Assembly: GCA_964019335.1 (NCBI GenBank)
Contig: OZ025661.1
Location: 62,001 to 126,000 of the forward strand
Length of the DNA: 64,000 bases
Source of the DNA: Diplonema japonicum
Lineage: Eukaryota > Protista > Euglenozoa: Diplonemea
Reading direction: 5' to 3'
Below are positions 1-64,000 of this stretch, one piece after another (position 1 is the stretch's first letter; every line of letters begins with the position of its first letter). The notes under the pieces are model-generated. The model ran no database searches. It was not told the DNA's origin and worked only from the letters and a program-made list of their open reading frames with translations. A program made the position numbers and the translations under genes.

Positions 1-360
1 CAACACGATGTAGTCCAGCCCCAGTTTTTTCGCAAAGCAAGCCCAGTTAAAGAAAAAAGTATTAAACCCCCAATTAGCCATCGTCACCATCACTGTGTTA
101 TTGAACTCGGGCCTCAGAGCCTTGTTTATAAACACCCCGCTCCTCCTTTTCGTCAGATCTAGCAGACTTTTCTTCATTATCTCTTCAAGGGTCATTTGAG
201 GAGCCGTCGCTACACTACTGTTGGGTGGTAACGGAAGCGGGGACGACGGTCTCGGCCTCTGTTGTGGTGCGGTGAACATGCCAGCTACGATGGTTGCCGC
301 CACACAACCGAGGATGAACACTACCGCATACAGCCCGTAGTTCCCCGCATTCTTCATCAT
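1..360 (-). CDS. Nucleotide-diphospho-sugar transferase (GT77-like), type II membrane protein; 5' part only, runs off the window
   Basis: Manual translation from ATG 360 is open to base 1: MMKNAGNYGLYAVVFILGCVAATIVAGMF (TM anchor), a Pro-rich stem, then NTVMVTMANWGFNTFFFNWACFAKKLGLDYIVL, resembling the start of the Nucleotid_trans domain. Not in the ORF track because there is no stop in the window. Confidence 0.65.
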   Translation of the reverse strand, partial: MMKNAGNYGLYAVVFILGCVAATIVAGMFTAPQQRPRPSSPLPLPPNSSVATAPQMTLEEIMKKSLLDLTKRRSGVFINKALRPEFNNTVMVTMANWGFNTFFFNWACFAKKLGLDYIVL

Positions 361-439
361 GGTTCCTAAGGATACTGTGAGCTGATGAACAGCGATGAGC
401 AAGACAGGAGGAAATAAGACCATAAACGTTGTGTGTATT

Positions 440-1309
440 CTACCTCCACCCCAGTAATCCGATCGTAACATTTCGGAACCATGCGCAGCTTCTTCCGTCC
501 TGTTTTGTCTGTGCAAGCTGTTCCTGCATAGCACGGGCTCTGGCAAGCCGCTTCCGTCGTGTTTCCATTTCTGCGCGTCGTAGCCGCCTGGCTTGCAGCA
601 TCACTCGCAGGTCCTTCAGCTCGCTCACTGGTGGCACAATGTGCGTAGTGCCCTCGTCTGACGAGTCCACACTTTCAGCTTCCTGCATCAGCTGCGACAC
701 AGGGTGCGCGTCGTCGCTCTCCATCGTCTCCATCTCTACTTTCACCTCCACTGCGTCTGTTGTCTCGGTACCCAGCGAGGCCTTGTGCGAGATGTGCGAG
801 TAGTAAACATTGTAGACAAAGGCTGCCGACCGTATCGTGACCGCTTGCATGAAGATCTGATGCGGGAAGACAGCAAACGCCAGCAAATTGCTTGCAGGCT
901 TCACGAGGTAGCTGATAGACTGCGCCTCTACGAAGTCCGCAGCAATCTTACGCTTGACCTCTTCCCAACATCCCGTGTTCATGAAAACTAAGCTGGCCAT
1001 GCTTGAGAGCCGGATTATCGGCGAGAAGACCATCTGGTTGATGGCTGTTTTCTGCAAGGCGCCCATGACGCCTTCACCCTGGTGCACCACTGTCTCGATC
1101 ACACGTAGCCGGGCAAACTGCGCAACACCACAGAACACAACCCCGGTTCCTGCAAATTTTCCCGCTCTTTTGAAATCGATCCCCATTGGAGGCTTGCCTT
1201 CCACAAGTATCTGCGCCGCGGCATCGGACCCGAAGCTGAAGGCCAAGTTCATCCCAATGAAGTTCATAAACATCTCCATCTCATCGACCGTCGGTGTAAA
1301 CACTAGCAT
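440..1309 (-). CDS. Mpv17/PMP22 family membrane protein with C-terminal charged extension
   Basis: Motifs SDAAAQ..E, IDFKRAGKF, KTAINQMVFSP, VKRKIAADF and ASNLLAFAVFP follow the Mpv17/PMP22 pattern. Acceptor-like CCCAG at 1325-1329 precedes ATG 1309; the start is uncertain. Confidence 0.7.
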   Translation of the reverse strand: MLVFTPTVDEMEMFMNFIGMNLAFSFGSDAAAQILVEGKPPMGIDFKRAGKFAGTGVVFCGVAQFARLRVIETVVHQGEGVMGALQKTAINQMVFSPIIRLSSMASLVFMNTGCWEEVKRKIAADFVEAQSISYLVKPASNLLAFAVFPHQIFMQAVTIRSAAFVYNVYYSHISHKASLGTETTDAVEVKVEMETMESDDAHPVSQLMQEAESVDSSDEGTTHIVPPVSELKDLRVMLQARRLRRAEMETRRKRLARARAMQEQLAQTKQDGRSCAWFRNVTIGLLGWR

Positions 1310-1560
1310 CCTTGTGTAAGAAATCTGGGATGTAGTGTACAAAAAAAAGAGTCAGCTGGTCGTTGTTTGTGCAAGCCGGTCAAAACCAACCCAGGTTGAC
1401 ACCCTCCTGGTGTCCACCGAATACGGAAGCTCCTGTGCTCCTGTACCTGGGTCGAGGTTCTCTGGGTCAGCAAGACCCAGGCTCTTTTGTCCGTACGGGC
1501 TAGGGGGGAAAAAAAAGAGAAAAAAATAAACGACCACCCATTACTACCCTGTGTAACTGA

Positions 1561-1947
1561 CTAAAAACGTGTATAGTTATGTAGCAGGCGATGCCGCCCC
1601 CATCAGCCCTTGAATCTCCGAACGTTGGCCTTGGCTCAGACTGTGTTGTGGTGTAGTGTGTCGTGTGACAAGGTTATCAATACCATCCACTGTTGATGGC
1701 TTTCCGCACGGCCTTCACAGGGTTGTGACCGCTGCACGACTTCCTTCCTCCCTTTTCTAGTGCCAGCTGTGTTTTGGTGTCATCGTTGCTGCTGCCTGTA
1801 CCATACCGTAAAATCAATATCGTTGTGTCCAGCGCCGTGTCCTGGTAATGGGACATCGACACCACCCCCATTCGGCCCCAGCCCTACGCCTGCACCTACC
1901 CCGTTGAAGGATATGTCATACTTCGTTCCGATATGCGGGCTGGGCAT
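1561..1947 (-). CDS. Small hypothetical Gly-rich protein, spliced (introns 1767-1806 and 1641-1683); 3' end uncertain
   Basis: TTTTTTCGTATACATTGCAG precedes ATG 1947. Removing two GTAT..ACACAG introns (40 and 43 nt) gives the continuous frame MPSPHIGTKYDISFNGVGAGVGLGPNGGG...LALEKGGRKSCSGHNPVKAVRKAINSGCLSQGQ. It may continue into 1352-1500 through further introns. Confidence 0.45.
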
Positions 1948-2231
1948 TTCCTCCTGCAATGTATACGAAAAAAGATCGCCTTCATAGCAGATAGAAAGGT
2001 GAGAAAGGCATTTTCTTTTTGCATTGTCAATGAGCGCAAAAGGAGAAAAAAGAAGAGGAAAAGAAAGTGCCCACGAAAATTTGAAACAGAAGAAATCACC
2101 CCTCTATACTTAAGATGCCCTAGAAAAAGCTTCTTTGCAAGAAACGAAGAAAAAGTATGAAAAAATAAAACAGGAACAAAAAAAACAGAACTGAAACGTA
2201 GTATAAAAAAAAAAAAAGAAAATAACGAGCC

Positions 2232-4001
2232 TCAATCAGTCTGTGAATAAAATTAAAAATAAAGATATCAATTGTTTGTGCATACCTCATGCATCTCAAA
2301 GGGTATGACTCCGCTTCGAGTGGCCGCGGACACTAACAACGGGACAGTCACCTGGTAAAAAATGTGTTTGGAAACACGAACTAAGCATACATCCAACTCA
2401 GGTGAGTTCCCGAAACCCTTGCAACATGAACACAACACGTATGTGATGGGGAGCCTTGACTGGATGGCATTGAGCTCCTCTTTACTGTTGGCCGTCACCA
2501 CGACAGCTGAGGTGTTGGATAAGTGTAGAAAAAAAAAAGAATACATACTAAATGAGTTCCCAGGACTAGAAACCTCAGTGGTACGAAGCTGCCCCTGGCT
2601 CAAAACAGGAACGGAGAGGAATATCTTGGCGAAGGGCGAAGCCATTGTGTTGGACCTCAAGACCTTCCGTTTCTCAAAGACCCCTGTATCGTTGATGGCG
2701 TCGATCGCAAGCTGCTGCGCAATCTCATTGTCAAGTAAAATGTTGAACTGCAGCGTGAACTGGTTTATGGCGGTGTCCACATTGGCCGTCGTGTCGACAA
2801 TGCCCTGCGGGTCAAGCTGCACCGTGAAGAGCGGGTCGTACCGGAACTGAAACACCTCATTCCCCCCATGCCCCGCACTGCTGATGAAGTACACCGCCCT
2901 CATCTTTCCTTGGTACCTGAAGTACGCCACCACCGTATACGGGGAGGGGCTCGGCTTAGTGGATTCTCTACTGCTCATCTCCCGCATTTCCTTCATTTCA
3001 ATACCCACCGAAGGCCTTCTGCTGGTAGGTGTCGGGAGAGGTGCGCTTGGCTTCGGGCGGACTTCCTTGTTTATTGTCTCTTCCTCCTCCAGTTGTATCA
3101 CACGCTGCTGCTCGTTGAACTCCTTCACCGCATCGCTGAAATTATTGCTAATCAGAATGATGGGGAAGGCGAGAACGAGCACCCCGACGATCATGCACGT
3201 GATGCCGACGCCCTTTCCGAACCACGTTCTGGGGACCTGATCCCCGTAGCCCACGGTGGCGAGGGTGACCAACGCCCACCAGAATGAGTCGGGGATGGAC
3301 TGAAAGTCAGAAGGTATCCTCCTTCCAGAGGTGTCGTTCCAGTTATAGTACCAGCACTCTGTATCGCTGTCGAAGGAGGCCTCGGATTGCTCGGCAATGA
3401 AGATCAGCGAGGCGAACAGCACCAGCGCAATGCCGAGCAGGAACCCCAGCAGGGATAAAGCTTCACTACTTTGCCTCATTGCGTAGATGACGAGCTGCAG
3501 GCCTGTGGAATACTTCCCCAGCTTAAAAACACGGAATACGCGGGCAAGGCGGATCACTCGCAGGAACACAAAAGAGTTCAGCGAAAAGGCCGTCCCTCCA
3601 AGACGCGTGACAAAGAGCTCTAAGTAGAAGGGGAGGATGGAGATGAGGTCGATCCAGTTCAGGAAAGACTTGAAAAACGTCTTCTTGTCCACCACTGTGA
3701 TAACCTTGGCAAGAAACTCTATTGTGAACACAGCCACGCACACGCACTCGATGCTGTAGAGGGCCACGTTATCTTTTTTGTAGTACGCAGGGTGCGACTC
3801 AATACAGAAAACCATAATAGACAAGTAAATAAGTACAAAAACTGAGATTGAGACGACCGTGCTTCCCATAGCCAGCCTCCTGCTGCTTGCCTGCACGCTA
3901 GGGTCTAGTAGAGCATAGATAATGGCTCTCAACGACACCTCTTCCTTCTCGTCTGTTGTCGCCACCGTCTCGGAACAAATCTCCCTCTCGCCCCCTTCCA
4001 T
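2232..4001 (-). CDS. Voltage-gated K+ channel subunit (6TM Kv-like, no T1/BTB domain); introns 2507-2548, 2352-2390, 2241-2285
   Basis: S4 FLRVIRLARVFRVFKLGKY, pore SIPDSFWWALVTLATVGYGD and S6 GVLVLAFPIILISNNF. Three GTATG..CAG introns lie near the 3' end; two are in frame and read through in the ORF track. Confidence 0.92.
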
Positions 4002-4259
4002 TGTTGTGTTACTGAAGTGATGCTATGTCTCTGAAGGGCGGGGAAAGAAGAAGAATATAAAATAAAAGAAATTCCCAAAGAAAAGAAACACAAACTACTG
4101 CAAGCTGCATGCTGTACAGTCTTTATCCACACCAGGCAGTGTAGGCATCTTTCGACTGCTTTCCTATCATGCATCATGCATAACCTGTTTATATGCGTGT
4201 CAGCGATAGCTGGTCCGAGAGCGAGAATGGAGGCTAGAAGGGAGGGTTAGTATGTGGCT

Positions 4260-5782
4260 CTACTCAAGGTTGTGGTTCAGCTCTCTTATACGCACTTTAG
4301 TATTCAGCCACATGAAACCGGCGCCGGCAACCACAAAAATGCTGTGTGTGGGTTGCTGTCATGCTGTAAGCATACCATGTGAGCACAATGAAGATGACGT
4401 AGCCGGCAAGCTGGCTGTCGGAGCTAGACCCTATCGCCACAGGGTCGTAGTCTATGAAGTCTATCAGCAGTTTTGCCGTGTGGTTCGGGGAGAACAGCAA
4501 TCCTGCTTCACTGTATATCCGCCCGCCTTGGTAGTATCTGGCGGGCACTGTCGCAAGGTCAATAGAGTATGTGAAAGGCTTCTCACCTGTAGAAATTTGT
4601 GTATTTGCCCTGCATCATACCTGTGAGCTGTCCTGGTTCGAAGTCCGCGATGTCAGTGTCGAACCTCCAGGCATTGTCCCCAGGGCGGTTGAAGTTGTAC
4701 AACTTATACGTAAATTTGTGTGGAATTCCAAGTGTACCGGAAATATTTCCCAGCAACCAATTTCCAGGGGACAGCCCGAGCTCGTCCGCCATCCCAACAG
4801 CGCGCTGAGGGAACGACGTGTTACGTACCTCTTCGACCGTCTTCACTGAGTAGCTCCCACCACCGTAGTCCTCGGTGATGTATTTCTCATCGATATTGAG
4901 GCCCTCAAAAGTGGGCTCTGAGAAGTTGAAAGTGCAGGTCAAGGTCACAGACACAGAGAGAGTATCCTGGACGGAATACCAATGACAGGGTTTCAGCCAG
5001 TCAAGATTATAAACATAAGGTGGGCATTCGTTGATTGAAGGCGTAGTAATGTTGACGGTGCAGAACATGGCAACGTCCTGGTCACATGCCGCCACACCGC
5101 TTATCACCGATGGGTTAATGTCACGCGGGCAGACGCAGCTGGTAGTGTCACTGCTTGCCTGGCATTTCGACCTATCGACCTCTGACATTGCTAGCCACTC
5201 CAAAGAGCCAATCGATGCACTACTGCCGTCGCACACGAATGTGGCGTTCGGGTAAACCTTGAGGCCATTTGTGCAGAACACACGTTCCTGGACCTGGTTC
5301 AAGCTGTTGGCGAGTTCCTCTTGCTGCTTTTCGTACGCCTTCCTTTGGTCCTCTGTGAGATCGACATCTTCCTCCTCAGTGGTGCTGGTCTGCAAGGCAA
5401 CTGCCTTCCTTGTTTTAACTTCATCGTGTTTTGTAACATGTGAGTTATGTTCCTCCTGGTTGACGCTTGCCTTGCACTCTTTAGAGTTGGCTCGTACTTC
5501 TTCCATGGTAGGTTCTTTCGATCCCTTGCGTCCCAGCCCTCTCATCATCTTCTTCATCACCATATCTCCTACGTTCTGGTTTTCCAGACCAGTTCCGTAG
5601 TCTGACCATAGCATTCCTTCTACTAGATCGTTCACAGTTGCTGCCAAGTCAGATATCACGCGTACGCCCTGGTTTCGTGCCTTTCCGCGCTTCGCTCCGA
5701 ACAGCGACGAGTACGAGTTCGACTTCAGCGGTATGTCGCCGCTCACAGCGGTGCACGCAAAGATTAACAGCAAGGCTCGCAT
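4260..5782 (-). CDS. Hypothetical type-I membrane protein (signal peptide, Cys-containing ectodomain, C-terminal TM); introns 4587-4620 and 4342-4375
   Basis: MRALLLIFACTAVSG signal peptide follows a CTACAG acceptor. Two 34-nt GTATG..CAG introns join ORF 4583..5920 to 4297..4548 and complete a TM helix YVIFIVLTCIFVVAGAGFMWL. Confidence 0.75.
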
Positions 5783-5916
5783 TGTTACCTGTAGAATTAA
5801 CTTAATGTGGAGGATGACAAAAATAAGGAGACAGAACATCGTTCGAATGTCGCGACCACCTCTGTACACTGTTGGGATGAATCCAAGGCAGAGGAGTGAC
5901 TCATAGACGGAGGAAA

Positions 5917-7164
5917 TCACTCTGATTTACTTTTTACAGTATTCGAGTGGAGATAAAGCGTAGCGATGCACATCAACACCAAAGCCGTGATGCACAGCTT
6001 CAGCCCTCCTTCGACACCGAGGGCCTCGTAGTACAGCATTGCGGTGATAACCATCAGGTTAAGGGGTACCCTACACATATTCATCAGCATGCCACGTGAA
6101 GCCTCAGGGATGAGCTGTGCCCTGAGACACCCGATAGATGGAAAGTACACCCCCACTGCTGCTTCGTACATACAGAACGACACAACAAGGGCGTACGGGT
6201 TGTCCAGCGAGTACAAAGCGAGCACGAGGCCGGAGAACCCGATGGCAGCACTGAAGGTGAGCAGCTGCGCAGCTTGAAAGGATTTCTTCATGAGGAAGGA
6301 AGCCACTGTAGTCCCGATCATGGTGCTGGTCATGAAGGCAGAAAAGATGGTTCCGTAGGGGACGCTGCCGCTGTCGGCAGAGCTCACGGCCTTGCCCCAG
6401 TTTAGAACGAAAACGTACATTGCGCTCTCAAAGAAAGCCTGCGTCACGACAAGGGCAGCCATGGAGCCAAGGTGGAGCTTGGGGGACTTGGCAGTGCTGG
6501 TGTTGGTTCCCTTTTTGTTTGTGGGCCATAAGAAGAAGCACAGCACCCCGCCGATGACTGTGATGACAGAAGAGGTAATGAAGGGTGATGTCACGTCGGA
6601 GGTTTGGGACACGGCACCATCAGCAACCCAGCCAGCAATGACGGCAACTATGCCATCCGAGAAGTACATCCAGCTGAATATATAGTCGGTGAAGCTAGAG
6701 GGGAGGGACTGGTGCTGGATCTCGCTGATGAGCCACGTCTCAGGTGACGTGTTGAGGAGGGAAGCAGCAACACCTCCAAGAATTCTTCCCAACATCAGCA
6801 CGTTGTAGTCATTCGAGAGTGCAGTCAGCCCAGAAGCCGAGAACAGTACCGCGAAGGCAATAGAACCTGCCTTGCCACCATATGTGTCAAGCGCTTTGCC
6901 CACTGCTAAGGATCCTATCGTGGCGGAGACGAAGGCCATGAGGAATAGCATGGCGACTTCCGCCTGTCCCACCTTGGTGCTGTACATCTCGTGAAAATAC
7001 GGCCCTTGCATCCAGTCCCCGAGCTTGAACACCAGAAAGACTGTCAAATACCTCCATCGCAGAGCAGCACCCTTCGTGTCCACCTTGCTGTCACTCGTTT
7101 CCCTCCCCACCCACAGCAGCGCACACAGCACTGCAACAACACCGAAAAATATCCCCTGATACAT
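5917..7164 (-). CDS. MFSD5: Molybdate-anion transporter (MOT2/MFSD5 family, MFS)
   Basis: Signature RYLTVFLVFKLGDWMQGPY, GRILGGVAASLL..SPETW, FFESAMYVFVLNW, EAAVGVYFPSIG.LR...IPE..R..LMN..RVPLN; about 12-13 TM segments. Confidence 0.88.
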   Translation of the reverse strand: MYQGIFFGVVAVLCALLWVGRETSDSKVDTKGAALRWRYLTVFLVFKLGDWMQGPYFHEMYSTKVGQAEVAMLFLMAFVSATIGSLAVGKALDTYGGKAGSIAFAVLFSASGLTALSNDYNVLMLGRILGGVAASLLNTSPETWLISEIQHQSLPSSFTDYIFSWMYFSDGIVAVIAGWVADGAVSQTSDVTSPFITSSVITVIGGVLCFFLWPTNKKGTNTSTAKSPKLHLGSMAALVVTQAFFESAMYVFVLNWGKAVSSADSGSVPYGTIFSAFMTSTMIGTTVASFLMKKSFQAAQLLTFSAAIGFSGLVLALYSLDNPYALVVSFCMYEAAVGVYFPSIGCLRAQLIPEASRGMLMNMCRVPLNLMVITAMLYYEALGVEGGLKLCITALVLMCIATLYLHSNTVKSKSE

Positions 7165-7593
7165 GTTGCACCTGAAGGGTTAATAATGCTCAGCAAGCAG
7201 TTCAGAGGGGAAGCAGAAGGAGTCAGGAAAGAAAACAAAAAAAAGGGGGGACAAGTACGTCTTTATGAATCGAAGCTAAAAGATAAAATAATCAGGGCTG
7301 CTGGCTCTTCAAAGTCAGCGAGAGCCCTTCCCTCGCTGAGGATCCCGTATTTCTTTTGGAAATGAAGAAGGGAAGGAAAAAAAGAAAAAAGAAAACACAG
7401 GAAGAGGGAGCTTCTGGGTACAAACTCTTACTCGTCTCTTCGTATATTTCATTCTTGGCGATAAAAATATAGAAAAAGACTTGTTGGGAAACGGGATCAT
7501 GAGGGGCCGCATATGGACTCCGGGGTGGGGGTCATGCGCAAGTACAGGGAGGGGTGTATTGTCTCCTTTTTATTTTTCCTTTCTTTTTCCCCA

Positions 7594-8821
7594 CTATTCT
7601 TTCTCCACGTTGAGCCAGTCTTTAGGAGTTGCAAGGGCATCTACCAACTTCTCTTCCGCCTCACACTTGGCTTTGTGCATGTATGTCCACCTGTATGTGT
7701 TAAGCAAAGGAAAAGCAAACATACTTCACAACAGGGGGGAGTGACATAAGAATGGACTCCACCCTGCCGTTGACCTGGAGGCCGAAAAGGGTTCCGCGGT
7801 CATGCACTAGGTTGAACTCGACATATCTGTGCAGGTAGAAGCGGTAAAAACGAAGAGATGCATACCTCCCTCTTCTGTACAGTTGCCAGTTCCTCTCGTC
7901 TTCAGTCACCTTGACCTCCCTCCTGCGCTTGATGATCTCGATGTATGCGGGCAGGAATGCTGCTGCTTGCGACTTCGCAAACTCGAAGATCTGCTCCCAG
8001 CTCATCGACGGCTGCATGTACTTGTTGTCCATGCACCACTTCTTCATCTCCGCGTTCTCCCCCTGGTACAGTGTCTTATCCGGGTTCCCGTCGAAGTAGT
8101 CGTAGAAGTGCCCACCGATGCCTCTCCCCTCTGCCCTGTGCTTGTTGCAGAAGTACTCATCAGCGTACTTCTTCAAAGGCAGGTACAGGTTGTCGCCATG
8201 CTTGTCGCATGCATCCTTCACATGCTGGTGGAACGACACTGCATCCTCTTCATACAGTACCCACGGGGTGAGGTCCATGCCCCCACCGAACCACCACACG
8301 TTGTCCTGTTCTATGGCATCGCTCTCAATGGTACCCGCCTCGAAGTACCTGTAGTTAAGGTGCACAGTGGGAATGTGGGGGTTCTTCGGGTGCAGGACCA
8401 TGGACACACCCGTGGCGTAGAAGGTCTTACCTTGAAGGTGGGGGTGCTTCTTTAGAATTGCGGGGGGAAGGTTAGCCCCAAACACTTCGCTCCAGTTGCA
8501 GCCTCCCTGCTCGAAAATGCTTCCGTTCTTGATCACCCTCGTCCTCCCTTGACCCCTTCCGTTTGGCTTCTCCCACGCATCCTCCTCGAACACAGCCTGT
8601 CCGTCAAGCTCGCCGAGTGTTTTCGTAATGTCATCTTGCACACCCTGCACGAACTCCTTGAATATTCTTCGTCTCTCATTTGCGGACTTAGCTGCCCTCC
8701 ACTTGTATCTCTTCTCGGCCTCACTCTTCTGGCAGCAACCCTGAAGAAGCTTCTGCACAAGGAGGGTACCAGCAACACCAGCCAGCACACCACCCCAACT
8801 TACCCCACCATTGTCACTCAT
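7594..8821 (-). CDS. hemF: Oxygen-dependent coproporphyrinogen III oxidase; introns 7827-7865 and 7691-7724
   Basis: PTVHLNYRYFE, WWFGGGMDLTP and RGIGG. After intron removal [41 protein letters not shown]...KDWL is restored exactly. Confidence 0.95.
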
Positions 8822-8895
8822 GTTAAATCTGTGGTGTGACTGGAGAAGAATAACTAATCTATGGTGAAAAAAACACTAATAACACACTGTTAAAA

Positions 8896-11800
8896 TCATG
8901 CCCACGTACAGCATGTGGATTTAGGAAGCTTGGAAAACTCTTCAGCAAGGGCCGCCATGGCGGTGGCGAACTTCGGTTTCACAGGCCCGTCTGCTTCCTC
9001 GTACCACGTGCGGGCGTTGAGCATGACCTGGTCCTGCAGCTCTGAATAGTACTTTCTTATCAGATTTTCACAACCTTTGGGTGGCGACCTTAGATTGCTG
9101 AGAATAGACACCCGCAAGGTAGCCAAGCGACGTTCTTGATTGTACTCTCGGCTGTATCTCTGCCCCTCGGGTGTGTTTTGGGATGCCTCGTTGCCAGGCT
9201 CCCCGAAATACGGATCGGGGACCAAAATAGCACTCTGAATTGACAGGGCCACCTGGTAGAGGGAGGACCCGCTGTTCCACCTCATGGAGTCGTCGTCGCC
9301 GTGCCATGTGTTTAGGAGTGACAGGCACACCTTGCCGCTCTCGTACAAGTTAGGGCTCATCCTGATAGTGCCCTCGCCAGTAGTGCGCAGCAAAAAGTTG
9401 GGAGGGTTCTTGGGGTAGGTGTCCGAGCAGATAACATCGAAGATGAACAGACCATGCGAGTAGGGCGTCCCCTGCGGCCCTGAGAGGATAATGCGCATCA
9501 CATCCATCCTGCTCTCGTCGTTCACACAGAACACACTAGCAGCAGGTAGCAGAGGGAACTGCCTCATAAGCTTCATGTCCTTCATCAGTGCTTTCCTTTT
9601 CTCGGGCACAACACTCCCCCCCATCTCAGCTATCTCCCGCCACATGGCATGCGTCTTGTAGTCATCGAAATCGCACGACTCGAACTGGTTATCCTCGAGT
9701 GCCTCCGCAAACCTGTCCTCGTCAACCCTAAGCTCGCCAGAAGGCTGCCACAAATCAACTTCCCCTGCAACTGCGGTTTCAAGGACAGAAGATTCTGCCG
9801 TATCTAAATTATCGATGAACTCCTGCAAACCCTTCAAGAACCTCATGCCACCCAGAGCCGCCCGCTCGATATCTTGAAGAGCCTTCCCGAGTACCTCGCG
9901 TGAGTAGTCAGGATGCTCACGGTACGACTCTTGGAAGACGGGGTGCCCTTTCATGAGCACAATGATGTTGATGCACACTTCAAGGATTCCGTGAAAGTCG
10001 TAGTTGAGCTCGCTAGGCTTATATAGCGTGCGGAGGTCGTCACACGTCTTGGAAAAGAGACGATTCAGAAAGTGCACCACGTAGTGGGACAGGGTCTTGA
10101 GCACGGGCCGCGAGAGGAGTGCTGCGAAGGGCTCGGGTACTGGGATGTTCAAAGGGTTCAGGAGCATTTGGAGGACCCGACAAGCACCCATTGCACCAGA
10201 CATGAAGCCCTTTGCCGCCCTGCGTTGATGCTCCAGCTTGTGCTTGTCCTGCATGGCCTGGAACTGGTTCCGTGTGGCTGCCAGCCTTTTGTCGTTGACA
10301 AACTTCTCAAGGTCATTGACCTCCGTCAGCCGCAGCAGGGAGTCATCCAACTGATGGATGGCCCCTGTCACTAGGCTGCTCAGGAAGTCCACCACATCGT
10401 CGTTCCCGCCCTCCTTGTTCAGACACGCGATCAAGCCCTCCTTAAACCTGTCCTTAATCATCAAACTCCGCAGTAACTCAATGGACTGCACCTTCGCTGA
10501 ACTGAACACGGCTTCATCCTTCTTAATATCATACCCGCCTGCCCTCTCAAGGCCCGCGTAAACCTGGAATATCAGCACAGGGATGTCCCTGACAAAGCTG
10601 GACTTCTCGATCACTGAGAACAACGAAATGGGGCTCTCGTGCTGCGAGAATAATCTTGCATTCCACACATCAGAGTACTGCGTTGCAGTGTCTCCTGTGT
10701 GCCTGTTTTTAGGCTGCAGTGATGATATGAAGCCCAGGATTTTAGCTTTCAGAAGGGTGTGCTTTCTGAAAATGTCACCAATAGACAGCTGCACCAAGAA
10801 GCCAATAATGTTATTTATGTTCTCAAGGCTAACAAGTCTGTCGGGGCTTTCATGGGATACAAATTCCAACCACGTGACAATGTCGCCCAGGAGGCACACT
10901 GGCATTGCTTTCAGTGCCTTCTCGTCTTTGCTCAGAAGCCCAAGTGCGGTGGTCGTAATTTTCGTTGTCAGTTCAATGCTTTGCGGGGACAGAAACGAGA
11001 ACCTGTAAGCGTCCAGCATCTTAGCCATTTGAATGATTTGCGGTGGGAGGTTCATGTTCCCGTACGCCTGAGCCCCGCCGTTCTGCTCAATCGCCTGTGA
11101 CAGGGCCTTGTAGTAGTTCTCCCTTAGTTTCTTGTAGACCCTCATGCAAGGCATCGTGAGGCACCTTAAGCACGACATGCACAAAAAGAACATTGTAGTG
11201 CTGAAGTTGAACCCTTCTTCCCGCACATCAACGTCGTCGCACCACTCGGGGTCGCCGCGCTCCTCGTCTTCCCATTCTGTGTGTTCCTCGATGCACTGGA
11301 TGGACCTGATGTAGTTCATGTCCACCTTGTCTCCTTCACAAGCAGGTGCCGCAAGTGCGTACATCAGCACTGCGACCTTCATGTACATCGTCTCCTCGTC
11401 GATGCGCACAGGCACGCGGTCTAACTTGTTGGCGTCGTACTCCACTCTGCTGAGATGGGCTGCGAGGTACTTCTGGCACCACTGGACTGCCAGGGGCCTC
11501 GCTGAGGTGTTCTTTAGCAAGCAAATCAACACTGTGCACACATCGTCAATGGCTGCAGAAGAAAGCTTGCGCGGGGCGGTCATAGAAGACACGATTTCCA
11601 CGTCGTGCACCTGGGGGTACTTGGGTATGGAGTCCAGCACCTGATGCAAGTCCTTGAGAGACGGCACGGCCAGGAATCGTGAGACAACAGATGTGAGCGT
11701 GTACGAAATGCTAGGATGATGCAGCTCCTGCTCCATCAGGCCAGCAAAGGAGGTAACATCAGAGGAGACAACGTGCCTGAGAATGCCTGTCACATCTGCC

Positions 11801-12747
11801 GAAGGAGGGAGGGAGGAAAGACACGTGAGGATTCTACTACCCAAGGGCTCCGATAACTGCGGGAACAACTGCCTAAAGCTCGCAGCCGAGAGTGTTGTCA
11901 GGTGGCCCTTGAGCTGCTTGTGATCCAGCTCCGTGAACCTTTGTAGCAGCAGCTCAACCAGCGCTGCTCTGTAGAAATCGGCATGCTCGCTTAACTGGGG
12001 CGTCGTTCGTACGAGGTAAGCTTGGGACCTTTCAATACACCCCATCAGGTACTTAGGGTCGGTGTTGACCAGCATGAAGAGCTCTTTGGGGTCAATGCTG
12101 CCGACGGAGTCATCTTGAGCAAGCTCCTTGAGACCCTCGAGGGTGGTGTAGTCTTCAGCGTCTGGTGCAATGACTCCAGAGATGATGATAGGGGCGGCTG
12201 TGAGGTCTTCACCCATGCATTTTACTTGCAGCACGTACCTCAGGACCCAGCCTTTGATGTCTTCCCCTTCGAAAGTCATGCTGCTGAGAATATCTCGAGA
12301 AGTCTGTGCTTTTTTAAACGATCGGGCAGCGAGGTCCTTGGCAGCTACCAGTTCTGAGAAAGTAGCTGTTTGTTCGTTCCAGATGATTGCCCGTTGCTTC
12401 GTCTGCTGCTCTTCAAACGCAGCTACCCCATCATGAACCTTGGCCACTGCAACACGTTTCAGCAGCGCTTCCCCTGTTGTTAGAGATGATGTTTGTTACT
12501 ATGTTTGCATACTTCCCGCAGCAACCTTCTCTGTATTGAGCTCTTTTTTTGCGCTCTTTGCGGGTGAGACAGAGGCAGCTGCAGCCGCGATGCCCGCAGA
12601 CACACCACCATTCTTATTGATGTAAAAATAAATAGCGACCGCAATCAAGAGCTGGGGGGGTTTTTTTTTTTGTCGCTTTTTTTTTTGTCATACCCCCCAT
12701 ATATACACTGCCATGGGCGACCCCTGCACCTCTTGTACACCTTCCAT
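8896..12747 (-). CDS. Membrane-anchored Ufd2/UBE4-core plus BIRC6/UBE2Z-type ubiquitin-conjugating (E2) domain fusion, ~1256 aa; introns 12652-12693 and 12474-12512
   Basis: Two GTATG..CAG introns extend ORF 8896..12447 in frame to ATG 12747, adding a TM (AVYIWGLLIAVAIYFYI). The middle has Ufd2-core-like motifs. The C-terminus is a UBC: GPQGTPYSHGLFIFD, PNLYESGKVCLSLLNTW (Cys codon 9325-9327), SLYQVALSIQS..L..DPYFGEPG. Confidence 0.85.
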
Positions 12748-13085
12748 CTTCGTTGCCTGTAGTAAGAGGGTACAATGGCAAAGGGGAGTATAAGAAAACA
12801 ACGAAACGGGCTCATTGAGTAAAGAACGGGGACTTGAGGGAAGTTGGTAGATGGCCAAAAAAAAGAAGAAAAAAAAAGGGGGGACCGGAAACCTAATAAG
12901 GGGGCACGTTTAATTCTTTTTTCTTACTGTTCCTGCAACAAAACGTACACAAGAGAGAAGGGTCACCGATAAAAACTACCCTATCTTCAAACAAAACAAG
13001 GCAGCTAAAAAAAGATAATGTAGCATTCCACAGGGGGATAGGGCAGCCTAGCAATGAACCACCAATTAAAATTTAAAAGAAAACA

Positions 13086-15390
13086 CTAAGTGGTCTGTGG
13101 GCTGGCGCTCCCCGAGGATGGCACACTACGAGACATCGCAGGGTCAGTGAGGCACGAGTTACCGAGGGAAGGCGAGGCGCTAAGTGACGCCTGTTTGTGC
13201 GCACCTGATGTTGGGATGGGCCTGCTGTGGAGTTGAAGCGCGTACAGGGCACTGATCTCGAGAGTGGCCTTGAGCAGCCCCCACGTCTTGTGAGAAGTCA
13301 TCTTGGCCACGTCAAGTGCCGTCAGGCCGTACGCATTCACGAGGGATGAGTCTGCTCCGCACGACATGAGAGTACCTAAAAGTGCGACCTGTGCGGATGT
13401 GGATGTGGATGCGGTGGATGTGTACACACCTGTTCGTCAGAGGCAAACATCTTCACTGTGCAGTAACCCTGCTCATTCGACACTGCGTAGTGCAGCGGCG
13501 TGTTCCCCATGCTGTCCCTCACATTCACCGTCTCTGGGTCAGCCTTCAACAGCTTTTTCAAATACCCAGCGTCCTTGCTTTCAATCGCCATGAACACCTC
13601 TCCTACATCCACCGCCACAGCCTCCTTCGTCTTCTCACGGCATGGTAGCTCCGCCATGCTCGCAAACCCCCTTATGCTGTCTGCCCTATCCAACGACACA
13701 CTCGCCAAATCGTACATCCCTTTATAATAATACAAAAGTGCAAGCTCGCGATACAGCTGCATTTCCTGTGAGGGGGTTCTTTGTTTTGTTTTGTCGTGCA
13801 GCACACCTCTAGCTTCGGGACGCAATCCTGAAGGTCTAAGTAGTTTGTGTTCGACAGCAGCTCATAGCTCAGCTTCTTGTCGCCCTTTGTGATGCTGACC
13901 ACTAGTGACGCGTAGTCGATGCACCTCTGCTGCACCTCGTCGCAGGATTCTCGCCTGCTGGACATGAAGAGGTACACCATATCTATAGTCTTGGCCATCA
14001 GTTTGCTCGGCACTAGAGCGAAATCGAAGTTCACGTCTGCCACTGACGAGGACCGCATGGCGCTGCTGTCGATGGATATCCTGGACACGTCGTCGTTCTG
14101 CGGGGTGTTCAGCATCATGTAGCGCTCCTCGAGCTCGATGCTGACATCGTTGGAAGGCTCTGAGGCCTCCCAGTTGTGCAGCACACATCCCTCCTCTCTT
14201 GCGTTGGCCGGTAGCAGGTCAGGGAAGTGGGCCAGTACCTCCCGCACGTCGATGTTTGTCGCTGCAAAGTGTTCAAACGCAGACTCCGGCTGCCCTCTAA
14301 ACAGATATGCGAAGCCTATGTCTATGTGTGTCTGTTTCAGACGCTTTTGATCTTGCAACTCGTTGCCGGTGGAGTTCTTGTGCAGCAGCTCAAAGGCCTC
14401 AGTTGTCTTGAGACTCTCGACAAGATTTTTGACTTGTGTCTCGATAGAGGCAGAGACGAGCATATAAACGTCCTTCGCGGTAGCGATGCACAAGTTGTCC
14501 TTAGTGCCGGGGCACTTGGAGCATGCTAGGATCGCACCGCTGAGGTTGGTGAGTGCCTGGACGATTTCGCCCTCGTACATGGAGTACACCTCGACGCTGT
14601 TGGGAAGCAAACCCACCACGTAGGGGTGTTTGAAGCCTATTGCTCGAGGCTCTGCACTCCACACGATAGTGTCGTTTTTGATAGCGGGGTTGAAGTTCTT
14701 GATGTCAGCGTCCTTGAGGGACACCTTGATCGACATGTTGGCAGACCTGCACAATGCAGCGTGTTCTGTGTCTAGAGATTTGATGTGTGGTTGGTTGTTG
14801 GCAAGGGAGAAGAGACCGGTCGCTTCGCCGCTGTAGCAGTTGAGCAGGCTGTACTCCTTGTGGTACCCGCAGCAAAGCGTTTCGCCTTGAAATGCAAGAC
14901 AATGCACTGCAGAGGGCATGACAAGGACCTGGAAGAGATGGTGGCTGTTCTCAGCCAGCTTATAAGTGTAGAGGTGGAGCTTGCGCTTTGTCGCCACACA
15001 GATGCGATGTGTTCCCTTGTGGACAGGGGCTATGGCAATGCAGGAGCAGCCTTTGAGGGGCTGTGTCCTGCCACTCTCGCCATCTGTAATGTAAAAGACA
15101 GTGCTGAGGTTATCCGTCGAGTGCACTGAGACGTTCTCATCACACAGCGTGAAAATCCTGGGCCAGGTTGGGTCAACTATCATTTGCAAAACGGGCTTCT
15201 TCTTTAGCTGCACCTGGTTCAGCTGCCTGCTTACGTAGTCTTCCTTAGCAATATCTTGGTCCAATCTCCATTTCTGCATCAACCCACCCGAGGTGCCCAC
15301 GAAGACCACATTTTCCCTGCAGTCTAGGGCCGTGATCGTGTCCTTTCTTGCATCTTTTGGGAGCGTAAAGAGTTTCACCACCCGCTGCAT
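13086..15390 (-). CDS. Vps39/Vam6/TGFBRAP1-like CNH-domain protein with C-terminal ankyrin repeats, ~740 aa; introns 13766-13806 and 13389-13429
   Basis: CNH-like propeller (ITALDC...VFVGTSGG; WSAEPRAIGFKHPYVVGL..SVEVYS), IDVREVLAHFPDLLP and LYRELALLYYYKG (Vps39_1-like), then VNVRDSMGNTPLHYAV and GADSSLVNAYGLTALDVA (ANK). Two 41-nt GTGTG..CACAG introns join three ORFs in phase 0. Confidence 0.8.
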
Positions 15391-15884
15391 CTTACCTTAA
15401 CTTTTTCGTTTTGCCTTTTCTTGTTCCCCCTTTTTTGTTTTCTTCCTTCTTTCTTCAAATCCGTGAGGGGGGTAGGTGGGCTCTATTTTTGCTTCTATTT
15501 TTTTCTTACTGCATCTCTTTCTTCTACCACCCCTTTAGTCCCTTTGTTCTTTTTTCTTTTTTGTGTGTTTCTGTTTTATTCCCTCCCCCGCCCTCTGTTT
15601 GCGTCCCTGAAATGAATTAGTTGCAAATGGGAAAGAAAATAGAAAAAACATTTCAATGAGGAAGAAAAAAAAGGGAAAAAGTAGATTGAGAATAAGGTAT
15701 ATATGAGGATACAGCCAGAAAGTGTTTATAATTATTAAACCCCTGCTGTCAGCCCCCTCCCCCTTTTGTTCAGTCTAGTAACTGAAGAACCCTATGTGAA
15801 ATGTCTCGGCTCTAAATCGATAGGACCCTAGCTAGACGCAAGGGTGGCGAGACTAGAGCGCTCTGCAGACCGACAGACTCAAAA

Positions 15885-15916
<32 letters not shown>

Positions 15917-16046
15917 AAAAAAAAAAAAAAAACATACAAGTTTTTGGAATGTAGTTTCAAGAAAAATTTTACTAAGGTATGATACAGGACTGTTTTCTTA
16001 GTTCTTTCTCGGGCCCTTTGGAAAAAGGTCCGTTCCCCCCCCCTTT

Positions 16047-16126
16047 CTTTTCTTTTCTTTTCTTTTCTTTTCTTTTCTTTTCTTTTCTTTTCTTTTCTTT
16101 TCTTTTCTTTTCTTTTCTTTTCTTTT
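16047..16126. repeat. (CTTTT)16 microsatellite directly after the WD40 stop codon
   Basis: Perfect pentamer array, read directly. Confidence 0.95.
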
Positions 16127-17748
16127 CATTCAAAATGAACTGTGTACACATTCCCATAAGAATCCCCGAACACCGCCCTACTGCTATTTCCTGTATAAAA
16201 AAAAATTATTTTTCCCCCCTCCCCTCCCTTTAAATACCACTGTCAAGACAGTACACAACTGTCTTGCAATAGATCTGCAGGATTTCCCTGCTGGTGGTGG
16301 TTTGGAAGACGCGCACAGTGCGATCGCTGCACGCGACGATGACGTAACTATTTTTTTTTTGACAAAAAAAAAAAAAAAAAAAAAAAAACATACTAACACA
16401 AAGGCTGTATAGATCCAGGGCAGAAGGAGCAGTAGGTCCAAGTAAAACTCTTCCCACGCGGTGCAACGATGGCTTGTATGCCTTCTACCTTAATCTGGTG
16501 CAGGGACTGCCCTGTGGACGTGTTCCACACACGCACTACCTGCTCATCATTGGAGACCAATCGTTGCCCATCATGCGAATACCGACAGTTCAGCACAATC
16601 CTCGAGTGCCCAAGAAGGTTGTACACATCGACACCAGTCGTTGCGTTCCAAATCTTCAACGTTCTATCGGAAGAAGCGGAGGCGACAGTATCCATAGTTG
16701 GAGAGAAGGTCAGAGAGATGATGATGCCAGTGTGGCCGGAGTAGCATCGCAAAAGCTTGCCCCTCTTGGAATCCCAGACCCTGCAAACCCTGTCTTGCGA
16801 GCCTGAAACGACAAATCTTGAATCGGTGCTGAAGCATGAGCACACAACGATCTTCGAATGCTCGAAAACAAAGAGTTGCTTCCCAGTCACCGCGTCCCAT
16901 ATGATCATGTTGTAGTCTGTCGATGTCGTGGCCACCAGCTTCGAGTTCGGGCTTAAGCTTGCACCACTGATGGTTGACGCGTGGCCTACGAAAGACACGA
17001 TCTCATGCCCTGTTGTCATGTCATACATGCCCAGTTCTGTGTCCATGTTCGAGCATGAGATGTAGGACCTCTCGTTCGCTACCAACCCGATAGTCTTCAC
17101 CTGAAAGGGGTAGGGAAGAGGGGAATAGAAATGTTAGCATACCCGCGTGCTGTGTCCTAAAAGGTTCTTCACTGTGAACCGTTTGATGTGCTTCCTTTCC
17201 GACTCCGTGCTCCGGTCTTTCCTGTCCCTCTTTTTTATCTTGAAATCCCCGAATTGAAACAGTGCCTCCTCCTCTTCTTTTTTTAACCGCTTGCCCTCCT
17301 CCTTCTTTTTCTGAAGATGTGCGGCAACGATCTCGTCGTCAAGGTCGGACACAACGGTCACAGCGAAGTCGGAGAACTGGAAGGCGTTGTCGCTTTCTCG
17401 CCGTGGAGGCCGCATCACGAGGGAGGCCCGTGGTTTCCGTGCCTTCTTCTTTTGAAGCTGCTGCATTTGATCACAGTCGATGTTGAAGTCTCCGTAGAAG
17501 AACTCCTCGGGCTCTGGCTGTAGAGTGTCGCCCACTACCTTGTTCTTATGAGTGTCCTTCTCATACGTCCCGAAGGGGTTGTTCAAAGGATCCATATTCT
17601 CCTCGTCGCTTTGCGACGCCTCCTCGTCCGACTCTTCCTGCTCGGAGTCTGTCTCCATGTTGTCCTCTAACTTTGTCTTGTGTGCCCTGTCAGCGTTGTG
17701 TATGGCGCTGAAAGCCATCATCGACCTCTTCGACGTCCCGCACCCCAT
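16126..17748 (-). CDS. WD40-repeat protein with N-terminal MGCGTS acylation motif and acidic leader; introns 17101-17142, 16348-16399, 16191-16237
   Basis: Repeated GH...WD/WN units (GHASTISG..IIWD; SGSQDRVCRVWD; SASSDRTLKIWN). Splicing joins 17134..17748, 16393..17100 and two small exons that end GDSYGNVYTVHFE*. Confidence 0.85.
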
Positions 17749-17856
17749 CTTAGGGCACTGTGGTGTGTTTTGGTAAAGGGAAGACGAAAAAAAAAAAAAC
17801 AGGGGGGAAACAAAAACCTATACAAAATGTAATACAGCTGGGGGCATGTGGAAGCA

Positions 17857-19556
17857 TCAGTCGCTACAATCGGACATGTATTGCTGCTGCCTGTGCTTGC
17901 ACCTGTGTCTACGATGTCCCGCCTCCGCGAGTCCTTCCGTACTGTTCGGCCATGCCGTGTTTTTCGCACCACAGCTGACGCACCGCACAGTTGTTGGTTT
18001 TCCGAGGAGCGCTTTGTACTTCCACTCCGACCGTTCCTGCAGCAGCTTGGAACTTTTCTCTTGCAGCTTCCCGTGCTCGCATTGTAGCTTCGCGTGCCTG
18101 CTTTGCAGGTTTTCAAGGTCACCATTCAGCATTTTATTTCGTTCAGACAGCCCAGCGATATCGTGCGAGTAGTTGTGCATGGGCAGCTGCAAGGAAGGAG
18201 TGGCCAGGGCCGTAGGGGGTGGCGGTACCGCTACCGGTACAACAGGCACAGGCGCCACAGGTGCCTGCGGTGGCAGTGGCGAAACTGCCAGACGCTGCGC
18301 ATCATGGGCTCGGTCTCGCAGCCGCTGGTTTTCTTCTTTCAAAGCAGCCACCTCCATTGTTAAGATGCTCGCCTTCTCCGCCCTCATAGCCTCTTCGCCG
18401 AGCTCTCTCTGTAGCTTCTTGATCTCATTAGACAGATTGAACACCTTCTGTTGCACATCACCCTGCGTACTGAAGCTCTTTTCTTTCAATGCAAACATCT
18501 GCCCTTTCAATTCCTTCACCACCTGCTGGTGCGCTTCCTTCTCGTTGCTGTACGTTGCCGTCTCTCTGCCTAATGCGTCCCTCTCTCTCGTGCGCGCTTC
18601 CAATTCCCTCGCAAGAATATCTTTTTCCTTTGCATGTGTATCGTTCTCGTTTGCACGTGCATCTCTTTCCCTTGTAGCCTGCTCTGTCATGCTCGCTATG
18701 CTGCTCTGAAGGCTTTCGACTTTCAGTGAGAGGGTCTGGTTCTGCAGCAACAGCTCTTGCTTCTCTTCCCACCTACAGCGCTCAGCCTCCAGCAGCGAAT
18801 TATTCTGGATGTCAGACGTGTTCTGTTTGTCACGAAGGTCTTCTGTCATCCGAGCTGCAAGAGCTTCCGCCCTCTCCGCACGCGACAACGCCTCTAGCAG
18901 TTCAGACGGTGGTGAGGAGGGCACTGCTGCTGCCGCAGTTGCTGCAGCAATGGCTTCTCTAGTTGATGTTTGCATTTCTGTCAATTTGCTGCGGCAGTGT
19001 TCCAGTTCTTTTTCAAAGCTGCAGCTCTGCATCTCCGCTGCTGCTATCTTCGCTTCAAAAGAGCTCCTTTCGATGTCCAGTTGAGAACTCAGCTTCTGGG
19101 ATTTTTCCTTTTCAACACCCAACAGCCCTTCTAACGACTCGACCTTTCTCTGCGCGTGGTCGAAGCTCTCCCTCACGTGCTGCGCTTCCGACACAACTTT
19201 GAACATCTTGTCTTCCAGTCTGTGGATCTTTTCTTGCCCTTTTGCGACCTCGGCTTTCAGAGCTGTGTTGCGCTCGTTCACCATCTGCGCCTCTTCTTGC
19301 CAGGATGCAGCTCGTCCGAGCCACCTCTCCTCGCACTCGTCCATAGCCTGCAGCTTCATGAGGGACACAACGCTGCGCTGGTGCTCAACAGCACCTGCAT
19401 CCTGCGACACAGGTGTGAGCTGTGTTTTTAGAAATATCGTTTTCAAAGTACATATTGGGGACATACCTCGTGCTGGATGGAATGCTGTTGCTGCTGCTGC
19501 TGCTGCACGGCACTAGTGGGCTGGTATGCATAAGGGTGCTGATGCTTCTGGTTCAT
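17857..19556 (-). CDS. Long coiled-coil protein with poly-Q N-terminus and C-terminal CxxC; intron 19420-19466
   Basis: E/K/Q/L-rich heptads over ~400 aa. A 30-codon first exon MNQKHQHPYAYQPTSAVQQQQQQQHSIQHE is joined by a 47-nt GTATG..ACACAG intron. Confidence 0.75.
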
Positions 19557-19701
19557 GTTATATTTATATGCATCATGCGACTCGTACGAAGCGTTCCTAT
19601 CCATCCCTGTAGGAGTGAAGGGAGAAAGTCATCACGAAAGCGGAGGGGACACACAAAAATAATTAAAAAAGATGGGGAAATAAAAACCGGTAAGTAGTTA
19701 T

Positions 19702-20130
19702 TCAAATCAGCAATGTGAGGTAGAAGAAGGCGGCGAGCTCCAAGGAGGCAGTCAACAGGGGTGCCCAGGGGGGTGCACCAGCCGAGACGAAAAAGAACAG
19801 AATGGCGGAGAGGAAGCAGAGGAAGAGCATTAGGGGGAGGGTGGAACGGAGGAAGCGCTTCTTGCCTTCTTTGCGCCCGATGGCGATCATCACATCGTAG
19901 CCTGCCAGCACAGGGAGGAGGCTTCCAAAGGCACACCACACTCCCCACTTCAGCCGTATGTCTTGCACCTCATAGCCCCCTATCCTGTAGGCTATGTACA
20001 TCAGAGAGACAAACCACAATACTTGAGACCAAGTTATCGAAAGATTCTTGCTTTTACCTTTTTTATCCTCATAAGGCACCCTTGCATGAGAGTGACCATG
20101 TCCATGAGAGTGAGAGTGGGAGTGACTCAT
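19702..20130 (-). CDS. Small ~4-TM membrane protein with His-rich N-terminus
   Basis: MSHSHSHSHGHGHSH followed by four hydrophobic segments. The upstream part of the ORF is a T-tract, so ATG 20130 is taken as the start. Confidence 0.7.
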   Translation of the reverse strand: MSHSHSHSHGHGHSHARVPYEDKKGKSKNLSITWSQVLWFVSLMYIAYRIGGYEVQDIRLKWGVWCAFGSLLPVLAGYDVMIAIGRKEGKKRFLRSTLPLMLFLCFLSAILFFFVSAGAPPWAPLLTASLELAAFFYLTLLI

Positions 20131-21174
20131 GTTACTCAGAGCTGAACGGCGGGGGTTGTTGATAAGAAATAATTGTAAAAAAGAAAGAAAAAAAGGGAAA
20201 GAAAAAAAAAAGGATAAAACTGATTTTGTGTGCCTGCTGCATCGGTTCGTTGCGACTCTAAAAAAAGGGGAAAGCAAGAAAAAAAAGAAGAAAAAAATCT
20301 ATAAAAAAAAAGGAAGAATTAAAAAAAAAAAAAAAGAAGAGAGGAAGAAGGGAGAAGAAAAAAAAAGGGGGGAAACGAACTAGTTACCGTCTCTCGACGT
20401 TTTGCGTCCTATTTTCTTTTTTTTTTTTTTTCCCTCTTTTCTTCTTCTTCTTTTTTTTCCCTGTTTCTCGTATCCTTTTTCTTTTTGTTTTCCTTCTTTT
20501 TTCCCATTCACCGCATTTGTTAGGTGTATAACTCATGTCTCTGCGATCTCAGAGCTCATCCTGGCAACAAAATGGCACACCCGCAAGAACATATCATACC
20601 AAAAGAAGAAAACACAGAAGGGGGGGCAACTCTTCTCACCACAAGAGGGGACAAAAAAAAGCGTGCGAGAAATCTGGAGAACCCCTTTTTTTTTTGAAAA
20701 AGAAAGGAGAATTAGATCGTTCGTTTGTACAGGCTAGTGGAGGGGGTAGAGCTCAAGAAAAGACAATCCCCCCAAGGACAGCCGACTTGCAGTGTAGTGA
20801 TGTCCCTCTTCTGGGAGCATAGCATTCTCGAGAAAAAGAAAAAAAATGAGAAACAAGCAACCATCTTCATTTTATGATAACATATGATTATGTTCATGAA
20901 AAAACAAGATGGTCCCTTCTTTAGTTAACAAGACATACAGCCTAGTCTTGCAGCTTCCGCTCACAAGGTGAAAGAATGTGGGACCAAAAACCAGCGGCCT
21001 TCAAAAAGAATCCTCCGGGGGGCAAAGAGCCTTCCGAATTTCTTTTTTCTTTTTATACATTTCACGCGTGATCACAGCAGAAGGAAGTAGTCCATAAATG
21101 TATATGTATCTACCATTCGATGCCTGTCGGCCGTGAGTGAGGACAGAAACGTTTAGACAGTAGCTCTCATGCGT

Positions 21175-23595
21175 TTAGCATAACGAGAGCTGTACCAAGT
21201 AGTATGGCTTTGTCTCTATGCTGCCCAGTGAGAGAGAGATAGAAGAATTGGGGTTGAGTGCAGGCCAGTACTGGGGCTGCAGGAAGGTGAACTTCTGGAG
21301 GTACTCGCGGGTGGAAGGGAGCACCTTCAGGGTCAGCGGTGTCGAAGGGCTAAGAATGCCAGGAAGCTCATCCACAAGTTTTGTGTAACTCACCTGCATG
21401 CTACCGTCACCGTTGTACCCTGTGAACCAGTTGTCCGTGATGAGGTACGTCTTGTTGTAGTAGAGCCTTGCAGCGTCGCCCTGGTAGGGTATCTCGATGA
21501 AGTAATCGAGGTCACCAGTGGGAACTTCTGAAGTGAGCTGCAGACTGAACACCGCAGCCGCCTCCCACTCTGCCGCGTTGGGTTCAATAGTGAAGTTCGC
21601 ACTGGAGTACATCAGTGCCCTCGGCGGCCCTGCAGGGGCACGCTGGGTGACCTTGACAGTGGGCAGGGGGGCGCTCTTGAACGGGATTGAGAACTTCCAG
21701 AAGTAACCATCGTCGGAGGGGATCTGGCAGACACCGTCCATCGAAATGTTCATTTTCGGGAAGAGAGACAGATAGCTGTCACCGTTGACCGTGTCCCCCT
21801 CCACGAACACCTTCGTCCCGTTCGTCACTACTGCCTGCACATCACTCGACGAGATGGCGAAAAACGGCACGCTGTTGATCACGCCTTCCCATAAACGCAG
21901 CGAGTCCTCCTCGCTGAGCACAAGGTACGTCACTGTCAGCCCCAAAGAGTTGATGATCTCGATCGCGCATTCCCTGGATGCCTCGAACCCGCTGAAAATG
22001 AACAAGCCGTTCTTCAGCACCTTCTGCCCCTTGTACGCCACCACCACGTCCACGTACTCAAATGGCAGTGCGATCACAGGGGCGATGCCGTTTGTCTGCT
22101 TCAAGATGACGACCTTTCCTGTCACAAGCATCCTCGAATGGAGCAGCTCTGCCGTCGCATACTTGATGCTCTCGAAGTTGAAGGGCCACGTGAACCACGC
22201 ACCCGACTGCACCGTGACGTCGCTGCCCGGGATGCTCAACGTTTCCCCCGGGAGGTTCACCGTGAACCCGCCCTGCACTGTCTTCGCGGACAGAGGGTTG
22301 AGCCTCTCGTAGTTGTTAACAAAAATGAAGCCCGCCGTACCGTTGCTGCGCACAGTCCATCTCAGCGTTGTGTTGTCGCCAGGGATGGGCGACGGAAGCA
22401 CTTCGGGCTGGAACACGTCACAGGTGGTGAGGAACGAGCCATAGGTTTTCAGGAATATGTTCTGCCTGCGCATGGTGTGGTAGTGCGGTCGAAGCTGCCC
22501 GAACTCCCCTATGGGTGCGTAGAAGTCGTACGTTTTGCTTGGCATCGGGTTTGCAGGGCCCGAAGGCTGGAAGGTCGACTCCTGGTAGCCGTCTTTAGGA
22601 GCATCCCCAGACGCCGCCTCGGGGTTGTTCCCACCGTGGTAGAGGTAGTATCCGATCCAGTTGAGACCTGAACCTATCTTATAGTGGTGCCAGGTGGGCA
22701 TGTCGTTGGGTGTCATGTGCGGGCGGTGGTTGTAGGCAACCTCCATCCCAGAACCTATCTCGACGCCGAGGGGAGGGAACCTGCTGTTCGGTGCGGGGGT
22801 GAAGAAGTAGCCCGAGGAGCTGGGTTCGGGCTTCATGGATGTCGTCCAAAATCTGTCGGGATACTCCCCTTCGAAGTAAAGGAAGGGGTAGTTTGCAGGT
22901 GCGTCAAGAGTGCTAACGGCAGTGAAGAAAGGCGGTCTGATGCCCAGACCGATGGCCACCGTCCGCATCTGCTCCAAGATCTCCCAGTCTGGGTACCCAT
23001 CGTAGTCGCCGAGCTGAGCAAAGATGATGGGGCCGCCATCTTTGAAGTAAAGGCCGTCGAGTTGTGCAGCCAGCTGCTTAAACCACGAGGTGGCGAAGGA
23101 AACGTACTCCGTGTTGTTCTGACGGAGGGGGAAGTTGCCGTCTTTAGAAGCACGAACAAGCCAGTCGGGGTGCCCTGCATTACGTGACTCACCGAAATCC
23201 CAAGGCCCTATGCGCACCATGACCTTGAACCCGAGCTCGTCACAAAGCTTCACAAAGGACCGAATATCCCTTCTACCTTCAAAGCTGAACTTGCCTTCCA
23301 CTTCCTCATGGTGCACCCAGAACGCGTACGTCTGCACCATGGTGATTCCTCCCGCCTTCATTTTCTGCAGGGCAGGCTTCCACATTGACTGGGGCATTCT
23401 TGCATATTGGGCTTCTCCGCCCACTCCATACCACCCTTCACCGTTGAGCGTCACACTCCTATTAGTCGCACTCATAACGTCCCCACTGGGGCTTACATTG
23501 TCCGCAATTGGAAACAGCAAAGGCACCGTGGGTTGTGGGCCACCGATGTTAACCACAGCACCTGACAGAACATGAACGAGCACAGCCAGTAACAT
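21175..23595 (-). CDS. Secreted GH35 beta-galactosidase-like protein (bacterial-type), acid/base motif altered
   Basis: GEAQYARMP..W...LQKMKAGG..MVQTYAFWVHHEEVEGKFSFEG, RIGPW..GE.RN.G.PDWL, YYLYHGGNNP, TYDFYAPIGEFG; signal peptide MLLAVLVHVLSG; no intron seen. Confidence 0.85.
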   Translation of the reverse strand: MLLAVLVHVLSGAVVNIGGPQPTVPLLFPIADNVSPSGDVMSATNRSVTLNGEGWYGVGGEAQYARMPQSMWKPALQKMKAGGITMVQTYAFWVHHEEVEGKFSFEGRRDIRSFVKLCDELGFKVMVRIGPWDFGESRNAGHPDWLVRASKDGNFPLRQNNTEYVSFATSWFKQLAAQLDGLYFKDGGPIIFAQLGDYDGYPDWEILEQMRTVAIGLGIRPPFFTAVSTLDAPANYPFLYFEGEYPDRFWTTSMKPEPSSSGYFFTPAPNSRFPPLGVEIGSGMEVAYNHRPHMTPNDMPTWHHYKIGSGLNWIGYYLYHGGNNPEAASGDAPKDGYQESTFQPSGPANPMPSKTYDFYAPIGEFGQLRPHYHTMRRQNIFLKTYGSFLTTCDVFQPEVLPSPIPGDNTTLRWTVRSNGTAGFIFVNNYERLNPLSAKTVQGGFTVNLPGETLSIPGSDVTVQSGAWFTWPFNFESIKYATAELLHSRMLVTGKVVILKQTNGIAPVIALPFEYVDVVVAYKGQKVLKNGLFIFSGFEASRECAIEIINSLGLTVTYLVLSEEDSLRLWEGVINSVPFFAISSSDVQAVVTNGTKVFVEGDTVNGDSYLSLFPKMNISMDGVCQIPSDDGYFWKFSIPFKSAPLPTVKVTQRAPAGPPRALMYSSANFTIEPNAAEWEAAAVFSLQLTSEVPTGDLDYFIEIPYQGDAARLYYNKTYLITDNWFTGYNGDGSMQVSYTKLVDELPGILSPSTPLTLKVLPSTREYLQKFTFLQPQYWPALNPNSSISLSLGSIETKPYYLVQLSLC

Positions 23596-23743
23596 GATGG
23601 TCAGGGGACGTGTGGGGGGAGCTCGACTGCTAGGGACTGTGGTGTGGTGACTGGAGATACAAATACAAGACAACGAAGAAATAAAAGTCCAACTACAAAA
23701 GAAAAGAGACTCATCAGAAAAAAAAAAAAAAAAAAAAAAAAAA

Positions 23744-24744
23744 GAGATGAGATAAAGGAGGTTCCTGTTTTGGAACGTCCCCCTTGTCTCTACTTATCTA
23801 CCCCTTTCTCCCTCGGCCTTTCTTTCTTTTTTGGCTGTGTTGCCTTCCTCAAAGTATCCTCCCTTTCTTCTTGCCACTTTCTGCCCAGTTTCTTAAGGTC
23901 CTTCTTGGTTTTCTCTGATGCAAAAACTGGCCTTCTGTTCCATCCCAGACTCTTCTTCGCACCTATGGTTCTAAGCGCGTGGTTCTTCTTGCTCTCCGCT
24001 GGGAAGATCCGCTTGCCTCTGACCTTCTTCTGTATGCGTGCTGTGTCCCACCCTTCTTGGATTCTTTCCAGGAGGCCGTGGAAACTCCGCGCTTTCTTCT
24101 GTATCATGTCTAGATCACCCTTCTTCCCCGTGATCGGCTCGACGCCCAGCGTGTTCTCGAAGTCTAGTACGAGTTCCATTGTGGTGACTGTCGTCTTCCT
24201 CGGTCCATCGTACCACTTCAGCTTTTTGAGCCACTTGACGATGTCTTCACCGTGCTTCATCATCAGGCTCCCGCTCACATGCTTCCTCAGCTCCTTCCAT
24301 TCAGGTGGCGCATGAGCGTTTCCTTCCGTTATCTGTTCCCAGGGGTGCGTCGTGTACGTTTCTAGCTTTCTCTTGTCCTGGAGAAGCTGGTCCCGTTTTG
24401 CCACCACTTCCAGCAGGTAGTATTGCGTCTTCCTCAGCCGGTGTTGGTGTGTTCGGTGACCACGCGGGAGCGTTCCATGTAGCTGCATGCAGATTGGCAT
24501 TTCCGTCTTGTTGGCCACTACTTCTGCATGTACTTCCTTCTGTTGCACCTCCTTCGCCACACTGCATTCCCATAATGCGTGTCGCAGCATGTTGCTCTCG
24601 TCCTCCTCCGCACCGCACGCGTCGCATGTGACTTCGTCTGTTGTTGGTCTCTTGTTCACACGCTCGTGTGTCTCGTCCCCTTCCTCTTCCGAGCTGTCCT
24701 CGCTTTCGCTCTGCTCGCCCTCTGGGGGTGGTACCCGTCTGGAA

Positions 24745-24745
<1 letters not shown>
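23744..24745 (-). mobile_element. 5'-truncated non-LTR retrotransposon (LINE) remnant, 3' part of ORF2 only
   Basis: CCHC-type finger CDACG...RHALWEC, PICMQLHGTLP and KWLKKLKW...TMELVLDFE; colinear with the C-terminal part of the element at 56.2-60.2 kb; bracketed by A26 and A30 tracts on the + strand. Confidence 0.75.
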
Positions 24746-24778
<33 letters not shown>

Positions 24779-24820
24779 ACATTTAAGGGTACCTGCGGTA
24801 TGTGGCAGGACGCCTGACTG

Positions 24821-24863
<43 letters not shown>

Positions 24864-24964
24864 ACTAAACATAACAGTACCTCTTTTCTTTTCTTTTTTC
24901 TTTCGTCGTCTCATGGAAATAAGACACCCAAATGATTCGGATCAGTAAACACAGAAACACCGCT

Positions 24965-27900
24965 CTACAAGCTGTCATCATCGATGTCAAGCTCTATCCT
25001 CCTTGGGGTATGGGTGGGTTCCGAAACGGCATTCTCGTCAGTAACAGCTGTAGGGGAGGTGCCTTCCTCCTGAGAGAGGACGTCGGCAAGTACCTTAGAG
25101 GCACGAGGTTTGTTCATCTTAAGCACTGACGGCTTCTCAACTTTCGTGATGGTTCCGGTGGCAACTACGGACTTGCGGGTGAACCATCCCTCGGAGCCAA
25201 GTAGTTCCAATCTCCTTTTTTGTTCTTCGACTTCTCTTTCTTTGCGAAGCCTTTTGAACCGCAGGGCTTGCTCCACGGTTGTTGCCTTCGCGGCATCGTA
25301 CTCGTCTTCATCTTCCGACGACATTTCAGGGTCTTTCATGGTGTACCCCACCTTCTTGAGCAAGGGGCCGAGGGTCTGATAGGCCTTGATGCGTGATACC
25401 TTGACAACCTCCTCCCACGTCACATCGCCGTCGCCGTCGGAGTCCAAGATGTCCAGCACTTGCTCCTTGCCAGCATCAAAGACCATCACCCATGCAAAGG
25501 TTGCAAGCGTTCCAAGATTAATGGACAAGATCAACAGTGTGACAATGACTTCACCAACACCTCGCAAATCATACTCCTCACCGTACAGCATCGACAGGTT
25601 CAGCGACAGTGCAACGCTAGCCAACGCCAAGTTCTCCAAAGCCCACAGCCTGCTGTACATGAACGGCCGAGCAAAGATATTCAACATCAAGAACGCAGTC
25701 ATCAGCCACAACCCGAACAGTGTTCGGTACACTTGCACACTGCCTCCTTCAAAGAAGACCAGGATGAACACCACAAGCATCTTCCTGAACATTACCACCA
25801 TTTCCCAATAGTATCTGTTCAGCCGATACCCTGAGTACAGGAATCCCAGCAGTGCATTTGTTTTCTTCTTCAGCAGTCCATGCCCTGTGAACCCTCCGTA
25901 CTTGAACAGTAACAACCCGCCGCCTACAGGGATGCCTACACCGTAAACCATAAAGAAGACCTGTGCAAGGAATTTCCATCTGGCATATTTGTCGGTGTCG
26001 CAGGATATCTTCATGTCTGCCGACAGGTAGGACTCCTGCAGGTCGGCGATGTGCTCGCACTTCATCAGCGTTGCGATCTCCGTCATGAGACGGGGGTACA
26101 CGAGGAAGATCACCACCAGCACAGTCACGATGTAAACCTCGATCACACCCTGCCCGCGTTCCTTTTCGAACCGAACCTTCCCGGCAGTGGTTGTGCAATC
26201 ATAGTCAGGCTGCTCCTGCTGCAGCACGATCTTGCGCAACACCTTTTTGCTAGCAATAGACGCATGATGCGTGTTTGGGTGCCTGGCCGTCTTGTGGAAG
26301 TATCTCGGCCCCGTCCCCTCCATCTCCGTGTGGATGACGCGGTGGCACGTCTGGCACATCAACTCACCAGAGAGTACCGGTTTGAACGCTGAATCTTGGT
26401 TCTTCTTCTTTTTCTGGATCTGCTCCGAACGCTCTTCATTCTTCCTAGCGGTGCCCGACGGTTGGAAGAAGGGGAAGGTTCGCTCTTTCCAGGGGAGGTC
26501 TGGCTCGCGTTCTTCTCCGCACAGGTCGCAAGCGATGATGGCAAAGTCTGAGTGGCAAATGGTGCATTTGAACAGCCCCTCGTCGGGACAAGCACCACCG
26601 ACATACTCGTCTTCTGTCACCGCTTCGAACTCAGTCCAACATTTCGCAAGGATCAAACGTATCTTGTCCCCACGTTGGACATTCATCTTCGGATCGAACA
26701 ACACCCAGCCGTCCACAAACGAAGGTGACAGCACTTCGTGCTCCACTTCTAAGCGTTCTGCGTTCTTCCCGTTCACCTTCATCACGCAGTCATCTAAGCT
26801 TGGTAGTGGCTCTTGCCCAAACTTTTCAACACCAGTCAATTTTATGAAGAATTTGAACAACCCTTTCCTGATGTTGATTTTAACTATCTCACCAGTACTC
26901 ATCGAGTTCAGTGCCAAGTGCCTGATCTCGCCTCTCCCAGGCATACAATGGCAGAGCTGTGGCCCATTTCCTAAGATACCTACAGCACCGGAAAGCTGGC
27001 CCCTCAGAGCAGCCTTCCCTTCATCATGCAACTTCTTTTCTCGCTTGCGCAGGACGGTGTCCTCGATGTCCCTTCTGATGTTTCGCCATTTCTTTCTTGG
27101 CTCGAGCCGCTTCGCTTGTTTGTCGAACTGCAAGCTCTTCAGCTTGTCGTCGGTCTTGTTCAGCTGTCGGGTGACCGCTTCGATGTCGCGTGCTACAGTG
27201 CAGGACAGGAGCTTCTTCTGAAGTTCGGCGAGCTTCGTTTGCAGCTGGTCAAGGAGGATCCTGTCCTCAACTTCCAGGTAGCGTGCCTTTTCGTGCCTCT
27301 CCTCCCATGTCATCTCGCCTTTCCATGCCTGCCGTCCTGTCATGTCCATGGCCTTGATTCTGAAGTAGCTGTCTATCTTACATATTTTGTCAAATGCCTT
27401 TATGTCGGCCTTGCTTCGTTTGGGTCGCGATGCCGACTCCCTGAAGTACCCCCAGATCTTTGTGGCATGATCTGTTTCCACCACTGCACGCCAGCAGTCG
27501 TCGTGGTACTCAAGGCCCTTCACGACACCGGTCTGCCATTCTTCGGTGCTTGCGTCACGCACCTCGACATGCTCGCCTGTGTTGAGGCACTGCTCTCCGT
27601 CGATTTCCAACACGATGGAAGGAAGGGAAACGAGCTGTGAGTTCTGTGACAAAATACCTTTTTCTTGCTCATCATCACCACGATGCTCAAGGGGTACAGA
27701 CGGCTCACTCACAGGTGGTGGGCTGGGCTCATCCGACGTCTCGACATTATCAAGCACACTCTGCTTCGGAGACTCGCTCGACTCGGGCTCGTCGTTGCTT
27801 GACAGCTGTTCGTACCCTCCTTTCTTGCTGTTCTTCCGCTTTACCAATGTGTCTTCTATATCGTCCGCCCTGCGTTGCCAGTCCTCCATCCCCGCAACTT

Positions 27901-30900
27901 CCTCGGGTTTATCCCACTTTGACTCACCAGTTTCGATGTTCTTCCAGTATGATCTGTTGTACCGTTTTGACACCTTTAGGACCCATTTGCAGTCAGGCTT
28001 CTCCTCGTAGAGAGTCTTCTTCTTCTCTTCGTACTCCTTGATGTATTCATCTCCTCCTAGAAGCAAGTCTTGAGCCTGGGCAGCTATTTCTTGTTTCTCT
28101 GTTTCTGTTCCCGTTTGAAGGATGCGCAGTGCTTCGGCGGTTTCTTCCTCGGCCAGCTCCTGGGCTTCTTTTTCTAAATCTTTGAGTTTTTTGAACTGCT
28201 CCGCTTTCGTTTGCTGCTGTTGTTTTACAACCTCGGGGTGGTCCCCCCAGCCAGACTGCATGGTGGACCCCTTTTGTACCTCATCATCTGTGATGAGGTC
28301 CCCGCCCCCGAAAGGCGTGTTGTCGTCTTGTGCGGAGCTCCCGTCGTCTTCTTCCTCATTTTCTTCGTCTTTTTCCTCGTCTAGACGAGTGAATGACTGA
28401 CGTACTTCTTTGTCGAATACAGGGACAGGCTTCCCTGAGTTAAGAGCATGCATCTGTGCGATTTGCTGCTCTGCATCGTTTGCTTCGATCCCTATGCTGT
28501 TCCTGCGTGTCCTGATGTCCACCAGGCTAACCATCGCTTTCTTTTTCCTGAGCAGCTTCTTTAGTGCAATAACCCCGGCAACAAACCCCGGTAGCACCAA
28601 GATGAATACCGGCACGATCATCCACATCTGGAACACCTGATACTGGTCAAAGCCTGTCGCGCAGCTGAACCCACCAAAGTTGGTGGACCCCGAAGGCTTG
28701 TCTTGAATGTCCAAGATGTTATTCACCATATCTTTCACTTTAGTCTGTTTTTGGTGTGCCGTGCGTTGGCCCTTCGTTGACATACCTGGAACTCGCGCAT
28801 GAGGGTCGCTGTCTGGAGGTAATTCATGAGAATCTTGATGATGATTGACAGGCGCGATTTTTGCTGTAACAGTGAATTGAGGATGGTTTAAAAAGGCCTA
28901 CCTTCCCACCGCTGTCAAGGTTTGTTTTCACCATCACCACAATTACAATGAGGATTGCCAGTGTGAACAGCACAACAACAATAATCGACTGCTCCAAGGC
29001 CGGACACTGTGTGCAGGTGGTCCCGGTGCGGCCCCACCCAGGGATGCAAACAGCACAGAGGGGGCCCATGGTGCCTTTCTTGCACAAGTTATTGCCGGCC
29101 AGTCTTCGGTCAGGAGCATCGCAGTTTGTGTCCTTGCAAGCATAAAACTGCACGTCAAGCTCTGTGGCCCTCCAGTATCCAATCATCGATTTAAGGAACA
29201 CAGTTCCGTCGCAGACACCGCCTGTCGGACACGGCAGGCAGTGCATCGAGAAGTTTAAAGCAAAGTAAGCGATTCCACCTAGGGGCGTGCACGGTGCCCG
29301 CGTCAGTTCGTGAGACACAGGCGGCAAGTTGCTGTACGTTGGCTGCGCGATGGAGTACGTCACCTTGTACTTGATGCCGTGCCAGATCCCCGAGATGATC
29401 AACCCTTTGAAATCTGCTCTCGCTGCCGCTGTCAGCGGTGACGACGTTATACTCAGTTGGCTATCTCCGCCCGTGTGGTATGGCGGGTCCAACGGCAGTA
29501 CGCGATTCAACGCCAACTTCGTGTAGTTTGGGTCCCCACCCAAGTCAGCAGGCATGAAAGTGAAATACGGTAGCCAGCACTGAGCAGAGTTTCCGTTGCA
29601 ACCCTGTTCGCCTGTGGCGCACGTGGCCACGCAGTTTGTCACACCATCGACAAGGGTAGTGCTAGAACCGCCTGGCTGAGTGGGGACACCAGTCACAATG
29701 AGCTGGTCAGACCGCGTCACTTCCCTAAACACCTTTGTCTGCCACCTTGCCTTAGGGTCGATGTCCGCCACAAGCCGCCTGGGCCGCGAGGGTATTGTAT
29801 GTAGCTCGTATGGCATAATATGCGCAACAACATCGATAGCTTCAGGCAGGTCGGTGTTCCCCAAGGGGTTCCCTGCAACATCCTTTATGGCAAGAGACGC
29901 TGCAGGGGCCATGGGTGACCTGCTGTCGGTGACAATAGCAGGCGGTTCAGTGAAGCCGAAGGTGTGGGGGATGTTCACCATAACGATGATGCGAATAGCG
30001 CCCCACGTGAGAGTAGGTGTAGTGAAGTTCAGGATGTACGTCCCTGTGACAGGGTAGCGCAGGGTAAAGTCTTGTATCCTGAGGAGCCCTGTCTCTGTCC
30101 ATGCCTTCTTGGTGCCGTTTAAAGGTGTTGTCTCCACGCAGTTCTCCCCACGGATCACGTCGCATTGCTGCATTATGAGATCAGAGCCAACCCTCGTGAC
30201 GTTCCTGGTCTCTGTCTTGGGCGGAAGCATGGTCAATGTCACCTCTACGTCTTTCGCAAACTGAGTGTCGAACCCGTTGCCCTCATATAGGTCACCACCC
30301 CCTGAGTCCTGCAGCACGATAAGCAGCTCACCAATGTTCACAACAGCTTCCGTGTTGTAACATCTCTTCGGAAGCAGAGATGTGTCTTCTGCATCGTATG
30401 GGCACGTGAACGAGTTGTCGAGAACAGTGTTGTTGGTCATGAAGCATACCCGGGACTCTTGGCACCCAGCAACAAGCCCCAGCTGTGTGGGCAGAGGTGA
30501 CTTCATCTGGAACGGTAGAGCGGATGAAGAAAAGTCCACGTTCGCCTCATCGAACAGCTGCAAGCCATGTGATCCAGTCCCTAGTGATTGCAGTACATGC
30601 GCCTTTCTCCCCGCCGTGGACGGGAGTGTCAGTGTTGACGTGCACGTGTCAACGTATGACACTGCAAGGAATGTACCACCCAGGGAGACCTTGAGTTGTC
30701 TTTTTGGCTGGAAGTCCCATCCTTTGAGGGTGATGCTTGCACCACCCGACAGCATCCCCCAGCTCGGCACCATCTTGCACAGTGTTTGCGAACAATTGCA
30801 GTCTGGGGCTCGGAGCGGTTCAGACACGAGATCAGGCAACAAAGGGCTTTTGATGCTGAAGACCATCTTGTACTTCACCGTCTGGTCGCCCCGGAAGAAT

Positions 30901-33900
30901 AAATCGGTGAACGAAGCAATTCCATTGAGCACTCGCTGACTGTCTCCGTACAACCTTGTACATGTTGCCTCCCACACAGAACTACCAGTAGTGCTAGGTC
31001 TGGTGCCATGACAGAATGGGCCATATGTAGGTCCGTAGCTTGCTGGGCCTAAGTCTATCTCCGCCTGGGTGAATTCAAAACCTGACAAGCAACCGCCCTG
31101 CACTGTGGAAGCTGTACCAAAGTCGAATTGGTCCTGCGTCTGCGTAGTGCCTATGCGGCAGTATGGTACTACGCTGGCAGTGATCACTGGTACCACATCG
31201 AACCTTGTTACAGTGTTATCGGAGATGTCAGCGATCCTGACAACAGGCTGCTGGTCTAGCTTCCTCTTCGATGTCGTGAACAGAGAGTAGTGGTCACTTG
31301 GGAGACCTGTGCTGGAGTCAGTGGGCCCTCTTGTATAGAACTTCAGGATCACAGGTGTGCCTGGAGTGACAGAGATGATGAAGCTTGTTTGAAATGTGTA
31401 GAAGGTCGACGGACGTGGTGCGTGCATTGTGGGACACGGTGCAGCGGGGGTAGGCGTACATTGATCGGGAGCTGGGTTACTGGTGTCATCAAAGTCATGC
31501 CCGGAGTCTTGTTCAGTTTGTGAAATCGATACATAAATCAATGTTTTTGAAGCAGTCTCTGTGAAAGAGACAGTCCTACTCCTCGTCTGTGTCGGGGTCA
31601 GCGTTGTCGTTTCAGTGCTGGAGAGACTGGCGGTGCCAGTGGGCATCGTCAAAGTCTTCGTCAGAGTAGGTGTCGGAGGGGGGGGGACCAAGGTCGACGT
31701 CGGCGACACCAAATTGCAATCTACCCTGCCTGCTGACCAGTCGCTGTTTGTAGCACTGCTGCTGCACTCTCCTGACAGAACTCTGCAAAGCCCATCCGTG
31801 GACCTGTAATTACACCAGGTACCCCCATTCTCTTTTGCAAAAATCATGCAATTCGAAAACTTTGTAACAGTAGTGTTCACCACCACTGTGCACCCCGAGC
31901 TCACATCAAGCTCAGCTCCTTCAAGCTCGCAGACAACGGTTGGTGTCGGTGGCTTTGGGGTGACGGTGCGTTCCTCGGTCTCTGAGGACTGGGCGCGTTC
32001 CATGAATGTGCAAACGTAGGAATCGGGTGAACACGGGACAGAGATCCAACACTGTCCGCTCTTCCAAATGCAATTGGACTTTGTTTCACAAGCAGATTGG
32101 GTGTTGCAGTTGCAGTTTTGGGAACACGAGTTGCCGTCAGGGAGGACTTCGCATTTCTGAGACAACGTGCAGTTCAACGGGTACGTGCACGCGTCATACA
32201 ACGTCTGCGTCACGGTGGGGGTGTTCGCGTCCATGACGACGGTCGCAGTCTCAGAAGGCAGGGTTAAGTCGAAATAAGGCAGATCCTGGTCATAGTCAGG
32301 TACTTCGGTGGTGTCTTTGTCTGTAGGGGTTGCAGCCAACGCATTCGTTGTGAACAACATGGTGTACCGGTCTTCGGTAGGTAGCTTGGCCTTCACACCA
32401 GTGAAAACTACCGTCGCGTTGGTACACTGAAGAAACAGAGGCGACGTCACCAGGGGAAGCCTTGTCTTCACATATAGGGTACGATCCTCAGTGTCCCAGT
32501 TCCTGAGCCAATTCCCGGCGTTGTCCCTGAACTTCACGACAATGGGGTCCAGAGTAACCACACCTGCTGACGGGTACACATACGCTCCAGAAGGTATCTC
32601 TGCAGTGACGCTGTCTACGACATCGATGTACGTGTAGTTCAAGCCTATCGTGGTGTACTGTTGCTTCTGCGCCATCTCGGCCGTGTACGCTATTTCCAAT
32701 GGGTCAGTCCTTGGACCGGTCTTAGCTCTTAGAGGGCACAGCAGCGTGCAGGTATCGATGAACCGAGTAGATATGGGAGGGTCCGCCCCGTACTTGCATT
32801 GCATAGCGCTGCTGTCTTCTCTTCTAAAGCCCCATCCTTTGATGGTCACCACCTGCGAATTGAGTTGTCCATTGTCTGGGCGCAGTGCGTATATTGCATC
32901 GTTACTTGAAGGGTGACACTCGGCTATTCTGATAGGCTCACTTTCGATGTACTTGGCGATACCACTGGCCTTGAAGCGCAGCGTGTAGTTGTACCCTTCG
33001 ATGCCGTTGTTAAGACGCAGCTTTTTGAATGTGATGATGCCGCCACTGAAGTCAGCGTCGTCCGACAAGTGGCCCTCCATGAGGGGGAGGGGCTGTTCGA
33101 CACCATCCTTGAGCGCTACGAAGTATGTGCATGATTGCCAAATGCAGGGAGCGGAGTCGGCTACAGTCTTGATAGGGAGCACCTGCGAGGGGTTCACGAA
33201 GAGTTCGACAGAGACCTTCCCCGACGCCGTCGATACAACGTTTTCGGAGATATCTGAGAACTTCAGCACAGGCTGCACTGTGAGCTTCTCTTTGTTCGTG
33301 GAGAAGTATGTTGGCTGGTCGATGAAAGAGAGCCTCGTGGCGATGGCCGTGATGACCATCTTAAACTGTATATTACGGATTGCCAAGGTGATATTCACCT
33401 TCTCTTCGCTGTCTCCAGGTAAAAAGACCGGGTCGAACGTGATCCCCAGCACAAGCTCACCCGCTGCAGGATACATGAGAGAGATGTCGTCGAAAGTGAC
33501 TTCCCCAGACTCGATGGGCTTGCTCAGGGTCCCTTGCAAACCGTCGTACTGCGGGCCAAGCGGCGCCGGTGTGAAGCTCAGCAGTCCCAAGGTTATGTTC
33601 CCGCCCCTCACCAGGTCGTCACGTATTCCCACAAACGACCCTGCCGAGTCGTAGAATTTCACTGTAATGTTCTTGATGGGTGTAGACACAGTCGACACTT
33701 CGCTGTAGAAGTCGGAAGGCGATTGGGGCTCGAAGTCTGCGCATGTAGGGGGGCTGAAGCAGCTCTTGATGCTGTATCCCAACCGCACAGGCAGCCCGAT
33801 GATGTAGTACTGCACATTCGACTTTGAAAACTGTTGCCCGTCCATCGACACTTCGATTGTTGTGTGCATTGGCTCGCTCATCACGGGCTGCGCACAGATC

Positions 33901-36900
33901 ATCGAGATTGAGGATAGCCATGTGCCCTTCCCTACTTGCCCCGCAATTTTGCAAGCTATGTACTTGGAGTCCAAGAACCCAGTTCCTAGAAGCGTGACGG
34001 CCTCTGTAGGAACTAACAAGCCCCTGTCTGGACTCACGCTGAACACAATAGGGAGGTTGATGTGCCGTATCGTGATACTGTTTTGGGTGAATCGTGTCGT
34101 GGAGCCGAAAGACACCTCGAGAGAAACATCTTGGCAGCTATCGTAGTTGGGCACCTTCGGTGCCCTGCATAGAATGGTCGTGTCATTGATGAAAGTGGCG
34201 CTTGTGCTGCCCGAGACGAGTACGTCACCAAACCTGCAGCTTGGTTGTAGGTTAGGGAACCCTCTGCCTTCGATGGTCACAATTGTTCCACCAGTGCCAT
34301 CGGCGAGGTTGGGTGTGACACTCTCTACATCATACAAGTTGAGCATGGCCACTTGCAGACGCGGCAGCTTCAACACAACGTACAGCACCCTGGAGCTCTG
34401 CTGCACGAGAGCCGCTACCGGAGCTTGGTAAGAACTCTCAACGTTTTCATAGTTCATGATCAACGATGGCCTTTCCGGCATCATCGTCCCTGCATGGAAC
34501 TTTCTGATCACACCAGGGGTGGAATTCCGCATCCCTATGTAGATATGCTCCCGTCGTCCGTTCACAATGCTCCCCGTGACTGCCCCGAGACTGGGGTTGT
34601 CCACCACCATAAACGCAATTCCCATCTGTTTCCCAACCCATTCTTCCTCTTCGACAAACGCGAATGCATATTGACTCGTCTGCTTGATGGACTCGAGAAA
34701 CACCCTCCCGATGGTAACACCTCTTGTGGACGTCGCCTGGTTGTAGGTTTGGATGGCGACGAAGAGCCACCCTTCGGTAGCGAAAGCTTGGGTGATCTCC
34801 TCACAAGGGACCTTGAAGCACATCCCAGGGGTGAAGGTGTAGACTGACCGGATGCTGTCCTGTGCTTCTTCATCGGCAGGAGCCCGTGCTACGCCTTCGA
34901 GGAAGTCTGTGGGTAGGAATATTTTACTGAGCTGTACTTGACCCTGAAGACTGCCCGTTAGGATGATATACGGGAAGTACTTGTCACTGTCGATAAACAG
35001 GATCCTGTGAACGACCTCGTAGCCGATAAGAGGGTACCGTGTGACGAGGGCCTGGTCTGCACCCACCACCCAGTCTGTCTCGTTGATGGGTATCTTCGTG
35101 ACGAAGTGCAATGCAGTGACGGTTGCATCCGAGGCATTGAAGACGGTGAGCAACATATACAACGCCTCGTGGTAGGTGTCTACTACCATGTCCACAACGT
35201 GTTGGCTCCATGTGTTTCCGTTGCTAGCAGTAGGAACGAAGTTTGTGACGACTTTGCTCGTGATGGCAGCCGTGCCTGTTTGGCTGCATTGTGCAGAGAA
35301 GCTCACCACGCTCGGAGCGCCTTTCACAACAAACGGCACTAAAGCGGATTTCCCATCACCCCGCAGCGCAACGTACAACGACGACTTGTGCAGCACCGCC
35401 CTTACGATGTCAACACCGTACCCTAACTTGGCGTACAAGCTGCATGTCGACACGTATGACCATGCTGTGATGTCGCTACTGGTGCACGCACGGCTCCATA
35501 GCGCAACATCCGCACCCGCCATGGCTATCAGGTATGTGTAGTCTGTACTGGTACACGAAGTGTCTGAAGAGTTCACCAGCATGATATCCCCCGTCAGGTG
35601 CTCGTATGCCTTTGTCGACCTGTCGGAAGCACCTACAATCAGGTTTCCTATCACGCTGAGGCGGTTCACCACCGTCGACACCTTCGTGTGGCATAGTATG
35701 CCCGTGTAGCCTGCCTTACACGCGTTGCACTCTTCGCCCTTCCAATACCCTTGCCTCTCATTCGCATAGCAGCTGCAGTCTCCTGTTGCACCGTCGCACA
35801 CGCCATTCATAGAGCATTGACAGTCTTGCTTGCACTCCGTGCCCCAGTACCCGTCAGCACAACGCTGGCACTTGACCCCAGCCCAGTATCCCTTAACATA
35901 GTCGGCATCGCAGGAGCAGATGCCACTGTCTGTACAGGTGCCGTGGTTACTGCAAGATGTTGCGGTGCACAAGGTCTGGCATTGCAAACCGTAGTAGTTT
36001 GTGTCGCATAAACAGGCGCCGCTGGTTTGACACTTTCCGTGGAACGAACACGTAGATGTGATGCAGTACTTGTTGCACTCGAGGCCGTAGTAGTCATTTA
36101 AACATGTCGAGCAATCGCCGCTGGAAGCGAGCACGTGGGCGGTTCGCGCTATCACGGCACTGTCGCTGAGCGGTGCCAAAGGCGCAAAAGTAGCTGGCGC
36201 ACTGGTAGCAGGTGCAGGTGTGGACTTCGCTATGTTTGAAAAAAAGCCATAAGTAGCGTCCGAGTAGCAGCTGCACTCCCCAGTGAGTTTCGAGCACCCA
36301 GAGCTGCCCAAGATGGAGCACGAGCAAGCGTGCTGGCAAGATTCACCCCAGTATCCGAATTCACACTCGTTGCAGTAGGTTCCCTGGATCGGGGTGTCGC
36401 AAATGCAGATGCTCTGGCACGTAGTCGTGGCATTGCAGTATACACCGTACATGGAGTTGCACTCTCCGTGGAGGCCGCATGTAGTGGCGTTGCAATGTCG
36501 TTCGCAGTACGTGCCGTAGTAGTCGGCATTGCATCGGCAGAGCCCTGTGCTAGTATCGCACACACCATGCATACACTCGCTGGGGTTTGCAGTGCAATGC
36601 CTGTACGTGTTGCAGTCTTTCCCTGCCCATCGCACCTGGCACTCGTTGCATAAGTCGCCCGCCCAGTGTCCTCTCACATCATCGTCAACACAAGGCCCTG
36701 TGTTCCCCACAACAAAGTTACCCTTTTCGACGTACCAAACACTCAGGTTGAACAAGGACCCCTTGTCAATGCACGTCACACGGATTGACATGTAGTCGTC
36801 AGTGTACCCTGTTATCCCTTGACACACGTCATTTGTCTGCGGGTACTTCTCTGGGTTGTAGCAATCCGGGCTCGCAAACCTCTCGCGATCCTCCCTGATA

Positions 36901-39900
36901 GGCAGCAGTATCTGACTCCTCGATCCCATAAAGTCACTGAACTGCCCTGTCTGCTTCTTCTTGCAGATGTATCCTGCTTTCTGGATGTTCCCGTACTCTG
37001 TACTGGACGCGGGTTCGTGATCGGTGATTGTATCACAGAAGGCAGGAATCCCTCTGATACCCCTCACGCTGTTCGTGGTGTCAAGAACCATCACAGTGCA
37101 TTGCCTAGCAGTAGAACCAGTGGACCATTTGTTGCTGCTGTGGGGGTTGTTTATCTTGCTATTGAAACTCAAGTCTGAGTATGCGCACCTCTCGCACTTC
37201 TTCTGAAGGCAGGCAAGGTCGTTCGGGAAGCAGTCTCGGTAATCGCGGCAGATGTTTTCGTTTTCTTCGCTTAGGACACAGCCAAAGATTGCTCCTTCTA
37301 CTTGAGGGCATGCACCTTCTTCCACAGACTCCGAGCCCATGAAGCGACTATCCATGATCCGGAGCCAGCCTGTCAAAGAAGGCGTGCCGTCGCAGGTACG
37401 TGAACACGGCGGCTCGCCGTGAGGTGGATTCCCTGATGGGCACTGGCAGTCCTCTTTAGCACAACGAGGAAGAGGGCATGTGGCAGGGTAGGCATCGTCG
37501 TAATCGTTGACCTCACGCTTCCCCGTGCACAGGGGGTGGATGACACTGTGTTTCAGCAAGAATCCTTCAAGATTAGCACTGAGTGGTGCCTTCAATCCTG
37601 TAGAGTCAGACGTGTGCATGAAAGAGTACTGAGGCTCGCACATCCCCTTCGTCGTGACAAGGCGGTAGTTCCACGGATCAGGCCCTTCTGCCTTCCTGGC
37701 CGCGACATCTATTGGGACATGGAATTTGTTCCAGAAGCACAACTTCGACACGTTCGCACTGTTCTGCAGAAACACCTCTCCTTTACTGTTGCACTCTGTC
37801 TCGTTCACAATGTTGTTGGACCCGTCCGAGTGGCAGGTTTTCTCCCAATTATTATTGCAGGCGCCTGAAGTCCATTCACAATGGGAAATCGCTTCGCAGC
37901 TCTGCTCTGTTGTCAGAGTGGTGCAATTGCTTTGCTTCTCTTGGTACATGTCGATCCACACCTTGTCGCCATGCGGGCAGGCCTCCGTGGACACGAGAGA
38001 CTTCTTCTTCCTGGCCTGCAGTAACAATCGTTCAAAGAACTCCAATTCGACTGTGTCGCCATTCAGACTGGCGAGGGTACCTCCGATGTCTTCGCAGGCT
38101 GCTTCCGCCTCTCGCATTGATAAGCATTTATCGGTCACTGCTTTATAGCAATTGCCGTCGTGAGAGGACCACCCGTCGCCGCAGATTGATGACACTGTCA
38201 CGGCAAGGTCACAGTCACCTGAGCCCTCAAGGGCGACGGAGTACGGAGAGAGTGTTGTGGTGCCCAATGCGTAGTACCGCGAGGAACCCAGAGACATAAC
38301 TTCTGGTGTGTTAGGCTTCTCAACCGTTACGACTCCTCGTGCGACACCGCTAAACACTTTGCAGTTGGACCCATGGTACCCCGTGATGCACTCTCCACAC
38401 AACTCGTCAGCAGACCAAAACCCCAGACTTGGGTGCATTGCACAATCGCACACCTCGGCGTCTGATGCGCAGAACCCATGTCCGTTGCAGCACCCTGTCA
38501 CGCCCTTTGCGACCACGTCCACAGTCACGCTCTCGTCTCCGCTTTCCAAGTAGAAGAACACGTAGTTCGACTCGCCTCGTGGCGCTACAACCTTGCACTC
38601 GCCCTGGGAAGCTGCGGGGTTCCACGAAGCATCTTCTGTGCACTGCTTAATAGTATCGTTTTGTGATGCGGCCCACTCCTCGTAGGAAGTGTACGAGCGC
38701 ACCACACCTGCCTCTCTGTAAGAGGGCAAGATACGTGCCTCGACGACACTGAGGTTCGCCATTGTGCTATCTTTAACTGTCAAGGAGATACCGAAAGCAG
38801 AGTAGGATAACATGAAGTAAGGGCCGATTGTAGCGAAACTGTACTGCTTCAGGCTGAACGAAAAGAAGCTTGAACTGAGAGGCGCGGCTTCGGTGCAGTT
38901 GTTGCCGTATAGCCCGTTGTCGAACAGGCACTGGTCGCACACTGTGCCGACGAAGCCATACTTGGCAGTGCCGTCAGCTTTTCGTGGGCATACGCACTTT
39001 TGCTCGATCTCGTCAAGCTCACCCCATAGGTAATCAGGCAGGTAGTCCAGCTCGCAAGTTAGTGTGCACGAGCTACCGAACCAACCATCCTTGCATTGGT
39101 CACACTGTGTACCATTCCAGTGCCCCAAGGTGGTCGTGTCGTCGCAGTTGCATTCACCAGTGCGTACCCGAGGCCGTGCGTCAGCACAAAGGTCAGGCAC
39201 CACTTCGCGGCATCTTCCCAAACCGGATGATGTCTTTACACAGTTCAGCCCAGGTGCACATTTGCAGGTACTTTGGATATCCGGATACGAGTTGGCCCCA
39301 CACCCTCCCGAGCCAGAGGGAGAGTCGCACCCCGCAACTGATCCCACACCTTCCACGCACACTTTGTACTTGAAATCACACGTGTATCCCGGTGAACACC
39401 TGCAATGCCCATTCATCAAAACGGAGTTGGCTGTGCAAACACAGTCCGCACACACATCATTGCACCCAGTGGAGGTATCTCCTGTGGCTGATGCACACAA
39501 AAAGTTGTTACAAGTGTATCCTGGGCGGCACTGGCATGTCTTTGTCACGGGATCAGGATAGATGATGGAAGTAGGCCCGTAGCAATGTGACTCGCACTCG
39601 CCCGAGTTTGAGGAGCAGTCAAAGCCCCACCTGCAGTAGCACCCCCATGAATCAAACAGTTTGAAAGGGAAGGCGTTCAGGTAGTCTGCGCACTCGCCTC
39701 CAGGTTTCACTTCGTAGCCAGTGTTCACAACCTCAATCGAAAGTCCGTCTACTGAAAACATCCCGTTACACCACCCGTTGCCTATACCTTCAGTGCATTC
39801 ACCACCTTTGCAATTGTAGCCTATCTCACAGAAACAATGTGTGCCGTCTCGCACGGCATTAGAGGTGCATGTGAGATCTGGGGCCGCTTCTTCGTTACAT

Positions 39901-42900
39901 TCGCCACTCCCTGTGGGAGGGTGGCACAGCCCATCATCCTTGTTCCCAAGGTAACCACAATAGTATCCGTCCTTGCACGTGCAAAGAGTCCCATTGATGT
40001 TGGCATTGGCCACACATGTGCCCTGCTTTGACGGTGCTTGACCGCAGTACCCAATGCTGAAGTCACTCCGTATGCAATACCCTGTGGCGGCATTGCACGT
40101 GGATCCTGCGATGCACTGGCAGACACCCCCACCGTCGACGTGTGTGCCGTTAGAGAAGCAGTGCTCACCGCATGTAGCAGGCTGACCGCATCTAGCATCC
40201 GTGGCATTAACGCACCACACGAATGGAGGAGTTGTGCTAGTCTCTGATGGCTGACAGCTCCCCATGACACACGCGAAAGACGGGTTGCACCTGCACAGCG
40301 ACCCTGAAAAGGTCGCGTTACCACCGCACTCGCAATACGCGTCGAGAACGTGGTCACACTTATTCTGGCACATTCCTGTGCACATGCCTGTTTTCACGTT
40401 GCAGTCGGGGATGTCCTGGCACTCACATAAGTACCCTTGGACAGTGGCAGTGGGGTCTAGACACGGGGCCGCTCCCGGAACAGGGAAAGAGTTGCACCAC
40501 CCACTGCCAGGCGTAACTGAGATACAAGTGCCATCTGCTTGACACATCTCAACCCCCCCCACGCAGTGGCAGAACCCGTCTTGGATATAAGCCCCAGGGT
40601 CAACACACGTGTTCATGAGTGCCTCCGAGTTACACATTCCAGGGAGGTTGGGTACCGGCGTCTGGTAATGCGTCCCAGAGGGAGCATGTGAATCTCCGGT
40701 GTAGTAAGGCGCAGCACTGTGAGCGCCGTACGGGCCGGATGTTTGTGATCCATAAGGCGCACTGGAAGAATACCCATACGGGCTATTTGTGGTGCCCGGG
40801 TAGTAGTAAGGACTGTTCGTGGTACCAGGGTAATAATAAGGACTATTCGTGGTGCCTGGATAGTAATACGGGCTGTTCGTGGTCCCAGGATAGTAATAAG
40901 GACTATTCGTGGTGCCTGGATAGTAGTACGGGCTGTTCGTGGTCCCAGGATAGTAATAAGGACTATTCGTGGTACCAGGATAGTAATAAGGACTATTCGT
41001 GGTGCCTGGATAGTAATAAGGACTATTCGTGGTACTAGGATAATAGTAAGGACTGTTCGTGGTGCCTGGATAATAATAAGGACTATTCGTAGTTCCAGGA
41101 TAGTAATAAGGACTATTCGTAGTCCCCGGGTAGTGATAAGGACTATTCGTGGTGCCTGGGAAATGATAAGGTGTGCTTGTGGGGCTACTTGTTGTCCCCG
41201 GGAAGTAGTAGGGGGTCATGGTTGGCACAGCAGTGGTACCACTTGTGTAAGGACTAGAAGTCGTTGTGTAAAATGGGGCAGTGGTGTACCACGGAGAGGT
41301 TGTAGGAAAAACATAGGGCGCAGAAGTTGGGGGCGAAGTGGGCATCGCGGTGGGCATTGCAGTAGGAACAGCTGTGGCGGTCTGCAAAACCTCAGCTTCC
41401 CGCAGGCAAAAAGCCTCTTTACAAGTGTGCCCAGCAACACACTCACATTTGTCGTTGGCAACTGTCATGTGTTCTCCACACTTGCCGCTCAAAGGAGGGT
41501 ACCCGCACCCTCTCACCCTAGCACAACGGCCGCTTATGCACACTGTTGGGAACAGGCACTTGCACACACCAAACAACAGCTGCATCTTGTCACCGCAGCC
41601 ACCAGTTGCCTTCACATCGCACCTCGGTGCTTCTAACGTGCTTACCATCCTGCCAGACGTTGGCATTCCACACACGCCCTTAGACAGGTCTTCCTTGCAC
41701 ACGCCGCCCAAAAACGGGCAGCTATACCCCTTTGGGCATCTACACACAACTATGTCATCGTCTGTCGATGACGGTGTCGCGATGGCAGGCTCCATGCAGT
41801 ACCCTGTGCCCACCCGTTCGTTGCACATTGCAGGGCCAGTCTTACGGGGCGGCGGCAGTCCTGAACCAGCGGCGTGGAGCACAATGCAAGTCTCAAAATG
41901 CGCTGGCTTCGTCATTCTTGGCAGCTTAGTCGCATCCCCGTCGAGGTAGATGTCGTCCCATGCTTTTGCTGCAACCTCAGGTAATTTCACTCCGGCAGCT
42001 GTGTGTATGACACATTCTTTGTCAGTCAGGGTAGCAGCAAGACCCGACGTGAGTTCCAAGACATTCATGCACTGTTGTGTATAGTCTTTGGGCATCGAGT
42101 CCTCTGGGAATTGCAAAGTGTACGAATTGTAGGTTGTGTCCTTTTCCGAAGAACACTTGCCCCTCCCCACCACATGCCCTGCCCCACTGCATAGACACGT
42201 GAATTCAGCTGTACATTCCTTTGATTCAGATTGCTCAAGGATATTGTGGTACACTGCGTTGCCTGCCACTACACAGTTTGCTGGAACACCGGCTATTACC
42301 AAAAGAGACGACGGCTGACCTAAGAACTTCCGTTCCATCACCTTCGCCCATGCGATGCATTCGTACAAAGAGATAGACCGCATGCCATGGTCAGCACAGC
42401 TACCAGATTGTACTTCTGCAGGTCGTACATCACGCCTACGCTGCCACTGCGACCCCCCACCACTGAATACTCCTTCTGAAACCCATTTGCCGTCTGTCTC
42501 GCGTTCTAGCAACAATGTCTCCGACTGCTCATCTGGGTCTCTCGACTGGCCAATCCGCATGCACATAACCTCTGCAGGAGTGGTGAACGTGTATCCCACG
42601 TAATCAGATAAGTACATTGATCGCACGTTAGGACTCCACTTCTCTTCAGTGCATTCATATCCAGCTGTATCTATGAAAACCATGTCTGATAGGACTTCAG
42701 GCCTAGGAGCACACTTCTGCGGTACACCACCCCACGATGAGACAATTAAAGGGCCATATGAACCAACCGTGCAGCATTTGCACCAGTGCGAGACGGGTAC
42801 ATTATGTGCAGTCCCAGGGATATTTGTTGCGCACTGTTCCTCGGTTTTCAGTTGCTGGCAGTTCGAGGACGTGACATTAGTGAAAGGCCAGTAATCGTCG

Positions 42901-45900
42901 TCGCAGGCCCTCGGCTGGGGACCAAGAGCGTTGGTATCCAGGTAGTTAGTGAGGTCCAAGGTGCAACCAGGGTCACCATAGAAGCGGAGCTCACTAACAA
43001 CCCACTGGCGCGGGACGGGTTGCGCGTTCAGCACACGCCATCGTGTAGACTTCGTGGTGTAGCTATTCATATTTGTGGCACACAAACACTCTACAGTGTG
43101 GCACTGGTCGACACCAGTCTGTTCATTGAACGCCCACACGCCATTCAGCACAAGGCAGCCCTTCGGATAGCTAACTGCAATTGCCTGAGGTATCGTCACC
43201 TTCGCCCCGGCTAACAACTTGTTGTATTGAAGCACTGCCTTCTTACATTGGGCAGCAGTAGTGATGTGGTACGAGTTCACAGTTTTACACGAACCAGTGG
43301 TGATCGACGAGTACGGCTGCTGGATGAATTTAAATGTCCTCACAAACGGCAAGCATGACGAACACGTGGCCCTGCAGTACTCCTTCACAAGGCCATTCTC
43401 GGGGAACCATCTAAAGACAGCCCTGATGGGTTCGTTGCATCTTTCAGTTAGCTCAGAGCATGCGAGCCCATGACTAGCGAGCTCGTCGTCAGCATCTAAA
43501 CAATCTTCAAGCATGCTTCTCTGCGGTGGTGCTGGGCCAAGGTTATTCAATGTGCAGTCCATCACGTAGCATATGCTGATGTCAGGGAGCCAGTTGAAGT
43601 GGGTGCAAGTCCATTCGCGCTTGCATGCTTCTCTGCACATAACGTACGAGGTGTCCACCTTAACAACAAGTATAGAGCAATTGTTCTCCGAAATGGTGTC
43701 CACCTCCCATGAGAGCCCGTCGTAGCTTGGCGGCAGCCTGCAGACACACTCGAACCCTTCACAGTTCTTCTTATCAGAATTGATGTTGAAGAGCACCCCG
43801 TCGCCTCCAACGTAGCATCCGATTGGTCCGCTGGCCGTCCCATTGCCCATGAAGATACGCATTTCAGAGGCGTACGCGGCGCACTCTTCTTGGGTGAGTG
43901 TATAAGAGCCACGTTCCTGGCATGTGCCATGGTGTATGTGCTCTGTCTGCAAGGGTGCGTGGGTGCGGAGAATGCACTTCCCACCGCAAGGGAACTGAGC
44001 AAAGCTGGACTCGGGGTTCACATTGAAAATCACCATGGTGCCTTGCATAACGCACCCAGACGGCCGCGTGGCATCGTGATGCGTGCTGCCATCGTACCAA
44101 AGCCCTAGTGTGCCGGCAGCAACGGCGCACTCAGCATCCGACGCGACCCTGGACGTGATTCCACCGATGCTCCACCCGGAGACGGTGTCCACCTTGTAGC
44201 TGTCATCGATTGATTTTGCGCACTTGTATTCGAACTCGATGGAAGTGCCTGTTGTGCTGTTGACGAAGATGTGCACCGCCACGTTCCCTGGTATTCTCGA
44301 GACATAGTCGTTGCCCTCCAAACACATCCTGGCTACCACACCCTTCGCATCGTGGAACTCCACATGGCCGCAAGAACAGCCTGCACACGATGTCATCTTG
44401 AAGCCGTGCCAGTCGATGAGGAGGGTCCCGACCAAACACGAGAAGAAGAAGCACTCCGATGTTGGGGTGGCGGACTCGAACAAGAATGTCCCGTTCCCGT
44501 GGTGGCGCTTCGTGTAATCTTCGGGAGCGCACGGGTTGCGCAACTGAGGCACACACTCCCAATCGAGGTCGAAGCCGGCACCTTTGCCTTCCTGCGACTG
44601 GAACTTCACGAATACATCTCCTGGAGTTTGCAACACCAGCGGTGCTGGGATATCATTCCCGCATATCATGCTATGGGGCTCCCCGTCGAGCTTCCACTCA
44701 AAGATGTTCCCTGCTGAATCGAACACTTCAATGAAGTTGCATTGGCACCACTGGCAGGGGAGAAGCTCTAAGTACAGGAAATTGAGTCTGATATTCCCCT
44801 CTGGGCACCTGATTCTGTGACACTCATCGACGAACTGGGTTACGATAGAATTCGGGTCATTCCCTTGCCACTGGATCAGCCGCCCGCCAGTCTCCTCTTG
44901 GACATGTCTCGATGGCGCCACGATGTCGGACGTGAGATCCGAGCACTGCGGGGGGTGCTTGTGTTGGTAGCAACCCCATATCAATTCGTAGCCGCTCCCC
45001 GACAAAGGGGGGCGAGGTGGGCCGCTGGAGAACTGCAAAACGACATCAGCACCTGATGGGAAGTCAATAACCTGGTATTCCGGAAGGACCTTCCTGCCGC
45101 ACATAGTAACTACAGTGTTGCCGCTTGGGGTGCTGGTGGTTGCGGGGCTTTCATAATGGATCTTCAGGCAGTCGCATCTGCAGTCGTTTGGTGCGGTCAC
45201 AGAACAAGGTGCGATGTCCATTTTCTTCCACCACAACCTGATGCTCCCCAAACACTGTAGGTAACGGCAGTCAGTCGTGTTTGGGGAGTACGTCGTCCTC
45301 GAAGGAGGGTACTTCACATTACGCGACACGACGCGCGAGTACTGTCCGTTGCACTCGTGCACGTTCACGCTCGTTGAATTCACGTCTTTCATCTGGATCA
45401 CAACCTCCTGCAGCTGTTGGTTCAACGACCACGAGTAACCGTAGTTCGGGAAGCAACCACCAAGAGAGTTCACCAAATCGTGCTGTGAGTTTTGTGCATT
45501 AATGACAACAGACACCAGTGTGTCCGAGACTTCGATGGCTCCGATGTTGCTCGTCTCAGACTCTCCTAAATTCCACGGATACGAACCTGTCCAGCTGTGC
45601 ACACCAAGATAGGACACACAGCTGTCCACAGCCTGCCCTACTGTGAAGTTGGCGTCACGTGAAGGCGTGTAGTACCTCATTTTCAGCAGGATGTACCGTT
45701 GCCAGGCAAGCCCGCAGTATGGGAGCACCCCGTGCAACCTGCCATGAGGATCGCAGTAGAACATGCTCTGGGGCCCAGCATACCCGTAGCTGCACGATAC
45801 TTGACACGTCTGGTCGATCCCAACGTGAATGCACTGCGTCTCGTCGTACTCCCTTCCCATCTCGTACATGGAGCACGAAGTGGGAGGGGAAGGCGTCCAT

Positions 45901-48900
45901 GGGTCACCCCCCCCCGGTCCATGTCCATGCCCCCCTGTTCCATTCCCCCCTGTTCCATTTCCGCCTGTGCTGTTCCCGCCCGTTGTGTAATTCACATCCT
46001 CAGGAGTTGCATACACTGATGGAGATATTGTGTCAGGTGTGTAGACAGGAGACGAAGGGGGCGGGCTAGCAGTTTCATTTGTGCTGTTGTCCGTTTCATT
46101 TACAGCAAGAACAGTGACGGTCGGGTTAGTACTACTGGTATTCTCACTTGTGTTGTCGGTTTCATTTACAGCAGTAGGAGTAACAGTCACATTTGTGCTG
46201 TTGTCGGTTTCATTTACAGCAGTAGGAGTAACAGTCACATTTGTGCTGTTGTCGGTTTCATTTACAGCAGTAAGGGTAACGGTCACATTTGTGCTGTTGT
46301 CTGCAAGCAAGACGGCCTCGCGGCTGTTGAACTGGTGCTCCACGTTATGCTGTTTGTAGCTCTGTGGAGGAGAACAAGGGTATGTCACAAACTGCCAGCT
46401 GACGTACGGCTCCGTGCTATAGTCGAGGTTGATGAGTGCCACAGTGCCGTTGACGCGTCCAACCAGCTTCCCGCTTGTGGTCAAGGTCACTCTGTCACCG
46501 CTGAGGAAGTACTGATAAAGAATACTTGTATCCTGCAAACAGAACCCACTTTCACATAGGGAGAGATATCTTGTTGTCCCACACGCAACAAAGCCGATTT
46601 TACCGGGAGCGGACTTAACTTCGAAGTGCTTCACACCCGATACGACAACCTGCCATGCGTCGGTGAGGGACCTGAGGCCGGTGCAGCGTGCTTGCCGAGG
46701 GATGACCGGCAAGGGGTCACACAGAAGAGAAGGGCATCGCTTCGAAGCCCAACCAAAGTAGTCCACCGGCAAGGTACCACACAAAGCAGCGTTTGGCAGG
46801 CACAGCAGGTCGTCAGTAGCGACGTCGATATCAGAAGCATTGCGCCAGTGTGCGCCAGCACCTTTTAAATACACAGATATATCAAAGATGTAGTCTTCTT
46901 GACTTCGAGGCGGGAGGTGCAAGGTTGCCTTCACATTCTGTGGCTTGTTCAGAACTGCCTTCATCGTTTCAAGAGGGTGCACAACACCCAAGGCGGCATG
47001 GACAACAACACCGGTGAGTGGACGCAGCACTCTAAGAGCTTCATAGCCGTGCATGTTGATGAGGACCATGAAGGGGCCCGCGTGCGCGTTAAGCATGCGC
47101 ATCATGTCTACAGGAGGCTCTTCCTTCATAGCAATGACCCACAGCACATCTACTCCAAGGGACTGCTCTTGGATGCACAGCTTACGAAGTGCGTCGCTCT
47201 CGTCCGTGTACTGCGTCAGCACGAAGACTCCTCGCAGCACCAGAGTACCTACGGTGATAATCTCAGTACCAATCTTCTCCATCACAACGCCAGCAGGGGA
47301 GACTTCCTTAAGGCAAATCTTTAGCATCAACGCCCCAGGCTGTTCAGGTGTGCACGGTGAGGGTTCAATACGAGCGTGTTCATCATGCAGGAAGGCAGCG
47401 AGTCCATTGGTTTTGATGCGGCCACCCAAGTCAGTCCCCAATGTACACCTCTCGTGCTGCAGTAACAGCGTGCTCTTTCGTTGGCAAAGGTAGCGGTTGC
47501 CGACCTTTGCCACAATGTTTGAAGCGTCACGTGTGATGCTGAAGTGCAACGGCGCTCGGTGCTGGCCAGTGGCTACATAGCTGTCAGTTGATACGACACC
47601 ACAGACACCTTCGACTTCTCGTGGGAATATTGCAAGTGGCGCTTGGTGTGCCACTGGCAACAATGGCACCCACGTCGTGCCGCACAGCGACACATTCCTG
47701 AACAGCGACTGCTCCACGACCCCAACGTAGTCCACTTGAAAACGGCAGGATGCGAGTGCATTGTGTACAAGTGTTGCGTATTTGAAGGTCGAGTCCATTG
47801 TCACAACTACCTTTTTGAACGAGTGAAGCTGTGCCAAGACAGCATCGATTTCATCTGTGTCGCAGTCTTGCATCACATGCACCTTGATACCCTTCCACTT
47901 GTAGTAGTCAAGAAGCTCGACCGTTCTGCGCATGTTTCTGTACATCAAAACGATCAGACACGTCTCGGCAGAGCCCCCCAAGTGCAACCCTTCGCTGCCT
48001 GGCCTTGGTGTCTCGATTATGTCACGCAACCGTGAGCCTTCAAGAGGCTCAATGTCTACTGCAAGGTTGATGCATCCATTATGCTGCATAAAGTCTCTGA
48101 CCTGCCGCACGGTAATCCGCGCCGGTGCAGGTGTTTCCTCGAGTAGTTCAACAAGCTCGTTGTTCAAGTCGAGCAACTGGTTGTGCACAGTCCTCTTGCG
48201 GGCGTAGACTGTCTGCAGTTCCTTTACATCATCGTGACCTAAAGCCTCACGCTGCGCATCTAATACGGAAGCCTCTCTCATCAGCAGATCCTGCTGCCGC
48301 ATTAAGATACTCTTCCTGTCTCCCAATGATGCTCTTTGTAGCGATGCCGTGCTTGCTACGTCTTCGCCTGTTCCTGTGCAGATACCATGCTCGCCACATG
48401 TGTAGGTGCATTTCTCTTCGTAGTAGATGGCAAGTGAGTACTCAACGGACGACGAGGGCCTCAGGACTATGTTGAATGTCCCTTTTACTTGGCTTTCTAC
48501 AGACGGCATGAATGTGGTGCATGATGCGGTGCGTTCAAAGGAAGTCACAAGGAGCTTGCATCCCGCCCTTGCAGATGTGTACTCATGGAAACTAGTGGGA
48601 TCACCTGTGAGCAGCTCGATGGTTCCATCTCCCGACGTCATCTCCAAAGTGATGTCAACTTCACTGCACATCTCGAACGTAAAGGGACCTAGCACAGTTT
48701 GTTCCTCCAGCTTCCCATAGTAGGGCCTCCTTGTGCGGACCCTTTCCATGCACTTCCCCTGCGTGCCATCCATCCACCCCTCGGCACACTTGTCACACAT
48801 TTCCCCTTGCCATGAGCCCTTCGCGCGGTCCAGCTGCGTGTCCTGACCATAACATGCGCAGAAGCAGGCACCTGACAAGTCGCCTGGGGCGCAGATCACG

Positions 48901-50696
48901 TCAGTCGCTAGATTTCTGCATTCTCCGTTCCAACACTTTTCTCCGTTGCACACGGCCTTGCTGCAGTCGCTGCCGAAATACAGTGACGAACACACACATT
49001 CTCCACTCTGCGTGCTGCCCTCCTTGCACACCCCCTGCTTGCTGCACACTTCGATGCTCCCATCGCTGTACTCCACAAGCCCAGGGCAGGCGATGTTGCA
49101 TGTGGAACCAGCATAACCCGACTTGCAGGTGCATTTGCCGTCTCCATTCCTACCATCGTTGCACGACCCGTGCCCAAAACACAGCACACTGTCGTCGAGC
49201 AGGTCTGGCCTCAACGCGATGCCTGTGCTTGCAACAGAGACCAGTCCCACGTTGATCGGGCACTGCTGTGAACAATTCGTGCCATAGTACCCTTTGAGGC
49301 ACTCACATCGTTCAGATGACACAATGGTGGGTGTTGGCACTGCCTGCCCAGGGGGGGGAGGTGGAGGCGGGGGCACTACTTGCCCAGGGGGCGAAGGTGG
49401 GGGTGGAGGTGGAGGTGGAGGCGGAGGCGGTGGTGGAAGGGGACCCAGAGGGCCTAGGGGAGAAAGGGGTGAAAGTGGTGAAAGGTTGTCCTGTAAGGTA
49501 CGCCACTTCCTTGACTTGGGCGATGGAGGCGCGGAGGGAGGTGACTTGGAGCCGCATTTACCATAAAAGCACACCAGGCCTCCGTCACACGTTGTTTGGT
49601 TGCAGTGAACACCTTTGTAAACCACCACATTACTCGCCTTGCAGCTGTCGCACGTCGGTTCCTGCCAGTGTCCGTGTGTGCTGTTGCTATAGCACCCCTT
49701 CACTGCTGTGCCCTGCACGGTGATCGCGTCAATCGGTGTGTATGTGTTACCGCTCCAACCCAGCGTGACCTCTACCCATTGCACAGGGTCGGGGATGGGC
49801 ACAGGAAGCGAGACCTGTACGGGATCAGTATCGCAGGTAGGCTTGGGGAGAGTGCAGTACTTCTTACAAGGAGAAGAAAAAACCTGAGGGGCGACTGAGA
49901 AGGCTGTAAAACCCGCAGGGTACGGCAGCCAGGAGAATGTGTCGCAGGTTCCTGCGAGACACCACGCACCGACAGGGTCGCCGTCAGGGTTGCGGCAGTA
50001 GTTGTTGTCTGCGATGCCGGTACCTTTGACCACCTGGTCACCGATGAGACTGATGCCGGCGGGAGTACGTGCTACGAGGTAAGGGTGTGCAGCAGGAGTG
50101 TCTGCGGCCCACGACTGGCAAGGCTGTCCTGTTGACGTAACATTTATAGACCCCCTGTAGTCCATCCCTGGTGGGTACTTGGTGAGAGCCGGCACCGGGT
50201 GGTGGCCTTCTGGGAAGGCCGTGTACAGCTCGGTATTGTTAAAAACAACAGAGTGCTTGGAGCAGGCGAAGACTGCTGGGCCGAAAGAGTAGCACGATGA
50301 CGGTTTGATTTTAGAATTCGGGGTGGAGCGGAGCAGACCCAGCGAGACAATCTTGACCCAACCTCGGGAGCCTTCATCATTGATCGTAACGGAGGTGATG
50401 TTGAGAAGGGGATCTTCCAGCTGCAGCAGGATGGTCTGGTCACCTGAAGCAAGGGGATCAGGGTACCACCCCTTTGGCGACAGCCCTATCACACCCCCAT
50501 ACCATTCACATCTGTCACCGCTGGCAAGACCCTGTGTCCAATCTGCCCGTCCAGTGGCTTCGTCAGCATCTCCGATGCCCTGATCCTCTGAGCTCACACT
50601 TACTGCCTTCCAAGCAAATACGCTCTTTACGTCACCCGTTTCCCCCATGTACTTTGTCATCGCACATATGCTAACTAGCACAGTCCATGTTAGCAT
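24965..50696 (-). CDS. Giant (~8,550 aa) multi-domain cell-surface receptor-like protein: kringle, EGF/laminin-EGF, CUB-like, C-type lectin, IPT/TIG, Cys-rich juxtamembrane region, multi-TM domain, cytoplasmic WW/B-box/EF-hand; introns 28864-28901 and 28745-28785
   Basis: ORFs 28824..50780 and 24965..28783 are joined through a 78-nt exon (QKSRLSIIIKILMNYLQTATLMREFQ) by 38- and 41-nt GT-AG introns; spliced length 25,653 nt = 8,551 codons. Kringle YRGSINVTSTGQPCQSW/NYCRNPDG; CTLD CGDGWSSHDGNCY; IPT SVTPNLADGTGGTIVTIEGRGF; TM motif LGFLYSGYRLNRYYWEMVVMFRKML; WW; EF-hand DSDGDGDVTWEE. Confidence 0.88.
40780..41169 (-). repeat. Coding tandem repeat, 13 x 30 nt, encoding YYYPGTTNSP
   Basis: Directly visible; units differ mostly at synonymous positions. 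Confidence 0.95.
46070..46301 (-). repeat. Coding tandem repeat, ~48-nt unit (NETDNSTNVTVTPTAV), ~3 full copies plus a degenerate one
   Basis: Directly visible; dense in N-x-S/T sequons. Confidence 0.9.
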
Positions 50697-51490
50697 GTCC
50701 ACCCCCTGCTGTTTGAATTTCGGTAAAAAAAAAAAGAAAAAAGAATTACCGGAAGCTTCTGGTTCGTTTGATCTTTTCATTGCTACAGAAGCAGAGAGAC
50801 CTTCCTGCCACCTTTTTTTTGAACCCCCCCAATTGTTCGTCGGCCGGTTTGCAGTTAAAAAAAGAAAAAAAAAGAAAGAAAGATAGCGCTGGATTAGGTA
50901 ATCGAGAGAATAAGGGAAAAAAATCGGGGGGGGGGGGATAAAATAAATAGAGTGAACATTAAGAAGGGTCTTCTTTTTTTTTTTTCTTCTTTTTTTCTTT
51001 CTAGTATTACCAACCCCGTAATATATGAGCCCGTCCGGGAAAGAAAAAAAATGTCAACAAAACACATGGCGTTCTAGTGTTACCATTTTTCTTTCCCAGG
51101 CGAGCTCATATACCCCTGGCTATTGCCTCCTTGCTCACCTGTCGTTGGGATGGCTTTACTACAAATATGAAACAAAAAAAAAAAAAATAACTGTAGGCAC
51201 AAAACCCTTTCTCCCAAAAAGATTAGTGTAGGAAAAAAAAAAAAAAAAAGGAAAAAATTCTTTTGTACTGTGTTAAGGAGGGTACTCCCCTACCCCAGTA
51301 TTATTAAACACTATGCACCCCCCCTTGCCTTCCTCGGTTGTGCTGATAATAATGGCATCCGTGAGAGGGTAGAAAAGGTGCACAGTCCCCTCGTACTTTG
51401 ACTCGCTCAAGAGGAGGAAAATAAAAAAATAAAAAACAAGCTCTAGTAAAAAATTGGGCATTGTGTACAAAACTGCGCTGCGCAACTATT

Positions 51491-51542
<52 letters not shown>

Positions 51543-51983
51543 AAAAGATTTCAGAGTATAAAACATCGCCACCTTTGAGCACGGTAACCAACAAGCTGGG
51601 CTCTTTATTTATTATTTTCTTTTTAAATAAAAGTTCTGATGAAGTACAAGCAGCTTGCCTTAGTTGTTGGCGGGAAAAAAAAAGGCATTTGCAAACGCCA
51701 CTGTGTAAAAAAAAAGGGGGGGAGGGAGGGGGAGGGATAAATTGTACAATTCTAAGAATGAAGATAGGAAATTCACCACATCTCTCATGCTATTGTGCAA
51801 CCCCCCCCCAAAAAAAAGCTGTTCTGGTATTTGTTATTCCATATGCAGTTAGCGGTTCATATTGCTACCACACGGGGGGGGGGGGGGGGATTGCTAATTC
51901 TATAAAAAAACCTGTATAAAAACCGATTAATTATGTCGGCAATAGTATGTTGGTACTACCCCCCCCCCCCCCCCCCCCCCCCC

Positions 51984-52164
51984 CAGGGCTATGCTGGCAT
52001 GGAAACGCGTTTCCATGCATTTTTTGAAAAAAAGGGAAACGGAAACGTTTCCCTATTTTGGGGCCGTTTCCTTGGAACAGAAACATCGCTGTTTCCATAA
52101 GAATTTTGAGAACAAAAAAAAAAAAAACATGGAAACCGTCACGTTTCCTGCCTGCATAGCCGGG
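51984..52164. mobile_element. 181-bp MITE with ~25-bp imperfect TIRs (hAT-like CAGGG start)
   Basis: Left end CAGGGCTATGCTGGCATGGAAACGCG; right end reverse-complemented CCCGGCTATGCAGGCA-GGAAACGTG; many internal GGAAAC/GTTTCC motifs. Confidence 0.7.
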
Positions 52165-53145
52165 TTCCCCTCCAAGAAAAAGGTGCGGACATTCTTCCAC
52201 AGACGATCTCGTTTAAGGAAAAAAGAAAAAAAAAAAGAAAAGAAAAAAGAGTTAGGGATAAAAAAAAAAAAAAGAAAAAGATTTTGAAAATAGGAACGAG
52301 ACCTCGAATAGCGTGACCGGTAGATGAAGGCCACTGTGCAACTAACTGTTCTGTCTCAAAACGAATGGTTTTTTTTTTTTTTTTCTTTTTTTTTTTTTTA
52401 GTATTGACAATTCTGTTAATACAAAAAAGAAGAAATTGGGGGGGGGGGAGGGCCAAAGGCCATAGGAAGAATATTTTTTTATTTATCCAAAAGATGACAA
52501 TTTGAGCAAAGAAAAAAAATAGAAGGGAAAATAAAAAAAAAAAGAGGTACTGGCCGTCTGAAGAAGTTTATAACACGTTGCCAACATCCCCTCCCCCCCT
52601 TTTTTTTCTCTCTTTTGTTAGGCAAGCCAAAGACTTGGCCTTGTAAAAGAATTCTCGCATAGTTACCCAAACCCAAAAAAGAAAAGAGAGAGTTTTGGAG
52701 CAGGAAAAAAAAATTAAAAAAAAAAATAAGAGATAAAGAGTAACCAAGATTTTTCCAGACGAAGAAGGTCAACACATACGATGTACTTCTCTGTTTCTCC
52801 GTGTTATCCCTACCACCTTGGGGAAAAAAAAAAAAAAAAAGAGCTTGCGCTGCAAACGCATACGGGGGGAAAAAAAAAAGGCAGGGGTGAGCAATTTCTT
52901 TCATTCTTTTTTTTTAATATATCACGTTCTTTTTTTTTGCCCCCCCACCCCCCCCCAAAAAAAGAAATAGTACCGTTTTATTCCAAAGGCTTTTTTTTTC
53001 TTTTTTTTTTCTTCTTTTTTTTTTTCTCTTGCGGCGAAAAAAAGGGGGGTGTGTGTGGGGGAAAGCCGAATCATATTCACTCAAGCTTCAGTGGGGAATT
53101 TCTATGACACATTTTTTTTTTTTTTTTTTTTTTTCTTCTTCTTTC

Positions 53146-53937
53146 TCAAAAAACAGAAACGCCGCCGAACATATACGTCATGGCCTTCAAATAAGTTCGA
53201 GTAAGCGCCTTCATCTTTCCCCGTGCCTTTGTGACCTTTGAGGACAACGGGGAATTAGACAGAGAAGAAGGCGATAACGGGCTTGAAGGCGGACTTGCAT
53301 CCCCGTCACGTGCGAAGTAAAAGTCCAGCAGCGGGTCCGTCGGCGACAATACCTGAGCAGCATCATCACATCTATTGAGGAACACAACAAGCTTTCCAGG
53401 CGATCGATCTGGCAAGTGTGTTGTTATAGGCTCCCGTCCAGCAATGTGGAACGTAATGGTAGCCTCCGTCACTGTGATGACCACCACAAGCGGGTTAGGG
53501 AGTGGCGCACAAGGCACACCATACACATCAGTAGAAAGCTGGGCTTTTTCGTTTAAAAACACCGAACTTGAGGTATCGTAACAGTATTGTAAAGGGTTGA
53601 AAAATGTATTTTCAGCAACCCATCCGATTTTGTACACGCCGGTGTCCAAAGAGCCTCCCGGTCCTCGGTTGTCTTTAACACTTTTTGTTATCTTAAGCCC
53701 TACCGAGCCGATGGTGTTCCCCTTTAGTACACCCCCATAGGCACCATAGGGGATGGATTCCACCTCCATTTCGTGGACCCAGGCCTCCCTGTCCCTTATC
53801 GTGAACCATTGGCAGCATTCTCTCTGTTCCCACTCCCATTCTTCTTCCCTGAACTGTGCCACCTCGTGGACAAGGTCCTTCTCAAGACCCACCTTCATCA
53901 TGAGCACTTTGAAGCACACTACCGCATTCGGCGACAT
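53146..53937 (-). CDS. Hypothetical protein, possible SPRY/ConA-like beta-sandwich
   Basis: Coding-like composition from ATG 53937 (the upstream ORF part is T/A tracts); beta-strand pattern YKIGWV...VVVITV...ITFHI...LVVFL. Confidence 0.6.
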   Translation of the reverse strand: MSPNAVVCFKVLMMKVGLEKDLVHEVAQFREEEWEWEQRECCQWFTIRDREAWVHEMEVESIPYGAYGGVLKGNTIGSVGLKITKSVKDNRGPGGSLDTGVYKIGWVAENTFFNPLQYCYDTSSSVFLNEKAQLSTDVYGVPCAPLPNPLVVVITVTEATITFHIAGREPITTHLPDRSPGKLVVFLNRCDDAAQVLSPTDPLLDFYFARDGDASPPSSPLSPSSLSNSPLSSKVTKARGKMKALTRTYLKAMTYMFGGVSVF

Positions 53938-54197
53938 AAGCCGGCACCCTGGGTACAGGGCTGAAGACTTGCTTATATCTTTTTTTTGCATTTTCATATT
54001 CTTTTCTTTTTTGTGTATTTTGTGTGTTGTGTTTGTGTGTGTATATTTTCCTTTTTTTTTTCTTTTTTTTTGAAACGGAGAATAATATAATGAAGTAAAA
54101 CCTGAGGGGCAAAAAAAAGGGGGGGGGAGAAAGAGGAAAAAAAATATAAATATAAATGATGATAAAAAAAAAAAAAAAAAAAGAGAAAACCACCTCC

Positions 54198-55218
54198 TCA
54201 ACCCTCAAGGAAATATGAGTCCAACGTCTTAATCCCTTCGATCTGTTAATTATTGAAATAAAAAAAAAAATAAAAATACCGTTTTTGGGATCTGAGATTT
54301 ATGGATAATAATGGGGACGGTAACGACGTCGGAAGAGATCTCGGGGTCGAGGATGAACCGTTTCACCGCGGTAGGCATGTGTCGGTTTCTGAAGTAGAAG
54401 ATCTCCTCTGGTCGTGTGAAAAGACAGGTCTGCTCCGTTACAAGCAGCTCCTCCGCCCCCGCCGCAGGCTTAACCTTCTTCTTCTTTTGCTGTTTCGCCG
54501 CGTTCTTTGGGACCATCCCAGCCTCCTCCTCAAGCTTCTGTTTCTGCCTGTCTAGCTCATCAAGCTCCTCGTCAGCCCGCATACGGATTCTGGCAAGCAA
54601 CATGTAGTATTCAAATTTCCCGGAAAGCTCTGGATTTTCAGCAAGTTCCTCAAACAAGTTTACGTGCAGCTGGGAACCGAGTTCAGCGGGAAGGTTGACA
54701 AGCCTTTCAGACACGATCAGCCCGACAGGAGATGTTTTTAACGCAGCCGGTGAGATGAGTTCTGAAAGGTCTTGTTTTGAAACCTCCTCGGTGGTTGCTG
54801 TGATGGATAGCTTTTGAACGAGTTGGGGCTGTGTTGCGAGATCGACGATGCCCACTACCCCGTAGATGTCGTTTTTGTCGTCACCGAGATTGACTTCCGG
54901 GTCTTGGTTCTGGTCTGGGATTTTGATGATTGATGTTAACTCGGATTTGCCTAATCTGCCTACAACCTCGTCCATGTCCAGGCACCAGAGGGGCGGGACC
55001 CATCGTTGCAGGATGTGGAACACACCGTCCTGATCGCAGCCCTCCATCACATCTACATCGAACAGTACCTCTTGCATCTCATCGCCCTCGTGTATCTGAG
55101 CCTCCTCTTCTTCTTCTTCTTCCTCGTCCTCGTCCATCATCGGGTCCTCTTGCTCCTGGACTATTTCCTCTTCCTGAACCTCTTCTTGCATGTCTCGTTC
55201 CGTCCTTTTTTTGCCCAT
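54198..55218 (-). CDS. BCCIP: BCP1/BCCIP family protein; intron 54243-54279
   Basis: Acidic N-terminus, IYGVVGIVDL, VGLIVSERLVNLPAEL, FEYYMLLAR and FTRPEEIFY; a 37-nt intron gives the terminal exon IEGIKTLDSYFLEG*. Confidence 0.88.
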
Positions 55219-56058
55219 TTTAATTTATTTATTTTCTTTTTTTGAACTCTCTTTTTCTTTTTATTTATTTTCTTTTTAAATTATAATTTGCAGTTTGCCA
55301 CGGGGGGGAGTTGTTATGAGAGGGGAAAAAAAAAGAAAAAAATAGAAAAGAGGATCATTACTGAATTCCTTTTTGGGGGAAAGGTTGAGGTGGTGGTGGG
55401 GAGGGGTGAAGGCTGTTTATGAGTAATTTCCGTTCGAACTTTTATTGCTTTTATTTATTTTATTTTTTTTTTTTTTTAAAAAGCGTCTCAAAATGTCTAC
55501 AAAAGCTTTTTCTTGCAAAAGTTGTTTGTGCGTCTTTTCTCAGATCGCTCCTTCTTTTTGAACAAGAATGAATTGTTTAGTAGGGCTAAAAAAAGAGTTG
55601 TGGTGGTATTGCTGGGCCTATCCTTCTACAGGTTAATCCTGGCTGTCTGTGCACAAACAACAATCAACCGCTTCTTTTCCCTTTTAACAAAGGTGGGATA
55701 CCGGAAACCATGCCGGCGCACAAGAACAAAAGAAAAAATTTTTTTTCTCTTCTTTTTTATCGTAAACATACAGCTTAAAAATTACATGAGGCGCAATGTT
55801 CTTCTTCTTCTTCGCAGCCATTCTTTTTTTTTTTTTTTTCTTTTCTCCTCTTTCTTTTCATTTTCAAAAAGAGGGGAAAAAAAAAAAGAAATGGCAAGCG
55901 GAAATAGGGCAGGGTGTTGGGAGGTATTGTGTATCATAATTGCAGCCTTGAATGGTGGGAGGTATGGAAGGAAGGAAAGGGACTATTTACTTTTTTTGGA
56001 AGGGGAAAAGGGAGGGAAACCCGCCGGGCAAAAGGCACGAGAAATGTGTAATTTTGAC

Positions 56059-56091
<33 letters not shown>

Positions 56092-56166
56092 GGAACATTA
56101 ACCGGTTGGAACTACAAGAGGCACCATTTAGCTACAATTGCCCGGGGGAGGGGGAGGGGGGGGCTT

Positions 56167-59100
56167 GAGATGAGACGAGACAGAGAAGAGAGGAAATATC
56201 AACATTTCTTTAGGGAGGGGGATATGAAAGTGAGAGGAATTATGAATACATTCAAAGAAAAAAAACTCAAAGTACAGGACAAGCCCCCGCTAAAGGGCCG
56301 CCCTATGGGAGGGGGGGGTCTATCTGTTAATACTCCCCTTCTGGAGCATTGCTTTCATTCCGATTGAGGCCGTGAGCGTCTTGCGGAGTCGTGTGATGCG
56401 GTCCCGCTTGTAGTCGGCTTTCAATTCCATTAGCTTGTCGTGCGTGGACCGGGTGGCGAAAATAGGCCTCCTGGAGAAACCAATAGCTGCCTTTCCTCCA
56501 ATGGCGATGAGGGACTTCACTCTTTTTCTCTCGTCCGCTGGGAAGGGGCGTCGCTTCTTCCGTGCCCTGCATGCTGTGTTTATCTTTACGATGAGAGCTT
56601 TGATTCTGCGCGCCCTATCTTCCAGCAGGCCTCCCAAAGACCTTCCGGTCGTCCATTCGAAGTCAATGGCCAGTTCCACCGCCGACACCTCCGAGGTGGT
56701 GTCCTTCTCCACCCAGCGCAGTTGTGACAACCATTGTAGCAGCGGGTTCAGGTACTGGGACAGGACCCCGCTCACTCCTTCGAGCTCGCCAGCTATCGGA
56801 ACGGGGCATTTCTTACCTACCACATTTCGAATCTACGGCAGCGGCTGTGTGTTGACATCCTCCTTCTGCATGAGCTCTACGTCTCGTTTCTCAACCACCA
56901 CGGCTAAGTATCTTTGCAGCTTCTCTAGGTACGCAAAGTCATGTCCTCTCGGCAGAATCGCGTGCAATTCCAGACACAGGGGCCATCCTGTCCTGTTGCG
57001 CAGTGGTTCCAAGCCGTCCTGTGCTAGCTCTTCCTGTGCGCAGGCGCACTCGTAGAGTTGGTGGCGGAGTAGGGTTACCGTGTCCGGGTACGGTGATTCA
57101 CACAGGTCGCACCTGAACCCTTGTGTGCGTGATACTGTCGTTGTTGGGACTTGGCTTACGCTCTCTTCGACTTCTTCGGTGCCGTCACCTTCTGGTGCCA
57201 GGGGGACGCTTCTTTGATTCGTTCCTGCATGCGGGCTAAGGTAGGGGACCCCTCCGGTGATAACCCGTCTCAGGCAGTAGGACATGAGCGGGTCTTTGGC
57301 TGTTTTCCATAGTTGGTTGGTTTTGGGATCCGCTCCCGCCTCCATCCCTCTCACTGTGTTCCTCTCGTTCGCCAGCGACCTGCTCCGGGCTTTCCTCACC
57401 GCGTCCCTAAAGACGTGTCCGCGTTCGGCCCAGGGTTTGTTCCCACAGTCTAGCAATTGCGCCCAGCTCCTGTCGTGATCTGTCTCGGCCACTGGCCTGT
57501 CTCCTCAATCAGGTTGAAGAGGTCTGCGAAAGCTCTCAGGATGCTCACCGGAAGACGTTTCAGCTCACTCATCCGCCAACCGTCCACGCCACAGGCCCCT
57601 TTGTCCGGCTTCTTCTTGATCACTTCCCTCAGCTGTTCCGCTGTGATCGAAGTACGCGACATTAGGGTTTTCTTGATCATGTTCCCGTAGCGCTGTGCAA
57701 ATCGTTCGTACTGTGGCTCGTCCTCTGGTGCCCGTGCAGAAAAGACGCCCGACCAAGCGTCTCGCATCACCTCGTCCATCTTCCGTAGGTTTGCGGTCAC
57801 TCCACCATCTGCCGTCTCAACCACATCTGTCCTTTGGTTTGGGTGGTCTTTGATCCAGGCTGTGATGTGTCTGCGCTCCTTCCCAAAATCAGAGCGTATT
57901 GAACGTTCGTATGCTTTCGCCTGCACGTTCTTGCGGCATAGGAGCAGCTCCGACAACATTCCCTGGGAGTAGTCCTCTGCTATTTCAAGCTCCCCCCTGA
58001 TGCTATCAATACTCCCTGTCGCGTCGATCTTGCAGAACTCGACCTTCAGCTCTTCCCCTAGCGTCGTTATGTTTCTGAGCGCGTTCCGTATCTCCACCGG
58101 GAGCGGCCCGCAGTGTCCACCCTCATAGAGTTTCAACATTTGCTGTTTTGCACTTCGAATTTTGAGCTTCAACTTCTCAAGCCGCTGTTGTCGATTTGTT
58201 GCCGCCCCGACTGCCGACTCCGTTGACCTCGCACTCAGCTCTGACCTCGTAGGCTCCCGTACCTTGCCCCTTCCGGTGTATACGTTGCGTACCGGTCCCA
58301 CGTACCTATGTAGTAGGTATTGTTCCGCAAGGTCTGATATCTCTGAGAAAGCTTCGGTTGGCCTCTGTGCTGCAATGAACTTACGGTACCTCGACTTCTG
58401 CATCAGTGTCTCCGCTATTCCGACTGGCGCCTTCTTGGTCTTTGGTATCTCCTGCGGGACGGTGTATCTTAGGACTTCTTGTCGAAAGGCTGGGATGTTG
58501 AGTGTTACCGACAGGCATCGGTGGTCAGACCCGGAGATAGCCTCGCTTACTCCGCAATGCTCGAGCCCCTGGGCCGCGATGTTGTTCAACAGTACCCTAT
58601 CAACCCGCGTATTGCAATTGGTTCTGACAAGTGTGCTCTCTACCTGTACTCCATCCCTCCGAGCACAGAATGCAGCGGCGTCTATCCAGTCCGTTTGTAA
58701 AGCCCTCCTTAGTGTGGTGGATCGGGTTTCGTCCGTGTTGAAGTCCCCCACTACTGCCACCGGCACGTCTCCCAGCTCGAACTTGAGTCGGTGTAGTAGG
58801 TAATGGAGAAGCTCTTCACGGTACTTTGCCTTCGTCGGGTCTTGGCCTGAGTGGCAGTATACATTCACCAGGTGGAGCCATCGCTTGTTCCCATCAAGTG
58901 AGATCTTTACGTGTGACCATCTGTCTTTATGCGGCCCAGTCGTTTCACAGATCACCGCTGTCCGTGGTTTCTTCACAAAGGTACCCAATCCGCCCCGCTT
59001 CGCTATCGTCAGAGACGTGACACCTTTGGTCTCGCACGTGCTCGATCTCCAGCTGCGTCTGTGCCGTGAGGGCAGTTTCTTGGATGCAGAATGCGTCCGG

Positions 59101-60184
59101 GAGGACAGTAGAGTACTCACCCAGCCGGTTGTTCAGTGCTGAGCCGTTGTGTGTGAGAATGGTGAAACTCTCTCGACCTGGTCCGGGGTGGGGTTCGACA
59201 CCCTGTTCGATGAGGCGCTCAAACCTTCTTGTCAGATAGACGTATCGGGTCGTATTTGGACGGACGGGAATGGGAATGGAGTGGAGGGAATGGGTTTGAG
59301 GGGTGGGTTTGGGGGGAGTTCTCCTGGAGTCACTGCTCGCATTGCTCGCATCCGCGGCACTTTACCCTCTTGCAGTTCGGTATTATGCAGGTCTGCGCTG
59401 GGTTGCTCTTCGTGATGTTCCCGTCACAGTAGTGGCACACCCCCTTCCAGTTTTGGTACGTCCCGTTGTAGACGTGGCATACGCCCCTGCCCAGGCAGTC
59501 GTTGATGTCGGGGCCCTCGTCCAGGTCGATGTCGGTGTCATCGTCCGTTGGGGGGGACCTAAGTCATCTTCCGTCTCCATGTCGTCGTTTTCTCCCCCCT
59601 CGGCTAGCGAACGGGGCTGGTCTCTGTCCAGTCTCGAGACTGTCGCTTCCGTGAGAGCTTTTATCTGCTCGGTGAGAGCCGTCATCTGGGCGCGCATCTG
59701 CTGGACCTCCCCTCGCAGCTGCGCGTTCTCTCTCCGTAGCTCGACCACTTCCGTTGATGGCTCATCCCTGCTCGGTTCCCCCGCCAGCTTGCGGATCGCA
59801 TTTTCAATGGCCGTAAGGCGGTCCTCAACAGCCGGGGTACCTGCCATCCTCGTCGTGGTGGACGTCTTTTCGGACTTCGGAGGGGCGACCTTTTTCGGGG
59901 GGGCAACCTTCTTCTCTGTAGTAGGAGGCTTGTGGCTTGGCTGGGTGGACCCCGTCACTGCACCAAGGTAGGACTTGCCTGTGGCTGCGACCCCTGTCTT
60001 CGGTCTTCCCCATGACTGTGCAGTTGGTGTCTTCTTAATGGGCGGGCCTCCCACGTCGGGTGCTATCCTGCAGTGGAGAATCTGTCCTGTCGGGGATGTG
60101 ATCCTCAGCGTCGTGGTTGGGGGTGTGCCTCCTCGGATGTACCAACACCTCAGGTTGTTGGTCCAGCCCGTGTAGAGGAACGGC
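56167..60184 (-). mobile_element. Degenerate non-LTR retrotransposon: truncated ORF1, 2A-like motif, APE endonuclease, RT N-terminus (core deleted), C-terminal CCHC region
   Basis: APE motifs DAFCIQET, LVNVYCH, VVGDFN, TRVDRVL and SDHRCL; pre-RT GACGVDGWRMSELK and IEETGQWP; CDLCES..RHQLYEC; frameshifts and an in-frame TAG at 56833-56835. The 3' boundary is approximate. Confidence 0.88.
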
Positions 60185-61142
60185 AAAAAAAAAAAAAAAG
60201 AGAAACTTGCGAGTAAGGCAGAGTGTGTGTTTGTTGTTATTGTTGTTGTTGTGTTTTGTTTGTGGGAAAATAAAAAAAAAAAAGAATATTTTTCTTTTTA
60301 TTTCCACCGACCGCAAAAAAAAAAAAAAAAAAAAACTCAAATAGAATAGGGGTAAAGAGAGGGGGGAAGGATCAAGCCACATTCCAAACACAGCCAAACG
60401 GAGGGATCGATTACACGGCCTTAAGAAAGTCCCAAAGATCCCAAAGGGCTTGTTCTACTCCATGCGTACAATTTAAAAAAAAAAAAAAACGTTTGTCAGG
60501 AAGGAAAGCGATTTGAAAACCCTTCAGAGAAAAAGATTACCAGTGGTTCTAAGAATCAACACGGGAAGGGATTATAATACTAAAAAATAAAAAAAAAAAT
60601 AAAAAAACCTCTCTTGCAACTGTCCCATTCACGTTCTGTTGCCATTGTTGCAAACGGGCGAGCTAATTTCCATAGCCCAAACAGTATTTCCGTGCAAACC
60701 ACACAACACACTAGCGTGCATTATATTGTTTCAGGCAGCACGTTCTGGGCAGATCCAGAGAGACTTCAAAAAAAAAAAAAAAAACTACTAAGGGGAAAAT
60801 CTAGAACAGGGGTGGGAGGGAATGCTGAAGACACAATTTTTTTTTTTTTTTAAAGAAAAAAAACACTTTGTGTCCCCCCTAGAACCCGTCCCCCCTAGTA
60901 CTGTAGCGGGAAGAGAGGGATATAATACTTGAAAAAAAAAAAAAGAGAGAGGATACTATTGACAGAATAGGGAAGGGGGAGAGGGGGTGTGGAAAAAACG
61001 CTTAAAAGCGTTAATGGTGATTTATAAGGGGAAAAAAAAAAAAAAAAAAAAAAAAGTGGGAAAGACCTATATGGCCCAGTGTATTTCTCATGTGGATGTT
61101 TCTGTTCAAAAAAAAAAAAAATAACTTTTTTTTTTTCGGATC

Positions 61143-61175
<33 letters not shown>

Positions 61176-61291
61176 CCATTTGGATCGGGTCGAAAAGAGC
61201 GAGGGTGAAAAATAGCTATTTACTGCCAACAAGTAATGACTTTACCGTTACCTCGAGGTCGGTAAAGCATTACTTGGCGGTAGGTAAGTGG

Positions 61292-61935
61292 TTTTATTTC
61301 ACGACACTCTGAAATTACTTCACCACGAGGGGCACAACAGGGTGACAAGGGGTACAACAAGAGAGGGGTTACAAAGGTTACAATACAAGTTGTTTTCCCT
61401 CCTTTTGTTGACTTAGAGCTGCCGCTGTCGCTGGCATTGCCACTGTCACCATCTCTAATCAAGCCTTCCCATACCTGGAGCGGCCGCTGGCTCCTTTTTT
61501 TCTGCTGCTTCGGTATTTTGAAGTCTTTTGGGGTGCTTGGGTAAGCTGACTAAGTTACCCTTACCCACAGAAGAGTTACCCCCAGAAACTGGGAACAAGG
61601 CCTAGCCAAAAGTGGGCAAATTGGGAGGAAAAAGTAGTCCAACTTGGAACTGAGCCGAGGCAAAAGTTGACCAATTGAGCTGAACCTGGGGGGGAAATAG
61701 CAAACTGAGAGGAAAAAGTAGCCCCATTGGGAACCGAACCGAGGCAAAAATTGGCCTACCGAGGCATATTATTTAACGGAAACCCCCTATTACTTCACGG
61801 AAAACAGGCCATTATTTCACCGTGAAGTAATGAGATTTAGCGTGAAGTAATGAGATTTAGCGCGAAGTAATGAGATTTAGCGTGAAGTAATGGGCCCCCC
61901 AGTGCGTGAAGTAATTTCTGAAGAGTGAAATAAAA
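61292..61935. mobile_element. Putative non-autonomous TIR element (~640 bp) with subterminal repeats
   Basis: Left TTTTATTTCAC-n8-GAAATTACTTCAC-CACGAGGGG; right reverse-complemented TTTTATTTCAC-n6-GAAATTACTTCAC-GCACTGGGGGG. Confidence 0.5.
61821..61892. repeat. Tandem repeat, 20-nt unit CGTGAAGTAATGAGATTTAG x3.6
   Basis: Directly visible, one substitution; units abut, so it is not a CRISPR array. Confidence 0.95.
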
Positions 61936-62533
61936 AAAAAAAAAAAGAAAAAAAAAAAAAGAAAAAAAAAGAAAAGAGAAAAACAAGGAAGATCCCAGCA
62001 CCTTTAGATTGAGCTACTGGTCAGCGTGAACGGGGCGAGCTTTGTTCTTTTTGAAGGAGATTTGTTTTTTTTTCTGCTAACTGTTTCTCATTGCAAAAAC
62101 CTTAAGTGGGTACTCCCTCATCTGATCATCCTCCAGGTAAAGCACACTCGCCCCCCCAAGCCGGTTTTTTTTTTTTTCGCTCCCGCTATTTCTTTTTTGG
62201 ACCACAGTTTCGGTTGCATCATCCTCTTCTCAGGGGGGGGGGGGGGGGGGGGGGTCTCTGCCCAAACGGGAAGGAGGACAACTTTAGAATCCACTTTTTT
62301 TTTTCTTTTTGGAAAACTTATGGGGAAAAAGGTCACCTGCCATTCAAGGTGTCAGGGGCTCCCCAGAAGGGGTAAAGGTGTACACAAGGGCCTGTAACTG
62401 TACACAAACCATTGGTGCTGGAAACAGTTGGAAAATCGTTTTTCTTTTTTTTAAAATTCTTTTTCCATTCGCTCTTTTCCGTTGTTCATTTTTTTTTTTT
62501 TTTTTTTGTTCTTTACTTTTAATAATAATTTAA

Positions 62534-62740
62534 AGAACACCTTGCAGCCTTGGGGGGGAAGAAAAATTCATTTCCTTCTTTCTTTTTTTTCTTCTTCAAG
62601 ATTTATTTTATACTTTTTGAAAAATGAAGTTTTTTGTCAAAATGGAAATTGTAAACAAAATCTAGTACGTCTCGTCATTGAGCTCTACAATACAAAATCT
62701 TAAAGGAAACCCTAAATATCTTTAGGCTGCAAGGTATGAC
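62534..62740. mobile_element. 207-bp TTAA-flanked MITE (Kolobok/piggyBac-like target site)
   Basis: TTAA(62530-33)-AGAAC-ACCTTGCAGCCT ... AGGCTGCAAGGT-ATGAC-TTAA(62741-44): a perfect 12-bp inverted repeat set 5 nt inside TTAA at both ends. Confidence 0.7.
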
Positions 62741-63142
62741 TTAAAAAAAAAAAAAAAAAAAGAAGAAGAAAAACTAATACTGCAAAAACGATATTTTCTT
62801 ATTGCAGTATATTTGTTTTTTCTCCCCCCTCCTTTTTTTTCCTCTTTTTTTTTTCTTCTTTGGCATTTCTTTTCTTAAAAGAAAGAAATAAAAAAAAAAT
62901 AAGAAGGCAAAATAAAAACCCAGGCATCAGTTAGCATAGCCTTCAACGGAGGGTCCTTTTGCAGAAACTACACAGGCTCCTCCCCTACTCACCAGGTAGA
63001 GGAGGTACCAAAAGCTGACAGAAGGCACAAACCGTTTTTAACGACCCCAAATCCGGTTTTTGAAGAAAGAATATAAAAAAAGAATCTCTTTTCTTAAAAG
63101 AAAGAGGGTTTCTTTTTTTTTTTTTTTTTTTTTCTTTTTTAA

Positions 63143-64000
63143 CCATCTACCAACGGACCATTTTTGCCCACCAGGGGGTAAATTTTCAAAACTTCAAAAA
63201 AAGCTATTCCAGCGCAACGCCGGGGCTATATGCCCCCGGAAATGCCTCCAGATGTCCCAATTCTAGAGAGAGGGTGCCCACAGCAGGGTCCACCCCCACA
63301 ACATTGTCAAAAATATCGTTCCTGAAGTGCCCGAGAGGGGGTACAAAAACAAGTCAAAAAAAATCGACTGTAAAATTCTATAAAAAGCTATTTAAGGCCT
63401 TCTTGACGCGGTTCGTACGTGCCCCAGGGCTGGGGGACTTCTTTTTTGACCCCGGGAGGGGTTTCTGGGGGGTATCCCCGGCAAGGTGGTAGTCTTTGAA
63501 GCACGGAGTCACGCAAAGTTGTACCAAGCAGGCTGAACACTGAAATAGGGGTCTTTTCGACTTGCAATGCTTGCACCGCACGTTGCACTACTTTTTCGGG
63601 GAAATGGTCCCAGAAGGTACTGTCACGGCGCATTGGGGCATGGTATTGGGGCGGCCTGCTCTGTAGTTGACTTTATCTGTTGTTTAGACTGCCTCCCTAG
63701 TAGCCCTTCGATGACTGCCTCTTTGAAAGGCGTGAATCCACTGTCGTTCGTACTCAGGGTGTTGGGGGGCAAGGCTTCTTTCCAAACAAGCCAAGCATTC
63801 GCCAGAGATTTACCTAACAAGTACGAAAATACTTTCAGGGGCCACTTTTAAGTCATAAGGGTGCGTTTATGGCGTTTTGTCACAGCATCACCCAGCGTCG
63901 GTTTCGCCCATTGCGGTGTTGTAAATATGCACTTGGTAGGGAGCGGGATGTCCTTTCCGGCTTTCATTCTCTTTTGGCCGACACGTCAAATTCGACTTCA
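63143..64000 (-). mobile_element. piggyBac transposon remnant (3' part of transposase pseudogene; continues beyond the window)
   Basis: Frameshifted segments PYQVHIYNTAMGETD (YN..MGGVD-like), KWPLKVFSYLLGKSLANAWLVW, FKEAVIEGLL, HFP and the Cys-rich tail CKHCKSKRPLFQCSACLVQLCVTPCFKDYH. Candidate terminus TTAA|CCATCTACC at 63139-63151. Confidence 0.82.

What the first reader, a model, noticed from the sequence alone, without database searches (positions are those of the whole stretch)
8896..12747. Membrane-anchored Ufd2/UBE4 core whose U-box is replaced by a catalytic BIRC6-type E2 domain
Seen: two 5' exons add an N-terminal TM (AVYIWGLLIAVAIYFYI). The region ~9850-11540 has motifs colinear with the Ufd2 core (FNFSTTMFFL; KAMPVCLLGDIVTWLEF; KHTLLKAKIL; QVYAGLERAG; FLSSLVTGAIHQLDDSLLRLTEV). 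The C-terminus is a complete UBC with the catalytic Cys (PNLYESGKVCLSLLNTWHG) and a BIRC6-like lead-in (PLLPAASVFCVNDESRMDVMRIILSGP). Known: Ufd2/UBE4A/B are soluble Cdc48/p97-associated E4 chain elongators ending in a U-box that recruits an E2 in trans; BIRC6 and UBE2O are E2/E3 hybrids. Inference: this is a self-contained, membrane-tethered E2/E4 hybrid that could ubiquitinate p97-extracted substrates (ERAD or organellar quality control) without a separate E2. I do not recall this architecture being described.
Basis: partly seen in the sequence, partly recalled or inferred. Interest (0 to 1): 0.82.

Follow-up and report, generated by a model that had tools for sequence, protein, structure and literature searches.

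The report
Membrane-anchored Ufd2-core/E2 fusion enzyme
This gene of the marine protist Diplonema japonicum really does encode a membrane-anchored ubiquitin enzyme in which the Ufd2/E4 scaffold carries a built-in BIRC6-type E2 domain instead of a U-box, but it belongs to an old, widespread and still unstudied eukaryotic family rather than being a one-off.

Summary
On the minus strand, 8896-12747, three in-frame exons encode 1256 codons. Pfam finds Ufd2P_core (E 9.5e-26) followed by UQ_con (E 1.8e-16) and no U-box. In an AlphaFold model (pLDDT 84, pTM 0.83), residues 60-891 match yeast Ufd2 residues 1-876 (Z 26-27). Residues 907-1178 match the BIRC6 UBC domain (Z 33, rmsd 2 Å), so the E2 starts where the U-box would sit. 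The catalytic Cys and the PN motif are conserved.

The two 5' introns (42 and 39 nt, GTATG...CAG) match four transcript-verified introns of a paralogue. Three diplonemid orthologues, one of them from a transcript, also have an N-terminal hydrophobic anchor.

The architecture is not unique. More than 100 protein clusters carry it, from green algae (Chlamydomonas UBC21), cnidarians, molluscs, amphioxus, sponges, haptophytes, ochrophytes, euglenids and diplonemids. Their cores form one clade apart from canonical Ufd2/UBE4 (SH-aLRT 100). I found no paper describing the fusion.

This genome has a second paralogue, soluble and ending in a UIM, which an earlier first-reader note of this scan (s1-859815) had already flagged on another contig. 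I found no canonical Ufd2. A p97-binding (VBM-like) motif is clear in relatives and degenerate here. Function is inferred.

The parts
12694..12747 (-). Exon 1 (54 nt): first in-frame ATG at 12747-12745 and a second ATG at 12714. Its last 7 codons start the hydrophobic anchor.
   Evidence: MEGVQEVQGSPMAVYIWG; no ATG further upstream in this frame. A pyrimidine-rich stretch ending in AG lies 9 nt upstream and could be a spliced-leader acceptor; that is inference.
12652..12693 (-). Intron 1, 42 nt, GTATGA...CCCAG, A-rich, with an in-frame stop.
   Evidence: It is of the same class as four transcript-verified introns (35-44 nt; GTATG or GTACTG donors; AG acceptors, three of them CAG) in the paralogue on contig C39.
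12513..12651 (-). Exon 2 (139 nt, ends in phase 1): the remaining 11 residues of the hydrophobic anchor, then a Lys-rich, low-complexity cytosolic linker.
   Evidence: LLIAVAIYFYINKNGG...KSAKKELNTEKVAAG. Positive charges follow the anchor, as in orthologues P0002, P0003 and P0032.
12474..12512 (-). Intron 2, 39 nt, GTATGC...AACAG, with two in-frame stops.
8896..12473 (-). Exon 3: the rest of the protein in one uninterrupted frame, with the stop TGA at 8898-8896.
   Evidence: The core and the UBC domain lie in one open frame, so they cannot be two genes.
9775..12270 (-). Ufd2-like N-terminal region plus armadillo-like core (main-exon aa 60-891). The Pfam Ufd2P_core part is 11595-9808 (aa 285-880).
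   Evidence: E 9.5e-26. Foldseek against yeast Ufd2 entries 3M62, 2QIZ and 9KHT, E about 3e-13. VIA Z 26-27, about 720-750 residues aligned, model 60-891 to Ufd2 1-876.
8914..9729 (-). Extended BIRC6/UBE2O-class UBC (E2) domain (aa 907-1178). The Pfam UQ_con part is 9540-9208.
   Evidence: BIRC6 UBC E 1e-49, 9QGG aligned over aa 911-1157. Z 33, rmsd 2.0-2.2 Å over 270 residues against 3CEG and 9QIV.
9325..9351 (-). Active site: Asn1033 of the (H)PN motif (here S-P-N) to the catalytic Cys1041.
   Evidence: One search gives the coordinates. P1032, N1033 and C1041 are at least 90% conserved in 44 family members.

Best explanation
This is a real, intact gene of a diplonemid (Diplonema japonicum). 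It encodes a roughly 1256-residue, single-pass membrane protein whose bulk faces the cytosol. The parts, in order, are: a short N-terminal tail, a signal-anchor helix, a basic linker, a complete Ufd2/UBE4-type N-region and core, a linker of about 15 residues, and a BIRC6/UBE2O-class UBC domain with catalytic Cys in the place of the U-box.

Shown here: the architecture, the fold, the conserved catalytic residues, and membership of an ancient pan-eukaryotic clade of Ufd2-core/UBC fusions distinct from canonical Ufd2. Also shown: a diplonemid-specific duplication into a TM-anchored form (this gene) and a soluble form ending in a UIM, and the apparent absence of a canonical Ufd2 (core plus U-box) from this genome.

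Inferred: the enzyme is charged directly by E1 on Cys1041. The Ufd2-like solenoid holds an already ubiquitylated client or chain, as yeast Ufd2 holds K29-linked chains. Ubiquitin is then transferred in cis, with no separate E2. This would make it a self-contained E2/E4 working at a membrane surface (ER or mitochondrial outer membrane), probably on clients handled by Cdc48/p97.
For: Architecture and fold. Catalytic residues conserved. Single open frame. Splice model. An N-terminal hydrophobic anchor followed by basic residues is present in D. papillatum KAJ9466960.1, in an ENA diplonemid protein, and in a Flectonema neradi transcript that holds anchor, core and UBC in one ORF. Family breadth. 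Tree of the core alone: 38 fusion cores against 14 canonical cores, SH-aLRT 100, with lineages grouping as expected; the diplonemid A (TM) clade has support 99 and the B (UIM) clade 97. Only two Ufd2-core genes exist in the 62.5-Mb assembly and both are fusions. None of the 13 U-box hits lies next to a core, and a canonical Ufd2 probe finds only unrelated U-boxes. The VBM-like motif [DE][DE][ILM]RxxRLxxL occurs in animal and diplonemid relatives and at the N-terminus of a canonical tick UBE4B. The VBM consensus and its role in UBE4B are given in PMC5559722 and PMC2654131. Yeast Ufd2 binds K29 chains through its N-terminal region and acts in ERAD (PMC5303827).
Against: No transcript of this particular gene was seen here, so the 5' exons rest on splice consensus and orthologue conservation. 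The VBM-like motif here is degenerate: the central Arg is replaced and the aliphatic position is lost. It also straddles intron 2. The model is only moderately confident (pLDDT 50-80) over the part that would correspond to the K29-binding loops of yeast Ufd2, so conservation of chain binding cannot be judged. There is no biochemical evidence for any member of the family. The target membrane is unknown. BIRC6 and UBE2O, the nearest E2s, act on non-ubiquitylated substrates, so 'E4' behaviour is not implied by the E2 class.
Confidence: 0.68

Rival explanations
1. The architecture is the same, but the Ufd2-like solenoid is only a substrate-binding scaffold. The enzyme would then behave like UBE2O or BIRC6: an E3-independent E2/E3 hybrid that mono- or multi-mono-ubiquitylates naked membrane-proximal clients. 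It would not extend or branch chains and would not depend on Cdc48.
For: The UBC domain is closest to BIRC6, UBE2O and UBE2Z, which ubiquitylate substrates directly. The VBM-like motif is degenerate in this gene. The fusion cores form a clade well apart from canonical Ufd2, so function may have diverged.
Against: The whole Ufd2 N-region and core is retained from residue 1 to the U-box boundary. Relatives keep a UBE4B-type VBM, and the sister paralogue carries a UIM, which points to ubiquitin-chain clients. The genome has no other Ufd2.
Confidence: 0.25
2. The 5' exons are not part of the mRNA. Translation starts inside the long exon (its first ATG is at residue 57) and the protein is soluble.
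For: No transcript of this gene was retrieved (one search returned only the paralogue P0001). The hydrophobic stretch exists only if intron 1 is spliced.
Against: Both introns have the length, donor and acceptor of four transcript-verified introns of the paralogue. All three exons are in one frame with the right phase. Three orthologues, one of them transcript-derived, have an N-terminal anchor at a similar distance (about 110 residues) from the conserved GW.LR.V motif. The region just after intron 2 matches D. papillatum at 5 of 8 positions.
Confidence: 0.1
3. The hydrophobic N-terminus is a cleaved signal peptide, or the UBC domain is a dead pseudo-E2, so the protein is not a cytosol-facing active enzyme.
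For: An alanine-rich stretch follows the hydrophobic segment and could look like a cleavage region. The His of the HPN motif is Ser here.
Against: The hydrophobic run is 18 residues long. In the orthologues it sits 20-25 residues from the N-terminus and is followed by basic residues, which is signal-anchor behaviour and not signal-peptide behaviour. Cys1041, Pro1032 and Asn1033 are at least 90% conserved across the family. BIRC6 itself has N-P-N at this position (alignment). A lumenal ubiquitin enzyme would have no E1.
Confidence: 0.04

Closest known systems
Ufd2 (yeast) / UBE4A, UBE4B (animals): U-box E4 chain-branching or chain-elongating ligases
   Same: The complete N-terminal region and armadillo-like core are shared: Pfam PF10408 almost end to end, and the model aligns to Ufd2 residues 1-876. 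Relatives share the N-terminal VBM-type motif of UBE4B.
   Different: There is no U-box; a UBC domain sits in its place. There is an N-terminal membrane anchor. In a tree, the core falls in a separate clade from all canonical Ufd2/UBE4 cores tested.
BIRC6 (BRUCE/Apollon) and UBE2O: E2/E3 hybrid enzymes
   Same: The UBC subclass is the same, with N- and C-terminal helical extensions (Z 33 and 26; E 1e-49 and 1e-33). The principle is also shared: a substrate-binding scaffold and an E2 active site in one chain.
   Different: The scaffold is a Ufd2 solenoid, not BIR/WD40/armadillo modules (BIRC6) or the CR1-CR3 regions (UBE2O). The protein is much smaller than BIRC6 and is membrane-anchored.
Uncharacterised Ufd2P_core+UQ_con proteins, e.g. 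Chlamydomonas reinhardtii Cre12.g510300 ('UBC21'), Nematostella LOC5513359, Branchiostoma LOC109473492, D. papillatum KAJ9466960.1
   Same: The colinear architecture and linker are the same, and the cores belong to the same clade. Animal members are also membrane-anchored. This is the family the gene belongs to.
   Different: Animal members add a signal peptide and an EF-hand-like lumenal loop before the TM helix. Green-algal members have N-terminal UIMs and no TM helix. The diplonemid A clade has a bare N-terminal anchor and a conserved Cys-rich C-terminus. None has been studied biochemically. UBC21 is known only from an E2 list, from induction under lead stress and from a gamete-cilia proteome (PMC7522501, PMC7838096, PMC9561859).
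Ubc6 / UBE2J1-2: membrane-anchored ERAD E2s
   Same: Both are E2 active sites tethered to a membrane and facing the cytosol.
   Different: Those are small, C-terminally tail-anchored E2s of another UBC subclass that need E3s such as Doa10 and Hrd1. Here the anchor is N-terminal and the scaffold is built in.

Membership tests
Canonical Ufd2/UBE4 (E4) family | Ufd2P_core armadillo-like solenoid with the N-terminal variable region | tested here: met
   PF10408 E 9.5e-26, profile positions 33-626 of 628; yeast Ufd2 Z 26-27, model 60-891 aligned to Ufd2 1-876.
Canonical Ufd2/UBE4 (E4) family | C-terminal U-box that recruits an E2 in trans | tested here: not met
   no PF04564 hit at E<=1. The residues after the core fold as a UBC domain.
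Canonical Ufd2/UBE4 (E4) family | Core groups with canonical Ufd2/UBE4 cores in a tree | tested here: not met
   14 canonical and 38 fusion cores are split by a branch with SH-aLRT 100; of 24 exhaustive phmmer hits, P0020 (E 3.5e-5) is the only canonical protein among the 20 that were scanned; four weaker hits were not scanned.
Canonical Ufd2/UBE4 (E4) family | Cdc48/p97 binding (an N-terminal VBM in UBE4B) | tested here: inconclusive
   a VBM-like motif is clear in animal and diplonemid-B relatives and in canonical tick UBE4B. It is partial in D. papillatum A and degenerate in this gene. Binding cannot be tested with these tools.
BIRC6/UBE2O/UBE2Z class of UBC domains | Extended UBC fold with catalytic Cys and the Pro-Asn of the HPN motif | tested here: met
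   E 1e-49 to BIRC6. Z 33, rmsd 2.0 Å over 270 residues. C1041, P1032 and N1033 conserved.
BIRC6/UBE2O/UBE2Z class of UBC domains | BIR domain and giant scaffold (BIRC6), or CR1-CR3 regions (UBE2O) | tested here: not met
   only Ufd2P_core, UQ_con and a sub-threshold UEV hit. Structural matches to UBE2O and BIRC6 cover the UBC part only.
BIRC6/UBE2O/UBE2Z class of UBC domains | E1-dependent ubiquitin thioester and E3-independent transfer | not testable with these tools
   This needs biochemistry.
Ufd2-core/UBC fusion family (uncharacterised; includes Chlamydomonas UBC21) | Colinear PF10408 followed by PF00179 in one chain | tested here: met
   for this gene. for relatives.
Ufd2-core/UBC fusion family (uncharacterised; includes Chlamydomonas UBC21) | Core belongs to the fusion clade | tested here: met
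   the window protein sits with D. papillatum, Flectonema and an ENA diplonemid (support 99), inside Euglenozoa (100), inside the fusion clade (100).
Membrane-anchored E2s (Ubc6/UBE2J type) | C-terminal tail anchor on a small E2 | tested here: not met
   The anchor is N-terminal. The C-terminus is the polar and cysteine-rich ...CCTWA.

The most novel reading that the evidence does not exclude
The Ufd2-core/UBC proteins are a LECA-age, self-sufficient ubiquitin chain-branching or chain-extending enzyme class that works with Cdc48/p97 at membranes. They are anchored in animals and in one diplonemid paralogue. In diplonemids they have completely replaced the canonical U-box Ufd2, so that E4 function there needs no separate E2.
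Probability: 0.3. Interest if true: 0.78.

Novelty: new variant of a known kind. Interest (0 to 1): 0.62.

Why it matters
E2/E3 hybrid enzymes (BIRC6, UBE2O) are a small and intensively studied class. Ufd2/UBE4 is the founding 'E4', and how it positions an E2 over a ubiquitin chain was visualised only recently. In this family, evolution has fused the E2 to the E4 scaffold. The family is conserved from green algae to cnidarians and amphioxus, is often membrane-tethered, often carries a p97-binding motif, and has no functional literature. In this diplonemid it appears to be the only Ufd2-type protein.

Studying it could show how chain-editing activity is built into a single polypeptide. It could also show what membrane-proximal clients it serves in lineages with tractable models (Chlamydomonas, Nematostella, Diplonema papillatum). 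The value lies in the family, not in this one locus.

Tried and rejected
- Two separate genes: rejected, because the core and the UBC domain lie in one 1183-codon open frame.
- A chance or weak Ufd2 resemblance: rejected by the Pfam score, Foldseek and VIA. phmmer of the core against PDB sequences found nothing, so the link to yeast Ufd2 is visible only at profile or structure level.
- A unique architecture: rejected.
- A canonical Ufd2 elsewhere in the genome: none found with PF10408, PF04564 or a canonical protein probe.
- A C-terminal CaaX-type lipid anchor (the protein ends CCTWA): considered unlikely. The D. papillatum orthologue ends ...CSIWSD, and the model puts the last residues in a beta strand.
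- Ten literature searches found no description of the fusion. The library lacks most subscription-journal papers, so older domain surveys may mention it.
- All searches, the fold and the tree used the long exon alone, and the short exons were read separately.
Full report
**What is at the locus**

On the minus strand there is one uninterrupted open frame of 1183 codons (8896..12447). Upstream of it lie two short coding pieces in the same frame. They are separated by 42-nt and 39-nt stretches that begin GTATG, end CAG and contain in-frame stops.

- The first in-frame ATG is at 12747.
- The exons are 12747-12694, 12651-12513 and 12473-8896.

The next gene, a coproporphyrinogen oxidase, starts 75 nt downstream on the same strand.

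**Organism**

The window is contig C14 of a 62.5-Mb assembly. A second gene of the same kind on contig C39 translates piece by piece to a protein identical to EukProt transcript EP01064_Diplonema_japonicum_P039492, apart from one retained in-frame intron. The genome is therefore Diplonema japonicum or something very close to it, a diplonemid (Euglenozoa). An earlier follow-up note of this scan (s1-861369) names the same organism.

**Domain content**

- Pfam finds Ufd2P_core over aa 285-880 of the long exon, covering profile positions 33-626 of 628 (E 9.5e-26). It finds UQ_con over aa 970-1080 (E 1.8e-16). No U-box appears even at E<=1.
- By sequence, the C-terminal 270 residues are closest to the UBC domains of fly and human BIRC6 (E about 1e-49), then UBE2O (1e-33) and UBE2Z (1e-26). 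Ordinary E2s score about 1e-10.
- The core alone finds no PDB sequence with phmmer.
- I built an AlphaFold2 model from a 44-sequence family alignment (mean pLDDT 84.2, pTM 0.83). It matches yeast Ufd2 over model residues 60-891, aligned to Ufd2 residues 1-876 (VIA Z 26-27; Foldseek E about 3e-13).
- The model matches the BIRC6 UBC domain over residues 907-1178 (Z 33, rmsd 2.0-2.2 Å over 270 residues).
- The E2 domain therefore begins about 15 residues after the point where the U-box begins in Ufd2. 'U-box replaced by an E2' is an accurate description.
- The catalytic Cys1041 and Pro1032-Asn1033 of the HPN motif are at least 90% conserved across 44 family members. BIRC6 itself has N-P-N at this position, so the S-P-N here is no sign of inactivity.

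**The membrane anchor**

The hydrophobic run is split by intron 1: seven residues end exon 1 and eleven begin exon 2. Mean Kyte-Doolittle hydropathy is 2.16 over the 18 residues. The anchor therefore depends on the splice model, which I tested in two ways.

1. The C39 paralogue can be compared with its own transcript. It has four introns of 35-44 nt with GTATGC, GTATGG or GTACTG donors and AG acceptors (three CAG, one AAG), and two of them are A-rich. The two introns proposed here are of exactly this class.
2. The three closest orthologues all carry an N-terminal hydrophobic segment followed by basic residues. They are D. papillatum KAJ9466960.1, an ENA diplonemid protein, and a Flectonema neradi Trinity transcript. 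The segment lies about 110 residues before the conserved GW.LR.V motif, as it does here. The Flectonema sequence is transcript-derived and holds anchor, core and UBC in one ORF.

The charge distribution (acidic or neutral before the anchor, Lys/Arg after it) predicts that the N-terminus is outside and the enzyme faces the cytosol. I saw no transcript of this gene itself, so the anchor is well supported but not proven. Everything was done on the long exon, and the short exons were read separately.

**It is a family, not a singleton**

An exhaustive phmmer search of 1.84 billion representatives with the core region (aa 1-940) gave 24 hits.

- Of the 20 hits scanned against Pfam, 13 carry Ufd2P_core plus UQ_con and 6 show the core alone. 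Five of those six are short fragments of 199-834 aa. The sixth, P0018, breaks off just inside the UBC domain.
- Only one hit, P0020 at E 3.5e-5, is a canonical U-box Ufd2.
- Named sources are the diplonemids Diplonema papillatum, Sulcionema, Lacrimia, Namystynia and Flectonema, the euglenid Entosiphon, and the green algae [Myrmecia] bisecta and Sanguina.

A second search, starting from the green-algal member, listed about 100 clusters with both domains.

- Green algae: Chlamydomonas reinhardtii CHLRE_12g510300v5, Volvox, Pleodorina, Trebouxia, Ulva, Bryopsis, Botryococcus, Ostreobium.
- Animals: Branchiostoma, Nematostella, Actinia, Porites, Oculina, Haliotis, Littorina, Lingula, and the sponge Dysidea.
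- Others: the haptophyte Calcidiscus and the ochrophytes Aureococcus and Chrysophaeum.

The ESM Atlas holds a 64-member cluster in which every member has both domains. Source names are 'uncharacterized protein', 'UBC core domain-containing protein', 'ubiquitin elongating factor core-domain-containing protein' or mis-transferred names.

**Tree of the core region only**

The tree used 599 columns, LG+C20+F+G4, and the quick search, with the UBC and U-box domains excluded.

- It separates 38 fusion cores from 14 canonical Ufd2/UBE4 cores by a branch with SH-aLRT 100.
- Inside the fusion clade, animals, green algae, ochrophytes and euglenozoans each group together.
- This fits one old origin followed by vertical descent and many losses. 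No member from vertebrates, arthropods, fungi or land plants appeared in my searches, although I made no targeted search for them.
- Within Euglenozoa, Entosiphon branches first. The diplonemids then split into clade A (support 99; this gene and the other TM-bearing proteins) and clade B (support 97; the C39 paralogue and relatives).
- All clade-B members whose C-terminus is known end in, or carry near it, a ubiquitin-interacting motif.
- The tree is unrooted, and it is the quick search rather than the careful one.

**No canonical Ufd2 in this genome**

A six-frame search of the assembly with PF10408 finds only the two fusion genes. The 13 U-box hits lie elsewhere. A canonical Ufd2 probe from the amoebozoan Nematostelium finds only two unrelated short U-box genes and a weak hit in the C39 fusion. 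Green algae and animals keep both kinds. So in D. japonicum the fusions appear to be the only Ufd2-type proteins. Assembly gaps and withheld stretches cannot be excluded.

**Evidence on the p97 link and on membranes elsewhere in the family**

Animal members begin with a signal-peptide-like segment, then an acidic EF-hand-like loop (Pfam EF-hand_1 E 0.003 in Nematostella, below the cut-off), then a strong TM helix (Kyte-Doolittle 2.3-3.0). After the helix comes the motif [DE][DE][ILM]-R-x-x-R-L-x-x-L.

- The same motif opens a canonical tick UBE4B (DELRRRRLARL).
- It occurs in diplonemid B proteins: twice in Namystynia (DDLRRRRLDAL, EDMRRRRLAAL), and in D. japonicum B as EDMRSKRLNML.
- It is partly kept in D. 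papillatum A (DELRRAALRRV).

UBE4B binds p97 through an N-terminal VCP-binding motif with consensus aliphatic-R-x-x-R-x-x-R (PMC5559722; the N-terminal 16 residues, PMC2654131). In the window gene, the corresponding stretch straddles intron 2. It matches the D. papillatum version at 5 of 8 positions, but it lacks the aliphatic residue and the central Arg.

A Cdc48 link is therefore plausible for the family and weak for this protein. Membrane anchoring recurs in animals, in diplonemid clade A and even in one canonical amoebozoan Ufd2. I cannot tell whether it is ancestral or was gained repeatedly.

**Mechanism**

Shown: the architecture, the fold, the conserved active site, the likely topology, the family and the paralogy.

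Inferred:
- E1 charges Cys1041.
- The Ufd2-like solenoid holds a ubiquitylated client. Yeast Ufd2 binds K29-linked chains through two N-terminal loops, adds K48 branches and is needed for ERAD (PMC5303827).
- Ubiquitin is then transferred in cis, without a separate E2.

The main rival is UBE2O- or BIRC6-style direct ubiquitylation of naked clients, with the solenoid as a plain substrate receptor. The model is only moderately confident over residues 60-130, the part that would correspond to the K29-binding loops, so sequence and structure cannot decide between the two.

**Is it known?**

Ten full-text searches found no paper that describes a Ufd2-core/E2 fusion. The Chlamydomonas member appears only in three places:
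- as one E2 in a list (PMC7522501);
- as 'Ubc21, PF00179', induced under lead stress (PMC7838096);

The library lacks most subscription-journal papers, so an older domain-architecture survey may mention the fusion. A first-reader note of this scan (s1-859815) had already flagged the UIM-bearing paralogue on another contig of this genome. I found that paralogue independently.

**Verdict**

The structural reading is right. The 'nobody has this' reading is wrong. The functional reading is reasonable but untested. This is a new, unstudied variant of the E2/E3-hybrid idea, and this gene is an ordinary member of it in diplonemids. I score interest at 0.62.

Noticed in passing
G000 contig C39, about 159,520-163,844 (locus L004 2520-6844, minus strand): This is a second Ufd2-core/UBC gene of the same genome. 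It has four tiny introns, no TM helix, a long disordered N-terminus with a VBM-like motif and a C-terminal UIM. It is identical to a D. japonicum EukProt transcript, except that one 42-nt in-frame intron stays open in the genomic reading.
   Followed up: yes
Relatives P0103, P0101, P0066, P0072, P0085, P0082 (animal members of the family): Cnidarian, mollusc and amphioxus members start with a signal-peptide-like segment, an acidic EF-hand-like loop, a strong TM helix and a UBE4B-type VBM motif. This would give a calcium-binding lumenal stub on a cytosolic E2/E4. The Lingula protein lacks the TM helix but has the VBM motif twice.
   Followed up: partly
window 8899-8913 (-), the last five codons: The diplonemid A clade ends in a conserved Cys-rich tail: CCTWA here, CCTWV and CCSWV in two orthologues, CSIWSD in D. 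papillatum. Its purpose is unknown. It is CaaX-like in three of the four, but the model places it in a beta strand.
   Followed up: partly
window 12474-12512 and 12652-12693; L004 introns: Introns in this genome are very short (35-44 nt), with GTATG donors and often long A-runs. Several have lengths divisible by three, so an unspliced reading stays in frame and is stopped only by internal stop codons, or in one case is not stopped at all.
   Followed up: partly
window 7700-8821 (-): A coproporphyrinogen III oxidase gene (Pfam E 1.6e-103) starts 75 nt downstream of the stop codon on the same strand. It has a hydrophobic, Gly-rich N-terminal segment before the catalytic domain. The tight same-strand spacing fits polycistronic, trans-spliced gene arrays.
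   Followed up: no
P0147 (Nematostelium gracile, Amoebozoa): This canonical Ufd2 (core plus U-box) has an N-terminal TM-like segment (Kyte-Doolittle 2.79 at residues 13-31). Membrane tethering of Ufd2-type scaffolds is therefore not confined to the E2 fusions.
   Followed up: no
window 13086-13825 (-): The open frames upstream contain ankyrin-repeat-like and TPR-like sequence and a His-Pro repeat. I did not examine them.
   Followed up: no
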